A DNA stretch of 60,210 bases, counting the filler, from Sphacelaria rigidula (taxonomy: Eukaryota), in NCBI GenBank assembly GCA_964200075.2. It is 7 parts of 7 records of this genome, joined end to end, with 100 filler letters (N's around TTAATTAATTAA, not from the genome) between each part and the next. Parts side by side here need not be neighbours in the genome. Positions count along the whole stretch, not along the records: positions 25,849 to 34,364 come from CAXNAA020010913.1; 6 more parts are not named here. One strand, written 5' to 3'. This document shows, in pieces, positions 1-60,210 of this stretch (position 1 is the first letter of the stretch; each line of letters opens with the position of its first letter). The notes beneath the pieces were generated by a model. It searched no databases. It was not told the DNA's origin and was given only the letters and a program-made list of their open reading frames with translations. The translations under genes were made by a program, and so were the position numbers.

Positions 1-225
1 ATCCAGGATCCTACACATGCTACATCTACTACGCCTTGGTGTATTTTGGCTACAGGGACGATCTAGCGGGAATTTGCCGGGAAACGGCTCGCGTTCCAGC
101 GGCGGCTTGCTTCGGCCCTTGCGAGTGTAGGGCGACGGCGATAACACGAACACGATTCATGCTTCAATACAACATTACGCTTCCGTGCAACGACACATCA
201 CCATACCCCGGGTGCGTGCGGCAGA

Positions 226-1010
226 CCTTCACTTTAGAGTCCCTTTTGACAAGAGCCCAGCCGAGATCACTCCGGTATCACCGCCGTAATCCAAGATCAA
301 CGTCACAGACACCGAAATGGATTGAAATTGGAAAGGCCCTAGGCACCGGGCAATCTATTTCAACGACGTCTCTTCTAAAATGGGGAATATCAACAAAATG
401 AGATTTGAGGAGCAGATCAACAAAATGAGTTTTAGGGAGGCTAGCCGGTATGCGACAAAAATCCGAGAGAAGTACCGTCCGCAAGTGCCTTTTATCATCA
501 TTTCTGCACGTACCGTCTTTCGACTATCCTCAATTTCTGCGGGCGGCGGCGTCGGATTCCATCGTTATTTGGAACAAACAAACGGCGATCCAACAACATT
601 TTGTCTAGGCTTCTACTCATCATGCTGGCACGGGTCCTGTGTGCATGTGACCCATCATTATTTTCAAGATGAAGGGATTCTTCAAAAATCGTGCTAGCGT
701 AAGAAGTAGAACCCTAATTTTGTCTCATTTGCGTCCGATGGGCGATGGTCTTCTCACTGCTATGTGCCTCGAGGCCGGTGCTTAAGCGACGATCTCCGGC
801 GCTGGTTTGTTCACCAGTGATGTGCTGAGGGGGCGATTAGCTGTTCACTACCCCGAAGAACACATATAAATTGATGAGATGGGATGAATTCTCTTGGTTC
901 GAAGATGTTTGAACAAGGGAGAAAAAATACATTACACAAGTACAGAAAGTACTGCAAATATCCGTCGGGCCTTTCAACCGGGTTGAAGCATGCATGATGC
1001 ACCCTTGGTG
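226..1010 (+). pseudogene. Decayed coding-like segment of unknown family
   Basis: The frame LHFRVPFDKSPAEITPVSPP*SKINVTDTEMD*NWKGPRHRAIYFNDVSSKMGNINKMRFEEQINKMSFREASRYATKIREKYRP has in-frame stops at 287-289 and 323-325. A second protein-like stretch with a stop lies at ~855-1010 (YKLMRWDEFSWFEDV*TREKKYITQVQKVLQISVGPFNRVEACMMHPW). Confidence 0.3.
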
Positions 1011-1960
1011 AACACTCGGCAGCGATGGAAGAAAAACTACTGCTGGCACTAGCACGCTCGTTACTCGTCGCCGCAAATCGGCCTCATCCACTCCAATTCC
1101 ACAATGATGCCATCTCGGTATCCAGCCCATTGCGACAACTCATGCTGCGTGACAACATCTCTACACACCTCCGATTTGTACGTTCGTATCCAGACCCAAA
1201 CCTATATGTTGACCTATCCTCGTTAGTCTTCAACTGCACCACTGCAATTCAAGACGCCAACGTCATCATTACCAGCATTATTATCGACATCACCATCGTC
1301 ATTGTCATCATCGACGCTGTGCTCGTCGGACGACTCGCACCATCCCGTGTCGCGTGTACCCTTTATCCACCTACTCTCGAACCCCGACCCACCTACAACC
1401 AGATCCCCTAGACTGACCAAGATAGGCCGTCTCGCACCGATCCTCCCGCTCCACTGTCGATTATCTGGGACTCTGACTGTCACTGCATGCTGACTCCCGT
1501 CGTCACTGCCAAGCGCGGCGGCCCCTTAAATGTCTTTACTTCCATCGTGTGGTATAGTGAAACTTATTTCGATGGCACCAACCACCCCCCCCCGCTTCCC
1601 ACGTCAAATAAAAGAACGGACACGTGTCTGCAACCTCCAAGTACGAGTTAAGGGCAGCATCTGTCTGACAGGCTTCCCCTCCAGGATCTAGCATGCGCCT
1701 TAGCTGTCTTGTCGATGCAGCCAACGCAAGGCGAACACGCTGCTCATCGAGGACGTGCTGTGGCACAAAATAAAAGCCTCTCCACGGGTGTTGTATACCC
1801 TTTCCTCACAGGGAAATATGCGGATACACAACTTGTTGGTCAGGCTTCGTGATGAGGTCCAGCTTGTTAACCTGATTGAGTCAAGAGTACTGCGGCGGGA
1901 ATCAACAATGGGTACGGCAAAGACAATCGGCGTCGACGTGCATCTCATTCAGTTCGCGAC

Positions 1961-2160
1961 GGGGAGAGAGGAGGGCGTACTCATTTGTTGCTTGCCTTAG
2001 TCGTTCGACCATTGACCACGCATTCCTTTCGAGACGAAGCACCGTTCCTACTCCTAGTAGAGACACCTCCAACATTCTGGCGCTCATTACGTTTTCTCAA
2101 AAGCTCAATAGGTTTCTTCCATACATTGCACAAAAACCTCGTACATATTTTATCCCCGAC
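1961..2160 (+). mobile_element. Dispersed short repeat family A (non-autonomous element, G-rich ends)
   Basis: GGGCGTACTCATTTGTTGCTTGCCTTAGTCGTTCGACCATTGACCACGCAT...; related copies at ~8250-8345 (-), 8617-8690 (+) and 14338-14507 (+). Confidence 0.8.
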
Positions 2161-3339
2161 GGGGAGAGGGGGGAGGGGGGGGGGAAGGGGGGGGTGTAGC
2201 AACCCGGCAAAGGACTCGAAAATAACCATGGTTCATTACTATATTTGTTCATAAAAAAACGTGGCGATCCCCAGGATACCGGGACGTGGATGCGCCGAGA
2301 ACTGGCCCCGCGGTATGAAGGCAGGAACACAACCCGGAAGCCACTAGTGTGGAGAACGTATAACAAATATTCCAGGAGTGCGGTGAAGCGGAGGAAGCAA
2401 AAACGCAGTAACGCGACGCAGCCAGAGCATCACACCACAGAAGGTCTACACGTCAACGGAAATTAATCAAGTATATACCAAAGCGCTATCGGAAAAGTGA
2501 GTGACGCTACGGTAGAGGGGAATTTTCTTTTCTGAGGTTAGTGCTGTGCAGAGAGCCCTTTATGTCATCCAAAACACGACTCATGAAATATGCGCAGGTA
2601 CTCCAGGATTACTACTCCAGAGTGATACGAGATAACCCGAACGAATCGCAAACGGGATTGATCTGACCCACGGTTTTGTGCATCTAGAATCGTTCGGAGC
2701 CCCTGAACCACACAAGAACTTGTGCGAAAATTACACCGCTACCGCAGCATTGCACTTGTGAGGATAGCGACGTGCACGAGGCGAGGGAAGAGAAAGTGGA
2801 AAAGAGGGGAATGGGGGTTACAGTCTTGTCATCACGTACCATCAGAGCGGGAGCAAAGCACCCCTCTGTATCCTGGTTCTTGTCGGTGGAACAATTCCAC
2901 CATAAAAGAGAAGATAAAGGAACAGAGCGAGAGAGAAATGTTTTCAACGTCGTCTCACCTCGAACACCTTCACTCATCCCGCACTCACGTACGTGCTGCT
3001 CTCACCTCCACCTTGCAGCCCAGGGCCTGAAAGGCGCCCTTCATGGTCTTTTCGGCCGAGTCTTCGGGACGCCGATCCATCAAGCTTGTCGAGGTAGTGT
3101 CCGTGGGCAACTCGGACGGGAGCAGTTTCGGCCCTACGTACGCTTCGCCGCTGGTATCATACTGCCGGCAAACACAACGCATGAGCACACGGTTGTCGGG
3201 ATCGTCGGGGTAAGTTTGATCTCGCGCTTCAGCTTTCGGTCGCGAATTACGCCGGCCGATCCGGTAACTACACAGCAGGTAAACGCGGCCACTGAAGATC
3301 CCTATACCCGCAGGTGGTGTTTGGTTTCTTGGGGTTTAC

Positions 3340-4813
3340 CTTGAACATCCCCGACATGAATGCCTTTTGGAATGCTTTCTCCATACGGCCTCGGACCTCG
3401 GCTGCGAGAGCGCCGTTTGCGAGGAAGAGCTCCGTGGAGCGACCGAGCTCAAGAGCGACCTCCAGTAGCTGTGTGCTCTCGACCCCGATACCCATGACGG
3501 CATCTCCTGCCATGGTGAACCTGTTCGAAGACGAGTGGCGTCAATCTAGCCCAGCCAAGGCAAGGTGCTGCAATATGCCCTGCCCGATTCGTCACTGATT
3601 GCCTATGCCGTGCTACAAATGTATCGGAAGTCAAAGTCGAAGGTATATGAGTACGTCATGTATGCACTATTAGGATCCGTCTGATATCCCAACCTCCCCA
3701 ACCTGACAATGGCCCAAGAGCCTCATGTCAGGAGACACTCGCGGGTGTTTCTGACCACAACGCGGACGAGAAAGTCTACTTCTCCATCATTTTTCACGGC
3801 TCTGCATATCTCGACGCCGCTCGACGGGAAAAAAATGACCTCTTTGCGTCGTCATATGTACATAACGACCGCAGGCGGGAAGGGAACCACTCAGGAAAGA
3901 CTAATCACCTGTTGACGAAGGTCGTCAGTATCCTGGGTGGGAACGAATTGATCGACCCGCCGATACGTCCGCCTTGTTTGTACATTAGCTTGTCTTCTGG
4001 CCCTCCGCCTATCTTCTGCCAGCAATATGGAACTTCGCCGTTGCTTCTGGTGCCATATGGATCGGCGAAGGTAACTCTCGGGTTTACCGTGAACGATTTC
4101 GCGTCGTCAGTGGGTTTCTTGTGTGCCACCATGATTGCTTCCACGTGAGGGTAGAAATGGTACTTCTCGTGTTTTTTTCGGGAACCTCCGTGGCGACCGG
4201 AGTACTCCACTAGCACGTAGTCGGCTTCAATCACCATGGAGGGGTCAGCAGCGATCGCACCTGCGAAGGGATGCGCGCCGCGGTGGATCGCAGCGGCCGC
4301 GAAGGGTGAGGGGTTAGGGGTGGGGTGTAAACATCGCCATGGGACGAGTTATTATCACAAGTTGAAACAAAAAAAGCGCCGTCCACAGGGATGGAATAAA
4401 CGAAGCTCGCGCCATCACTTTCCCCTGAGCGTGTCGCGGATATTGTTCGCTACAACTTGACCTATTTTTTTCATAAGTACAATTGTCGATCTTCGATCCG
4501 ACACCACGTCGGGTAATGGTGGGTACGTAATGTGCAGACCGTAGTACCTCGGATTCGATGTCCATATTGATCCCATGGCCGGGGAACTGCAAATGCGATG
4601 GTGCCTATCGGATGCAAGACTTGCAGCACCTTGTTCACGAACCGCCTTAGGTATCGCTTGTCATCGTTCGCCATGCTCAACATTGACGTTTCGGCGTCGA
4701 TGGAGACCAGGATTAGCTTTGGCTGTCTTTTCACAGGGAGTGGTTCTTGTTTGTCGACAAGAGCGCAGTTGCGGCGGAGTAGGTTCTCCTCGTGTACGCT
4801 CGTGTGATGAGCT
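3340..4813 (-). CDS. Spliced divergent beta-class N6-adenine/N4-cytosine DNA methyltransferase-like domain (N6_N4_Mtase fold), catalytic motifs degenerate
   Basis: Exons ~4813-4548, 4260-3909 and 3520-3340 are joined by phase-compatible GT-AG introns into one open peptide: ...NLLRRNCALV..PKLILVSIDA..KRYLRRFVNKVLQVLHPIGTIAF..HVEAIMVAHKK..VPYCWQKI..INSFPPRILTTFVNRFTMAGDAVMGIGVESTQLLEVALELGRSTELF..LAAEVRGRM. Motif order matches beta-class MTases (GDC, DLIxTxPPY, RVLKPGG, HEYILVFxK, FPxxLxxxLIxxFSxxGDxVLDPFxGSGTTxxAAxxLGR). Confidence 0.55.
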
Positions 4814-7470
4814 CTGTGCAGCGGAACAGTGCAAGCATTCAGCAGCATGGTGTGCTTCAATTCGGTCAGCGGTGGACGAGTGCAAGTCCTGTGGGGTACC
4901 GTAGGTATTCCTTTGAGGTTCACAACAGAAAAAGCACTGCGAGCGCCACAGCTTGTCTGGCAATGAGACGATCGTAATCCACTTCGTCCTTCACTGGTTC
5001 GGCTCATCACGACGATAAGTATCAATAGATGGTAGAGCCATTATTATTGTTCGATATGCCCGCACCTTCTCTCGTTGACGGTGGGACACGCGGGGGGGAG
5101 AGGAAGCATTGCTTTCGAAGACCTTTCCCCTTCTTTGGTTTCTCCTCGCCTCCGACGTCAGCTTCGCCCCCTTTCCTCTTCTGGCGCCCCGGCTCGTCCT
5201 CGGGGATGGGCACAGCCGCCTCGCAGGAGGTCTGATGCTTCATATCGCAGCATTGGTATCTGCCGGCCAAGAACCACAGGGCCGAGGTCAGGCGGTTAGC
5301 GGAGGAGCAGGCTAACCATTCGGAATGTAGAAGGGGCATGATCCACGTCTCAATCACTCCACACACCTTCGTTCGGGTCGGAAGCTCGCTCCGCGAGATC
5401 GGCCGTTCGGCACCGAATTGCCGCACACGGTTAGCATTCCGATTCATGCCCTTCATCCTCACCTGACATCGGTTGATGGATCGCCCGAGGGGCACAATTG
5501 ACTCCTGTGGCTGTCCACCTCCGAACGTTGAGGGTCGTCGTTATCTTCTCCGGATTCCTTCCCGTCTTTGTTACCGTCTCCCTTGCCACCCGAATTCGCC
5601 AACTTTATGCGTGCAACGGCGATGTTTACGTCGTCCCACCTTTTCCTCCATGCGTCGTTATACTGCCTCAGCGTTCCTTTTTGCGACATCTGCGAAACCG
5701 TGCGATGATGCAAAGCTCACGTGAACCAGAAACTCGCGTCGATGCTAAGCAACTGTCGGTTTACGACGTTGTTCAATGTTCAGAGACCCGATCGCGTGCC
5801 CACTACACCGCAAGTGATCGGCGTGCGTGAACAGCGTACGTTGCTCTTGCGATGCCCACGTTTGCGTTCGACGGCGGTCTGTCGTGCCCCATATTCGTGT
5901 TCCAAACCAGACGACCGGCACTCTGGCGAGCGAGAGTAGTGGGACCAAAATATTTGCATCACGGCAATATGTCGAAGCGATCCTTAACCTATGCCTTCCA
6001 GGCAATTTCGTCACCGACCCGTGGCCTGATTTATTCATCTCGCCTTCATCCGAAACAGTTTAGGTCGCTCTAGGGCGAACCCGGAACTCTGGGCGTAAGT
6101 AACTTACCATGTCTAGCCGCCGAAGGAGTTTCCCCCTACAGACATCCTCGAATTCCCTCATGGCTGCTCCGTTCTGTTCTTGTTCTGGCAGACTTGCCCT
6201 CATTTCATCTATGGTGTTGTCCACTGAGGTGATGTAGTCCGCGACAAACAGCTTGAAATCCTCCGCACCATATAGACCGCGGACCATTTCGTGAACTTCA
6301 CTGCTCGCATCGGTTTGGCCCAAGCACATCGAACGGCGACAAGGACTAAGAACAGACACACTATCCGTATATAACATTCATCTGCCACACGCGCGATGGT
6401 CATTACCGGCGAAGTAGCCTGTGGCGATCGCAGCGCTCCATCCCTGTCGAGGCGCATGTTACAAGACATTCGCACTCACTTCGCAAAAATGTCGGTCCAC
6501 GCCTGACGAGGGATGTGACTCTCGATCCGCTCCACCAGGGCTGCGGCTGTGAGTGCGTTTGCGGAGATTCCTCCCCAATCCTTCATTTTTGGTATTGTCT
6601 TATGCGTCTTGTGGAATCTGTGCACAACAAGCGGAGTCGATTGGTACGGTGATGTATATACTAGACCTTACGCTCTTGAAGAGTTGGCCTACCGGTCCAA
6701 AGGAACGATATATGGCGGTTCTAGCTGTATTGTACCATACGACAACACTATCTCTGACATTCAATTTTGGGGACCAGACGACAGAGCCTGCGCGAATGGA
6801 TGCATGCGCGCCGCGGTACACCGCCTCGTGGTTGTTGGGGACACAAACTCGCCTGTGAATGGTCAGCACTGATGGTCGCAGCGCAGGTTTGATAATTGCT
6901 GTTGGTGTACGCCGGCGATTTTACCAATTTACTGTTCAGGTAAACAGGTGACTGAAATGATCTACTGCCATTACTTGCCAGACATGTCTCGTTTCGAACC
7001 TTTTTGCGCGGTGCACGATGGCAGACGGTGGCTATCACGCGTCTTTACTCGACGCACGGTCGACGCCGGTGTCATTGTATACTTCACTCGGTTGGTTGCA
7101 TCAAATGCCACCGAAACATGCGACCAGGCTTCCACTTTTCCTACATCGTACGGTTGACTCAGGCGCACGGTACGATAAAAGATCATGGATCCCTCGGGCC
7201 GAGGTCGAAACCGACTGTGCGTACCTGACGAGCATGTTGATCGCGAGTGCCTGGGCCACAGGCTTGTCCCTCATGTCAGCAAAAGGCTTGCTCTTGAGAT
7301 AGGACAGCGAGATAAACCCGGGGTTGACGACGGGGTCCTCACACCGAAACGCCCAAGCAATGGCCTTCACAGCTTCTGGTGACGTCGCCATGCATGCCTT
7401 TTTCCAGTACCGCAGAGTCGACAGCGACGTGGGTTGTATGCCCAGCTGGCAGTTTCGGGGGGCGTGAGAG
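4814..7470 (-). other. Upstream exon-like fragments of the same unrecognised minus-strand gene or element
   Basis: A run of protein-like minus-strand ORFs (7101-7391, 6971-7186, 6060-6377, 5459-5713, 5022-5495), several ending at GT donor-like sites. The exon chain could not be resolved and may be partly decayed. Confidence 0.35.
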
Positions 7471-8249
7471 GCGCATCGGAGGACGTTGAGATTACATGTC
7501 GTTAGCGGACACCACGGATTGTCCTACATTTCCTGGTTCCAGTCATTTACGCTGTGAACAGAAACAAGAAATGTTCTCGGACCCAAGAGGAAAATATAGC
7601 CCAAAGAGGAAGTGCTCCTCAGGAGAGGGGATATTGCGGGTAGTGCCCGTAGGCCCATATATGAACAACGCTGTACCCGAAACGTTACCTTGTCGATAAC
7701 CAAGTGCAGAGCTAAGCGATGGCAAAATCGAATGATGGTAGTGTGTGCGATAAAACGGCCAATATCCGCACGCCCAAAGTAAATAGGAGTGAACCCGAAA
7801 CAAAACATAAAAGTCGAAAGTTAAGTGCCAAATGAAGAGATGGAAAATTGGAATGATGAACTTCGCGATTGCACTCATTGTGCGTCACAAATGATAAGGG
7901 CGTGTCTTTGCACTGTTTGTTGAATCGAAAAAATGAAGTTCAGCGAAGGAATTTCATGTGATGGGCCCATTACATTTCTGAGCCCAGTTGTCTTGATCTG
8001 CTTTTTTTATTGGTAATGGCGCGTGGATAAGAAGTGGCCAATGAAAAAGTATGCTTTAGCGAATGGAACCATGCCATCGGAAGGCACGGAGGGACACCTG
8101 AGTCCTATGTCGAAAACAACCGCGCCAGGTGTCGACCGTTAACGGAACCGTCACTCCCCACACAACTCATTCCCAGTTCATCCCGGTATCCTGCTGCATC
8201 GAACACAAGTTCGGCAATAGATACACTGCGGACATTTTATACGATAGCC

Positions 8250-8345
8250 CCCCCCCCCTTCCCCTCCGTCTCGAAAGGGATGCGTGGTCAATGGTCAAAC
8301 GACTAAGGCAAGCAACAAATGTGTACGCCCCCCCCCCTTCCCCTC
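8250..8345 (-). mobile_element. Repeat family A copy
   Basis: Reverse complement of the core at 1961-2040 (CGAAAGGGATGCGTGGTCAATGGTCAAACGACTAAGGCAAGCAACAAATG). Confidence 0.8.
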
Positions 8346-8354
8346 CGGTTAGTC

Positions 8355-8516
8355 ACCCATGAGGCAGTGTATGTGCTGTGGCTGTCTCTGGAAGTGGCCA
8401 TACCACAGAATAAAGCAACTCATTGTTGGCTGACATCCAGATGCAAGATTATCAGTAGGCTTCGGGCCGAACAATCTTAGCAGGATGCAGCTCACCCTTG
8501 ATGCGACTCGCCGAGC
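8355..8516 (+). mobile_element. Dispersed repeat family B copy (truncated by contig end)
   Basis: CATGAGGCAGTGT...CTTCGGGCCGAACAATCTTAGCAGGATGCAGCTCACCC matches 35580-35740. Confidence 0.8.
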
Positions 8517-8616
8517 NNNNNNNNNNNNNNNNNNNNNNNNNNNNNNNNNNNNNNNNNNNNTTAATTAATTAANNNNNNNNNNNNNNNNNNNNNNNNNNNN
8601 NNNNNNNNNNNNNNNN

Positions 8617-8690
8617 GGGGGGAGCGTACTCATTTTTTGCCTGCCTTAGTCGTTTTATCATTGACCACGCATCCCTCCTGGGGCGGGGGG
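8617..8690 (+). mobile_element. Repeat family A copy at contig start
   Basis: GGGGGAGCGTACTCATTTTTTGCCTGCCTTAGTCGTTTTATCATTGACCACGCATCC. Confidence 0.75.
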
Positions 8691-9156
8691 GGGGGGGCAG
8701 GGAGAGAAGAGTTAAACACGGACCTCCTCCTGAGAAGTCAACGAACAAGCCGGCTACCACGTGAACCACGGAGGTATTTGGGATCGTCGCGCTGCCGTAG
8801 CCTACTTGGTGCACCCACAGCCACTTTGGGCGGGAGGGTCGGATTTGGAAACCACCAGCAGCTGCATTATAGAGCAGAATATGCCTTGCTTCGTTGACGA
8901 AGTGAAAACATGAGCAGCAAGAAACGAAAAACCGACGAGAGTGGACGGGGTGCAGTGATGCTGATCCATTCCTTTGGGGAAAAGTAACGTCAGGCCGGCG
9001 AGATTTTGTTCGACCCGTTGCGACTACGTGTTTTCGTCCTCAAGAAAGGGAGACAGAGATTGAAAAACTAAGGCGGACAACAGAAGGAAAAAAAATGAGG
9101 CGCTAAAGGGGTCCCCGACATCAGGTTACGGATTCGTTAAGATGCGCGCGTCCCAC

Positions 9157-12100
9157 CTGGTCGGCGCCCAGCATTCCCCTCAGCAGTTCTTCTCTCTGCG
9201 GCAACGCACGAAACACTTCGCTTGGTGGGAACGGTGTGTGCAGGAACAGTCCAATGCGCGCCACCTACGACCATCACCGAAAGGCACGAAACACGTACAT
9301 CATTAGTATTTTATCTTTTCATTATTATTATAATCATAAATAAACATCATTATTACTTCGGCACATTAACCTCATCTCTCGAACCTGTGGTCACAGCCGT
9401 TGGTCCGCCTCTACAGTACCGTCATTTCCATTCCTTGCGTTGGACTATAAAAAAAAAAACTACTTCTGGGTTGGTCGAGATGTGGTTAAAACACAAGTAT
9501 ATTGTAACGCAAGCGAATTGCCACCCGGATAAAGAGCAGCCCATCGACAAAAATATAGTGAAGGGAGATGGCTAGGGAAGGACCCCCGCGAGACGGATCC
9601 AGCGACGCAGAACTACACGATTTGGCCGGTAATAAAAGGACGAAACAATACTTCCACGTGCAGTATCACGACAACAAGGCCACAGATTGCACGTGGAGCG
9701 ACCCCCGGGGGCCTCTTCATTTGTATGAGCACCATGAGGTCCATTGAGAGCTGTCGGAGCACACGCGTGGCGATCTCCCGGTCACAGGGATATATTTATT
9801 TTGCGATATGTCACCCCGGTTTTATGATCCGTGGGCGGGACCTCAGTCGTGAGGCCGGCCAAGCTCGTACTTGGGGGCGTGGGGGGCTCTGACCTTGTTG
9901 TCCAATCTATGCTCTGTTAATCTGCAATGTGAGCTCGTTAGCATACCTTCACCGTCCGCTCGAGGAAGGCCGGCAGGATAGCAAGGTGGAAGCCGTGGAC
10001 CCAAATCATGTCGCCTTCGTGGAACACCTCCACCACCTGCTCCCCGAGAAAACGAAAGGGGGGTCAACTGTCTTGAGGCGGATTACGATCTCTAAAATAC
10101 GTTTGCAATCCCGTCAAAAACCAAGGACGTGAGATGGGGAAAACAAAAGACCTGCATATTCACTTTTTTTTTCATGGAGGGGGGGCGGGGGAATTCGCAG
10201 GTTAAGAATATGATTTTCGAGCGTGCTACAGAAGAAGTTTTCGTACTGCCTAGTCTCGGGAGCTTAAGCTCAGTTTAATGCGACCATCGCAAAATGTATG
10301 AGCTAGAGTGGAGGACAAGGCAGACTTTGCGACAAGGTCGACAAACTATAGACTACTGTATCGATGACTGTTTTCAATTATACATGTCATTATGAGGCCT
10401 CGTTTTTTGTCCTGTTATACAACTGACCACCATGTAACTCATGCATCGATAGTTGCAAATGTCGAGGTGGACAGCGCCATTTATGTTATAAGACGATTCT
10501 AGTCAACACGAAAAATATGAGGGAAAAAAATCAGCGACAACGCCTTGACATTCCGACACAGGTAGACCTCATGTCGCACAAATCCTACCGCGATTTCAGT
10601 GCTATATCCTTTTCTCGTGGTTAGGATGGGGGGGGGGAAGGAAACTCGTGATCCTGCATGCCGTAATCACAGGACCTTTGACCTCGCATCCCTGCAAAGC
10701 CGGGACGGACCACGCTGGGTTTTCGTCGGACGAGGCTCGTAGTCACCAAGCGCGGAGCGCCATCATGAGTTCGGCGAGTCGCATGAAGGGTGAACTGCAT
10801 CCTGTTAACATCGTTCGGCCCGAAGCGTACTAGATATCTTGCATATGGGTGACAGCCTATAATGAGTTGCTTCATTGTTTGGTATTGCCATTTTCAGAGA
10901 TAGCCACCGGTTACACACTGCCTCATGGGCATCTCACTGTGGAGGGAGGAGGGGGGATCCAGAGCTGATAAATGTGCGACACCTGGGTATAGCAGTCTTT
11001 CGCCTCGTGTCGAGTGCGTTGCCTTCTAGACAATGAACTGCATCAATGAGCAGTCGTATTCGAAAAACAAAGGAGTTTCTGACGCACCGTATCTCGACCA
11101 GAAACACGGCCCCACCCACCCATCCTTCAGTACGCGGGAGCAAACAGCACCCTCAGGTCTTGACTTTCATGTTCAAAGGCTGGCGAATCTACACAAACTT
11201 GTACTTTATGAGTACCCTATCGGCCAACGGCGGACAGCATCCTGTGCTCCAAAATAGAAGTATACCTTATCTCTGAAGGCCTTGTTGACCTGTTTGAAAG
11301 CTTGCCAGCCTTCAGCTATAGCAGAAGGGTCCAGCAGCGAATCGGGAAGGTCGTCGTACATTTCCAGGATGTTGTGCATCACCTGTCAAGCACAAGATAT
11401 ACACAGTTCATGTACGGCATAAAATACCAGTCTTGTATCTCTATCGCCGCAAAAAAATATTCTCTCAAGTCTTGAAAAAATAAAAAGCGATAACTCTTTA
11501 TTATACTTGCACTCTCCTAACAGCATGATCGATGAACTCCTCTATTCGTGTCCTCATGCTTGGTTGTATTGATGTTTCGCGCGTAGGGCGAACGATGCCT
11601 CACGTGCTGTTGAGCACATTATTTCGATCCTTCCCGAACCAACAGCCACGGTTAAAATATGTCCCTCAAGGCATACCAGTATCTCGACTATTAGTACCGT
11701 GGGGGTCTTTACATTCCTCTTCCCAGCCGCAAGTAATCAAGCGTCTCGCCACGAAAAAGGTACGGTCTACGTAAACAGCTCGTTCGCGGTACGATAAACC
11801 ACACCCCACTAGAGTACAAAAATAAAAAACAAAATCGAAAATTCTCACCGGCCACAAGACGCCCTTGCAATACTGGTAGTAGCACTGATGAGACAACGCC
11901 TCCGTCAGGAAAACGGGGACGCAGTTCAGCTTCGAGAGGGCCTGCACGACCGCAGGCTGCAACAGGGGTGACACAAGACACGATCAACACAAGCACACAC
12001 GCAAGTGTTAGCAAAACAATTGCACAGCATGTCAGAACGGGGGAAATGTACCCATGATCTTGCATGCCGTAGTCATATGACCATTGACCTCGCATCCCTA

Positions 12101-15100
12101 CAAAGCCGGGACGGAGCACGCCGGGTTTTCGCCGGACCACGCTCGCAATCAATCACCGAACGCGAAGCGCCATAACGCATCCGGCGAGACGCATGGAGAG
12201 TGAGCTGCATCCTCCTAAGATTGTTCGGCCCGGAGGGTACTGATTATCTTGCATACGGATCAAAGTCTCGAACTTGGCGTCGACCCGTGCTGCGGAGGTT
12301 GACCAGTGCTTGGGATTGACTTGTCAGTCCCCGAGAAATTGGAATCTCAGCATCCAGACTACGTTTTCATAAACACAACTAAGTGATCCCAGGAAACCAT
12401 CCCCCCCCCGAACCAGCCCCAAACTGTCCCGGAGAAAATGACCACGCAGCGCGTAATAGCTGGTTTCAGATTCAGACTGCATGAAGCGCGTCATATGGTA
12501 TGGGTGACATTGACGAAAACGACCTCACGCGTGGGAGTTTCCAGCTGCTTCGTGCGCTTGACTTCGCTATTTTGATTCACATGCAGATTTTGTCTCCTCA
12601 TATCAGCCACTTTTCTGGGGGGGGGGGGGGGGGGGGAAGGGGCTATCGCGGCATGACCCTACTTTGACGAGGAACTGGGGTGCACTCTACTGCTTTGATA
12701 TGTTGAGGATAGGACTTCAATCCCCATGGGTGCTTCACACAAACTTACACGAGTGCAGTGCTGCGGGAACGTTGTCTAACAAAAGTATCGCTGGGTACGG
12801 TGACGCCATCTGTTCTTGTTAAACGTGCAGGACGTGGGGTGAATCATGTGTGAATCTAGTATACCTCATCCGACCCCGGACAATACGTAGGGCAAATAGT
12901 TGCAACAAAAATAACATGTACTGCGTAACGCATCGTCCTATTGCACCTATTGTCAATGTAGACTTGATGCAATTCTTGACCACGTATTGTCCAGGGTGTA
13001 AACCTTTTCCGACCAACGAGATTTCGCCCACGCTTGGAGTCTGATGTGACAGAGAAAAACAAAAAAACTCACCTTGTCCTGCTCCAATACGGGGGCGTTG
13101 CACTGTTTCACCGTCCCCACTCGTACAACCCGCATATTAGCCTGACGATCGCAGTGTGGGCAAACATAAGGATCGGATTGAAATGGGCGAGAACAGATGC
13201 AACGGCAAAAGAGCAATAAGAGATAAAGAGCAACATGAAAAAGCACCAGCACACTCGACTGATCAAATTTTGAAGTCACATACTTTGGAGGAAAAAAAAA
13301 ACTGGTAGTTCACGCACGTCATACAGAGCATGAAATCCAACCATTGCACTTTCTCGGAGCGGATCACATAATGTGCGTGGTCTGATGGTCCAACTGACAA
13401 ATTTAGAAGGGAGAGAACGCATGTTAGCTTCAGGCCAGACGCGCTTGGGTTTTCTCTTCCAAGTATCTGCTTTCCCCCGTTGGAAGTGTCAAGACGCGAG
13501 TAGCCAAATATAGTTCAATTGAGTTGGTGTGACCAGAGTTGATGTGGTGCAGGAATGCTGATCCAATCCTCGAGACCAAATGCAAGGCGTGTAATGTAAC
13601 GAGGAGAGGTTGATCCCTTGAGACTGAGGACCAGTCCCGAGAAAAGGTACCGGTTGGAAGTGTGACAGGACAACACACACATACACACACACACACACAC
13701 ATGCATCAAACCGCGCGAGCACAGCGCTCCCGGCCGGACCGACCAACGCACCCAAAAAACCTCTGGTGCCGGGCACAATATGACAGCCTCACAGATCGTT
13801 GTCAAAACTCACTTTGTTCGAGGAGAAAATAGCACCCGTATGTCTACATCTACATCTATATCTATATATGTCTCAGTTACGCTATTATTTCCCTGACTCA
13901 CGTATTCAAGGTAGGAGTACAAACACACGACATAGCAGACGTGGACTGGACGACAATGCTTTGGACCCATCGACATACCAGCGCTCAGCGCTACTCACTG
14001 ACTCTACTTTCAACGCCTGTGCCAACGAGACCCAAGCAGTCATATGCATGGACAAGTATTTGCCGACTATTAATAGTGCCTGCGTGGCCTATCAGTACCC
14101 ACCGATCAAGTTGACAAGTGTTCCTTTTCAGATGATTGATCGGGCCCCGTTAAGACTTATCTTGAGCATCGACTAGGGGGCAGGCATGTCCCCGTCTATA
14201 TGTTGGCATCACACTTTTTGGTCGAGTTTCATCGCGTCTTCGTGCGTCGAAGAAAGTTGATGTTCCCGGTGGGTATTTTAATGATGCTCCAAATACGTAC
14301 CCATTTATTTAATGATTTTAAGCTGATGGTTGGATCGAGGGGGAGGCATACTCATTTGTTGCTTGCCTCAGTAATTTCACCATTGACAACGCATCCCTTT
14401 CGAGACAGAGCGCCGTTTCTACATATAATAGAGACACGTCCAACATTTGAGTGCTCATTACGCTTCTCCCATACGTGGCGCAAAAACTTGCCATATATCG
14501 TATCCCCTTTTGTTTCGCCGTATGTGGCCACTATTTATCTCAAGTATAGGGATAATTTTCTCGCTCATGCACCAAACAAATTCGTGCCATCTTCGTTTAC
14601 TCCCCACGTACTTCCTTCTTAAACGTCCCGTTCCTCCTTATATAGTTCATATTCTGCCAATATATGAATTCTGCTCTCTTTGACTTCGCCACAGGGGCAA
14701 TTCCGTGAGCCATTTCCTCCTCCACTCGACTACTGGTATACCTCTTTTGATTTGAGGAGGGGTGGAGTAGGGTAAGGGAACATACCCACCACTCCGCTGT
14801 CATGTGTAGTATATATGGTGCATCACCTGTTGAAGGGAAAGTATCTGTTCTCGGTCCCATCGAGCACTCCACTGTCCGTCTTGGTCCTTGCAAAGTGTCA
14901 CAGGCAAGTAGTACGAAGCAACGACCACCCCTCCGCCCCTGCGCCAGACGGGTGGAATATGACAAAAAAAACGCATCGCACGTGTTGCGTAAAAAGTAAG
15001 GAAACATATCGCGGTCGCGTACAAGTGCAAAGCGTGAAGAACATCAAACTGTCCAACAATGTACATGCACAGCAGATGTATATTAATACAAATAGGTTAA

Positions 15101-16873
15101 AAGAAGGGACTGCCTCCCCCCCCCGCAAAAAAAAAAAGTCCCGTCAATAACAAAAATATGAATCCGCGAGGCCGTGGAAAACTAGTGTTCCACCCGCTAC
15201 ATCGAAGGCCTATCCGACAGACAGTACAAAGACCTGCGAGCGATACATACCTTGGGCTCCATAAGCCAGGCGACCTTCGAGCAGTCTCCATCCTCGGGGG
15301 CGGAGAGCTCATCGCCTCCACGCCAAGCCTCAACCCCAATCCAAGCCCTCCGCCGTCGCCTTCTTCCTCATCCAAGGGCGGTGGATTCCTCAGAGTGACC
15401 CCAACCCCTTCCCCGATACAACTCTCGACGGCCTCGTGACGCTGTTGCTCTATCCTCATGCGCAGCATGGTGGAGGGGGACATCAAGCTCTCCACGTCCC
15501 CCGGACCCGTTCCCGGGACGGAGCCCAGACACGCCGCCGCGGTTGCCGCCGCTTTGGCCGCCACGAACGACGGGGTTTCCAGCAAAGTTGGGGGCGAGAC
15601 CGACGTAGGTCTGGCGGGGACCGTTGTCGCCATCACAGCGGCTGTGCCGTTGACCGCAGGCACTTCCAACCCCACGCTCTGCGTACCACCGGGAGGTTCA
15701 CCAACTACGGCTTGTTGACTGTCTGAGCAGGCGAGGCCCGTCGGGACCCGATCCCAAGAACGTTCCAAAGGCCGTTCTCCTTCCGTGCTGTTGTCGTTGT
15801 CACCCGCCGTGTCATCGTCGTTTGTGATCGTAGATTCTGACAGCGCTTCCCACGGCCGGCGGTGCCTCACGTCAACATTCGCAGCAACAAAGTCGTAGGT
15901 TTCTGAACCGTTCATGGCCCTCCGTTCAGAACCACCACCAGTCTTCGAAAGTTCTTCTGCTGTCTCCCAATCCTTCGCAGCGGTTGGGGACAAGTTTTTC
16001 GATTCTCCTTTGGTGAGATCTGCTTCTTCGTCTAGGGTATCTCGAACAATCGTCGATTCCGTGGACCGCTGGATGACTCGTGGGCGGGATACCGTTTCCC
16101 AGCGGAAAAATCTGTTCCATTTTTGCATGACGCGAGGTGAGACGCAAGCGGAGCCGAAGATATATCTTCATGACCAATATATCAGATATACAACACGTAT
16201 ACAGTGGTCATAGTTGACATGGACCACTCACTTGATGGAAATCTTTCGGAAGAATATTCTTCACTTCCACCCTCGAAAGTTCTGAAATCGATGGACGTTG
16301 GAACAAGACACATCACACTCTGCCCGTACTTCGTTGCGGATGCAGTTGACAGCATCCCACAATCTTGTCATCATACGTTCACCGTGACAAACACTAGTAA
16401 AACGTAAAAACCTTAAAAACGACCGTTCGGCAGAACATTCGACTTTTCTCCGCTCGCGCTTGAAATTTTGCCACGGTACGACTGAGCTTGATTGACGAGA
16501 ATAAGACGCGGTGCGAGAGTGTTGACCCCAATCTTCGAGACCAAAATGCAAGGCGTGTACAGGGGGAGAGATGGATTGATCCCTTTAAACCACGGACTCG
16601 TCCCGAGGAAGAGAGGGGTTCAAAGTGTTGCAAAAAAAAAAAGTCGGGCGAACCGACGACCCAAGGCTCGATAAAGCCTGGTTTCCGTCAAAAACGACTG
16701 CTTTCTACGGCCGGCTCCTACTCTCCAGTTTTGTTCCTCGGGGCGCTACGCACAGACATGGGGGGTCCGCCGACCAACCATCGTTCCTCTCGTTGCGACT
16801 TGACTCACTTTCCACCCCTGAAGACGCAATAGCGGTATCCTGTGCAGTCTCCAGGGGGCATCGGTAAATCCTC
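9157..16873 (-). CDS. TPS: Trehalose-6-phosphate synthase family protein (GT20) with N-terminal CBM20-like domain; partial at both ends
   Basis: Exons 16873-16809 ([10 protein letters not shown]), 16111-15251 (FFRWE plus low-complexity linker), 14938-14827 ([18 protein letters not shown]), 13141-13073, 11941-11849 ([14 protein letters not shown]), 11382-11266 ([11 protein letters not shown]), 10036-9947 ([11 protein letters not shown]) and 9264-9157 ([32 protein letters not shown]). All introns are GT-AG with compatible phases. Confidence 0.92.
10625..10940 (-). mobile_element. Repeat family B copy (TPS intron)
   Basis: Collinear reverse complement of 35570-35880. Confidence 0.85.
12045..12270 (-). 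mobile_element. Repeat family B copy (TPS intron)
   Basis: TGCATGCCGTAGTCATATGACC...GCCGGGACGGAGCACGCCGGGTTTTCGCCGGAC matches the other B copies. Confidence 0.85.
13556..13655 (+). repeat. Short dispersed repeat family D (second copy ~16520-16620), followed by a (CA)n tract at ~13672-13700
   Basis: CCAATC(C/T)TCGAGACCAAA(A)TGCAAGGCGTGTA...TTGATCCCTT...GTCCCGAG is shared by both copies. Confidence 0.7.
14338..14507 (+). mobile_element. Repeat family A copy (TPS intron)
   Basis: Collinear with 1961-2160, with a small deletion. Confidence 0.8.
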
Positions 16874-17899
16874 CTGCAAAAAGGGAGAGGGAGAGGGGGA
16901 GGGGAGGGGATACATTACCAAGAAGAGAAACAATGGAAGGAAATATGATAACGACAACACGATATTCCCGTGAAAAATAATGATGTTCCCAGAGAACGTG
17001 CTGACCACTACGTCTTGTTTGACTGACACCGCCATAGCCCCCCCCCCCCACGAGGGAGCGGGAGAGGGGATAGGGATGAAAGCATATTTGCATGGCCCAA
17101 TGGACGCTGCGAAAAATATGAAACTGCGATTTNNNNNNNNNNNNNNNNNNNNNNNNNNNNNNNNNNNNNNNNNNNNTTAATTAATTAANNNNNNNNNNNN
17201 NNNNNNNNNNNNNNNNNNNNNNNNNNNNNNNNCCGGCTGATGCGCCCACATACACCGAAAGGTGTAGACTGGCGTCCAGAATGAATGGGATGACAACACA
17301 CAACAACAACACATCCTATCTTGCAGACCACCACGCCAGATACCACTCGTTCACACAGCAAAGCAAACCCCACACAACTCATCCTCAGCTACCACCGCAA
17401 CCCTGCAGCACAGAGCACGAGTTAGGCATGATGTGTTTATTTATTTATTGCGAAAAGTTGAGCATCTTTGTTCATGATGGGGATTGGGGACGGAACTGCA
17501 TGATAGGGTGGACGACCGACTTGCGTGCACTCATGGACAGTGCAGGTAAGTACAAAACTGCACGTTGTTCAAGCCCTTTTCACGTGGCACTGTAAGCAGG
17601 AAGTATAGATAGTCCTGTGATGTCTGCAATTCACGTTGCCTGCTCCTCTTTCACATCCCACTGTATGAAACCCGCACACCCACATTCAGGCACACTATAT
17701 ACATACAGCGCTGACAGTATAGAGTAGTACTGTACTACTATAGACAAGCGAATAAGTACCGCTTCGCGAATTTTACTGTCTTTTTTCGATCGAATTCTTG
17801 CAATTTCGCTAGGACCCAACTCGCGAGAAATGAACGCACTCGCTCAATTCAATTCCACGGCACTTTTTGTTTAGATCGAAAAGTTATGTGTTGAGACGG

Positions 17900-18185
17900 G
17901 GCCTTGCCCAAATTTGGGCAGAGTATTTGAGCTCGTATCCCCTCTACCCAATATTTGGGTGAAGTATTGAAGTCATTACTCGAATGATACTCTATACCCA
18001 GGTATTGCTGAGAGTGCTTACCCAATGTTTGGGTGGAGCATTTGAGGTCGTACCCAATCTACTCAAAATTTGGGTGGAGTATTTGAGGCTGTACCCGGTC
18101 TACCCAGACCTTTGGTAGAGTTAACACCCAGATATTTTACCCCGAGTATTCAAAAGTGCATGCATACCCTACCCGACCTGCCCTT
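17900..18185. repeat. Degenerate ~41-bp array of imperfect palindromes (TACCCAA-N-TTTGGGTGGAGTATTTGAG)
   Basis: Units start near 17904, 17944, 18018, 18059 and 18100. Confidence 0.7.
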
Positions 18186-18260
18186 GGAAACTTCGATTTG
18201 CTGGAAGTGAATCATGTGCTGTCTCTTGGCGCGATTTTTCTTCTCGTTTATGGTTTGCAG

Positions 18261-21153
18261 GATACAGGTGGGGCAGCAGAGTGGGTTTGCGGGCTGCTTC
18301 ATGACATGGATCTACCTTGCTACTCGCACACCTACTACGATATATCAGCGGCGAAGCCGGAGCTACGAGCAAGGTAATTCGATCAGGTCTACGATTTAGA
18401 ATGATGGAAACTTGTATCGGAACCCCTCAAACCGACGGACAGGTGGGTGGCGAGATGCATATGCCGATAAGAAGGCGACAGTGCGTATGCTCAGTGCAAC
18501 CAGCGATACTGTAGTGTACAGGTATTGTACCTTACCGACGCAGAACACCATCCATGCTATCAGCCAATGATTCCATTTGCTGTCAGCAAAGTTACAGCAG
18601 AGTAGGGTATAGCGACGTTCTCTGTATATGCAAACACCCTTCCTTTTTCCTCCCTTGAACACCACCTGTTAGTAACTGCCATCTTGATATGATTGTGTTG
18701 TGTTGACAGTTGTCGGCGAAATAAACATTCCATGATTGCTGATCCGATTTGCCCGCCTTGCCTGTCATCAGCGTGTACACCGTGCTGGAGCCTGCACCTG
18801 GCGCGGACGGAAAGGAGTGCCTCGTCTTGACCACATCCCAAGACCTCTCTGGCCCGGCAGAGCAGTTGCTAGATACACCTACATTCATGGGCTTGTCGAT
18901 ATCCTTGAGCATCCTTAAACAGCTCAAGAACAATGTGGGATGGATGTCGAAGCGCGTGATTCTTCTCATTGTGGATGAGCAATCGCAGAGCGTCGACGTG
19001 AGCCGGTTACATCTTGGGGTGAAGTCGTTTGTGGATGACTACCACCTTCACACCCTAGATTTGCTCAAGAGGTGACAAACGAATCTAAGACCGCGTCGCC
19101 TGCATCTCGTAGATTATGTTATGTCTCGGTGCGATCATGTACGTCGTCATGAAACGTGGTAGTACTTGATCATGTCATTATCTTATTTTGGTGTTTCCGT
19201 AGTAGGTCTCATCCCCTCGGCCGAACCAAAACTCGAGTCACTGTCCCGCAAAGGTTATTTGTACGCACACTTACGGGTCTCCTCTGATTGACATAACCTG
19301 CCTCTGTATCTCACGTTGCCTCCACCCCGAAATCCTCTTGACCACCGCTATGCAATCACTTTTGTCTACTATTCGCTCCAGGCACCAAACGGACTCGACC
19401 ACGATGCGCTCCATTCGCCACAGCGGCGTGATACGTGCTGCGATCTCCCTAGATCTCACCGGTTCATGTCTGCCGAACACAGTTCAGCTGCTCACTACAG
19501 GCAAGTTCCCTCCCCTTCTTGCGTTTATTTTTGCATGAACATCGAATGCTGCTCTAGGTGTGCTGGACCATGCGACGACTCGAGAAGTCACTCGTCGAAT
19601 TCCACGCGAAGTGCACATGCCAGCGCTCGGCAAGTACACGGCTGACAGAATGCAGTCATTTCGCCGTATATGCCGGTATTGGCGACAGGTATAAATGGCG
19701 AACTCCCTAACATGGACCTCCTGAACGCTGCAGTACACCAGCTAGATCGTCAGGGAATATCCGTCGTGCTCGACAGGTGCTCTAGTTCCTTGGACAGAAC
19801 CGGGCATCACTCGTGTGCAGATGCGGCGGCAGCGGCGGAAATAGCCGTGTCCCGTCTCATTCCAAGAAGCACGAGACGAAGCGCCCTTCAAAGTTACTTA
19901 GATCGGTTGTTCACCATGCTTGGATTCATGGGGTCTGTGGCGATGGGGCCAAGTGGGCCGCATGCGCACTTCTTGCGTCACAGCATCGACGCTTTGACGA
20001 TTAAAAGTGTCGACGAGGGTGGGCGCGGCGGTATGGAGAAGGGCGCCTGTTTGAAGTCACTTCGGGGTGGCACCGGGGCTTTGTTGAGCCTCGTCCGAAA
20101 TGTCTCCAACCTGGAGGAGGAGCTACATCATTCGTTTTTTGCTTACATCATGTTGTCCACCAAGGCCTTCGTGTCTATAGGTACGTGTTCGCATTTATAA
20201 TGATTATCCGTTCGGCCGTACTATCCCCTGTTTTTCCCTGCTGCCTGCCCGCACATGTTCATGCCGTATCGAGTGCATGCTGCAGAACCCGATGCGTGGT
20301 GTTGAATATTCAGATTTTCTTGGTACTCGCACACCGATTTTGGAACGAACTACAACACTCAAATTTCACATTTCATAGTCGCCAGATTTGTAGTTTTCAT
20401 TCCATCTTTTATGCGCTGCTACGACTTTGTTGAATACTCTCCTTTTTTTTCCAAACATTTGCAGGTGAGTACGCCTACGCCATGGTCCTCTTGCTCTTCC
20501 CGCTAGCGATGCAAGCCGGGAGGCTCCCCCGCCTGTACAGGGACAACACGCTCTTTGGTGCCGTGCTCATTGTCGGGACGTTCGAAGGATTTGGCGCGCT
20601 ACTATTGCTAGCAGTATCTCTCGCACCTCAAGTATCGGCAGAAGTGCTTCGTTGGTACTTGAACGTGGCAACCCTTATGGGGTACCTACTGGTGGTGGCC
20701 GTGCGGTTACTCGTCCATCCCAGACGTTCAACATCACCAAGACTGGTCTCAGAAACAAACGCCCTCCTGCAGTGGGAGGGACCTATAATGGTCATCGCTT
20801 GTATCATGGCGTACTTCTGTTCTGTAACCGCGCTGCTGAACTGGCCACTGGCAGCATTGCTTGCGCTTACCCACGGACCCATGGTGGTCATGGCAAAACC
20901 GCTCCGCTTATCAAATCCAGGTAGTTGGTGTACGTTACCCTGCATGTTGTTTAGTATGCCGGCATGTTGGCCGTTGTTGTTTGGTGCCGCCGCCGGCCGT
21001 GGGTCCGGCGGGGTTGAGGTTATTTTGCAGTGGCTTCGATGGTACAGGGTGTCGGGGCTGATGAACGTGCCTCTCCTGTGTCTGCTTTCCATCCCAGCGC
21101 ATCTGACAGCAGTTTTCGTCTTGATCAGCCCCCAGGGTGCCAGGAAAAAATAA
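18261..21153 (+). CDS. GAA1: GPI transamidase subunit GAA1/GPAA1; 5' exon(s) not identified
   Basis: Exons 18261-18373, 18772-19071 (SVYTVLEPAPGADGKECLVL, WMSKRVILL), 19382-19500 (GVIRAAISLD), 19689-20180 (GINGELPNMDL, HAHFLRHSIDALTI, RNVSNLEEELHHSFFAYIM..FVSIG) and 20465-21153 (EY plus multiple TM segments, ending RKK*). Confidence 0.92.
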
Positions 21154-21375
21154 TATCATGTTCAAGTTGGTCAATGAAATGTCACGTACTGAAAATACAG
21201 TAAAAACAGACGACCGATGCGCCTTGCTGCGGTATCACCAATACGAAGCTACAGTGCTCACGGTCGCTACTCGTTCAAGACACTTGCTCGAGGCATCTAT
21301 CTAGTTTCTCCCAACACACCAAAACACGAAACAACGTGTCAGGGGCTGGAGCGCATCTTCCCAAGCGTCGCTTGT

Positions 21376-23874
21376 TCATGTCGCTCCTCTCGACAAGTTC
21401 TTGAAGCCAATGCCTTTGCACGAAACCAACACCTGCAAAGCATTCAAAATTCAAGCAGGCACACAAGCGCAGAGTTGCGATTGACCCGAGCAGTATCAAC
21501 GTGTCAAGAGAGCAACGAAGTGGGTCAGGAAAATGGGTGATTACGGACAAACGGTATAGCGGAAGATGCACCGCAAATTCAATACTTTGATGATTGTACA
21601 CATTCCATCAAAAACTACTGACGCGTTTTGCGCAGTCTGTGCGGAGCAAATTTACACCCGAAAATGACAAATTCAGAGGTGGGCCCATGGCACGCTTCGA
21701 TACTCGTCGACGTTTGTCGGCATGCGCCCACTGGTCGATCCATGTCTCACCGTTGACGTATGAGGGTCTGGTTTAAGTCGGAAGTATGCCCCGAAGAAGT
21801 CCCGGAGATGTCGAAGGTACGTGACGCTGTACTGGGTAAGCTTGCCGATGCGGATTCGGCTGCAAAAAAACACACAGAGCAATGGCCGTGGGAGTTGCAA
21901 GAGTTTACATTCAGGGACACCTCGCGATACTCAGCGCAATAATTCATACAGTTTCACCGCAGCATCCGTTAACACATCGACTGTCGTCAGTTATGTATGC
22001 TCGTCAGATACACGTCGTCGCTGATGTTCCGCTGGGCAGCTCAATACATGCCTACGGCCCCGCGGCGTACTTTCACATGTCGGTGAAACGGACGCACTCT
22101 CCACATACCATAGTCGACACATGCATGCGTGTACACACCTCACGTCCTCCGGGCAAAGTACCATGAGCAACATCGCCAAGCTTTGATGAGACGAGTCCAC
22201 ACAACCACCGTTTCTGTTCCAAGGCAAGGCAAACAAGAGAAATCGAAAGACAGCCCTGTTCAGATTACTTCCAGCCCTGACAAGTAGTCGCATTGCAGTC
22301 AAGATCGTACCGCACTAGGACTGTTGTTTCGGCTCATCTACATCTGTACTCGAAGAGGCCAGAATGCGCCTTCATTTGTAAGTATACTTTACTACACTGC
22401 TCACGCCAACACAGCTTCTTGATGATGCTCACACAAGTATGTAACGTTGAGTGCAAGATTGGAGATTGGTATGTCGCGGGCTAAGGTGGGGGGTATCGTA
22501 CAAGACAAAGGCGGGCAGAAAGAAATGAAATCTGCAGCACTTACTTAATTTCCTCCAGGATGAGCTTGCTGCCGAGATTCCCCAAATCCTCAGGGAGAGT
22601 GCCCTGTGTGCGTTCACCCATGAGTGCACAGAGGTAATAAAAAGAGGCATACCAAAAGGCAAATGAGCCACGATGTTCAGCGATACACCCAATCCATGGT
22701 GTCCACTGAGATGAATTGCGATGCGAAACACTCAAGCATTGCCTGTGCCGGAGACTAATGCGGATTTTGGCCATGTCGTTCGGGGCACAAAACTTCACCA
22801 GGACGAGTATACGACTCGTGCCGCCATCATTTTGCATTTTCCTTCCGATGAGGTCACTCCTTCGAATATAGGGAAACAAACAACTTGAACAAGTGTCTTC
22901 TGGCCCTTCCGCGTCGTTTGTCGCGTGAGAGGAGGGCTAGACGGAGGGTAACATTTCAAAGTGACTTCACACAGGTGTCGAGATTTGCAGAAGCCACCCG
23001 TGAACCTCACGGTATACACACATGAAATGGTCGGTTCAGTAGTGAATCTAGACTGGTACGTTCAGACTCCGCAACTGCTATTGTAGCAGTCACTTCACAG
23101 GTACCGCAGTTGCATCACATTTCACTTCAATACCTTCTGGAGCTTGACTCTATAATCACGTGCCGTCAATGCGATACTCTGATAAACTCGAACAAGACAC
23201 ACGGAGGGTACACACACAATCGAGGGTGTGTGCCACATCTACGCGGTACGCCGGGAGCAAACAGACGCAGGCCGGTCTTCACCACGATAGTCGGCTCACC
23301 TTCTCCGCTGCCGTTTCAGCCACCAGCATAACTCCCGTCGTAGACTCCGCCACAAGACTCAATGCAAACCCCGGCGACTCTCCTCCAGTTTTGCCCGCGT
23401 TGTGATCCGTGTGTACCCACACGTCCGGGAGGAGGCGGTTGAGCAGTCCTTCAATCATCAAGTGCGGTCAAGCGTCAACCCCGTGAGCATATTCCAGCCA
23501 CGGACCACTATCAGTGCAAGAGCGTGATCGATTTCGTTTTTTTAATCCCGAACGAACCCAAGATAAAGGGCGGGAAACGAAGAAAAGCCATGACTCTCAG
23601 GGCCCGCTGTACCGTATTCTATACATGGCGTTAAATGCTGACAATGACACTCTCTCAACGGCAGCAGAAACGCGGCAAAAAAAAATCGCTCACCCCTGGA
23701 AGATTCCGCAACGCGATTGGCTATTTGCGGGGAAACCTTGGTGCAGTATGCGTTCCCTCGTATTCGCTTAATCAGGCCCGGGTCTGTGAAATCGATCGGT
23801 TTCAGCTCCCTCACGATGGGACATCTGAACTCCACTATCCCCCCCCCTCCTGGCGGAGCACCTCGCCGCTTCAC
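21376..23874 (-). CDS. RCL1: RNA 3'-terminal phosphate cyclase-like protein Rcl1 (18S rRNA processing); 5' partial
   Basis: Exons 23874-23694 (RRGAPPGGGGIVEFRCP..IKRIRGNAYCTKVSPQIANRV), 23448-23300 (LLPDVWVHTD..SPGFALSLVAESTTG), 22603-22545 (LPEDLG..LEEI), 22213-22139 (GGCVDSSHQ..PEDVS), 21859-21751 (RIRIGKL..LRHLRDFFG) and 21432-21376 (VSCKGIGFKNLSRGAT*). Phases are consistent. Confidence 0.95.
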
Positions 23875-25000
23875 CTGCCATTGCCCACATTAACCCGTTC
23901 GGTGTGTGCCAATAAAATAACGTAGTCACACGCGCGTATTCGAAAACATCAGTCGCTGGAACGACAGCATCGACCTTGCTTGTGTCCGATATCTTTCCGC
24001 GATTTAGTCTTTCCTGGCACCAAACCCGAGGAGGGAGTTTTTTTTTGCCGAAGAGGTGTTGTCCCCGATTATCGATGGCAATTTGGAGGCACTTGTCTGA
24101 TCAACTGTGGATGTGAGAGTGTATGTCGACGTGAAGAACAGCAATTGAGGAACACCAACAGAATGAGTGCGCCCTGTAATAATTTATCGGGCAACATGCA
24201 GAAGGACAAGCAAGCAGCGTCCCGTACACCAAGGGTACTGCCGTTGAGCGCTGCTTCTACTAAGCATAGACTGAGGCTGATGCACCCCTCATCATGTAAA
24301 CCTCAACACTCGCAGATGATGGCAACTTTGATACCACAAATTCCCGTTGTGGTCACCGTATCATCGTGACACACGAAGAGCATACTCGTAAGCGCCACGT
24401 CCTCTTCACAGAAACAACGTGCATCGAGCAGTGTGCTATGCGACGTGGTGGCTACTGTGCAGCGGTGGCAGTATACTAAGCAAGGAATGATTGCCCCACG
24501 CCACAACGGCGCAGGCCTTTGTCAGCCGGTCACAGTTTTGTTACTTGTTTGCACAGCAACAGCAATATACTGAGGTCGCTCTAGCACGCCCCTACATGAG
24601 CTCATCAGCTCTACTGCGTTGTGCGAGATTAGTTTTGGCTTCGTGTGTTGGCGATATATACATACATTTTCGGCAAAGGAGTTCAAAACGAGGAATGGCA
24701 TGATGGAACTTGGAACTAGGAGCCGAATCCATTCTTTTCCGCGTTGTGTGTGTGATATTATCTCATCTATTCTGGACGCCAGTCTACACCTTTCGATATA
24801 TGTGGGCGTATCAGCTGGGGTCACACAGGAGGCCAACACATGAGCTTGTTCTTTCTTTTGTTTTGGTACTCCACATTTCTTCTGCGGTGCTTGCCTTGTT
24901 TTTTATCGCGAGATGAATTCAGCGGTTCCTTTCCCTCGTCGACCTCAAAGGCGAATTTTGTGTACCCACAACATATTAGCTCTTCACTATTGGGCATGGT

Positions 25001-25103
25001 GTGAGAAAAAATCCCAGATCGGGTGACTGCACCGAGATTCGAACTCACGACCCAACCGTCAGAAGGTTCAGAGGTTACCACCTGAGCCACCGGGGCGACC
25101 AGG
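25001..25103 (-). mobile_element. tRNA-derived SINE-like element
   Basis: The minus strand has an A-box-like TGGCTCAGGTGG and a B-box GTTCGAATC but no complete cloverleaf. A second copy lies at 34465-34535. Confidence 0.75.
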
Positions 25104-25957
25104 TTGTGCTTTCTTTAGTTCCCGTAGGTCACCGGTACCCGCCGCAGAACGCTCCAGATAAAAACGCGTGGTCTTATAAGGCACTGGGAAACGATTGGAG
25201 ATGGATTCTCGTCCACCGGTGTACCAAGCCTTGCTATATGCCATGGATCACAGCGGTGTACAACTGTCTCATAGTAAAGTGTTTTTACAGCCAAGAGTAC
25301 GTCTTTGGTTTTGCATGACAGCAGATTAGAGCCTGACATAGATATACCCCCTTATACTATATGATATTTCATATACCTTAGTCATGTTTTTTCTGAGGGT
25401 ATATGATATAAAATACTTGTATTTTTCATTAATTTTCATCAGATACCCTATATGGAGCTTTTTCGGCAAAATATGACTAAAAGGGTGTATGATATGTAGT
25501 ACACGGTTCCCCTTCGGCCCTTCGGGAGGTTGGTACGGGCCTCCCGGGGGTGACGCAAGTCGAAAGTATAAAATATACTTCGTACGAGTATGCCTTTTCA
25601 GTGCGCTACAAAAGAAGGGGTGGGAAAAATGCCTTGCTGGCAGAGAAAACTCGGCAAAAGTGGTGAACATGTGAAATGATACATGTACATAATACACATG
25701 GGTTGAATGAAGGGAGAAAAAGCGCGCGAGTCATCGCTTTGTCCGCTTNNNNNNNNNNNNNNNNNNNNNNNNNNNNNNNNNNNNNNNNNNNNTTAATTAA
25801 TTAANNNNNNNNNNNNNNNNNNNNNNNNNNNNNNNNNNNNNNNNNNNNGCGTTTGAGGGGGTGCCGGGCCATGTGTCCGTGGGATTTGGGTGGTCGGTCA
25901 CTGGTGCCCCCCCCCCCCCTTCGTGTCATGCGGGCCTTCGCAAAATACCACCGACAG

Positions 25958-28900
25958 TTTGGCTGGACACGCGAGCCGGGGATGTTTTTCCTTCGGCAGG
26001 TAGCACTTGAGCAAGAAGGGGGCGGTGAGGCTTTTCTCCGTGACCAGCTGCGACGCCCGCCGCTGAGTCTTTTTCCTTGGGCTGCCTTTATCGATGATCG
26101 TTTGTCTGCATTCATGGCCGGCGACAGGCTGCCTCAGGTATATGGCGGTAAAATATGTGGCCACGAAAGGTGTTTGACCATATCCTTGGAAAAGAGTAGA
26201 CGCGTCACGCCCTTGTCTTTTTTTGTCTGATGCCACACCTTGTCCAAGGTCTAGTAGTCGACATCTGCCGAGCCATCTGGTGCTTCACAACGCATAGAAG
26301 TACGTTCTCGTGTGACTCCTACTAAACACTACGCCTCCTCACTCAGGCAGGTGCGTTCTACAGACTGAAGACTAAGGCGATAAACGCGTTGAATCTATCG
26401 AAGACGGCGAGGATGTACAACCCACTGACATTTCATGTATTCCTGACCCTAGCACAGAAAATGATCTTAATACGGAGCATCTGCGCATCAAACTAGTCGA
26501 ATGGACTTGATACACTCCAAACCAACGATTAATAAGAGGTATGACCGTTGTACTATTTCGATTATCTTGCGATTTACAGGGTTCAACTGTGTTCTACTTA
26601 CCCGACCTCTCCCTGTATATTTCGCTTTTCAACACAGGTAAACCCACTCGAGCGGATCCCTTTCTTCCACGAGTGTCGAGCGGCTGTGTCCGCGTTCATG
26701 AACACAACAGACATGGGGAGACTGCAGCAGGAAATCCGAGTGTTGGCCGACAATGCCGCAGCCCAGGGTGAGAGGTAGAAGGCGCTCAAAGGCGACAAAT
26801 GAGTTTTGTTGCAGAAACTTGATTTCGGCGGTTGATGGCGGTAAAAACGGAACAAATATTCATCTGTTTGTGCTGCCTTTCTAAGCAGGGTCATCTACCC
26901 CGACGCTAGTGGCTGACTACATACGGATGCCGAAGTATTGCCGCCTCTTCCCTCTCTTCGCCCCTCACATGCTCCATCTCCTTGAGTCAATGCTTTGAAA
27001 GCGAGTAAACGCAAACCGTGAGTTCGTCTCCAACCTGCGTGCGGGTGATAGCAATGGTTCGCCCAAGCACGAAGTCCCTTCGGTGTTGTAGAAAGTACAG
27101 CCGATGGTCTAACAGCTGCAACATGCACGAATCCCTCCCTTCCCGCGGTGGAGGCTTATTGTACGCGTTTGGTGGGGAGTCATTGTCCTCTCCTTCCCGA
27201 CTGGTGTATTGTCTATTTTGTGCGCCGAAAACGTCTTCTGTGCTGTTCGCTGAATGTGCAGGAAGTGCACACTCGAGGGCTCTGAAGGGGGGGCTTTTGT
27301 CAGCAGTGTTCCACGAGGCAAACCTAGTCAAGGTACGACATACGAGGTTGATGGCGGTTCGTGTGCGGGGTCTATTTCTTGAGTTCTATCCTCATGAAGA
27401 AGTACAGTTATGAGAACGATACATTAGTACCTCTCAAACAGAAATACCTGTCTTGACACCTGGGCATGGCAGGTAAAAATGATCACACGGACCGCAATCG
27501 CCATAGAACCCGTGCGTCTCAAACCGTTGGCGACTCTCGTCCCCTAAGGATAGCGCTTCCCGTACCTGAACAGTTCCCTTCGATGATTGCTTCATGGCGG
27601 TTTTATTTCATGCGAAAATCTCATCATCACCTCAATCGTAAACAATACAGGCGATGGTCAGCCACGAAGGAAGCAAGGAAGAGCGTCAGCTGTCGAGAGC
27701 GAGGGATCTTCTGGAAGCATGGCTTTTGGACGAGCCAACACCCCCATCCGATGCATCGCCCCTGACCTTCCTATCATCAGAGGAGCGAAGGCTATTCGCT
27801 TCCGTTATCGGTGTAAACAGCACAAAATTAGGTGCTCTATGTTTACGCTCTAGTGCATTTATTTAAGCTGCACGCGTGTCCATTAGTAAACGTCCAACGC
27901 GGATGTTCTTTGTTCATCGAAATCTAGCAACCTCAATTCTTACACAGACACTTCGACGTCTTGACGAATGTCTCTCTTGTCTCGCTTACCATCGATTGAA
28001 TCGTTGAAACAACAAAATGACTTCTGAACCAGCTGCAACTGGTGACAGAGACGCAAGGGAGGCCCGTACCGCTCGAGAATTGCTTTATATAACACCACAG
28101 AGCTCTTTGGACGGTGTGCTTTGGGCGAGGCTTCTGGTGCATGTAGCCGCAGCGGCTATGTCAGCGGATCCAATAGGTCCGATGGCCATGTTTTGGGATA
28201 TCATCGCCCGTCCTGAGCGTTTGCGTCAAGGTGCGTGCACGGTTTGCGCGATTTTTTTTATTGAGCCTGGAAGGGTATTTGAACTTGACGAGCGACATCA
28301 TATCGATTATTGAAATATCCGTTTTTCAATGGTAGCGTCATCCGCCCGAAATCCGGGTCAGGGTCGGCGGTTGTACTCGTCGCGGTTTCGGAAGCCTTCA
28401 TTTTGTGTGAATTCACAGCACTTCTTTGCTTGTCCAAACTGTCGTCTCCCGATTACGTGTTCTAACTTCATGTACGTGCCACTCCCGACCGGTCGCCGGA
28501 CGTTTCAGCTTTCCTGCCAACCATGGACTCAGGGGTGACCCCTGAAAAGGTGGGTTCCGCATTCGTACTGAGTACTCGATACCGTGGCTTCACTCTTCGG
28601 CACGGTCGAGTGGGTTCGTACCGTGTATTACGCCCATGAAGAACCTTACCCACAAGGCACCTTTGAGGACATAAATTAGACGCGGAGATCTTGTCGAATC
28701 CTAAAAACATCGAATTGAACATGGAGCCATATCGCTTCGGATGGACATGGCCAGCGCGATCACCACGACGACGGAAACGCACTGAGCCTTATTCATTTCC
28801 GAGTACATGGTGCTGGAACCTGTCGCCACGAACGTGCGACACGACTTGGATGGATGTTATTGTCTGAGTGCTCTTTGCTACACCACCGCAGATGTCCGCG

Positions 28901-31900
28901 ATGGGAGCACAGCATTCCTTCACCTACCACCAATGTGGATGCGGGTACATCTACGCCATCAATAACTGCGGAAGACCGGTGGAAGCAAAAGTGAGATGTC
29001 CCTGAACACTCCCATTTAGTAGTACAAACCTCACGTGAAGCGTGACGAGTGTACGATTAGATGAGACCTTGGGGTTTCGTCGAGCCATTATATGGAATGT
29101 TGGTGCGATCTGGACTTCTTCACGAAATTCAAGGGAGGCGCTGAAAACACTATTTTAGTCTAGGGCTGGGTCTGGAATTGCGACATAGCGCTGGAAAAAA
29201 TACCCAAGAGTCCCCATTCTCGGAAAGCATATCCTCTCCGTCCACAGAAAAATTTAGTGTGTGCGCGATGAGAGTGATTGGAGACCGACACCGTGCTTAA
29301 CTAGTGAACTGTGCAGATGTGTAGCTGCCGCACCGTAGAATCTGCATTTGCTGCGCGTCAAGGTTATATTATGCTGAAATTTCTAAGCACTTCTGCACCG
29401 CCGTGTTAGAAGGAACTGGGAGTGCACAATGAAGGTATCAAGGTGCTGTAATAGTAGCTTGTCTCCGTGCCCGTGTTCATCGCTGTTGTTGGGTTTGGAC
29501 TTCACCAGGTGTGCCCTGAGAAAGGCTGCGGGCGTGTTTTAGGTGGAACGAACTATGAGGCGGCCCAGCCTAATTCTACCAATGTAAATCTTCCAGAGGC
29601 CAGGGGCTACTGTCTCGACACGTTAGACGAGGTAATGCGGGAATATGCACAAGGTTAGATTATCTTGTTCCAAGGTCCAGCCGTTTTGTACCTACGGAAG
29701 ACTGACAGTAGTGTTCATGATATGTTTCTCGACAATCACAGTTCGACGACCAACAAAAATGGGAACGTGTCCATGTCGTGTCGATGCTATTGCAGGCTTT
29801 CTTGCGTTAATATTGGCCGTAGTTCGAAACTCTCAGCAAGACAGTCTCGGTGCAACGGTGTACAGCAATGTGATCGCGGGGCGCATCATCATGTTGTTTG
29901 TATTCACCATGATCAAACAAAGGATGTAGATAGATATGGTTGGAGAGCGATTGAAGAGTGTATTGAAGCGGATATGACTGTGAAAATCCGGGATGTGCTA
30001 GTTGCCGAGTCGGTTGATCTTTGAGTGCGTCGTGTGACGTACGATTGACTCTGCTTCTGGATGAAGAGCCCAAACGTCAGAAACATAGATTGCAGTCGTC
30101 GGTAGGGGAGTTGGCATGGGTGACGACTGACTGCTGTACCTTGAAGATTCATATTCTTTAATGATTTGGGTGATGACAGAGGTGTGTTTCCGTGTAGTGT
30201 GCGCTTTCGACGAAGTGTTCCCTTGGGCCATTGTGCTCCCCTGTCAGTAGGCAACATCGTAGAGTTGAAACTAGCGAAGCCATTTCATGAGGGGTTTGGG
30301 TTCAACACCGGTGGCAGCCTTGAGATGCTACAGTCCTCGTTGAGCCAGGCATGCTAGTGAGTGATGTGTTATGATTCGGCGAGTGTGCATGAATTTCATA
30401 TTTTCATCCCACATCTGATAAGATTGAGCTGTGAGACGAGCGGACATGTTTAAAACAAGCACATGCAGGGATCAAGGTCGCGTTTGATTCATTCCTAGCG
30501 ACATCGCCGGGCAACCGACGTCCTTGGTCGGAGACCTAGGTCACCTTATGACAACGGCCCATCAGCCAAACGAATTGGCGAAAACTCAACGCCGTTTCAG
30601 GCGAGAGTAAACGAGTGGCGGGTATCAATTTTATTACATTTCTTCTTATACGCAAGATGTGGATACGAGTTGCCTCACTAACGTTACCTCGGGCCGGCGC
30701 TCCATCTGCCAAACGCCCTTTACCTGAATCGTGGCGACCAGAATCGTGATGTTGTCCTCATTGAAAAAACCTCGTCACCTGCCTTCGACCCGACCACTGC
30801 CAGCACGGAGTTCGCACGGCAGCCACACGCGACATGTCGGCCGAGCAGGTAGCCACAACGCGCCTCGTCATGCACCTCGCTGGTATTGCTGCGGCGGCTG
30901 CCGACGGTGCCGCGTGGGCCTCTAAAGCCCGTCAAATGCTCAACACGGGACACGTTAATGAGAGATCTGGGGGGGCAGGAGTGATCGAGATATTCTTGCG
31001 TGGAGCACAAGGCGATGCTGACGCACTTCGGCGTTTTACTGGCAGGAACAATGAGCAGATGTTTATCGGGGTGCACTTGTCGTTACTCGGCGAGGGGGCG
31101 CCCAGCGCCAGTCGTGATCATGGTGTCACTAGGTCGAGGTGAGATACCTCCATCAGGCATATTCTTGGATCGGATGGTAAACAACTGTCTGAACGGGGGT
31201 GGCAGGACTCCCCATCGTCCTTCCACGCCCTCTTTTTCCTCCCCTACTATTTGCTGCCCCCCACGTACTCCTCCCCTGAGGTGGTGTGTTGTTATGTGTT
31301 ATGCCTAGTATATTCGTACTCATGGCTATATCTCTAGAGGTGAAAAGATAGAGCCTGCGATTCTTATCGCCATGGTTGGTGACCTTGATACCTGAGTTTG
31401 GCTCCATTTCTTTTCGGCCTCGCGTGTTGAGTGGACCATGGGGCCCTGCCTCCAGTGGCCCGAATGGTCGCCTACGGCACCGAAATGTTTGAGGTCAGCA
31501 TTATTTTCCTCTTTTGTTTGCTTTTGTTTGCTTGGCTTGTTTTTGTAGTGCGTCTGTGTGAACTTTTTTCTGTGTCGGATTTCAGTTTTCTTATTTCCTG
31601 AGATCGCTTTTTGGGTAGTTAGCCTGTGACCACGGAGGGCGTCCGCATCAGTTACCCAGTACAGAGTACTGTGCAGATATTTGAACGTGTTTGACACGAA
31701 TGCAGCAACGACAACATCAACAACAGCAGCACAATACAGTACCAATAGCAATGAGTGCCTTAATGCTATAGCATGAGAGTGCTTCACGCAAGTGACGTTT
31801 GCTTGTGGCGAATACGATGTTCGTCAGACCCGGCCGGTTCGTCTGCCTGACCATCTAGAGAGTGGACGTGACCGATGCAGAGGCGACAACGCTGACACAA

Positions 31901-33983
31901 TGAATTTTGCCGGTGGCAAAGTGTAAGAATCTATTGGGAGAGGGTGCGATGGCATGGCAAAACGTTAGTGGAGAACATACTGGTACGCGACATTTCGTTC
32001 CTTCCTTTTATGTCCCCTCATTTTGTCATTTCCGTAGATCCACCGCGGTGGAGCACCTGCAACAAGAAGAAGGGCGCACTGCTTGGGAAACCGTGTTTTG
32101 CACTGAGCATCTTTCAGTCGTTTCGGGCGACCCAGAGGAAGTTAACCGAAGGCTAGCAACTGCGGCAGACGAGCTTCGACGAGGCGGTGAGGGAAATGCC
32201 TTCGCCATGGAACTGCTAAGCTCGGGAGGAGTTCAAACGGTGGTAAGTGCTGACATCAAATGCCGACTACGGCGAGGGCAGCCGCCAACGCTGTATTTCA
32301 AACGTGTAAACGCCGCTAGTGTGGGAACGGCCAACGTTTTGAACAAGCGTGTTAGCAGCACTGGTTCAACTTGTACCCGAGAGAGTGAGAGGGTTCCTTC
32401 ACCTGCACATGTTGTGTGAGCAAGCCTCTCGGCATGTGTGTGCAACTTGGTACGTCAAATGTCGGTTGAGGACGAAGTATCAATGGGCGGGACCTTTCAG
32501 GATATCCAAGAAATACTTGTCTGTTCAGCGAACACGGCCAACGGTATTCATAGGCGCAGCAGTGATGTGGTGGTCCAAGAGAGTTGATGCTTCGAGATGC
32601 TATTTGGGGTCACGCGGGGGTTCATCGATGGCGATACCCACTCCTGCATGTTCTCAGTTGCTCGACCATGGATGGAGAAAGTCGAAAAACCCGAAACTGT
32701 GCAAGACAACGGTCATAAGCTTTCCCTCGAGACTTTGCATGTTGAATATGTGTGGTCGTGGAACGCACGAATTGTGCGGACTCTTCATTTCCATGTGCCT
32801 CTCGCATGTATTTGATTAGATTGCTCACAAACTCCTCGCATTTCTTCCCAACCTTGTGCATATTTTACGAATTTACTCAGCAACCGGGGCATTGAAAAGC
32901 GACTTTCCCTGTGTATCTGTGTCACTGACCATACTCCAACATGGCACGTTTCGACGTGTTATACCTTGAACAGCACAAATATATACTTCGGAGTATATGC
33001 ATATGTTGAAACGTACCGCAGTGTGTACGGAAGTGTGAAGAAAAATTGCGGGGTACGGGGTGGAATTAATAGCTCAGTAATATCACGTGAAAACCTGTCC
33101 GTATATCAGATGAGCCGTGTCCCGAAGTTGCATCAGCCACGCAAATTCTTGCGTTTACAGACGCGCATGCCATACACACTTCGTACCTTTCTCGTAGGCG
33201 AGTGGCACAAATCACGCATGTAATTGAAAATTCCATGATGAGAACACGTGAAGGAGGGACCAAGAGTGTTTGCACAAACAAGCATTCATTTTTCGGCTCT
33301 CTAGTTCGAAGCTACAAGTAATCGCATCGTTCCGAGTCTCAACATACTGATACCAACTGGCACTAAGAATCAAACTTGGATTTTGGAAGTATTGCAACTT
33401 CGCAAGATCTCAGAAATTTGGAATAGAAGGTTGATTCTCTGCGTCACCTGGCATCAGAGTACGTCGGGGTGCGGGGCCGTGAGCTCACCAATAGTCATGG
33501 ACGATAGATAAAAGATTATCAAGCGTACGAGTGCTTGCGCATGCCGTCGGCTGTTGTTGTCAATTGTTTCAGAAGGGTATCGTCGTTGCTAATTTCTCCC
33601 GCAGATACCGTTAACAAGTGGACACTACACTACCACGAACAGGTATGCGATGAACATCGCGAGGCGGCCTCAAGACTACGATAATCGTTTGTTTGGACGA
33701 ATACTCGACCCCGTTCGCCTCGTCGCACGTGTCGATGCGGTATGTGCACTACCTTTTACAGGAATTTGCGAGCACGGGGAATTCAACAGCCAGCCCGCAA
33801 GCGAGATTGTGGGACGTCCGGCACTCTATTTCTCTGGAAGGGTTAAAGGAAGGTTTCACGGCTGCAGGTACTTGGAAGACAGGGGACGGCAACCGAGCGT
33901 GGCCACTGCTGGAGACAGTTTTCGACGACGGTCGTCGCCCCTTGCTTCTTGCGCTTGCTCGCTTCCCGGCTGCGCTGCAGTGG
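25958..33983 (+). CDS. RNF213-like E3 ubiquitin ligase, internal fragment spanning the E3 region with RZ finger; partial at both ends
   Basis: Phase-compatible exons 25958-26137, 26638-26767, 27262-27332, 27651-27831, 28033-28230, 28509-28549 (AFLPTM), 28892-28990 (YHQCGCGYIYAINNCGRP), 29509-29631 (CPEKGCGRVLGGTNY..RGYCL), 30804-31138 (RDMSAEQVATTRLVMHLA..GDADALRRFTGRN..VHL), 32038-32242 (GRTAWETVF) and 33762-33983 (LWDVRHSIS..WPLL..LARFP). This is the same motif order as around the RNF213 RZ finger. Confidence 0.82.
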
Positions 33984-34464
33984 GTACGTTTTTTTGTCTG
34001 TTGTGAAAATAATCACCGACTGGGTGCCTGATGTGTGACAAGACGGCAGTCGAGAGTCATACTTGTCTTCTTCAACCCGATCTGGATTCATATTGGTTTC
34101 ACTCCTTTTCTAGTATTACAGTATGGCTTGCTTGCGCAGCATTACGCCGTGAATACATCACCTTTCATTTCTCGACAAGGAAAAAGACAACACACTTCAA
34201 CAGGGAATCCTGAAACATGGGAATGGACGTTTTTCGTTGGAACGAGACCCGTTTGGAGGTACTCGAAGAAGTCAGGCGAAAAGGTACTTAATCCCCCCAA
34301 AGAGAACGCACCTCCACCACCGACCCACCCACTCGAACCCCCTACACCAACCCAACAAATGCGANNNNNNNNNNNNNNNNNNNNNNNNNNNNNNNNNNNN
34401 NNNNNNNNTTAATTAATTAANNNNNNNNNNNNNNNNNNNNNNNNNNNNNNNNNNNNNNNNNNNN

Positions 34465-34535
34465 GGGAATCGAACCCCCCAACTCAACCATCAGAAGGTT
34501 ACGAGGTTACCAACTGAGCCACCGGGGCGACCGGC
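34465..34535 (-). mobile_element. tRNA-derived SINE-like element (truncated at contig start)
   Basis: TCAGAAGGTTACGAGGTTACCAACTGAGCCACCGGGGCGACC is nearly identical to 25059-25100. Confidence 0.75.
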
Positions 34536-35364
34536 TTGCAACGGTATATTTGAGGTGCAGGGTCTGAATACCTCCATCGACCTGTCCACGCTTTGTGCCG
34601 ATAAAAGCTGGGCACGCGTCAAGCATTACTCCTCTGCTTTTCGGATATTAGTTCAATATTTTCTCAGTGGTGACCAGTCTTCCGCCAAAAGAAAAGATAA
34701 AAATCGGAACAAAATCCGACATCTTTTCGCCCTAATACGCACGCACACACTGCGTAACCCCAGATTCAGCAAGATGAGGTTGCTGTCTGTTGTCTACATG
34801 GTATGTGGTGGTCGAAGTTTCAGCGCGTTAAAGCACTAACGACGCTTGCACGGCCGTGCCTCCTGAAGTGAGCATATCTACAGGCGATACCAAGATGGGT
34901 ACCGTGTAGGATGACATCATCCAGAGTGTGCCCAATACGGATCGATGTTTGTTGGCCGGGGCAGCAGCCACCCAGCAGGTCATGATGTGGGAGTGACCGC
35001 ATCTGCGTGTCAATATATGCATCCACTGACGTATCACGCAGTCTGGGCGGCGAAGACGCCGTTTTGAAGCTATATCGACGGTATTGCCCAATTTCTGCGT
35101 TTGTTGGGGTGCGTCTTACGCACCCCCCAACACGTACCGCCAAACCGGGAATATGCCATGTTGTAGCTTACCTCTGTGCCAAATTTCAGACCAGTTTCTC
35201 CAGACACGGCGGAGAAATCCACAAGCAAAGTAACGCTCGACTTGTACTGAAAATACAGTTCTAAACCGTCGAAAGATACATGAGGTGCGTATGATTGTTG
35301 TATGCGGACATCTTGGCATTTGAGATGCTTGTTTTTGCGCGAGACTGTGACTTCCCCTCTGTCC

Positions 35365-35885
35365 CCTTGAGGGTTGGCGTCGGTTGGCGATGACGCTGTA
35401 AAACACGCCCATCACTGCGTAAGCCGGGCAACCAGGTTACCGTTCTTTCCTTCGCCAGCGTATTTTTTTGCGGTAACCATGATAGTGGTCGACCTATTTT
35501 AGATCATATTGTGCAGGATGCAGAGCCCGAACTCCGCACAAAGGAGGCCGTACTACGCAGTGTGTGAACAGTGAGACACACATGAGGCAGTGTGTACCCC
35601 GTAGCTATCTCTGGAAGTGGCGATACTAGAAAATGAAGCGCCTCATGGTAGGCCGCCGTCTATATTCAAGATTATCAGTACGCTTCGGGCCGAACGACCT
35701 TAGCAGGATACAGCTCATCCTTCATGCTACTCGCCGAACACATCACGGCGCTTGGTGCTTGGTGATTCCGAGCATGGTCCGGCGAAAACCCGGCGTGCTC
35801 CGTCCCGGCTTTGTGGAGATGCAAGGATAATGGTCTGGTGACTACGGAATGCAAGATCATGAGTACACCCTTCCCCCCCCCCTCC
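35365..35885 (+). mobile_element. Repeat family B, longest copy (~500 bp), ending in a C-rich tract just upstream of the DUF3598-like start
   Basis: The 5' half matches 44790-45125 (-). The 3' half matches 10625-10940, 12045-12270 and 8355-8516. Confidence 0.85.
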
Positions 35886-35949
35886 CCCCTGCGCGCGCAT
35901 CTACATCCTCCCTCCCCTGCGCTTATCGGTAGTACCATCTCTTGGTACC

Positions 35950-38693
35950 ATGCACTCAGCCATTGCCCTGCTGTACGTCGGAGCCGCTACGACCGCAGTG
36001 GTTGTGACCGGCCTGCGAACAACAACAGCATATCCTACTACGGGTACGAGCTTTCAGTGTCAGCATTGCTGTCGACCGTCACCCCGCGCGCACGCTCGAC
36101 CTCGAGACAGCTCTGTCTTCAACAGCAGATCCGCTGAAAGTAGTCATCACCGGTCGAGAGGATGCAACGTGTGGGGAGTTGGGGTGGTGGGGTGTAGTAG
36201 TAAGGGAAGACGTTTTTCTTCGCGCCGGCGAGCGGCCGCGGCGGGTAATGATGATGATGAAAAAAAGGACAATCAGGATTGGGTGAGTTCGCGAGCGAGG
36301 TGACTTGGTGGACGTAGTCAGATTTTGAAAAGTAGTGGCTGCTATGAACAGTTCGTGCCTGGCGTTTGACGTCACTGGAAACTGTACCGGTGTTCAACTT
36401 TTTTGAGATCACCGTGCGGTTGTGAGGATTTGAAGCATTGTATGTATGGAGTTACTCGTGGATTGTGCAGCAGAGATGAGTTTCTTTGGTGAGTACAAAC
36501 TTGGTTCCACCGAAGACGTTTTCCGTGTTGGTTGACGAGTGTGGCGATGCATAGTGATGGAGAGGGTGTGACTTGCAGTTTTCGTGTGGGCAAGACCACC
36601 ATGGGTCGGTTGAATCTCGCGTATCTTTTTTCCGCGGTTACAGCACTCCCCTGTTGATGTTCCCGGGCAGCGTGCAATACACGAACGCCCTTGCTTGCAA
36701 TGGGTGCTTTACCGTTCTCTATTCAGGGGGGGGATGACTATTCAAAATACGGATACCAGCCGGACTACGAGATGCAAGACGAAAACTCCTTTTCCGACCA
36801 AGCGACGCTGGACGAGTGGCGACTTCAGAGGTTCGTGCGCTATTTTTTCTTGTGAGGAAACACAGTGTATTTCCGTGTCGATACGTGAGGGGGAAATGGC
36901 GCCGGACGAGATGGCAGGCTCAAGCTAGCTGTGCACAAAACAAATGGCTTTTCCTTGTAAATCTTTTCCTCCACAAGCGATGTATCAAAATAGACGTGCG
37001 CTTGCTTGCTATGTTTGTATGCCAAGCAACCGGAGACTGTCAACTCGTCCGTCCTGAGGAAGGGGGTGCTCTTTTGAGTACGATCAACTGATTTTGCTCT
37101 CGTCTCTCCCCGAGATGCTCATGGGTGTTTTTGGAAGCGAGAGTGGTGCGGTATGAAACACTGACACCTTCAGCAGTCAGATTGCCTGACGTCTGTCCAA
37201 TAATTAAGCCGCACGACAATAGTGTTTTCGGTGTCTACAGTCAGAATATTCTCTTGTGTACAGCGTCCTGTCGGATGGTGCCATCAACGCGTTCCCTCCC
37301 CTGCGCTCCAGGTTGCTCACGAACGACCGGTGGCAGTTCGGCATGTACGGGAAGCAAGCGGCTGGTGATTGGATCGGTGAGGCACTGTCATGTGGGCATC
37401 CTCTTGTTTCTTGTGTAGGTAGTCTTGTCACATCTTACCCGCCGTGCATTTCGCTCTGAGGTACGCTCTGGAGCAGAACGAGAGAAACAAAAAAGTGGTG
37501 TGTGTTGCGTGTTGCTCTTGCTCGAAGGATCGGAGCGCTGCCACTTTTCGGGTGCGTTTGTCAACTTCGTTGCGCAGACCAACTGCACATGGTGTTCAGG
37601 TACATGCTGCCCTCAACCGTCCGAGTATGTGATGACGTCTCATACAATCGCTGTTACTTTTCGTTCGAACCGCTAAGGGGCACGCAGATGTTCCCACACC
37701 TGTCACGCGTAGCGTAGCATGAACCAGGGCTTTTCGGCATGTTACGCGCCCTCAAACGGAGTTGTTTCGCGTGTTGGTGCGCCTGTATGCTGTTGCCTGA
37801 CATGGCAGGCAGTTGGCAAGAGTACGTTGCGACGGATCTAGACGTTGGAGGGGACCTTGACGACGACGAAAGCAGCGGCGGCGCACCGATGATTGGTCTG
37901 TTGCCGGGGAGAAAGTTCGTCGCGAATACCCGAGTCACGAGAAGGTACGCAGGGTCACGTTTCACTCAGGGGTCGAAAGAGTCCGTCGTGCTTTGTCGTG
38001 AGCCGCGGTGTCGCGCGGCGATAAGGCTTAGTTTGCGGTGAGTACTGCTTGTTTGCTGGGGCGGTGAAGTGGGACCGGTGCATGTATTGACGTCGGTCAA
38101 TGTCAATACATAGCCATGTTTGGCAGACATTGAACACCAGTGGCGATATATTGCCACGTACGCTATGGTCATTATACCCGTAGAAATGTACATTCCTCCA
38201 TGTGCTGTTGCGTTGAGAGCTGGTGCCCACAGGGGGAGCAACAGCGTACGCCGAGCAGGAAAGAGCACTTTTCTTCTCGCAAAGCATCTGTGACCGCACA
38301 CTTAGATATCAGCCGATGGCACGGGGCGGAACGACTTTTTTTTTTCTTTACATTTTTGCCGCGATTGTTTTCGGCAAAATGAAAAATTGCGCGCGTACAG
38401 CGTTGCCCTTAGATGCCACTAATGAGCTCGAGTTTAAAGAGAAATGAAGCCGAAATGCGTATTTGTGTCTGAAGCGTGTACCGCTCACCCGTAGGCAGGT
38501 GCTGCTTTGGCTCGGGCTTGTGTCCCCGTCTGGCGAACACGTTTCTACCGCATCAATACATGCATTTGTTTTGCTGAAGTATTGAATATATGTCGTACTG
38601 ATAAAATCGACCGGTGCACAGCCCTATCTTGCCACGGCATCAATACATCACAACGTCTTGCTAAAGCATTGGTGTATTGACTCCGCCAATCTT

Positions 38694-38731
<38 letters not shown>

Positions 38732-41098
38732 TGCTCTTTTTCGAGTCCATTGTATTCTCTGTATTTGAAATTCGTAGTGTTCAATGTTTCGTCCCGTTCG
38801 CTGATGAAGTCAATGACTTTGCACGTTCGATGTAGAAAAAAGTGCTGACTCACGTGTCACCCTTATTTCTCTGCCACTAATACAGCATTGCCTGTCCCTG
38901 CACTTCACTCCTGGCTGCCTTGCCTTTCCTTGCTGATTCTTTGCGCGCCACTGCCCAGGGTCGTGGATGATGAGGTCGACACGAAAGTGTTTGACCACGC
39001 GCATGAGCTGCTAGATGGGGACGCGGTGACACCCGAGTCCACTCACTTGCCGGCCCCAGTGATCGAGACGCTCTTCACGGATTCTTTCCGAGGGGAAAAC
39101 GGCACGCAGGTGTTTCTGCGTGTTCGCGTTACGCGTGTGCTTGTGCCTGCTATGCCCCCTGCATCACGCACCACATCGCGCTGCCGTCTCGACACTATCG
39201 CCAATATGGCATCTCATATACATGCGCCACGAGAGGGATGCGTTCAACCGTTCTACCCCTGCAGCGCCCTCATGTGCCTTGTGCTTGTCAACGCGACCTC
39301 GAGAACGTTTCTCCTTCGCTTGTAATCGCTACAACTTCCCACCCCTCCTCGTCTGCGTTGCATCTAAAATGCTGGCATCACGTGCTGTCTGCTCCCTGCG
39401 GCGTACACGAGGTTGCTGGAAACACGTATACTACCGCGGCAGAGCGACCGTCCGATGACGGCCTCGGTAATGTCTGGGTGGAGTTAGGCTTACGGGCGAG
39501 GGACGTCCGAGTGCGGTGCATATTCCAGTACGGACGAGATGCGAAAGACGGCGCCGCCGATGTGCAGCGGGTTTACCTGGTGCGGGAAGGGCTGGGGCGG
39601 CTTCCCCCTGAGGACGTTGTGGCGGAGGTGGGTGCATCAAGTGGAGGGATGAACGAAGATCCGCAAAAAGTATCATTGTTTACAATTATTTGGGGGCTAC
39701 TACGCTTATGTTTCTTCGATGACGTTCAGTGCGCAGCGGGGACTGCATCGCGTACTTTAAGTATAAGTAGGGCCGTCGCGTGAGCCATGCCGTGAAGTGT
39801 TGAGGGTGGTGCGCGGTCGCTCAACTTGCGTTTCGTTGTTGACATGTATACGCCTTCACTGCAAGGCTCAGCATGATAAACCGCGAACGCATTTCCTGCC
39901 CACTTCCGACGGCCTCCGCGCCCCGCGATGGTTTTCTCCTACGAGGCAGTGAATATGTTGTCTGGTGAGCGCAGGCGAATCTCGTTTCGCTGTTGTCCAC
40001 TGTAGCATGCTGTGCGCGCAGTTATGTTACATGGCGGCGACAGTAGGGCGCAGCAGTTCGTGCAGCCTGCGTGTAACGTACACTGACACGTATAATGTGT
40101 TTCGAAGTGCCCCATTGTGGTATCCCTGTCGGTCCTGTTACTCCGATTTACCGTAACGTCTATTCGTGTCACCGTCGTCCTTCAATGCTACTGTAATGCC
40201 GCAAATTCCGTGCCATCCGTGCTTTTGCGTCCCCCAAAGCATCTCCCTTCGGCCAACGCGTGTCGTCGTGCTGGCCCACAGGTGGAGCTTTACGGTGCCG
40301 CCGGGAAAGGGTTGTACGACGTGCACCCGCGGACGAGAAATCCTCTGTACTTCTCCATATACGCGCAGGGCGGATTGACCATTAGGTGTGCGCTTTCCCT
40401 CATTTTTTGTTGTATCTGTGTATTTCCGGATGTGTGGACTTGAGATGATCTCCTGATCGGGGGGGGGGCGGGGGGGCGTAATTTGTTACCCCGTTTGCGC
40501 TTTTTTTGCTTCTGATTGGGACGACATGAGAGAAACGAGACTTGTCGCGGGACTGTGACCTCCACTATCCGAAACATGGGTGGTTCCTTCCGCCAGGCAG
40601 CCAGGCCGACTCGCGCCGCAAAGTGCACACGAAGTTGAGTTGTTTTTTTCTCCGCGGGGAATGTACGTACAGAACGAAATAGGTGCATTGCAAAATATGG
40701 CATGAGATTTCGCCCACCTGACTCGAGTGTCCACACCGGGTGAGCTTGTGCGATTAGTACGCCACTTACGGTCGATGACAGGATGCAGTCCTTCTCGTAG
40801 CTTAGTCGTCCTGAGGATCTGCGCCACGCCGTCAAATCAGCCTTCCGAAAACCTACGTTTTCTTGTGTTCTTCCGTCCCTCTACGTCCACTCTTTACTAA
40901 CATGTATACTGAAGGTTTCCGCTGAAGGTGGCAGCGGGCAACGCAGGCGTTTTTTGCGTAGACTGGACGGCCAGAGATCTACGATATCAGGCGGATCGAT
41001 CGTTTGACGTATTCGATGGGTCTTGCAGTCGCCTGGAGGTCACCGAGATTGGGACGGCGGATGCGGAGATCTTCCTTCCCGAGGAGAAATTCTTGTGA
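35950..41098 (+). CDS. DUF3598-like beta-barrel protein, probably plastid-targeted; complete 8-exon model
   Basis: Exons 35950-36282 (hydrophobic N-terminus plus S/R-rich transit-like stretch), 36727-36830, 37312-37376 (DRWQ..AGDWIG), 37809-37944 (SWQEY), 38959-39109, 39412-39627 (WVELGLRARDVRVRCIFQY..RVYLVRE), 40282-40385 (GGLTIR) and 40915-41098 (FP..FCVDW..RYQADRSF..LEVTE, TGA). All phases match; the family call is by eye. Confidence 0.75.
38697..38726. repeat. (TA)n microsatellite
   Basis: Pure TA run. A similar (AT)n tract lies at ~47486-47513. Confidence 0.9.
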
Positions 41099-42822
41099 TT
41101 TGGTTTTAGTTTGATCCCGAACAAGGGTTTTGGCGGTGTGAAGGCAAGTCGAATACAGAGTGTGGGTGACGGATATCAAAAATCGCGGTTGACCCCCATC
41201 CGGGATCCATCCGATCTTGCAGAATGTTTGACCCCATCATCTACGTGCAGCACTCCCGCACAGTTCGTATCAAGGAATACTGTTACCCATTCTGTTTTGA
41301 TCCGGAGCTTTAAGCACGCGGTCTGGGATGCGGCTTGGGAGCTTCAAAGTGGAGCTGGCTTCTGCTGTTCTGTCTTGCTGTCCTGGGTATTGGTATGGGG
41401 TGTAGGGCCTGGTTCGTGGCAGCCGACAGTTTGAGGGACGTCTTGAATTATAAGTGCTACAAGTGCCATGGGTGTGCAACTGATGTGAAGTGTTCGTTAT
41501 GTCCTTCGAATTTTCCGAAGCAGTACTGTTGTCAAATCGTAGGTATCAAGTGTAACTCATGTTGAGGAAATGCGCGTAAATACAGCAGAGATGGACATTG
41601 ATGGCCGAGAAGCCCAAGCAGCTGGAAAATACATAAAGCTAGACTCATGTCATTTCGAAAACACAGCCGTGAAACATTCCAAACGAGCGTAGTTGTGTGG
41701 CGAATGCAGCGTGTGATGAATACAGAGCTTTTGACAACACCACAGATAGTACAGAGCTTGCTTAGAGTAGTAAGGGATGGGCGCTGGTGATACCCGGCGA
41801 ACATGACCCATGGTGGAGGGAGCGAAGATGCACTTTTTGTCAGTTTTTGGTACCAGGCCACCGAGTGGCAGTGTGCAAGTACACGAATATTCGGCATGTT
41901 ACTATCCAAACCAGTCTGTGGCTGAGTTGGACGGCTGTGGCTGCCACACCAAAGAGTCATACCAAGTGTATGACTGCGAATCAGGATGCCTAGAGTGAGG
42001 GAATACTCTGGCGGACACCTTCTTTCTGTTTCTCCTCCAGCACACGATTGAGTAATGTCTTCACCAGCCAGAATTCGCCTGTGAGTGAGTAGCTCAAAAC
42101 CGAGAAGTTTTCGTTTTTTCCCCCCAGGCCCAGGACGGGGGCTCCTGTGGAAACCCATCTCTTTACATGAGGCATAGAGGGGATCGTCGCACATAGCGCA
42201 CTGTTTATATCAACTGCGCCACGATAATAGTGGGACGCTTCAGTAAGTTTCACATCGGTCCAGCCAAACGCACAATGGCAAGAGCGGTCCTAGGACCGAG
42301 TAGCGGGTCCATTTTAGATAAGGTGGACTCGCCCTATATTCACATGGTGAAGGCTGTATGACGGATTCAGAGCAAACCGGCGGAAGTCCGGCAAACCTAG
42401 TTCAGCGCGGACCGGGTACTAATGGTAGCCAGTCTGTGGTACTGACTCTCAGGAAAATATTAGAATGTGACGCCCCCAGCGGGTCAGACTACTTCATCAC
42501 TTGGGTAAAAAATGCATCAAACTCTCACTAGCTAGCGATACTCGTATCAAAAGAGCGGATAAATCTGTCAACGTGACAAGTCTGCTTGCTGAGGTTATGA
42601 GCCTCCAGAGTATAAAAGCGGATCGACGCAAGCGACCGTCTGGTCGGGATCTCGTGCACAAACGCGTAAGAGCTGGGCCATCTGAAGGTTAGCGCTCGTC
42701 GGACGCCGGAGGAAAGGGACTTGATCCCTTGCTGACCGCAAACTTCATCACCCCGTCGAGTCCGACCATCACAGCCTCAGGGAAGGAATGTCAAGCCGAC
42801 CAAGCACACGTGGAGCGCTCAC

Positions 42823-42980
42823 AATCGATGTGGTTCCTACTCGCACAAGGTACGCGCAGACCTGCGGCGGCAAAGCAGAGCGCTGCGATATAGCTAACTC
42901 CCCAGACTGTAGAGGGGGTAGGGGCGGGGGGGAATCGATGTGGTTCCTACTCGCACAAGGTACGCGCAGACCTGCGGCGG
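42823..42980 (+). repeat. Exact 48-bp direct repeat (42823-42870 and 42933-42980) at contig end
   Basis: AATCGATGTGGTTCCTACTCGCACAAGGTACGCGCAGACCTGCGGCGG occurs twice with a 110-bp period. Confidence 0.9.
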
Positions 42981-44789
42981 NNNNNNNNNNNNNNNNNNNN
43001 NNNNNNNNNNNNNNNNNNNNNNNNTTAATTAATTAANNNNNNNNNNNNNNNNNNNNNNNNNNNNNNNNNNNNNNNNNNNNATGAGATAAGGGGCTCCTAA
43101 CAATTCTTACCTCAGAAAGTATTTCTGTACCCCTACCGTAGCATCACTCGTCTACGGTGTAATAAATTTACACACGCTGTTGTGTTCTCCGACGCAAATG
43201 ATGACAGGCGTGTGCTTCTCGTATCCGTCTTCTACTCTTTCAAAACGTTTGACTGCCCACATTTTGTGTTCGTAATCTGTTGAACCCGCACCATGACCGC
43301 TTGGAAAATGATTACAGAACGAGGCTCCGGTGTCCATCTGAGGCCGCTCCGAGGGTCAAAAACGCGCCCTCTGTCGTCCACCTTGGACGCGTGAATGCGT
43401 GTGTGTGTGACACAAAACACGAACATGAACACCGGTTCACTATTGAAAGCACAAGCCGCACATGGTGATGGGGTGTGGAGGGTAAGCTGGCCATACTCAC
43501 ACACGAACGGCGAATAATGTATCTGTCGGAGGGAAACGAGATAGGGCACACAGAGCGCCCTTTCGGCACTACGGTTTTCTGTTTATGCTGCGCTGCTGAA
43601 GCAGCTTCTCTGCGGGAACTAGAGGGCCACAACACTGCAGACACACGGACGTGCAACCACACCGCACCAACGGCACACGCATTTTTGATATTTAATCTAC
43701 ATATCTCTTGGAAACCCACGAAATAAAAACGGTAATTTCTCGACCAGTTCGACGCCCTCAACCTTCACGAAAATTGAACGATCAACACGAACCTTTCCTC
43801 ACCCCCATACACAGCGATGATCACACCTAGATTTTCTTGACATACAAGTATCACCCTGAAAAAAAAAAGAGAAGATGAGTGAAAAAAAAACCATACAAGC
43901 GAAGGTGATGTCGACACCAACGCCTCGATTTTTGTTGCAGTACCATTAACATATCGAAGATCCTAAATGCAAAGTACCGCGGGTATTTGCCCTCAATATC
44001 ACCCGACGTTGTGTCACCACACAGAGGGGGCAGCAACGAGCACTACCCATCGAGGCTTAGAATACAGTACAGCACAGTACAACGGGGATATTGCCGTTCT
44101 CCTGTCCGGCCGGAAAGATCACACAAACGCTACAAGAGCAGCAAACGAGAAACACTTTCGGGCCGAACGAGCGCTCGTCTGTCAAGTACAACACCAATTC
44201 TGCTGAAACAGACCTCGTGCTGGGCTACACCATACGTATCTTACTGCAAGCAAGGACATCTTCGGGGTTTCCCGCACCAAACGTACCATGCCCTAATCCC
44301 CCATAACGATGTGATGTTTTTGAGCCATACCGAGCGTATCATACCGCTAGCAACGATTCGTGTGGACGATACTTCACACACAGTTGCCGCAAAACATTAT
44401 GTAGGGCTACTTCGCGCACACTCACCCCTAAAACCACCCGAAAATCTCCATGAACCATGCATCTCATACAACTACGATATGCTTCGGCTGTGCTGCACTC
44501 ATTGACATTTGCACCGCTAGCGACATGTGTCTATATTAATGTATACATAAATATATCGTATCATACCTGGGGCTATTCTCCGCATATTTTTCCCGCAAAC
44601 CCACATGAAGAGCTATACATGCCGTACACATCGAATCATATCTGTGCACCGTCTGCGTCCTACTTTACCGCCCACGGGATGAAGAAAAACACTAACTCAC
44701 TACCGTAGAAGAAATGTGTATATAAGACCCCTGTGTGATCAGTCTCAAGAGTTTCGAAAAGTCATCCTCCGGGGGTCATACTCCCGATG

Positions 44790-45125
44790 TGTAGATTGTT
44801 CGGCCCGAAGCGTATTACTTATCTTGCATACGGACTACAGCCTCGAATGAGTTGCTTCATTTTTTGGTAATGCCGCTTCCATAGACGGCCACGGCTTACA
44901 CACTGCTTCATGGGTGTCTCACCATGCAAACACTGTATAGTAAGATCATCTCCTGTGCGCGGACTTCAGTTTCTCTCATCCCGGATAAATATGATCTAGC
45001 TCGACCACCACCACGATTACCACGAGAAAAACATAAGCGGGAAAAAAATAGTAACCTGGTTGCCTGGCTTACGCAGTGAGTGGCGTCTTTTACGACGTCG
45101 TTGCCAACCAACGTCAACCCTCAAA
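44790..45125 (-). mobile_element. Repeat family B copy (5' half)
   Basis: Reverse complement of 35365-35700 (GTAACCTGGTTGCC..GCTTACGCAGTGA; TTCGGCCCGAAGCGTA). Confidence 0.8.
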
Positions 45126-45455
45126 GCTATTCAGATGATACATAGCAAATGCTAGCAGCAACCCTTGAAATTGTTCAGATGTCACATACTAGTGAATTAA
45201 GTAGTAGGGGGGATGGCTATGGGGGCGGGGGGGTGGTGATACGTTACGGAGAAGGGAGGTTCATACGCTACGCATTCCGGTACCATGCTGTAGGCACTGG
45301 TCTTGTACCAAAAATAACCTGAGCCTATAGCACTGGGGTCCTATTTAAGGAACCGGTAAGTATACTATCTACGGATGGAGTTTGACCGTCTCCGTCGACA
45401 CAACGTGGGGTACTCGTGATGAACCATAAACAAGTGCCTCTTGCTCCGCATACTT

Positions 45456-48400
45456 TCAACGACGGCGATCAGCATGTGTCATTGGGAGCCCAATTTCGGA
45501 GTACCACCGCGGCGCCTTCTCGAAACCGTTCGATCCGCTCTGGTAGTCCAGCATAGCCTTTTGGATTTCCTGTTTTTCTCATCCGGCCGTGATAATTGGT
45601 TGTCAAACCGAAGGAGTGGACAAGAGGACCAGGGCACACGAGCATGGGAGGGGAGGGAGGACGGGGGGGACGGGCGGGCAGCGTGACGTGAGTGGGGATG
45701 TGTGACGATACAGTCACATGCACGCCAAGTCGCGTATATGAGGCTCTGGCGCGTGTAACGATATTTTTCGTAGCGAAACATTGTTCAGATGACACATACT
45801 TCGAAGTAGTATAAAAAAATAGGTTAGATTGAGGAATGATCGTGGTGAAAGTGACGGGACTTGAGAATAGGTGACAATAGCACGTCGGCGAGATGGCTGC
45901 TTGAGGCCCGGTGCCGCAGGGAACGCTCATTCTTCATTTTCAATAGTGCTTGAGAAATCGTGTTGAGGTGGTCGCAGAGACAGGATAAGTAAATCGACTT
46001 CGAGGAATACTAGTACAAGCCTGCATTGATGCACTGTGCATGGGTGACGACGTTCGTGGCAAATGGTCCATATCGCCGGTACGACGTATGTGAAAAAAAA
46101 AACACACACACACACACAAACGCATCTTTATATATCATACGTGCTCCGACTCTCGGCTCGGCAAATACTTCTCAACCCTCTTGGAACTCGCGGAAAACAG
46201 TACAAACTCCCATATGCGAACTTTCGTCACCGGGGGAAAGTTACTCCGGAATTCGGAGCTCGAATCTGTCACATCAGTATAGTTGAACTTAGAGTGGTGC
46301 GCCGTTTTGGTGCGCTGCATCATCAACACTTGTTGGAGATCAACCATATCTTGCGCAAGAAAACGTCAATTGTAAATCGTCACTTTTCCACCAACGGTTC
46401 CAAATGGGTTAAGGTTGGGACGAATCATCGATGGTTCAGATCACGAAATCTAAGGTTTCTGGGGCCTGATTACTCGAAAGAGACAGCGCTATATCAGAAC
46501 CAACGGTGCCGAAGATCCAGTTAAACCACTACAAGAAATGATGGAAGTACCACTGGAACACCATGACCCGCCAGAACCAATTGTACCACTAGAATCAAAA
46601 GTACTACTAGAAATAGCTCACCACTAGGGCTACTAGGATCAATATCACCACTAGAACCGTTTTTACCATTAGATTCAATTGCACCATCAGGAATCAACAG
46701 TGCTACTAGAAATAGCTCATCACTGGAACCACTAGAACCAATATCACCACTAGAACCTGATGTACAACTAGAATCAGCAATACTACTAGAAATAGCTCAC
46801 CACGAAAACCACCAGAATCATGATCACCACTAGAACCGTTTGTACTACTAGAACCAATTGCACCATCAGGAATCAACAGTACTACTAGAAATAGCTCACG
46901 ACTAGAACCGATTGTACCACTATGGCGAATAGTATCACTAGAACCACTATAGAACCAGTGGCATCACTAGAAGGAGACCGTAAGAGCCAATGGGCCCCGT
47001 AGGATCAATGAGGCCGCTAGAACCAACACTACACGATCAATTCAAAAGACGCACAAATGCAGACAACCCACCCCCTCCCCCTTCCCGAAAAAACGCCCGA
47101 AAAACGCGAATGCAGTACTCGTACCTGTCGTGTGTTCATGACGAAAGGGCCGTGTTGCACGACGGGCTCGTTGGTGGGCTCGCCACAGACAAGCACGAAG
47201 TCAGCGGCAGCGTCGAACGTCTTGACCATCACTCCGGAGCCCGCCTGTTTTCATCCATCATAAGTCACAACACGATCAAAAACGCAGCACCGCCTGCATT
47301 GTACAAGTGTGTTCCTGCCACCGGGTATGCGACAGGCCCCAAGGCCAGGTAGGCATCACACACTGCGGTCCCAAAATCCTTACTTCGGCTGTTGAATGCG
47401 ATGCAGAAGCTATAGGAGTGGCAAATTTTACCCGACCATGTGTAAAATAAAATCAAGTCACATCAAACGCTATTATAGTGGCATCATATATATATATATA
47501 TTATATATATATATCAGACACATGAAGAGTAAACCTCAGAATTCTGGGTGCTAGATGCCTTTTCGGAACAGTACGTATCACCGGGCCAATCTTCAGCACT
47601 GGTGAAATCCTCCGACGGGTTACAGCTACATCACCACCGGGTTTGTTTCCTTTCCCGGAAACTTCGAACTGTTTCGAACAAAAATCCAAAAATGTGGGAG
47701 TAGATGGCTCAACCAGGTTAGGTAATAAACCAAGTCAAGAACGACTACGTGTTTCTCGGAAAATCTAGCGTCGGCTCGTTTCTTCAACACATGTTTTTTC
47801 GGAGAAGTCAGGGAAGCATGTCAATTTCTTGGGAAAGAGTAAAAAAAACTGACGGAAAAAAGAATGCCCCGTTAAAAATACCCCAATTAATAAGGAGCAC
47901 CTCTGTTCGCGACTACCTCTCCTCATAGCGGCATATACCCCATGTGGCGCGGATTCCACCCCTGAGTATCGTAGCACCGGATAATTTAAGCCCCTGTTGT
48001 TCTTGCGCAGGTTTTCAGTTAATCGAACACCGCGGATCCACCCGAGGGGGTTTGGAATATGACTTTGATAGTAGGATAATAGTGCAGCATGGCCACAAAG
48101 GTTATGATGATAGACCCTTGCTTACCCTGGTGAGTGTTACAGTGTTGTGAGCCCCGACCTGGTCCCCCGCTCCAGATCCCTCACCAACAGCCACTTTCCC
48201 CTCAAGGATATAGAGGAACCCGTTCATCGCCTTTTGTTGAGCGCGCAAACGACAAGGGGGATCCGACGCATTGGTTGTGCGAACGCGAGGCGTCAAGGGT
48301 CTTTATCTACCGCGAGGATGGATTGTGTGACCAGAAACAAACGGATTCGGTTGCGATATCCTCTGCAGACAACTTACTTCACTTTTGTGTGTCATCACTT

Positions 48401-50818
48401 ACAGTGCCCTGCTGGTAGGATCACAGAGGATGTGGATTTTTTTACATGTAACCATTGATGAAATATACAAATCTAGAATAAAAGCAGAAACCCCTCCTTT
48501 GTTCGTGCCCGGAGGACTGCACCCTTTCCATCAACCACCATTCCAATAGTGGTGCCCGGAGGAACTGCACCCACCGCTACCATCATTTCCAACAGTTCAA
48601 CCCTCTTCAGGCGCAGACGCATCGAATAGCTGCGAACATTCGTCGAGCACGGTCCTGCTCTTGCTTTCAAGCTTTTTCTGACATGGAGCCTCGACTCTGA
48701 AACAGTGAATTTAATTCACTGATTGCGAAGTGATTAGGGGTCATACTCCAGTGGATCTCTGGAGGCCGATGCAGACGTAACACTACTTGTGCGTGTAGAT
48801 ATGCTTAGAGGGTAAAGCTTGCGGGACCTTTACCGTCACTGCAGGAACATCCGGCACACCGATGTAGAAAAGACACGCGCACACACGGATATAACATATT
48901 GATGAGTACCCGCACGCACGGACATCACATACCTCCGGGATGGGTTGTTTGAGCTCGCTACCCGGTTCCATCTTGAAGTGTCTGTCGGGATAATGAGGTA
49001 CAGCATACGAAACCGCGGGTACACACAAACGCCCAGCAGCAAAAGAGAAAAAGAAGGCATACTCGGTGAGAAGGTGTTTTACGAAGTAGATGGGAAATCA
49101 GCGACATTCGTACAGCAACGAGGCACGACAATGCAGCTGGCCACAACAATCTTGAAGATAGTAAAAAAAACGGTACTCAAGATCATCGCCTGCATTTTGC
49201 ACCAACCGGGGGCGAACATTCCACGGTTCGGAATAATCATCGCTGGTTCGAATCACCAAATCCACGATATTCTAGGCCTGATTGCTCGAAAAAGATAAAA
49301 AACAGTCGACCGCCGGTCAAGCAGGTCTCCACGCAATTTTCGCGCCATTCCACGTGCCTAGGCTGCGCGTACGTGGGTTGCAACGCTGAAAACAAAGCCG
49401 AAGGATTGATTTGTACGGTACGAATCAACTACACTAAAATCACGCAATTTCCGGACGAATCATTAATTCGTCCGACCCTTGGAACATTCCTAGACCTATT
49501 TTTCGAAACCTATTCGATAAAGAAGGGCGTTTAAAGAAAACAGAGAACATCGCTGTGCTACGGGAGTGCTAACAAGGAATGATCCACCGCTTTCAACAGA
49601 GTGCAAGGCAAGTACTGGGGCAGGTGTGGCTTGATTCATCTCGTAGGACTTCAGATTCTCTGCGAGGAAGGAACTAGTAGGTGAGGAGGAAGAGCTTGGT
49701 TTCAGAGAACCGACCCAGATTACTTGAATTTAGTATGGTGATTCAATTAACTTGGATTCAGTATGGCTGGTCCTACTCACTTGCCCACCTTGTGGTGAGT
49801 CTAAGTGCTACATAGTAGCCGAAATCACCTGACTTCGAATTACAACACCTTAATTACTTGGTTCTAGAATACCCCGACTCAATTGACTTGAAGGTGTATA
49901 GTCTAGACAAACACCTGGGTTCGACGTAGCCGATCATAGTCACTTGGCGACAGTGTGAAAAACGCATATGCTCGGTCGATAAAAGCAGCACCGACACCAC
50001 GGTACGGTGCAGCACAGCACAGTACAGGACAGTACAGTGCAGCGCAGCACAAAACAAGTAGTGTATAACCCATTGCATTTTGTCGCGGAGAACCTTGTGC
50101 ACTGAGGCATATATCTCATGAGCAGTGATTCTGTATCTCTCACGGACACGAGGTATCTGGCTATAACTGGTACCTTCGTTTGCAGTGCGGTTCAGTGCAG
50201 TATCTGGCCTGGAGCACAATGGGGGGAGGGTTTCGTGAAAAAAAAAAGGGGACGCATTGAAATACGACGATATGTATGGGTTGACAGATCACGATACCAT
50301 ACGAGCTCGAGAGCTCCGGTATTCCTCAAAAAACGAGTTCCTCACATAAATGTAGTAGTGGGGGGTTGAGTTTCGAAATGTACTTGCAATATGACAATAC
50401 AGTAGGCCGGCAACATTGTCGCATGACATGGATGGTGTCTCACATGTGGCAGCGGTTGGGACCTAAAACCTATCCGTGTACAAGTATGCTACACCGGGTA
50501 TCTGATACGCTCATGCAAGTAGCGAGATGCTTTTCGCTGCGGGATTCCGGGGGGATGAGGGGGGTGGGGTGATGTTGGTGTATCTCACATGTAGTGGGTT
50601 GGTGTGCGGGTCTGCACAGGAGAAGATACGCCCAGAGCTTCGCCAGCAATGACAATCGCCGTTACGCCGTCCTTGGTCACGTGTGGGATATCTTCGCTCT
50701 CGAGTTCTTGATACGCTGGCGAAATCATCTTGTCCTTGGCCTTGAGGTTGACCCACAGTTGCAACCCATGGGCGCGCTCCGCGCTTGCGGGCATCTCGGC
50801 GTGGACGATACCCTTGCC
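45456..50818 (-). CDS. PIR: Pirin (bicupin); 5' partial
   Basis: Exons 50818-50589 (GKGIVHAEMP..HGLQLWVNLKAKDKM), 48981-48933, 48230-48126 (NGFLYILEG), 47244-47125 (GEPTNEPVVQHGPFVMNT) and 45569-45456 (EIQKAMLDYQSGSNGFEKAPRWYSEIG..*). Confidence 0.95.
46522..47030. repeat. Degenerate minisatellite built on ACCACTAGAA(C/T)C with a higher-order TACTACTAGAAATAGCTCA unit, in the last pirin intron
   Basis: The core recurs many times. The higher-order motif appears near 46602, 46705, 46781 and 46880. Confidence 0.85.
49205..49495 (+). mobile_element. Dispersed repeat family E (~290 bp, pirin intron)
   Basis: Collinear with 57903-58185 (AATCATCGC.GGTTCGAATCACC..TGGGTTGCAACGC.GAAAACAAAGC..GTCCGACCC). 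Confidence 0.8.
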
Positions 50819-51923
50819 CTGTTTAAGGCCGTTCCGAATTATTTCACGGTGAAGTGGTTGTTTCACAGTTCGAGATTCGCGCGAGGGGTCATTATCCAAC
50901 ATGTGGTAGGTGTATATGTTGGGGAAGGAGGGGTACGGCTGTCTGTCACATGACTCATTATAAAGCATTGGTTGCCGATCTCAGCATAGAAACTGCCACC
51001 CATGCTTATTATTACACGAAAGTACGAATAAAAGAGATAGTTCGCTACTTCAGTGCACCAGCGTATTGGCATTTCTACACACATGCGTCATTTCCTCGCA
51101 CAATAAACTCGTGGGAGGCGATTGGATACTCGCACGAGTTGTTGTGAAACAGCACCGCGATGAATGAACGGAAAATGGGCTATCGCTGCATACACGACGC
51201 ACCCACGCCTTTTTTTTGGGGGGGGGGGGGTGTCTTCAACATTCAAGATACCTGGATCATGACCGTAGGTCTCGGGGTTTTGGCGGTGAACACACATCTG
51301 TGATCTGCGGCTGGAACGACAGAGTATCGAACGTTCTACAGTAGGCTACATCTCATAAGATCCGATAGCAACTGTCGGCTTGTAAGTGTCTTACTTTTTG
51401 GTGCTTTTTGTTTTCCCCTAGCCCCAAGGGTTGATCGCCGGACACGGGCTGGTTGGAGGTTTGCGTGGTTGGTTCTAGCAGGTAACTGCGGTATCGTGGT
51501 AAGTCGTGAGATATGACACACGAGTATCACCCACGGGGGGGGGGGGCGGGGCCGATGGCGGCGGGGAGGGGCGGGTAGACACACAAGGTAGAAACNNNNN
51601 NNNNNNNNNNNNNNNNNNNNNNNNNNNNNNNNNNNNNNNTTAATTAATTAANNNNNNNNNNNNNNNNNNNNNNNNNNNNNNNNNNNNNNNNNNNNTGCCA
51701 GACTGTCAGGATCTTGTATCCACTAGCATTGCTACTGTCTGTACGGGGATGTTGCCCACTTGTCGGGTACGTGGGGGAGGGTCCATGGCAGAACGCAGCG
51801 GTCGCGTGAGATAGGCTTGACCTTGTCGAGCTTTTCGGACCGGCAAACGTTCAGCCTAGACCCTCACATATATGGTGGGGCCTAGATGTTGTTTACTTTC
51901 TGGTTTTCTGCGAATGTTCATCC

Positions 51924-53195
51924 CTAACTGGGCGAAGATTGACGATGAAGCCTGAAGGATCCGTGCGGTCTGCGAGCCCGACCGAAATTGTACATACTGT
52001 AATCGTCATCAGACAGAAGGTGGTGAAAAAACCAGCGCTATACACGTTACGTTCACGTTACGTTTTGGCCGAAACGTAACGTGAACGTTGATTTTTTTCA
52101 CGTGATGAACGTAACGTAAAATTTTTAAATGTAATGTTAACGTAGCGTTATATATTTTTCACGTGACACACGTCACGTAACGTGAACGTGTACATGTATA
52201 GCCAGGGCTATGCACGTTACACGTGCCATAGCGTTACACGTTACGTTCACGTTACGTTTTGGCCGAAACGTAGCGTGAACGCTATTTTTTTTTCACGCGA
52301 TGAATGTAACGTGAGCGTAACGTTATATATTTTTTAACGTGACACACGTCACGTAACGTGAACGTGAACGTGTAACGTGTATAGCCCTGAAAAAAACAAA
52401 GAATCTGATGGGAATAATCCACCGTTTCACTGCAGATCGGGCCATCAGCGCCTTGTGCAGCCACGGCTCCGGCTCCGGCTCCTTGCTGAAGTACCAATCA
52501 ACACATCCTCGAAGTTTCAGCGTCATGACAAGCGAGGCGCGGATTTTCTTGGCGCCTAACCTTCAAAAACACAGCCTCCATATGATCGAAAAAGAACAAC
52601 ACGGCAGTGCGCCGGACACACGGAGTGTTGAAAACTGTAAACTGTGTACCATGGGTGAAAGACGGGAACTATGAAGGAAACGGCCATTTTGGTTGAACAT
52701 TGTGCATGAGCCAGGGGTTGATAATCACGGAATAGGAAACGCGGTACATTGTAATTTAGGGATGGTAAATGCAGGCAGAGAGGCTGCTCCGCTACAACAG
52801 ACTGTAGCGACAAGTTCACCCGAGTTGACGTTGAGCCCGCGAAATTATTCCGAAATGAGGTTTGGGAACCAAAGGATACTTGCCACTCTCCCGAACACAC
52901 CTGACCTACTCAGCTACGTAGGTAACATCAAAATCTACGTAATTATCACAGGAATGTAGCTGAAGAAGATGGATGCACCATCAACACTTACCACAGGAGG
53001 TGCCTCGAGCTCCCCCAGCGATAATTCTGAGGCGCAGTGATTAACGACATTCCGGGCACTCCGCACTTGCGTCTGAAGTCCATGAGAGCATGCTTGGCTG
53101 CTGTTACAAATACTTGACGCTAAGGCCCCACCACCTAGTACGAACGCTTCTCCCAAGCATGAATATGCCAAAAGCGCCACAAAGAAGATGCTCAT
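51924..53195 (-). CDS. Small hypothetical protein with signal peptide and EAF motif (putative plastid-targeted), tentative 4-exon model
   Basis: Exons 53195-52992 (MSIFFVALLAYSCLGEAFV.., GTAAGT donor), 52905-52820, 52560-52423 and 51951-51924. Phases are compatible; no family recognised. Confidence 0.45.
52033..52389. mobile_element. Two tandem MITE-like ACGT-rich elements with terminal inverted repeats CAGGGCTATACACGTTAC / GTAACGTGTATAGCCCTG
   Basis: Copies at ~52033-52205 and ~52203-52389 with internally palindromic GTTCACGTTACGTTTTGGCCGAAACGTAACGTGAAC. Confidence 0.7.
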
Positions 53196-54086
53196 GGCAC
53201 AAACGCTATCCTTCGCACGGGGATGGGCTGCATCTCTCTAAACATGAAACTTTGTTTTGTTTCGCAGATCAAATGACTATTCTACCATGTTCAGACCCGC
53301 GGCCGTAAGGGTATAAAAAAGTTGAGAATAACACGTTGCATTGGAAAATAATACTGCTCTTCTTCACTGTCCTGGGTCAAGTTTGGGTGCAAGTATTTCA
53401 CACCCTATGCGATATCTTAGTTGGAAATTTTCGTATATTTCAATATGGATAGATTGAAATCGCGAATTACATACATATTTGATCGAGAATGAGGTTACAT
53501 TGTTGCTGTTCTGAGTATAACACATAGTTTCGGCTGATTTGTTGGTAAAGACCAGGTGCACTGGATTCGAATAACATTTAGAATCGACAGATATGTATAT
53601 ATTATGACATTTGCCCCTCACGGGTATCTATCTCATACCTCTGCTCATGCACGTCCCTCCTATTTGTTGTTCGCTCGTAGAATCGAGAGAAATATGCCGA
53701 CAATTTTTTACCACAAATGTCTATCTGACGACTCTGCTCACGTCCCTGCTAGCTGTTTGGAATAAACATATAGTACAAGTGAAACCAAAGAGTACGACAA
53801 TGTAGTTCACCATATTGTCACACCCGTTTCGGTTTCAAGAGAAATGAGCACCCGTTTGAATCACGGGTACGAGCAAGGTGAAAACTCAAATATTACATGC
53901 TAAAAGACACCACTTCTCGCCAACTAAGTGTCATGCTCTGACCTCCACGGCTCGCACTGACGACAACACATAATAAAAAGGAGCTGTGTCGACAAGCCTG
54001 CCGCCGGTATCTCTCGACGCCGCCAACCGACCAGACCAGTCCGTGCAGCACCATTAGCTCAAAGTAGCAACAATAACCCCGGTGCC

Positions 54087-57000
54087 ATGAAGCAATCGAC
54101 GACATTCCTTTGCTTGTCCGGGCTGGCCGGCTCTGCCTTCGCGTTTGCTCCCCCCTCTGCGGTACCCCGCACAGGAAACGCATGGACCTCTCGGGCATCA
54201 ACATCCAGGTAAATACTGGCGATTGGTAATATCGAAGCATGGAAGAGGGACGGGGTTGGCGTTTGCAATGCAGAAGCGTTAGGGTCCAGGGCGGGAAAAA
54301 GACATGTCACCGTGTAAAAAATTGAACTCGTTTCCTTCAGTCGTACAGGGAGCTTGTGCCGTCTCTACAGAGTGCATCTCTATATGTTTTTTAGTACATA
54401 GCAATGATATCTTCTCTTTTGACGTCAGAGCTTGCGCTTCGTTCATCCAGAAACTGACTGCACATGAACTTCTGTGTGTCGTATGTTGCTCTTGATCTTT
54501 CCGTGTTGTTCGTGGCGTGGGCGTCGATACAGCCCCGTACCGGCGGAGTCGGGCCGGCTAGGGTCGCCTCTCTGCATGACCACACAGCCTATGCCAGAGG
54601 TGCGTAACAGTAATCCATCTTGCTATGAGCGTCATACTGTACATGGCTTGTTGCTGCGACCCACAGTGTTTCTTCTGGTTGCCTGTTGACTCATCGTCAG
54701 TGGCGCTGCCCCTCTGACGCCAACACCGGCTCTCAGGGTGTTGTCGTCGGTTGTAACTGCGACGGTGAAGCACGAGCTAGCACCAGGACGAGTCGTGAAT
54801 GCCGTAAGGAGTTTTGTAATGAGGACCCAAACAGTTTCCCACGCGTGTTGACTCCGTAGAGGCGGCTATCATACTTGACATGATTTTTGTGAGTCCACCG
54901 ATAAAATCCGCAACCTGTACCGGCGCCTTGTACGTACGGATATGCAATACTGATATTACATTTACTGTGTGAAACACGCGGTTGCTGTACTGTACTTCAT
55001 GCGCTTTCATACTTGCAACGTATGCGGCTGCCACGATCTAGTGGCACGTGCCATAGTTGGGCCGACAACGCAGCACCAGTGCACCGAATCAGAATCTCGA
55101 ACGTTTGCGTACGGAAAGAGTTTCAACCTCGACTGCCTACATTGTTGTACACGGAATAGTGCAGCGATACGTTACATGGCGTAGCGCTCGCTGTCTCCGC
55201 ATTCGTCTAGGAGCCCCACTCCTCTCGACTTACTTTCCAACACACGGAGGGAACACCGGTAAGACAATATTATTCGCTATCAGCTTAATCGAGAGATGAG
55301 CTTTCATTGGCCGGTGTCATGACTCCTACCGCCGCCCTTTTACGATGCGGGAGCCACGTGAATAGAACAACACTAGACTGTACTGTCGTACTAGTACTAC
55401 TATCAACAAGGTTTTCGTGAGATTTGAAGTGGATGACACCATCGAGAGTGGGGAGCAGTCAAATAGTGAATTAATCGTTGCAGTTCCGAAATGACCCTTC
55501 ACGAGGCCTGATATGCTCTCTGTAGCGACTTGCCACTGAGGCCCTTTATATCCCAGAAAAGCATATCGACGTGTAGATGTAAGCACACACCGGTGATGGA
55601 CGCAAATAAAAGCACACACGGCACGGAAAGAATGGCCAAGTTGAAGCAAATGATCAAAGCCACTCTCAATCATCGCTCTTCTCTGACTCTCACGGAAATG
55701 TCGTTTATTATAGGCTGCTCTGGTTGTTTCTCCGTTGCGGAACCGGTTCTATCACAGTACTGTTGTCGGTACCATCCTTCATTCTACTACACTATCGTTT
55801 GTACAGTTTTGTTCGCCGTTTCTGCACTCCACTTCCCAAGAATCTTGCTGAGCTCGATGTGACGATACCCGACGGTAGCACCATGGGCTGTGCTGGAATC
55901 GTTATCGCGTGGATCGCCCCATTATAGTGCTAGGCAAGGTTGCTGACAGTCGATCGAACTCCGCGATTGATTCTTAGCGGTTCACCAGCGTCACGTGGAG
56001 CGCAAGCCTTGCAAAGCCTGTCGAACAAACCCCAACCATTGTAGTCTCAAACCTCGAAACTCAAAACATGAAACCCTGTTTTGACGAAATTAGCGGCGGA
56101 AGCGAGGGGATTGGTGAAAGCGGACCGCGATAGGTTTTCATGATCCGGGGAAAACACGGAACGATCACAGTTGGATGTTCGAACACCCTGGGAAAATATG
56201 CTGAATGATTTATACGGAGGCGTTTCAGCATTTCAGAGTGTTTCACATGTGTCACGGGGTGGTGTCTTTCAAAAATCGCCACTGCAGCGCACTCACGTAT
56301 TACATCGCAGGTGTAGTTTATTTTGTATTTATTCCGTGCGGGTTTGTTCGAGATTTCACCGTCCCATAGTACGTGCGCATGAGGTGTGACTCGTCAACCT
56401 CACAACGAGAACCACGTTTTCCATGATCAGGTGAATATTCTGGGTTACACATGTAATGAGCAGCGGTTGCCTGTATAACCACGACTTCGATATGATGAGT
56501 TTTCTGAGTTTGTCAACTGTCGCCTGTACTTCACCCCTCGCATTGTCAAATGGCTTGGAAACCAGGAGACGATCGAAGGCGTTCTCCGCAAACGGGGAAT
56601 GCTATCAGATGAAGATGAGGAATGGCAGTGGGAGGTCGGGGTGCCCGACACTCCCATGACGAGGAAGTTTGGCCACCTCCGTGAGGCCAAGGTCAAGACC
56701 GTGTCGGAAACTGTCGCCGACTTTTACAAGCACGTGAGTATGCTTTCTCACTTCTTGAGCTTGCTTGCTCGTCTAGGACAGCATAGTGGTGCAGTGGTTG
56801 GCTACCGTACAGGATTGCAGTGTGCAGCGTAGGGATGGTCCATGCCGTATTGCAAACAAGGACGCGTCGTATCTGTCCCTCCCCGCGCTCGATCGCGGGT
56901 ACTGTCTCATGTATTTTTCCCTAGTTTCGGCACATTCTCGAGATGGACGTATGCAAAAAAAACACGAAAACATTTATGAGTCTATCGAGTACGGTAAATG

Positions 57001-57894
57001 CAAAGATTTCGGAACGAAACGATTCACTGGTACCGTCGGTGAAATATTCTCCCAAGGCGAAGGCATATGTCCTAAGCTGGCACATACGTACATTTATTTT
57101 GGCTTCACACATGACAGCCGTGATCGACTGAAACACATTCCACCACGATAACCTGTTGAGAAACCGGGGAACCCTCATGAAATCAACCCTGTCGGGAGGC
57201 TCTTGGCTCCCTTTCGATAAACATGTGCGCGTCGCGTACGGTCAGGGCAGATGAGTCACGAATATATTTGTGTCCCGGGTCTTGACACTGCTCCCGCTCA
57301 CGGGGAGAGCTGAAAATACTTTGATATCGCCGAAACGCGAGATGGTCGGACACGTGAACACGCATTTCTAAATTATTAATCGCGATACCCGCGGATTGAG
57401 ACTTGATGAAGTGGTGCTGATCAGTCGTTGCGGTCACGGCGCGCTTTCCACATATGGCACTTTCCCTCGGTATCCGTCTTCCCGGGATAAAATCCGTGGC
57501 GACACTTGACGTCAAATTATCCGCTGAGAAGCGATAAACGCAAGTGTCGGCACGAGCGGAACGAAACCGGTATGCTCATCGTCCGCATGCCGTCCTCGAC
57601 CTGCATATTCTGTGTTTCTTGTCTTTTCCAGTCTGTTGTGATCGTGCTACTTTCTGATCTTCCACGCCCTGCTTTTGCCCTGTCCCGGTGAACACCGGCG
57701 GGTCCTGTGACCATTGTTTCACGACGTGATCGACAACGGGCAACATGGGGGAACGAGCAGTATAAGAAGGTGGTTATCTCGAACTTCCGAACGATGGTGA
57801 CGGAGTATCTGCAGAGCACCCACCTCATCGTCTACGACGCGCGTTTCAAGTACGACCCGTTTTTCGGCGCGGGATTATACCTCAGCTTCATGAG
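54087..57894 (+). CDS. THF1: THF1/Psb29 (thylakoid formation 1) family protein with bipartite plastid presequence; 3' partial
   Basis: Exons 54087-54208 (MKQSTTFLCLSGLAGSAFAFAPP), 54533-54599, 56566-56733 (KTVSETVADFYKH) and 57761-57894 (YKKVVISNFRTMVTEYLQSTHLIVYDARFKYDPFFGAG). This matches the Psb29 pattern TVSDTKxxF..IxSIY..HL...F.YDPxFALG. Confidence 0.85.
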
Positions 57895-57902
57895 GTAGGT
57901 GG

Positions 57903-58185
57903 TGAAATACTTGACGGTTCGGACAAATCATCGCCGGTTCGAATCACCGAATCCGCGACTTTTTTCGGGCCTGTCGGCTCGAAAGAGAAGTGATTTGACC
58001 GCTGATCAAAAAGATCTCCACACAATTTTCCCGCCATTGCACGTGACTGGGCTGCGTGTACCTGGGTTGCAACGCCGAAAACAAAGCTCCAAGACTGATT
58101 CGTACGGTACAAATCAATCACACTACAACCAAGTAATTTCCAGACGAGTCATTGATCTGTCCGACCCCTGCAAAACTTCTACGAG
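57903..58185 (+). mobile_element. Repeat family E copy (THF1 intron, immediately after the donor site)
   Basis: Collinear with 49205-49495. Confidence 0.8.
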
Positions 58186-59189
58186 GCAGCGCGTACTGGC
58201 CGTTGTGATCCTCTCGTTACTATCGATATCGTAGCTGCAAGAAACGGGTACTTCCTCTCCTCCAACTTTGCGAGAGATGGTGGAGGCGTGGCGTGGAAAG
58301 CAGGCGGGTTGAATGACGGGGTTTTTACTTGAAGGCGTCAGGAATGAGTGGCTACGCGCTGTTTTTGAGATTCAGGAATTCCGTTGCATGGTATGAGAGG
58401 ATATCATATCCACCATGCTTGGAAAATAACACAACAGCACCCTCCGGTTGGAAGGATCGCAAGTAAGATCATGTATCACGTCATCACTGGCCACGTCAAC
58501 AAACGAAAACGACAAGCGAGCCCTCCTGCTCACCCTCGATGGTTGCGGCGACATTCTGAACAACACAGGTCAAATGTCACATGCCCATGTCAGTGTGGCA
58601 CAGTCGATGTAGTGCTGTAGTTTCGTTTTTCTTGGGTACGCCCATCATGAGACCACGGGTCGAGCCCTGGGAGGTCAGTTACAGTGCGACAACCAATTAA
58701 TCATCCAATCAATCAGTGAGGGCGCATCCCACCACCATTCACACGCGCTGCTCTCTTGTTTATATGTTTGGCTCATTCGCGTGAAAATAAGAGTCGATTT
58801 CCGCGTCGCGGAAGCTCAACACGTCATCATGTTTTTTTTTCAGATGCTTGGTGGGTACAAGACACGCGTATAGTGTTGAATTCTTGACACAAGAGAGAAG
58901 AAATCTCCTGGTCGATATTTTATTTTAATGTTTGGCCCTATTCATTGTCTAAACCAAATTTTCAGGGGCCAACTCTAAAAATTGAAGTGAGGACAGGCTG
59001 TCAAGTAACCATGTCAGTAGAAATTCGGAAGAGTATGTTGCAGGCGACTCATCGGCCCACGTCTTGTGTTTGTGTATTGAAATTTTGTGTTGGATTACGC
59101 TGGGGCATAATCAACAAAAAAGTGGGTCAGCTTGGTATTTGTCTTCATTTTCCCACTGGTTTAGGACTTGTATTATTATGGGAACGCCA

Positions 59190-59860
59190 AATGTTCACGA
59201 TATCACCCGAAGAAGAGATGAATGGAGGCCCATTTTTGTTTATCCAGCATAACTCTGTGGTCATCCATGCTTGATTTGAAGTTAAAATGCAATACATTGA
59301 GTCGAGGTTTATTATTATGAGAAGGCCAATTTTTCACGATATCATCCGAATCTATCCCAAAGAAGAGATGAATGACGACCCAGTTTTTTTCAGCACCAGT
59401 CTGTGGCTATCCATTCTTGATTCGAAGCCATGATTCTAGAAGTTGAGGTCAGGCCCAAGAGCAAGTTTATCTTGTTCCTTAGTGAAAACTCCCGTAGAGA
59501 AATGAAGGCTGTTTCTTTTGTTGGGGAATTCGCTTTTTTCGCCCCCTTTCCTTTTCTGTATGGGTGTTTTTTCCAGAGTGCCCCCTTCATGTGTTGAATG
59601 TTGACGTCATTTTCCACTCTTACTTTTTTTCAGCGAATATTTCCAATTTGTCGACCTGGGGTACGTCCATGTTGTGAGCACTGCTACTCCCATCGGAGTC
59701 GAGTCAAGCTCAGAAATTATGAGGAGCCAGCGTTGCTTCGGCAACAGCAGGCAGCCATCAAGTACTTCATTCTTCAGCGGAGCTCCCTCACGGCACGCGA
59801 AAACCGTGAAGCGTCCTCGTGAAATACAGCTTGTGGACGCCAAGGAGAACACTTGGTTTC
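59190..59860 (-). mobile_element. Decayed pogo/Tigger-like (DDE_1) transposase remnant with internal duplication
   Basis: Minus-strand fragments RFTVFAC, RKGKG, SNQAWMTTE and RHSSLLWD resemble DDE_1 motifs, interrupted by stops and frameshifts. A ~90-bp segment is duplicated (~59195-59282 and ~59334-59428). Confidence 0.4.
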
Positions 59861-60210
59861 ATCGTCGTACAGTCAGCCGCATCTATACTGGGAAGCGTTC
59901 TGGGTAAAGCAAGCAGAACTTGACAGCGTCTTTTCAGCGCCTTGTTCACCGCAAAAACACACGGAAACACCGATAGTCGTTCAATTATTCAAATACTTCG
60001 TGGAAAGTCGACGATTTCCGTACTCGAAGTGGATTCGGAGCGGGGTTATGCGGGTGGTGCTACCGTGTTCAATTGTTCACAAGAATAGGAACTTTACCTT
60101 CACGTCTCCTTATAGCTCGCCTTCCCCCCCCCCCCCCCCCCGCGCCCCGTCCCGTGGTTGGGTTGGGTGGCGGTGCGCTGGGCCAAGCAGAGGCGTCTGG
60201 CGGTTGAGTG

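What the first reader, a model, noticed from the sequence alone, without database searches (positions are those of the whole stretch)
3340..4813. Intron-containing, bacterial-type beta-class DNA methyltransferase-like domain with eroded catalytic and SAM motifs in an algal genome
Seen: three minus-strand exons (~4813-4548, 4260-3909, 3520-3340) splice through canonical, phase-matched GT-AG introns into one open peptide of about 260 aa that no single ORF in the track shows. Known: beta-class N6A/N4C MTases (Pfam N6_N4_Mtase) run GDC / DLIxT-[DS]PPY / RVLKPGG / HEYILVFxK / VW / FPxxL..F[ST]xxGDxVLDPFxGSGTT..AAxxLGR / IAxxR. Each has a counterpart here in the same order: LRRNC, KLILVSIDA, QVLHPIG, HVEAIMVAHK, YCW, FPPRILTTFVNRFTMAGDAVMGIGVEST..VALELGR, AEVRGRM. 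The PPY and FxGxG residues are missing. Inference: a horizontally acquired MTase that gained introns and became a pseudo-enzyme (DNA or chromatin reader), perhaps carried by an undescribed large transposon. Domesticated beta-class MTases are rare in eukaryotes (bdelloid N4CMT is the known active case), and the model brown alga Ectocarpus is reported to lack canonical 5mC.
Basis: partly seen in the sequence, partly recalled or inferred. Interest (0 to 1): 0.85.

Follow-up and report, generated by a model that had tools for sequence, protein, structure and literature searches.

The report
Dead DNA-methyltransferase-like gene in an alga
A spliced, transcribed gene in what is probably a brown-algal genome encodes a very diverged copy of a bacterial-type DNA amino-methyltransferase domain that has lost its catalytic and cofactor-binding motifs, so it probably binds something rather than methylating it.

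Summary
Minus-strand exons 4813-4548, 4260-3909 and 3520-3340 have canonical AG/GT borders and join in phase into an open 266-aa peptide. They are part of a larger gene: further exons 3161-3006 and 1889-, with the stop two codons into the last exon, and upstream exons.

RNA-like contigs show the joints 4548>4260, 3340>3161 and 3006>1889. Every listed contig retains the proposed intron 3908-3521.

Pfam, NCBIfam, PHROGs and PDB profile searches on single exons find nothing.

A profile of the joined peptide plus its few homologues aligns collinearly with a PF01555 (beta-class N6A/N4C MTase) alignment. hhalign gives probability 94.4 %, P 9e-8, score 56.9. The highest control score was 23.3, over 120 shuffles, the reversed profile, MT-A70 and two unrelated families.

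DPPY is replaced by DAET and FxGxG by GVEST. Both replacements are conserved in all orthologue fragments found (3 of 3 and 4 of 4 sequences).

Verdict: a conserved, expressed, catalytically dead MTase-fold gene. The transposon idea is unsupported, the horizontal origin is untested, and the function is inferred.

The parts
4548..4813 (-). Exon 'E1'. It holds the motif IV position (VSIDAE instead of DPPY) and the helix/strand segment VLHPIGTIAF.
   Evidence: AG/GT borders. The acceptor at 4813 and the join to 4260 are seen in RNA-like contigs. Homologue ORFs P0019 (79 %) and P0020 (53 %) diverge after ...RIRG. hhalign of this exon alone scores 22.4 at template positions 63-86.
3909..4260 (-). 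Exon 'E2'. It holds the EAIMVAHK segment (motif VIII-like), a short TRD-equivalent insert with the family's invariant T-x-N...D-x-x-G residues, and the FPPRIL..VNR helix (motif X).
   Evidence: 8 true homologue fragments among 11 hits in 1.84 billion representatives. The Sphacelaria rigidula gene models P0003 and P0016 run from E1 into E2 without a break. The two nearest ESM Atlas clusters are PF01555, score 0.89, a lead only.
3521..3908 (-). Proposed intron 2 (GT..AG, phase 2). It is retained in every listed RNA-like contig. If retained, the frame stops at TGA 3907-3905.
   Evidence: X1 record 5 runs unbroken 3340-4258; X2 records 10 (3455-3734) and 11 (3842-4253) cross the borders unspliced.
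3340..3520 (-). Exon 'E3'. It holds GDAV (strand 1), GVEST in place of FxGxG (motif I), ALELGR, and L in place of the motif II acidic residue.
   Evidence: P0013, P0014 and P0015 (90, 83 and 69 % identity) are conserved up to ...SGMFK and diverge after it. Joint 3340 > 3161 is present in X1, X2 and X7.
3006..3161 (-). Exon 'E4' (52 codons, phase 0/0), part of the C-terminal tail.
   Evidence: Joints 3340 > 3161 and 3006 > 1889 with GT..AG ends in X1, X2 and X7, and not in DNA run X5. The frame is open.
1881..1889 (-). Start of the last exon: two codons and the stop. The 3' UTR runs on, at least 390 nt being covered by a 999-nt contig.
4995..5180 (-). Candidate exon 'C' (basic, pI 11.6). Its 3' part, 5126-4995, is the best candidate for the 132 nt spliced onto 4813. 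It contains an in-frame ATG at 5041-5039, which could be an alternative start. The borders are inferred, not shown.
   Evidence: Donor GTGAAG at 4994. The frame is open with both exon B and E1. Depth arithmetic shows that the 132 nt do not lie on exon B.
5463..5689 (-). Upstream exon 'B' (acidic, Gly/Lys-rich). It is on the same strand. Its link to E1 is not shown.
   Evidence: RNA-like contigs join 6108 > 5689 (X1 record 6, and X7 record 27, which repeats it) and carry 87 nt more after 5463 (X1 record 6, X2 record 13).
6108..6300 (-). Upstream exon 'A'.
6480..6586 (-). Inferred first coding exon 'U', with ATG at 6586-6584.
   Evidence: It is in phase with exon A and has donor GTGAGT. RNA-like cover stops between 6491 and 6707. 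The join itself is not shown.

Best explanation
The three exons are the core of a real, spliced, transcribed nuclear gene. It is lineage-restricted, and the one named relative is from the brown alga Sphacelaria rigidula. The product is 336 aa if translation starts at ATG 5041, or about 558 aa if the upstream exons belong to it.

The product carries one domain that descends from the permuted (beta-class) N6-adenine/N4-cytosine DNA amino-methyltransferase fold (Pfam PF01555 type). The fold-forming elements are kept in beta-class order: strand 4-5 region, EAIMVAHK segment, short TRD-like insert, FP..L helix, GD.V strand, ALELGR helix.

The residues that do chemistry or hold S-adenosyl-methionine are all replaced: DPPY by DAET, FxGxG by GVEST, and the motif II Glu by Leu. 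The replacements are themselves conserved among orthologues.

Shown: gene structure (except intron 2 and the exon before 4813), remote homology, motif loss, conservation.

Inferred: the protein no longer methylates. It works by binding, most likely nucleic acid or a partner protein, through the conserved TRD-equivalent surface of a basic domain (pI 9.4) next to a basic linker (pI 11.6). This would make it a non-catalytic adaptor or reader, in the way dead MTase paralogues work elsewhere.
For: **Gene structure**
- Phase-matched canonical splice sites and an open frame.
- GT..AG joints in RNA-like contigs X1/X7 and X2 that are absent from DNA run X5. Depth is zero over intron 1 and over 6708-8000 in the RNA-like runs.
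- The stop lies 2 codons into the last exon.

**Conservation**
- 8 true fragments for exon 2, at 31-82 % identity.
- 3 fragments for exon 3 and 2 for exon 1.
- Similarity ends at the exon borders.
- The NCBI models from Sphacelaria rigidula join exons 1 and 2.

**Homology**
- hhalign of the joined profile against 31 non-redundant PF01555 domains: probability 94.4 %, P 9.1e-8, score 56.9, query 54-254 against template 64-258.
- Controls: 60 column shuffles, maximum 23.3; 60 block shuffles, maximum 22.5; reversed 14.7; MT-A70 14.8; two unrelated real families 14.3 and 13.3.
- Scores add up collinearly: exon 1, 22.4; exon 2, 25.6; exon 3, 18.6; exons 1+2, 37.3; exons 2+3, 44.3.
- Independent lead: the ESM Atlas features of exon 2 place it nearest to two PF01555 clusters, score 0.89.

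**Motif loss conserved**
- VSIDAE in 3 of 3 sequences.
- MGIG[VG][ED]xTQLL in 4 of 4 sequences.
Against: **Sequence-to-profile methods fail**
- Pfam, NCBIfam and PHROGs give 0 hits at E <= 10 for single exons.
- PDB profile searches with the exon 2 and exon 3 alignments find no MTase.
- The joined peptide scores only 3.0 bits against my PF01555 HMM, and 1 of 200 shuffles scores higher.
- The family HMM does not rank MTase ORFs above others: 7 of the top 25 are MTase ORFs, Mann-Whitney p 0.02.

**Limits of the homology evidence**
- Homology rests on one profile-profile method with a shallow query profile (Neff 1.75).
- The motif IV alignment lies outside the confident core and appears only at mact 0.05.
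- There is no usable 3D model. Exon 2 alone folds at pLDDT 40.7.

**Limits of the gene model and function**
- The exon 2 > exon 3 splice is not seen in RNA-like contigs, which retain the intron in two samples.
- The retained form would end the protein before the SAM-side half.
- Function was not tested in any way.
Confidence: 0.66

Rival explanations
1. The resemblance to amino-MTases is chance or convergence. The gene is real but encodes a lineage-specific domain of another, unknown fold.
For: No sequence-to-profile method detects PF01555. Every diagnostic motif is absent. The ESM Atlas scores are below the 0.9 level at which that tool counts a hit as more than a lead.
Against: The hhalign score of 56.9 compares with a maximum of 23.3 over 120 shuffles, the reversed profile, MT-A70 and two unrelated families. 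Each of the three exons aligns on its own to the collinear place in the template, and the scores add. The Atlas lead names the same family independently.
Confidence: 0.12
2. The productive product is the intron-2-retaining form. The protein would end at ...VNR and contain only the N-terminal ('catalytic-side') half plus the TRD-like insert. Exons 3-5 would be untranslated.
For: All listed RNA-like contigs over 3340-4258 keep 3908-3521: X1 record 5, and X2 records 10 and 11. A stop follows the donor immediately. 5 of the 7 homologue ORFs that reach this point also stop right after ...R.
Against: A stop right after the donor follows from the donor consensus AG|GT[AG]A in this phase. With splicing, the frame stays open for 112 codons and ends in the last exon. 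A retained form would leave two spliced introns downstream of its stop. The exon-3 peptide is conserved up to the exon end and not beyond. The MTase alignment runs across the junction. Contigs drop rare or shorter paths, and 12 joints were not listed.
Confidence: 0.12
3. It is a decaying relic, either a pseudogene of a transposon-borne or virus-borne MTase or a passenger of a mobile element, without host function.
For: PF01555-type ParB-MTase accessory genes exist in an Ectocarpus Sola1 transposon (PMC12477816, passages read). Repeats lie in and around the gene. Sphacelaria has two near-identical partial models. Gene callers have produced only fragments: no homologue longer than 163 aa, and none in the 'longer' search.
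Against: The frame is intact over at least 6 exons, with canonical sites and spliced transcripts. Protein-level conservation extends down to 31-41 % identity with the intron position kept. The replaced motifs are conserved. There is no second copy in the window. Pfam finds no ParB domain in the upstream exons. The flanking inverted pair is a genome-wide short repeat, with one arm inside intron 4.
Confidence: 0.06
4. It is still an active methyltransferase that uses unorthodox motifs.
For: The Asp of motif IV is kept (DAET), and the overall fold elements are kept.
Against: There is no glycine loop, no motif II acidic residue and no PP[YFW]. No known amino-MTase works without them; this rests on established knowledge of the motifs, not on a test here.
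Confidence: 0.03

Closest known systems
Bacterial and phage beta-class (permuted) N6A/N4C DNA amino-methyltransferases, Pfam PF01555 N6_N4_Mtase (reference used here: E. coli YhdJ and 30 other domains)
   Same: The order of fold elements is collinear: IV - V/VI - VIII - TRD - X - I - II. hhalign gives probability 94.4 % over about 178 columns. The spacing from GD to GR is the same.
   Different: There is no Pfam-level match. DPPY, FxGxG and the motif II Glu are replaced. The gene has at least 5 spliceosomal introns inside the domain region, a eukaryotic gene context and extra N- and C-terminal regions.
Bdelloid rotifer N4CMT (PMC8885841, passages read)
   Same: A PF01555-type permuted MTase living as an intron-bearing eukaryotic gene, and restricted to one lineage.
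   Different: N4CMT keeps its motifs, is recognised by Pfam, methylates DNA in E. coli and carries a chromodomain. The gene here has lost the motifs and has no recognisable reader domain.
ParB-MTase accessory gene of the 21.5-kb Sola1-1_Ec32 transposon of Ectocarpus (PMC12477816, passages read)
   Same: A prokaryote-type N4C/N6A MTase domain present in a brown-algal genome, and a possible source lineage.
   Different: That protein is 1104 aa with a ParB domain, is predicted active and sits in a multi-copy transposon. Here Pfam finds no ParB domain and there is no sign of mobility.
Catalytically dead MTase paralogues that act as partners or scaffolds: METTL14/Kar4 in the MT-A70 clade and the inactive DIRS1 MTase domains (PMC4738411, section 8 and passages read); DNMT3L (recalled)
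   Same: The MTase fold is kept, the active-site motifs are disrupted, and the gene is conserved. This is the working model proposed here.
   Different: They belong to a different MTase family. hhalign against MT-A70 scores 14.8, which is noise. No active partner is identified here.

Membership tests
PF01555 N6_N4_Mtase (beta-class amino-MTase) | Match to the family profile at or above the curated threshold | tested here: not met
   Pfam hmmscan of each exon ORF gives 0 families at E <= 10. The spliced peptide could not be handed to that tool. Against my own HMM of 31 PF01555 domains it scores 3.0 bits, and 1 of 200 shuffles scores higher.
PF01555 N6_N4_Mtase (beta-class amino-MTase) | Remote homology with the permuted order of motifs (IV before X-I) | tested here: met
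   hhalign gives probability 94.4 %, P 9.1e-8, score 56.9. The controls reach at most 23.3.
PF01555 N6_N4_Mtase (beta-class amino-MTase) | Motif IV (D/S/N)PP(Y/F/W) | tested here: not met
   The aligned position reads DAET in a low-confidence part of the alignment. VSIDAE is present in 3 of 3 sequences.
PF01555 N6_N4_Mtase (beta-class amino-MTase) | Motif I FxGxG (SAM loop) and the motif II acidic residue | tested here: not met
   The aligned positions read G-V-E-S-T and Leu, in the confident part of the alignment. The same replacement is in 4 of 4 sequences.
PF01555 N6_N4_Mtase (beta-class amino-MTase) | Class I MTase 3D fold | tested here: inconclusive
   Only exon 2 could be folded, and it gave pLDDT 40.7 and pTM 0.26, which is unusable. 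No fold search was run on it.
PF01555 N6_N4_Mtase (beta-class amino-MTase) | SAM binding and methyl transfer to N6-A or N4-C | not testable with these tools
   This needs biochemistry.
MT-A70 (PF05063) | Profile similarity | tested here: not met
   hhalign scores 14.8, probability 0.2 %, against 4 bacterial MT-A70 domains. PF01555 against the same alignment scores 44.2.
Transposon-borne ParB-MTase accessory genes | ParB domain; location inside a multi-copy element with terminal repeats | tested here: not met
   No Pfam hit in the upstream exons. No second copy in the window. The flanking inverted pair 1958-2039 / 8264-8345 is a very high-copy short repeat, with one arm in intron 4. Genome-wide copy number was not testable, because no genome is held.
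Pseudo-enzyme (dead MTase paralogue under selection) | Active-site loss together with conservation of the rest, across species | tested here: met
   dN/dS was not computable, because no DNA of the relatives was obtained.

The most novel reading that the evidence does not exclude
A brown-algal lineage domesticated a prokaryote-, virus- or transposon-derived beta-class amino-MTase. It then killed the chemistry and kept the protein as a nuclear binding module. That module would be either a reader of 6mA/4mC-type marks or a non-catalytic partner or antagonist of the still-active ParB-MTases carried by Sola-type transposons. This would be a host-versus-transposon epigenetic module in organisms that lack canonical 5mC machinery.
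Probability: 0.1. Interest if true: 0.8.

Novelty: new variant of a known kind. Interest (0 to 1): 0.55.

Why it matters
PF01555-type amino-MTases are very rare as resident eukaryotic genes. In the papers I read, the described cases are active or predicted active: bdelloid N4CMT, and the transposon-borne ParB-MTase reported for Ectocarpus, with similar proteins reported there for green and red algal transposons.

This would be a conserved, intron-bearing, transcribed and catalytically dead derivative that standard domain annotation cannot see. It would add a pseudo-enzyme branch to that family. It would also give a concrete candidate for non-5mC chromatin or nucleic-acid biology in brown algae.

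The case also shows that such domains can stay hidden because each exon on its own falls below detection.

I found no description of it in five searches. Supplements and figures of PMC4738411, which tabulate eukaryotic MTase clades, could not be seen.

Tried and rejected
**Family and structure searches that found nothing**
- Pfam, NCBIfam and PHROGs on single exons and on homologue fragments: nothing.
- PDB profile searches with the exon 2 and exon 3 alignments: only chance hits, E >= 0.49.
- tblastn of exon 2 against phages: chance-level hits only, E >= 3.
- ESM Atlas on exon 1: low scores. Unnamed clusters score 0.82-0.85; named hits at 0.76-0.79 are assorted class I MTases. This is a weak lead only.

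**Searches for more relatives**
- A 'longer' search for full-length relatives of exon 2: none.
- Related loci in metagenome contigs and in viral contigs: none. Two alignment-based tries were rejected by the tool as too little conserved.
- No whole genome is held for the window.

**Expression**
- No RNA holder was listed on record. The runs I call RNA-like are so called only from their joints.

**Structure**
- AlphaFold on the exon 2 alignment gave pLDDT 40.7, so no fold search was run.
- The spliced protein could not be given to the fold, Pfam or database tools, which accept only unaltered window sequence.

**Other checks**
- The family HMM against 379 bacterial ORFs was not discriminating.
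- Rfam and tRNA scans of 1-8516: nothing.
- Earlier findings of this scan: nothing.

**Exon before 4813**
- A direct join of exon B (5463) to 4813 is in phase, but I rejected it as the observed form. The bin depth over 5406-5622 is fully explained by the exon-B contig alone.
- Enumerating intermediate exons gives 855 open solutions, so that approach does not resolve the structure.
- A 56-nt contig joining 5168 to 4812 has non-canonical ends and depth 24.2, and is seen in X1 only. I set it aside as a low-complexity artefact.

**Hits dropped**
- The three repetitive proteins P0002, P0005 and P0009 among the 11 hits were dropped as low-complexity matches.
Full report
**1. Observation**

On the minus strand, 4813-4548, 4260-3909 and 3520-3340 are each bounded by AG upstream and GT downstream. 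The first exon ends with one base of a codon and the second starts with two. The second ends with two bases and the third starts with one. The joined frame is open for 266 codons, and the other two frames are full of stops. No single ORF covers it.

**2. The gene is larger**

Public runs holding this stretch were laid on 1500-8000. Three runs (X1, X2, X7) behave like cDNA:
- They carry joints with GT..AG ends on the minus strand that the DNA run X5 lacks.
- They have zero depth over intron 1 (bin 4321-4537) and over 6708-8000, where X5 is even at about 25-28.
- None of the runs is on record as RNA.

The joints shown are 4546 > 4258 (X1 record 5), 3340 > 3161 and 3006 > 1889 (X1, X2, X7), and 6108 > 5689.

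With exon 3161-3006 and the last exon starting at 1889, the frame runs on and stops two codons into the last exon. That is the usual place for a stop.

Upstream on the same strand lie exons 6300-6108 and 5689-5463, plus an inferred first exon with ATG at 6586.

Contigs of both samples carry 132 nt spliced onto 4813. By depth arithmetic these 132 nt do not lie on exon 5463-5689. The best candidate is 5126-4995, with donor GTGAAG. It is either the 3' part of a basic exon 5180-4995 that keeps phase with both neighbours (a 558-aa product) or a first exon with ATG at 5041 (a 336-aa product). This part is inferred and unresolved.

**3. The weak point: intron 2**

Every listed RNA-like contig keeps 3908-3521: X1 record 5 is unbroken over 3340-4258, and X2 records 10 and 11 cross both borders. 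In that form the frame stops at once.

I still think the spliced form is the productive one, for three reasons:
- The downstream frame is open for 112 codons and ends in the last exon.
- The exon-3 peptide is conserved in 3 of 3 non-self relatives (90, 83 and 69 % identity) exactly up to the exon end, and not beyond it.
- The methyltransferase alignment runs straight across the junction.

Contigs drop minor paths, and 12 joints were not listed. Retention is nevertheless a real observation in two samples and may be regulated.

**4. Relatives**

A full HMMER pass of exon 2 over 1.84 billion representatives gave 11 hits at E <= 1e-3.
- Three are long repetitive proteins, which I dropped.
- Eight are fragments of 98-163 aa, at 31-82 % identity.
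- Seven of the eight reach the end of exon 2. Five of those stop right after the final Arg, as expected from a donor AG|GT[AG]A in this phase.
- One cluster is named: 'unnamed protein product, partial [Sphacelaria rigidula]'. It has two members, and both run from exon 1 into exon 2 without a break.

Exon 1 has two relatives (79 and 53 % identity) that diverge right after the exon end.

Nothing longer and nothing intron-less was found, and nothing turned up in viral or metagenome contigs. So this is a small, lineage-restricted family of split genes that gene callers mostly miss.

**5. What the domain is**

Single exons give nothing in Pfam, NCBIfam or PHROGs, or in PDB profile searches.

I built a reference of 31 non-redundant PF01555 domains. 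It came from E. coli YhdJ, 80 related loci, and PF01555 matches in 31 bacterial genomes.

The sequence-to-profile results were weak:
- The joined peptide scores only 3.0 bits against that HMM, and 1 of 200 shuffles beats it.
- The only aligned piece is the FP..L helix at the end of exon 2 together with the GD.V strand at the start of exon 3, on the motif X/I region.

The profile-to-profile comparison is clear. The query was the joined peptide plus 12-14 fragments.

| Comparison (hhalign) | Score |
|---|---|
| Joined profile vs PF01555 (probability 94.4 %, P 9.1e-8, 177-178 columns, query 54-254 on template 64-258) | 56.9 |
| 60 column shuffles, maximum | 23.3 |
| 60 ten-column block shuffles, maximum | 22.5 |
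| Reversed profile | 14.7 |
| Joined profile vs MT-A70 | 14.8 |
| PF01555 vs MT-A70 | 44.2 |
| Joined profile vs two unrelated bacterial families | 14.3, 13.3 |
| Exon 1 alone | 22.4 |
| Exon 2 alone | 25.6 |
| Exon 3 alone | 18.6 |
| Exons 1+2 | 37.3 |
| Exons 2+3 | 44.3 |

Taken alone, each exon aligns to its collinear place in the template with a marginal score, and pairs add up. This explains why exon-wise scans see nothing.

An independent lead comes from language-model features of exon 2, which place it nearest to two PF01555 clusters (score 0.89, below the tool's 0.9 level).

Against the homology: the family HMM does not rank bacterial MTase ORFs above other ORFs. The only fold attempt, on exon 2 alone, was unusable at pLDDT 40.7.

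**6. Motifs**

The positions that matter for chemistry are all changed:

| Element | Usual residues | Here | Conservation in relatives |
|---|---|---|---|
| Motif IV | DPPY | DAET (low-confidence region of the alignment) | VSIDAE in 3 of 3 sequences |
| Motif I | FxGxG | G-V-E-S-T | MGIG[VG][ED]xTQLL in 4 of 4 |
| Motif II | Glu | Leu | 4 of 4 |

The family's invariant residues are instead Y, GG, AH, T-x-N, D, G, G and P. They sit in and around the short insert where active enzymes have the target-recognition domain.

**7. Mechanism**

Shown: a transcribed, spliced, conserved gene, and a domain remotely homologous to beta-class amino-MTases that lacks every catalytic and SAM motif.

Inferred:
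- It cannot methylate.
- Selection keeps the fold and the TRD-like surface, so it works by binding.
- The domain (pI 9.4) and the candidate linker exon (pI 11.6) are basic. This fits nucleic-acid binding but is weak evidence.

The nearest working models are dead MTase paralogues that serve as partners or scaffolds: METTL14/Kar4 and the inactive DIRS1 MTase domains (PMC4738411, section 8 and passages read).

**8. Origin and mobility**

A prokaryotic, viral or transposon origin is likely in principle, because PF01555 is essentially prokaryotic or viral, and an Ectocarpus Sola1 transposon carries a ParB-MTase (PMC12477816, passages read). No donor was found, and kinship to that transposon gene could not be tested.

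Nothing here points to a mobile element:
- There is no second copy in the window.
- Pfam finds no ParB domain.
- One DNA contig spans 2681-5197 with no differences, at the depth of its neighbour (depth is not a copy number).
- The inverted pair 1958-2039 / 8264-8345 belongs to a very abundant short repeat, and one arm lies in intron 4.

**9. Known or new**

PMC8885841 (passages read) states that bdelloid N4CMT has no eukaryotic homologues. PMC4738411 (section 8 read; figures and supplements not seen) lists permuted eukaryotic clades, none of them from brown algae in the text I read.

Five full-text searches found no description of this family.

I rate it a new variant of a known kind: a pseudo-enzyme offshoot of PF01555 resident in a eukaryote. 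Interest is moderate. The homology is good but rests on one method, the function is untested, and one junction is unconfirmed.

Noticed in passing
window 8517-8616, 17133-17232, 25749-25848, 34365-34464, 42981-43080, 51596-51695: There are 100-nt spacers of the form N44-TTAATTAATTAA-N44 every 8616 nt. The window may therefore be seven 8516-nt pieces, or masked at regular steps, and adjacency across these points is not assured.
   Followed up: partly
window 1958-2039; also 8264-8345 (inverted), 8619-8676, 10636-10693, 12042-12099: A very high-copy short repeat of about 60-80 nt. Summed DNA-contig depth is about 1.3 million in bin 1934-2150, against about 27 nearby. It looks like a MITE or SINE, and one copy sits in intron 4 of the gene. 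A second repeat at about 2585-2801 has depth about 40,000.
   Followed up: partly
window 3521-3908: Intron 2 of the gene is retained in RNA-like contigs of two samples, while introns 1, 3 and 4 are spliced. This may be regulated intron retention that truncates the protein before its C-terminal half.
   Followed up: partly
window 4972-5405: A Lys/Arg/Glu/Gly-rich low-complexity stretch with raised DNA depth (204-310 against about 27). RNA-like contigs of both samples break here: 87 nt lie after exon B and 132 nt before 4813. A 56-nt contig joins 5168 to 4812 with non-canonical ends, in X1 only.
   Followed up: partly
window 19646-20200 (+): An open frame matches the Gaa1-like GPI transamidase component (PF04114, E 4.6e-27). 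It is an ordinary eukaryotic housekeeping gene fragment, but it lies beyond a spacer.
   Followed up: no
window 3236-3452: DNA-contig depth rises to 131.7 in this bin, against 27.7 on both sides, so a short repeated piece lies in or near intron 3 or the end of exon 3.
   Followed up: no

Follow-up and report, generated by a model that had tools for sequence, protein, structure and literature searches.

An RZ-type zinc finger with tyrosine at both key histidine positions in a multi-exon gene of the alga Sphacelaria rigidula

In two human immune ligases able to ubiquitylate non-protein substrates, the active site is the RZ finger, first recognised in 2021. In human RNF213 the finger lies near residue 4505 and follows the spacing C4505-x3-H4509-x6-C4516-x8-C4525-x2-C4528-x8-H4537, where C4505, H4509, C4525 and C4528 build the zinc site and C4516 and H4537 form the catalytic pair, according to the available part of the source (PMC11549300). 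In the excerpts of the literature at hand, ZNFX1 and mouse RNF213 share the spacing of human RNF213, the zinc site of ZNFX1 being formed by C1849, H1853, C1869 and C1872 and its catalytic pair by C1860 and H1881. According to the same excerpts, the C-H-C-C zinc site is fully conserved across aligned RNF213 and ZNFX1 sequences; this site and the Cys/His pair are described there as conserved, and as required in the mutants tested. Mutation of any zinc ligand of RNF213, the histidine included, is reported in these excerpts to abolish activity, and the second step of both ligases is stated to need the histidine as general base. As to this last residue, the excerpted work finds that the H1881N change abolishes the RZ-dependent activity of ZNFX1, and that mouse RNF213 H4483A has its activity lowered more than 10-fold, not abolished.

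The gene studied here comes from Sphacelaria rigidula (assembly GCA_964200075.2, CAXNAA020010913.1). All positions refer to the window, the whole stretch of DNA that was analysed (60,210 nucleotides of joined parts, filler included). The gene has a real RZ-type finger, as the original prediction had proposed: exon 28892-28990 alone matches the Pfam profile ZnF_RZ-type (PF20173) with 29.6 bits and E 5.4e-7, above the curated cut-off of 27, the scan covering 33 exon-coded residues and the match profile positions 3-31 of 54. With read-through, the score is 30 bits. Exon 29509-29631 by itself has no Pfam match at E<=10, so that its assignment as the second half of the finger depends on the splicing and on the exact spacing; a six-frame search of the window with a regular expression for the second-half pattern gives 2 hits. 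The key residues are the following.

28934..28936, + strand: Cys at the human C4505 position, predicted first zinc ligand, by alignment to RNF213 (available part of PMC11549300)
28940..28942, + strand: extra Cys two residues on, a candidate replacement zinc ligand; also in the related protein P0004, as C-E-C-G-Y
28946..28948, + strand: Tyr (TAC) at the zinc-binding His position (human H4509), by RNF213 alignment; X1 and X4 DNA contigs without variant
28967..28969, + strand: Cys at the catalytic nucleophile position (human C4516), x6 after Tyr as in human, by RNF213 alignment
29512..29514, + strand: Cys, predicted zinc ligand (human C4525 position) from spacing, x8 from the catalytic Cys as in human
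29527..29529, + strand: Cys, predicted zinc ligand (human C4528 position), x4 instead of x2
29554..29556, + strand: Tyr (TAT) at the general-base His position (human H4537), x8 past the last Cys as in human

The finger therefore reads C-x3-Y-x6-C-x8-C-x4-C-x8-Y, and the spacing of its key residues equals that of human RNF213 apart from the second cysteine knuckle, which is longer by two residues. The C-x3-H ... C-x2-C arrangement of the C-H-C-C zinc site is lost, the His position being taken by Tyr and the second knuckle being C-x4-C. The free loop Cys six residues past the His position is present in N-C-G-R-P, aligned to E-C-G-R-P of RNF213, and the general-base His eight residues past the last zinc Cys is absent, with Tyr in its place. 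Three of these features had been noted from the sequence alone: a kept catalytic Cys (NCG), a first His replaced in a CGCGY pattern and a last His turned into Tyr (TAT, 29554-29556). At this last codon, where TAT had to be told from CAT, contigs of X1, X4 and X6 carry no variant, and the key codons are identical across contigs from three studies. X4 record 10 differs at 12 positions, every one of them listed and outside the key codons; its sole difference within the RZ exons, at 28975, is a synonymous Arg change.

Like the RZ of RNF213, the algal finger is recognised by the Pfam RZ profile, keeps a spacing that is identical except for one knuckle and has the C-G-R-P-x-E loop; in a weak profile alignment to RNF213 chains (E 1.5) this loop is kept and Tyr falls under His. 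It differs from RNF213 in having Tyr at His4509 with a new Cys two residues earlier, C-x4-C rather than C-x2-C, and Tyr at His4537. ZNFX1 carries a finger of the same family and, in the available excerpts, of the same spacing, whereas both of its histidines are replaced in the algal one. The RBR/RCR ligases HOIP and MYCBP2, which have no sequence relationship to the algal finger, are also described in the excerpts as placing a free cysteine nucleophile in a domain that binds zinc, but as depending on a nearby general-base His, where the algal finger has Tyr.

The finger is part of a multi-exon, transcribed algal gene with at least 11 exons on the + strand, a frame open for at least 596 codons across 11 exons and GT-AG borders at 10 of 10 introns. 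X6 and X7 are contig sets whose RNA label is a guess; they were taken to derive from transcripts, since GT-AG introns present in the DNA contigs are missing from theirs. The DNA contigs, those of X1 with 0 differences and those of X4, run collinearly with the window through the introns.

25958..26137, + strand: first known exon; X6 record 17 and X7 record 20 pieces 25953-26134, AG/GT borders, open frame
26638..26767, + strand: exon; X6 record 17 and X7 record 20 pieces 26635-26766, borders checked
27262..27332, + strand: putative 71-nt exon, from a 70-nt contig stretch without listed placement
27651..27831, + strand: exon; X7 record 20 piece 27649-27829, then 30 unplaced nt, donor GT at 27832
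27832..28032, + strand: intron kept in some transcript contigs, with in-frame stops at 27864-6 and 28005-7
28033..28230, + strand: exon preceding the finger; X6 record 18 and X7 record 22, its frame continuing that of the upstream exon once spliced
28509..28549, + strand: 41-nt exon with the AFLPTM motif; AG/GT borders, X7 depth 1.06 = 41 x 7.36/284
28892..28990, + strand: first half of the RZ finger, 33 codons, knuckle C-G-C-G-Y and catalytic loop N-C-G-R-P; Pfam PF20173 and transcript contigs
29509..29631, + strand: second half of the RZ finger, 41 codons, C-x4-C knuckle and G-G-T-N-Y, also CPEKGC; X6 record 19 piece 29509-29629, 0 differences
30804..31138, + strand: exon; X6 record 19 and X7 record 22, borders checked
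32038..32242, + strand: exon; X6 record 19 and X7 record 23, borders checked
33762..33987, + strand: last known exon; X6 record 19 and X7 record 24, frame still open

The three finger exons (28509-28549, 28892-28990 and 29509-29631) have AG/GT flanks and one shared frame. X7 record 22 (729 nt) places its positions 1-198 on 28031-28228 and 462-729 on 30802-31069, and the intervening 263 nt amount to 2+41+99+121, that is, exactly these exons. At a depth of 7.36 and in 284-nt bins, the X7 depths of 1.06, 0.47, 0.83 and 2.31 are the same observed and expected, and the remaining bin gives 2.15 observed against 2.10 expected. Spliced transcript contigs of an independent study thus join precisely the exons originally proposed, and X6 record 19 gives 29509-29629 directly. 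Further upstream, the window 27262..27332 is the only one within 26790-27600 that combines AG...AG/GT borders with a fitting length and an open frame. Intron 27832..28032 is read through by X6 records 17 and 18 and X7 record 21, and would be skipped by X7 record 20, since the latter has a 30-nt (k-1) overlap with record 22, which starts at 28031. Ahead of the first known exon the transcript goes on for 572 nt or more, and beyond the last one the contig extends by 202 nt. A search by its last five letters for the end of the upstream exon gave none within 21150-25850, and codon-usage scans for further 5' and 3' exons gave weak candidates only (such as 21793-21921, 22532-24 and 37781-38029), which were left out of the model.

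A search of 1.84 billion protein representatives with the 37-residue exon query returned 5 matches at E<=0.001, P0004 being the only true RZ; the four others lack an RZ domain and are repeat proteins, PKD-like in the case of P0001 and P0003. P0004, a protein predicted from a 2250-nt contig of a public assembly, has 149 residues, 53% identity over the exon and a Pfam RZ E of 1.3e-8, and shows the first half of the finger only. Its similarity covers the same 33-residue block and stops exactly at both borders of the exon. Its knuckle, C-E-C-G-Y, has the same C-x-C-G-Y pattern as the algal gene, which argues that the variant is not a one-off and that a second lineage or paralogue also combines the gained Cys with the exchange of His for Tyr. 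Before the catalytic Cys, P0004 has the canonical Glu, whereas the algal gene has Asn. Among the longer proteins, up to 2000 residues, a homologous-protein search with the RZ exon gave no candidate, the same search with exon 30804-31136 gave 2866 candidates with none at E<=1, and the profile search A2 recovered P0004 itself only, among 6 candidates. Related-locus searches of metagenome contigs, viral contigs and prokaryote genomes found no relative, and literature searches on the RZ finger turned up neither such a variant nor an algal RZ protein. Of the 36 listed differences between two strains, 7 in the flanking exons are non-synonymous and 4 synonymous, a count that gives little indication of constraint on the sequence beyond the finger.

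In the ORFs and exons searched, the surrounding protein resembles neither known architecture. A Gaa1 gene of the same strand has its end at 21150 (window coordinates), so that no more than about 4.8 kb is available before the first known exon, too little for the six-AAA core of RNF213. No Pfam match to AAA, RING, helicase or NFX1 domains was obtained in 150 ORFs of 8734-36300 and 94 further ORFs/exons, and among the same 244 there was no Miz-like domain, no six AAA+ dynein-like core as in RNF213, and no SF1 helicase with NFX1-type zinc fingers as in ZNFX1. The + frames of 21150-25960, where upstream exons are undefined, contain no RING-like Cys/His pattern. When the exons before and after the finger, short and thus weak queries, were compared by phmmer with the PDB, which includes RNF213, RNF213 did not appear at E<=10; the ORFs of the RZ exon and of exon 28033-28230 and the AFLPTM exon gave no match, the second half of the finger gave a chance C2H2 finger only (E 7.8), and exons 30804-31136 and 33762-33986 gave chance matches only. 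Unlike RNF213, then, the algal protein has no room for AAA modules and no detected RING, E3-shell or CTD similarity, and unlike ZNFX1 it has no detected SF1 helicase, NFX1-type fingers or Miz/Z-RING. No E2-docking part was detected: in the exons compared, RNF213 similarity does not extend past the finger, and the ORFs and exons searched gave neither a RING nor a Miz-like match. Of the RNF213-like E3 with a variant RZ that had been proposed, the RZ finger stands, and the RNF213-like ligase finds no support beyond it.

The finger is best read as a remodelled RZ module, probably with four cysteines at its zinc site, that sits in a new kind of protein, and both readings already raised for it, altered chemistry or an inactive paralogue, are live. 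We tentatively favour, at a rough probability of 0.45, a real multi-exon algal gene whose mid-sized product is neither an RNF213 nor a ZNFX1 orthologue and has as its only recognisable domain a remodelled RZ that keeps an altered ubiquitin transfer. This is preferred because PF20173 matches above cut-off on exon-coded residues only, the RZ spacing and the loop Cys are kept, splicing, open frame and key codons agree in the way described, P0004 shares C-x-C-G-Y, and mouse RNF213 H4483A retains some activity in the available part of its source. Zinc would be bound by the four cysteines of C-x-C and C-x4-C, the extra Cys replacing the lost His as a ligand so that the small beta-sandwich could still fold. 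The loop Cys would accept ubiquitin from E2~Ub as a thioester, and the second step would be changed: slow, restricted to good nucleophiles, or aided by Tyr or another part of the protein. Counted against this reading are the absence of two residues that the tested RNF213 and ZNFX1 mutants show to be required, the undetected E2-docking part, the second half without its own Pfam match, the restriction of P0004 to the first half and the little constraint on the flanks.

A non-catalytic RZ descendant, which would keep the fold, with or without ubiquitin or E2~Ub binding, and act without transfer as a pseudo-E3, adaptor or decoy, is the less likely of the two, at somewhat under one chance in three. 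Since in the excerpted work zinc-ligand mutants of RNF213 lose activity and ZNFX1 H1881N loses its RZ-dependent activity, the finger is, by the rules tested there, one without two required residues, the zinc-binding and the general-base His; the undetected E2-binding domain (244 ORFs/exons) and the fast-evolving flanks point the same way. On the other hand, the loop Cys-Gly-Arg/Lys-Pro-x-Glu is kept in the algal gene, P0004 and RNF213, which is not expected of a purely structural module, and the extra Cys resembles a compensation that saves the metal site. It is rather unlikely, though not far-fetched, that the finger represents an undescribed RZ subtype, with a four-Cys zinc site and a Cys/Tyr pair in a stand-alone protein without AAA, helicase or RING, forming a new E3 architecture with different second-step chemistry or substrates. 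A decaying pseudogene or assembly artefact is very improbable: the stop-bearing intron 27832-28032 kept in some transcript contigs, the flanking exons without homologue in protein and metagenome searches and their near-neutral non-synonymous/synonymous ratio would fit it, but 596 codons open over 11 exons have a chance of about (61/64)^596, near 4e-13, the exons are joined precisely, contigs of three studies agree in sequence and P0004 has the variant knuckle at 53% identity. That the gene encodes the C-terminal end of a genuine RNF213 orthologue, a giant AAA+ E3, is the least credible of all, despite the RZ finger and the preceding AFLPTM motif (according to the original prediction, RNF213 has AFLPTMP at this place), given the about 4.8 kb upstream of which Gaa1 sets the limit, the absent AAA and RING matches in 244 ORFs and the exons outside the finger without RNF213 match.

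The RZ finger is thus found outside the RNF213 and ZNFX1 architectures as well, and an expressed, natural double His-to-Tyr change with a gained Cys offers a ready test of which residues are needed for its fold and its chemistry.

The variant RZ zinc finger of the original prediction was assembled from three exons, and all three are found in the sequence, each bordered by AG and GT, with a single reading frame running through them when joined:

28509-28549, + strand: exon with the AFLPTM motif (41 nt)
28892-28990, + strand: exon with the C-G-C-G-Y and N-C-G-R-P motifs (99 nt)
28946-28948, + strand: first Tyr codon, TAC
29509-29631, + strand: exon with the C-P-E-K-G-C and G-G-T-N-Y motifs (123 nt)
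29554-29556, + strand: last Tyr codon, TAT

Four contig sets were aligned to the window. Two studies supplied the DNA contigs X1 and X4, which are collinear with the window and keep its introns; a third supplied X6 and X7, whose RNA label is a guess only and whose contigs skip introns. Record 22 of X7 aligns to 28031-28228 and to 30802-31069 with 263 nt in between, and these 263 nt (2+41+99+121) are exactly the three RZ-region exons. Depth bins calculated from the X7 depth of 7.36 (1.06, 0.47, 0.83 and 2.31) match those observed, a further bin being expected at 2.10 and observed at 2.15. In X6, record 19 joins 29509-29629, with 0 differences, to 30802-31136, 32036-32241 and 33761-33987. X1 has 0 differences across 28505-31642, and none of the 12 differences of X4 record 10 (all listed) hits a key codon, the sole one inside the RZ exons being a synonymous Arg change at 28975. 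On this evidence, the objection that the last Tyr codon is really CAT, or that an alternative splice applies, fails: neither occurs in the contigs, and both TAT and the splice are upheld.

Exon 28892-28990 alone (33 residues) matches the Pfam ZnF_RZ-type profile PF20173 with 29.6 bits (E 5.4e-7), above the curated cut-off of 27 bits, its residues 4-32 aligning on profile positions 3-31 of 54. The ORF that includes intron read-through scores 30 bits, so the read-through contributes almost nothing. By itself, exon 29509-29631 has no Pfam match at E<=10; it is taken as the probable second half of the finger from the splice and from the spacing across it, C-x3-Y-x6-C-x8-C-x4-C-x8-Y. A two-sequence profile aligns weakly (E 1.5) with four RNF213 chain sequences in the PDB; in this alignment the zinc His lines up with the first Tyr, and the catalytic loop C-G-R-P-x-E is retained. 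Profile match, spacing and splicing together confirm the variant finger. Within its second half, C-P-E-K-G-C-G (29512-29532; C-x4-C plus Gly) resembles the first knuckle of a C2H2 finger such as ZNF410 (PDB, E 7.8), a likeness taken as chance.

Most homologue searches (proteins of up to 2000 residues, metagenome and viral contigs, prokaryote genomes) were empty. An exhaustive HMMER search of 1,835,955,588 protein representatives gave five matches at E<=0.001, four of which were discarded as repeat proteins without an RZ domain. The fifth, P0004, is a singleton cluster of 149 residues from a public assembly contig of 2250 nt. PF20173 matches it with E 1.3e-8; it shares 53% identity with exon 28892-28990 and bears the knuckle C-E-C-G-Y, versus C-G-C-G-Y in the RZ gene, with a canonical E-C-G-K-P loop. 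Its similarity begins and ends at the exon borders, and in both sequences the shared Lys is followed by Val-Arg, as expected from reading through a GTGAG donor; P0004 thus probably represents the homologous exon of a different genome, with introns at the same positions. The C-x-C-G-Y of P0004 argues that the paired change, gain of a Cys and first His to Tyr, is inherited rather than a private mutation.

In published descriptions, the metal ligands of human RNF213 are C4505, H4509, C4525 and C4528, with C4516 as nucleophile and H4537 as general base (PMC11549300), and the same spacing is found in mouse RNF213 and in ZNFX1 (C1849/H1853/C1860/C1869/C1872/H1881; bioRxiv 10.1101/2025.10.14.682297). 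Compared with this spacing, all intervals of the RZ gene are equal except for two additional residues in its second knuckle; it has Tyr at the zinc-His position of RNF213, whereas the loop C-G-R-P-x-E is as in RNF213. Published mutant studies report that every zinc-ligand mutant of RNF213 is inactive, the His mutant included, that mouse H4483A lowers autoubiquitylation more than 10-fold, and that ZNFX1 H1881N loses RZ-dependent activity.

The Cys gained next to the missing His, also seen in P0004, looks like compensation (C-H-C-C to C-C-C-C), and the catalytic loop motif is common to the RZ gene, P0004 and RNF213. Because of these two features we tentatively favour, with a probability of roughly 0.45, a folded four-cysteine finger whose loop Cys would still accept ubiquitin, the second step being altered or weak. 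The inactive zinc-ligand mutants of RNF213 and the loss in ZNFX1 H1881N would instead fit a non-catalytic RZ derivative; this main rival is somewhat less likely, and the compensatory-looking Cys and the retained loop speak against it.

A pseudogene or artefact is a very improbable reading of a gene whose 10 introns are all GT-AG on the + strand and whose joined frame stays open for 596 codons, open at both ends. Its other exons are:

25958-26137, + strand: exon, from transcript pieces
26638-26767, + strand: exon, from transcript pieces
27262-27332, + strand: exon, the only fit for an unlisted 70-nt contig stretch
27651-27831, + strand: exon, from transcript pieces
28033-28230, + strand: exon, from transcript pieces
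30804-31138, + strand: exon, from transcript pieces
32038-32242, + strand: exon, from transcript pieces
33762-33987, + strand: exon, from transcript pieces

Beyond these known exons, X7 record 20 extends 572 nt further upstream and X6 record 19 extends 202 nt further downstream. X6 records 17 and 18 and X7 record 21 run through intron 27832-28032, which has two in-frame stops; X7 record 20 appears to have it spliced out, judging from 30 unaligned letters and a k-1 overlap with record 22. With the intron retained, the upstream frame is closed, and translation could begin at an ATG at 28017, giving a shorter finger-containing protein. Between the window and X4, the finger exons show one synonymous change; among 36 listed differences out of 73, 7 non-synonymous and 4 synonymous ones lie in the flanking exons, which are thus weakly constrained. 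Exon 30804-31138 (335 nt) holds 4 of the 12 X4 differences of 28505-31471 (2 synonymous, 2 non-synonymous), a higher density than in the adjacent introns.

The intron between exons 30804-31138 and 32038-32242 contains, at about 31245-31812, an apparent dispersed repeat of very high abundance, with contig depths of about 7,000-118,000 (X1) and 3,000-83,000 (X4), numerous alternative joints and, at 31609-31620, loose ends rich in T; it may be a short, poly(A)-tailed retroposon on the minus strand. At 25908-26087, near a run of 12 C, X1 and X4 contigs differ from the window by an A inserted after 25941 and by T>A at 25959, and this is where short contigs stop; the assembly may be uncertain shortly before the first known exon. 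Paired 44-base N runs recur every ~8.6 kb (8517-8616, 17133-17232, 25749-25848, 34365-34464, 42981-43080 and 51596-51695), one pair a short way before the first known exon and another a short way after the last; their appearance suggests masking, not gaps in the assembly.

The least probable reading is a true RNF213. Three ORFs at 18743-21150, on the same + strand, match Gaa1, a GPI transamidase subunit (E 7.5e-6, 4.6e-27 and 0.012; profile positions 5-495 of 497), and probably form a separate upstream gene; its end at 21150 would leave the RZ gene at most about 4.8 kb more upstream DNA. No AAA, helicase, NFX1, RING or other domain scored above threshold in Pfam searches of 150 ORFs in 8734-36300, nor among a further 94 ORFs and exact exons, and scanning the upstream DNA for RING-like patterns gave none. 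With phmmer, the exons before and after the finger did not retrieve RNF213 at E<=10 from the PDB, which contains it. The original prediction also takes an AFLPTMP motif to stand before the finger of RNF213. On these grounds an RNF213 orthologue was rejected: of the original interpretation the RZ finger variant stands, and the RNF213-like E3 ligase is not borne out. Limited upstream room and the domain and phmmer negatives point to an RZ-bearing protein of different architecture.
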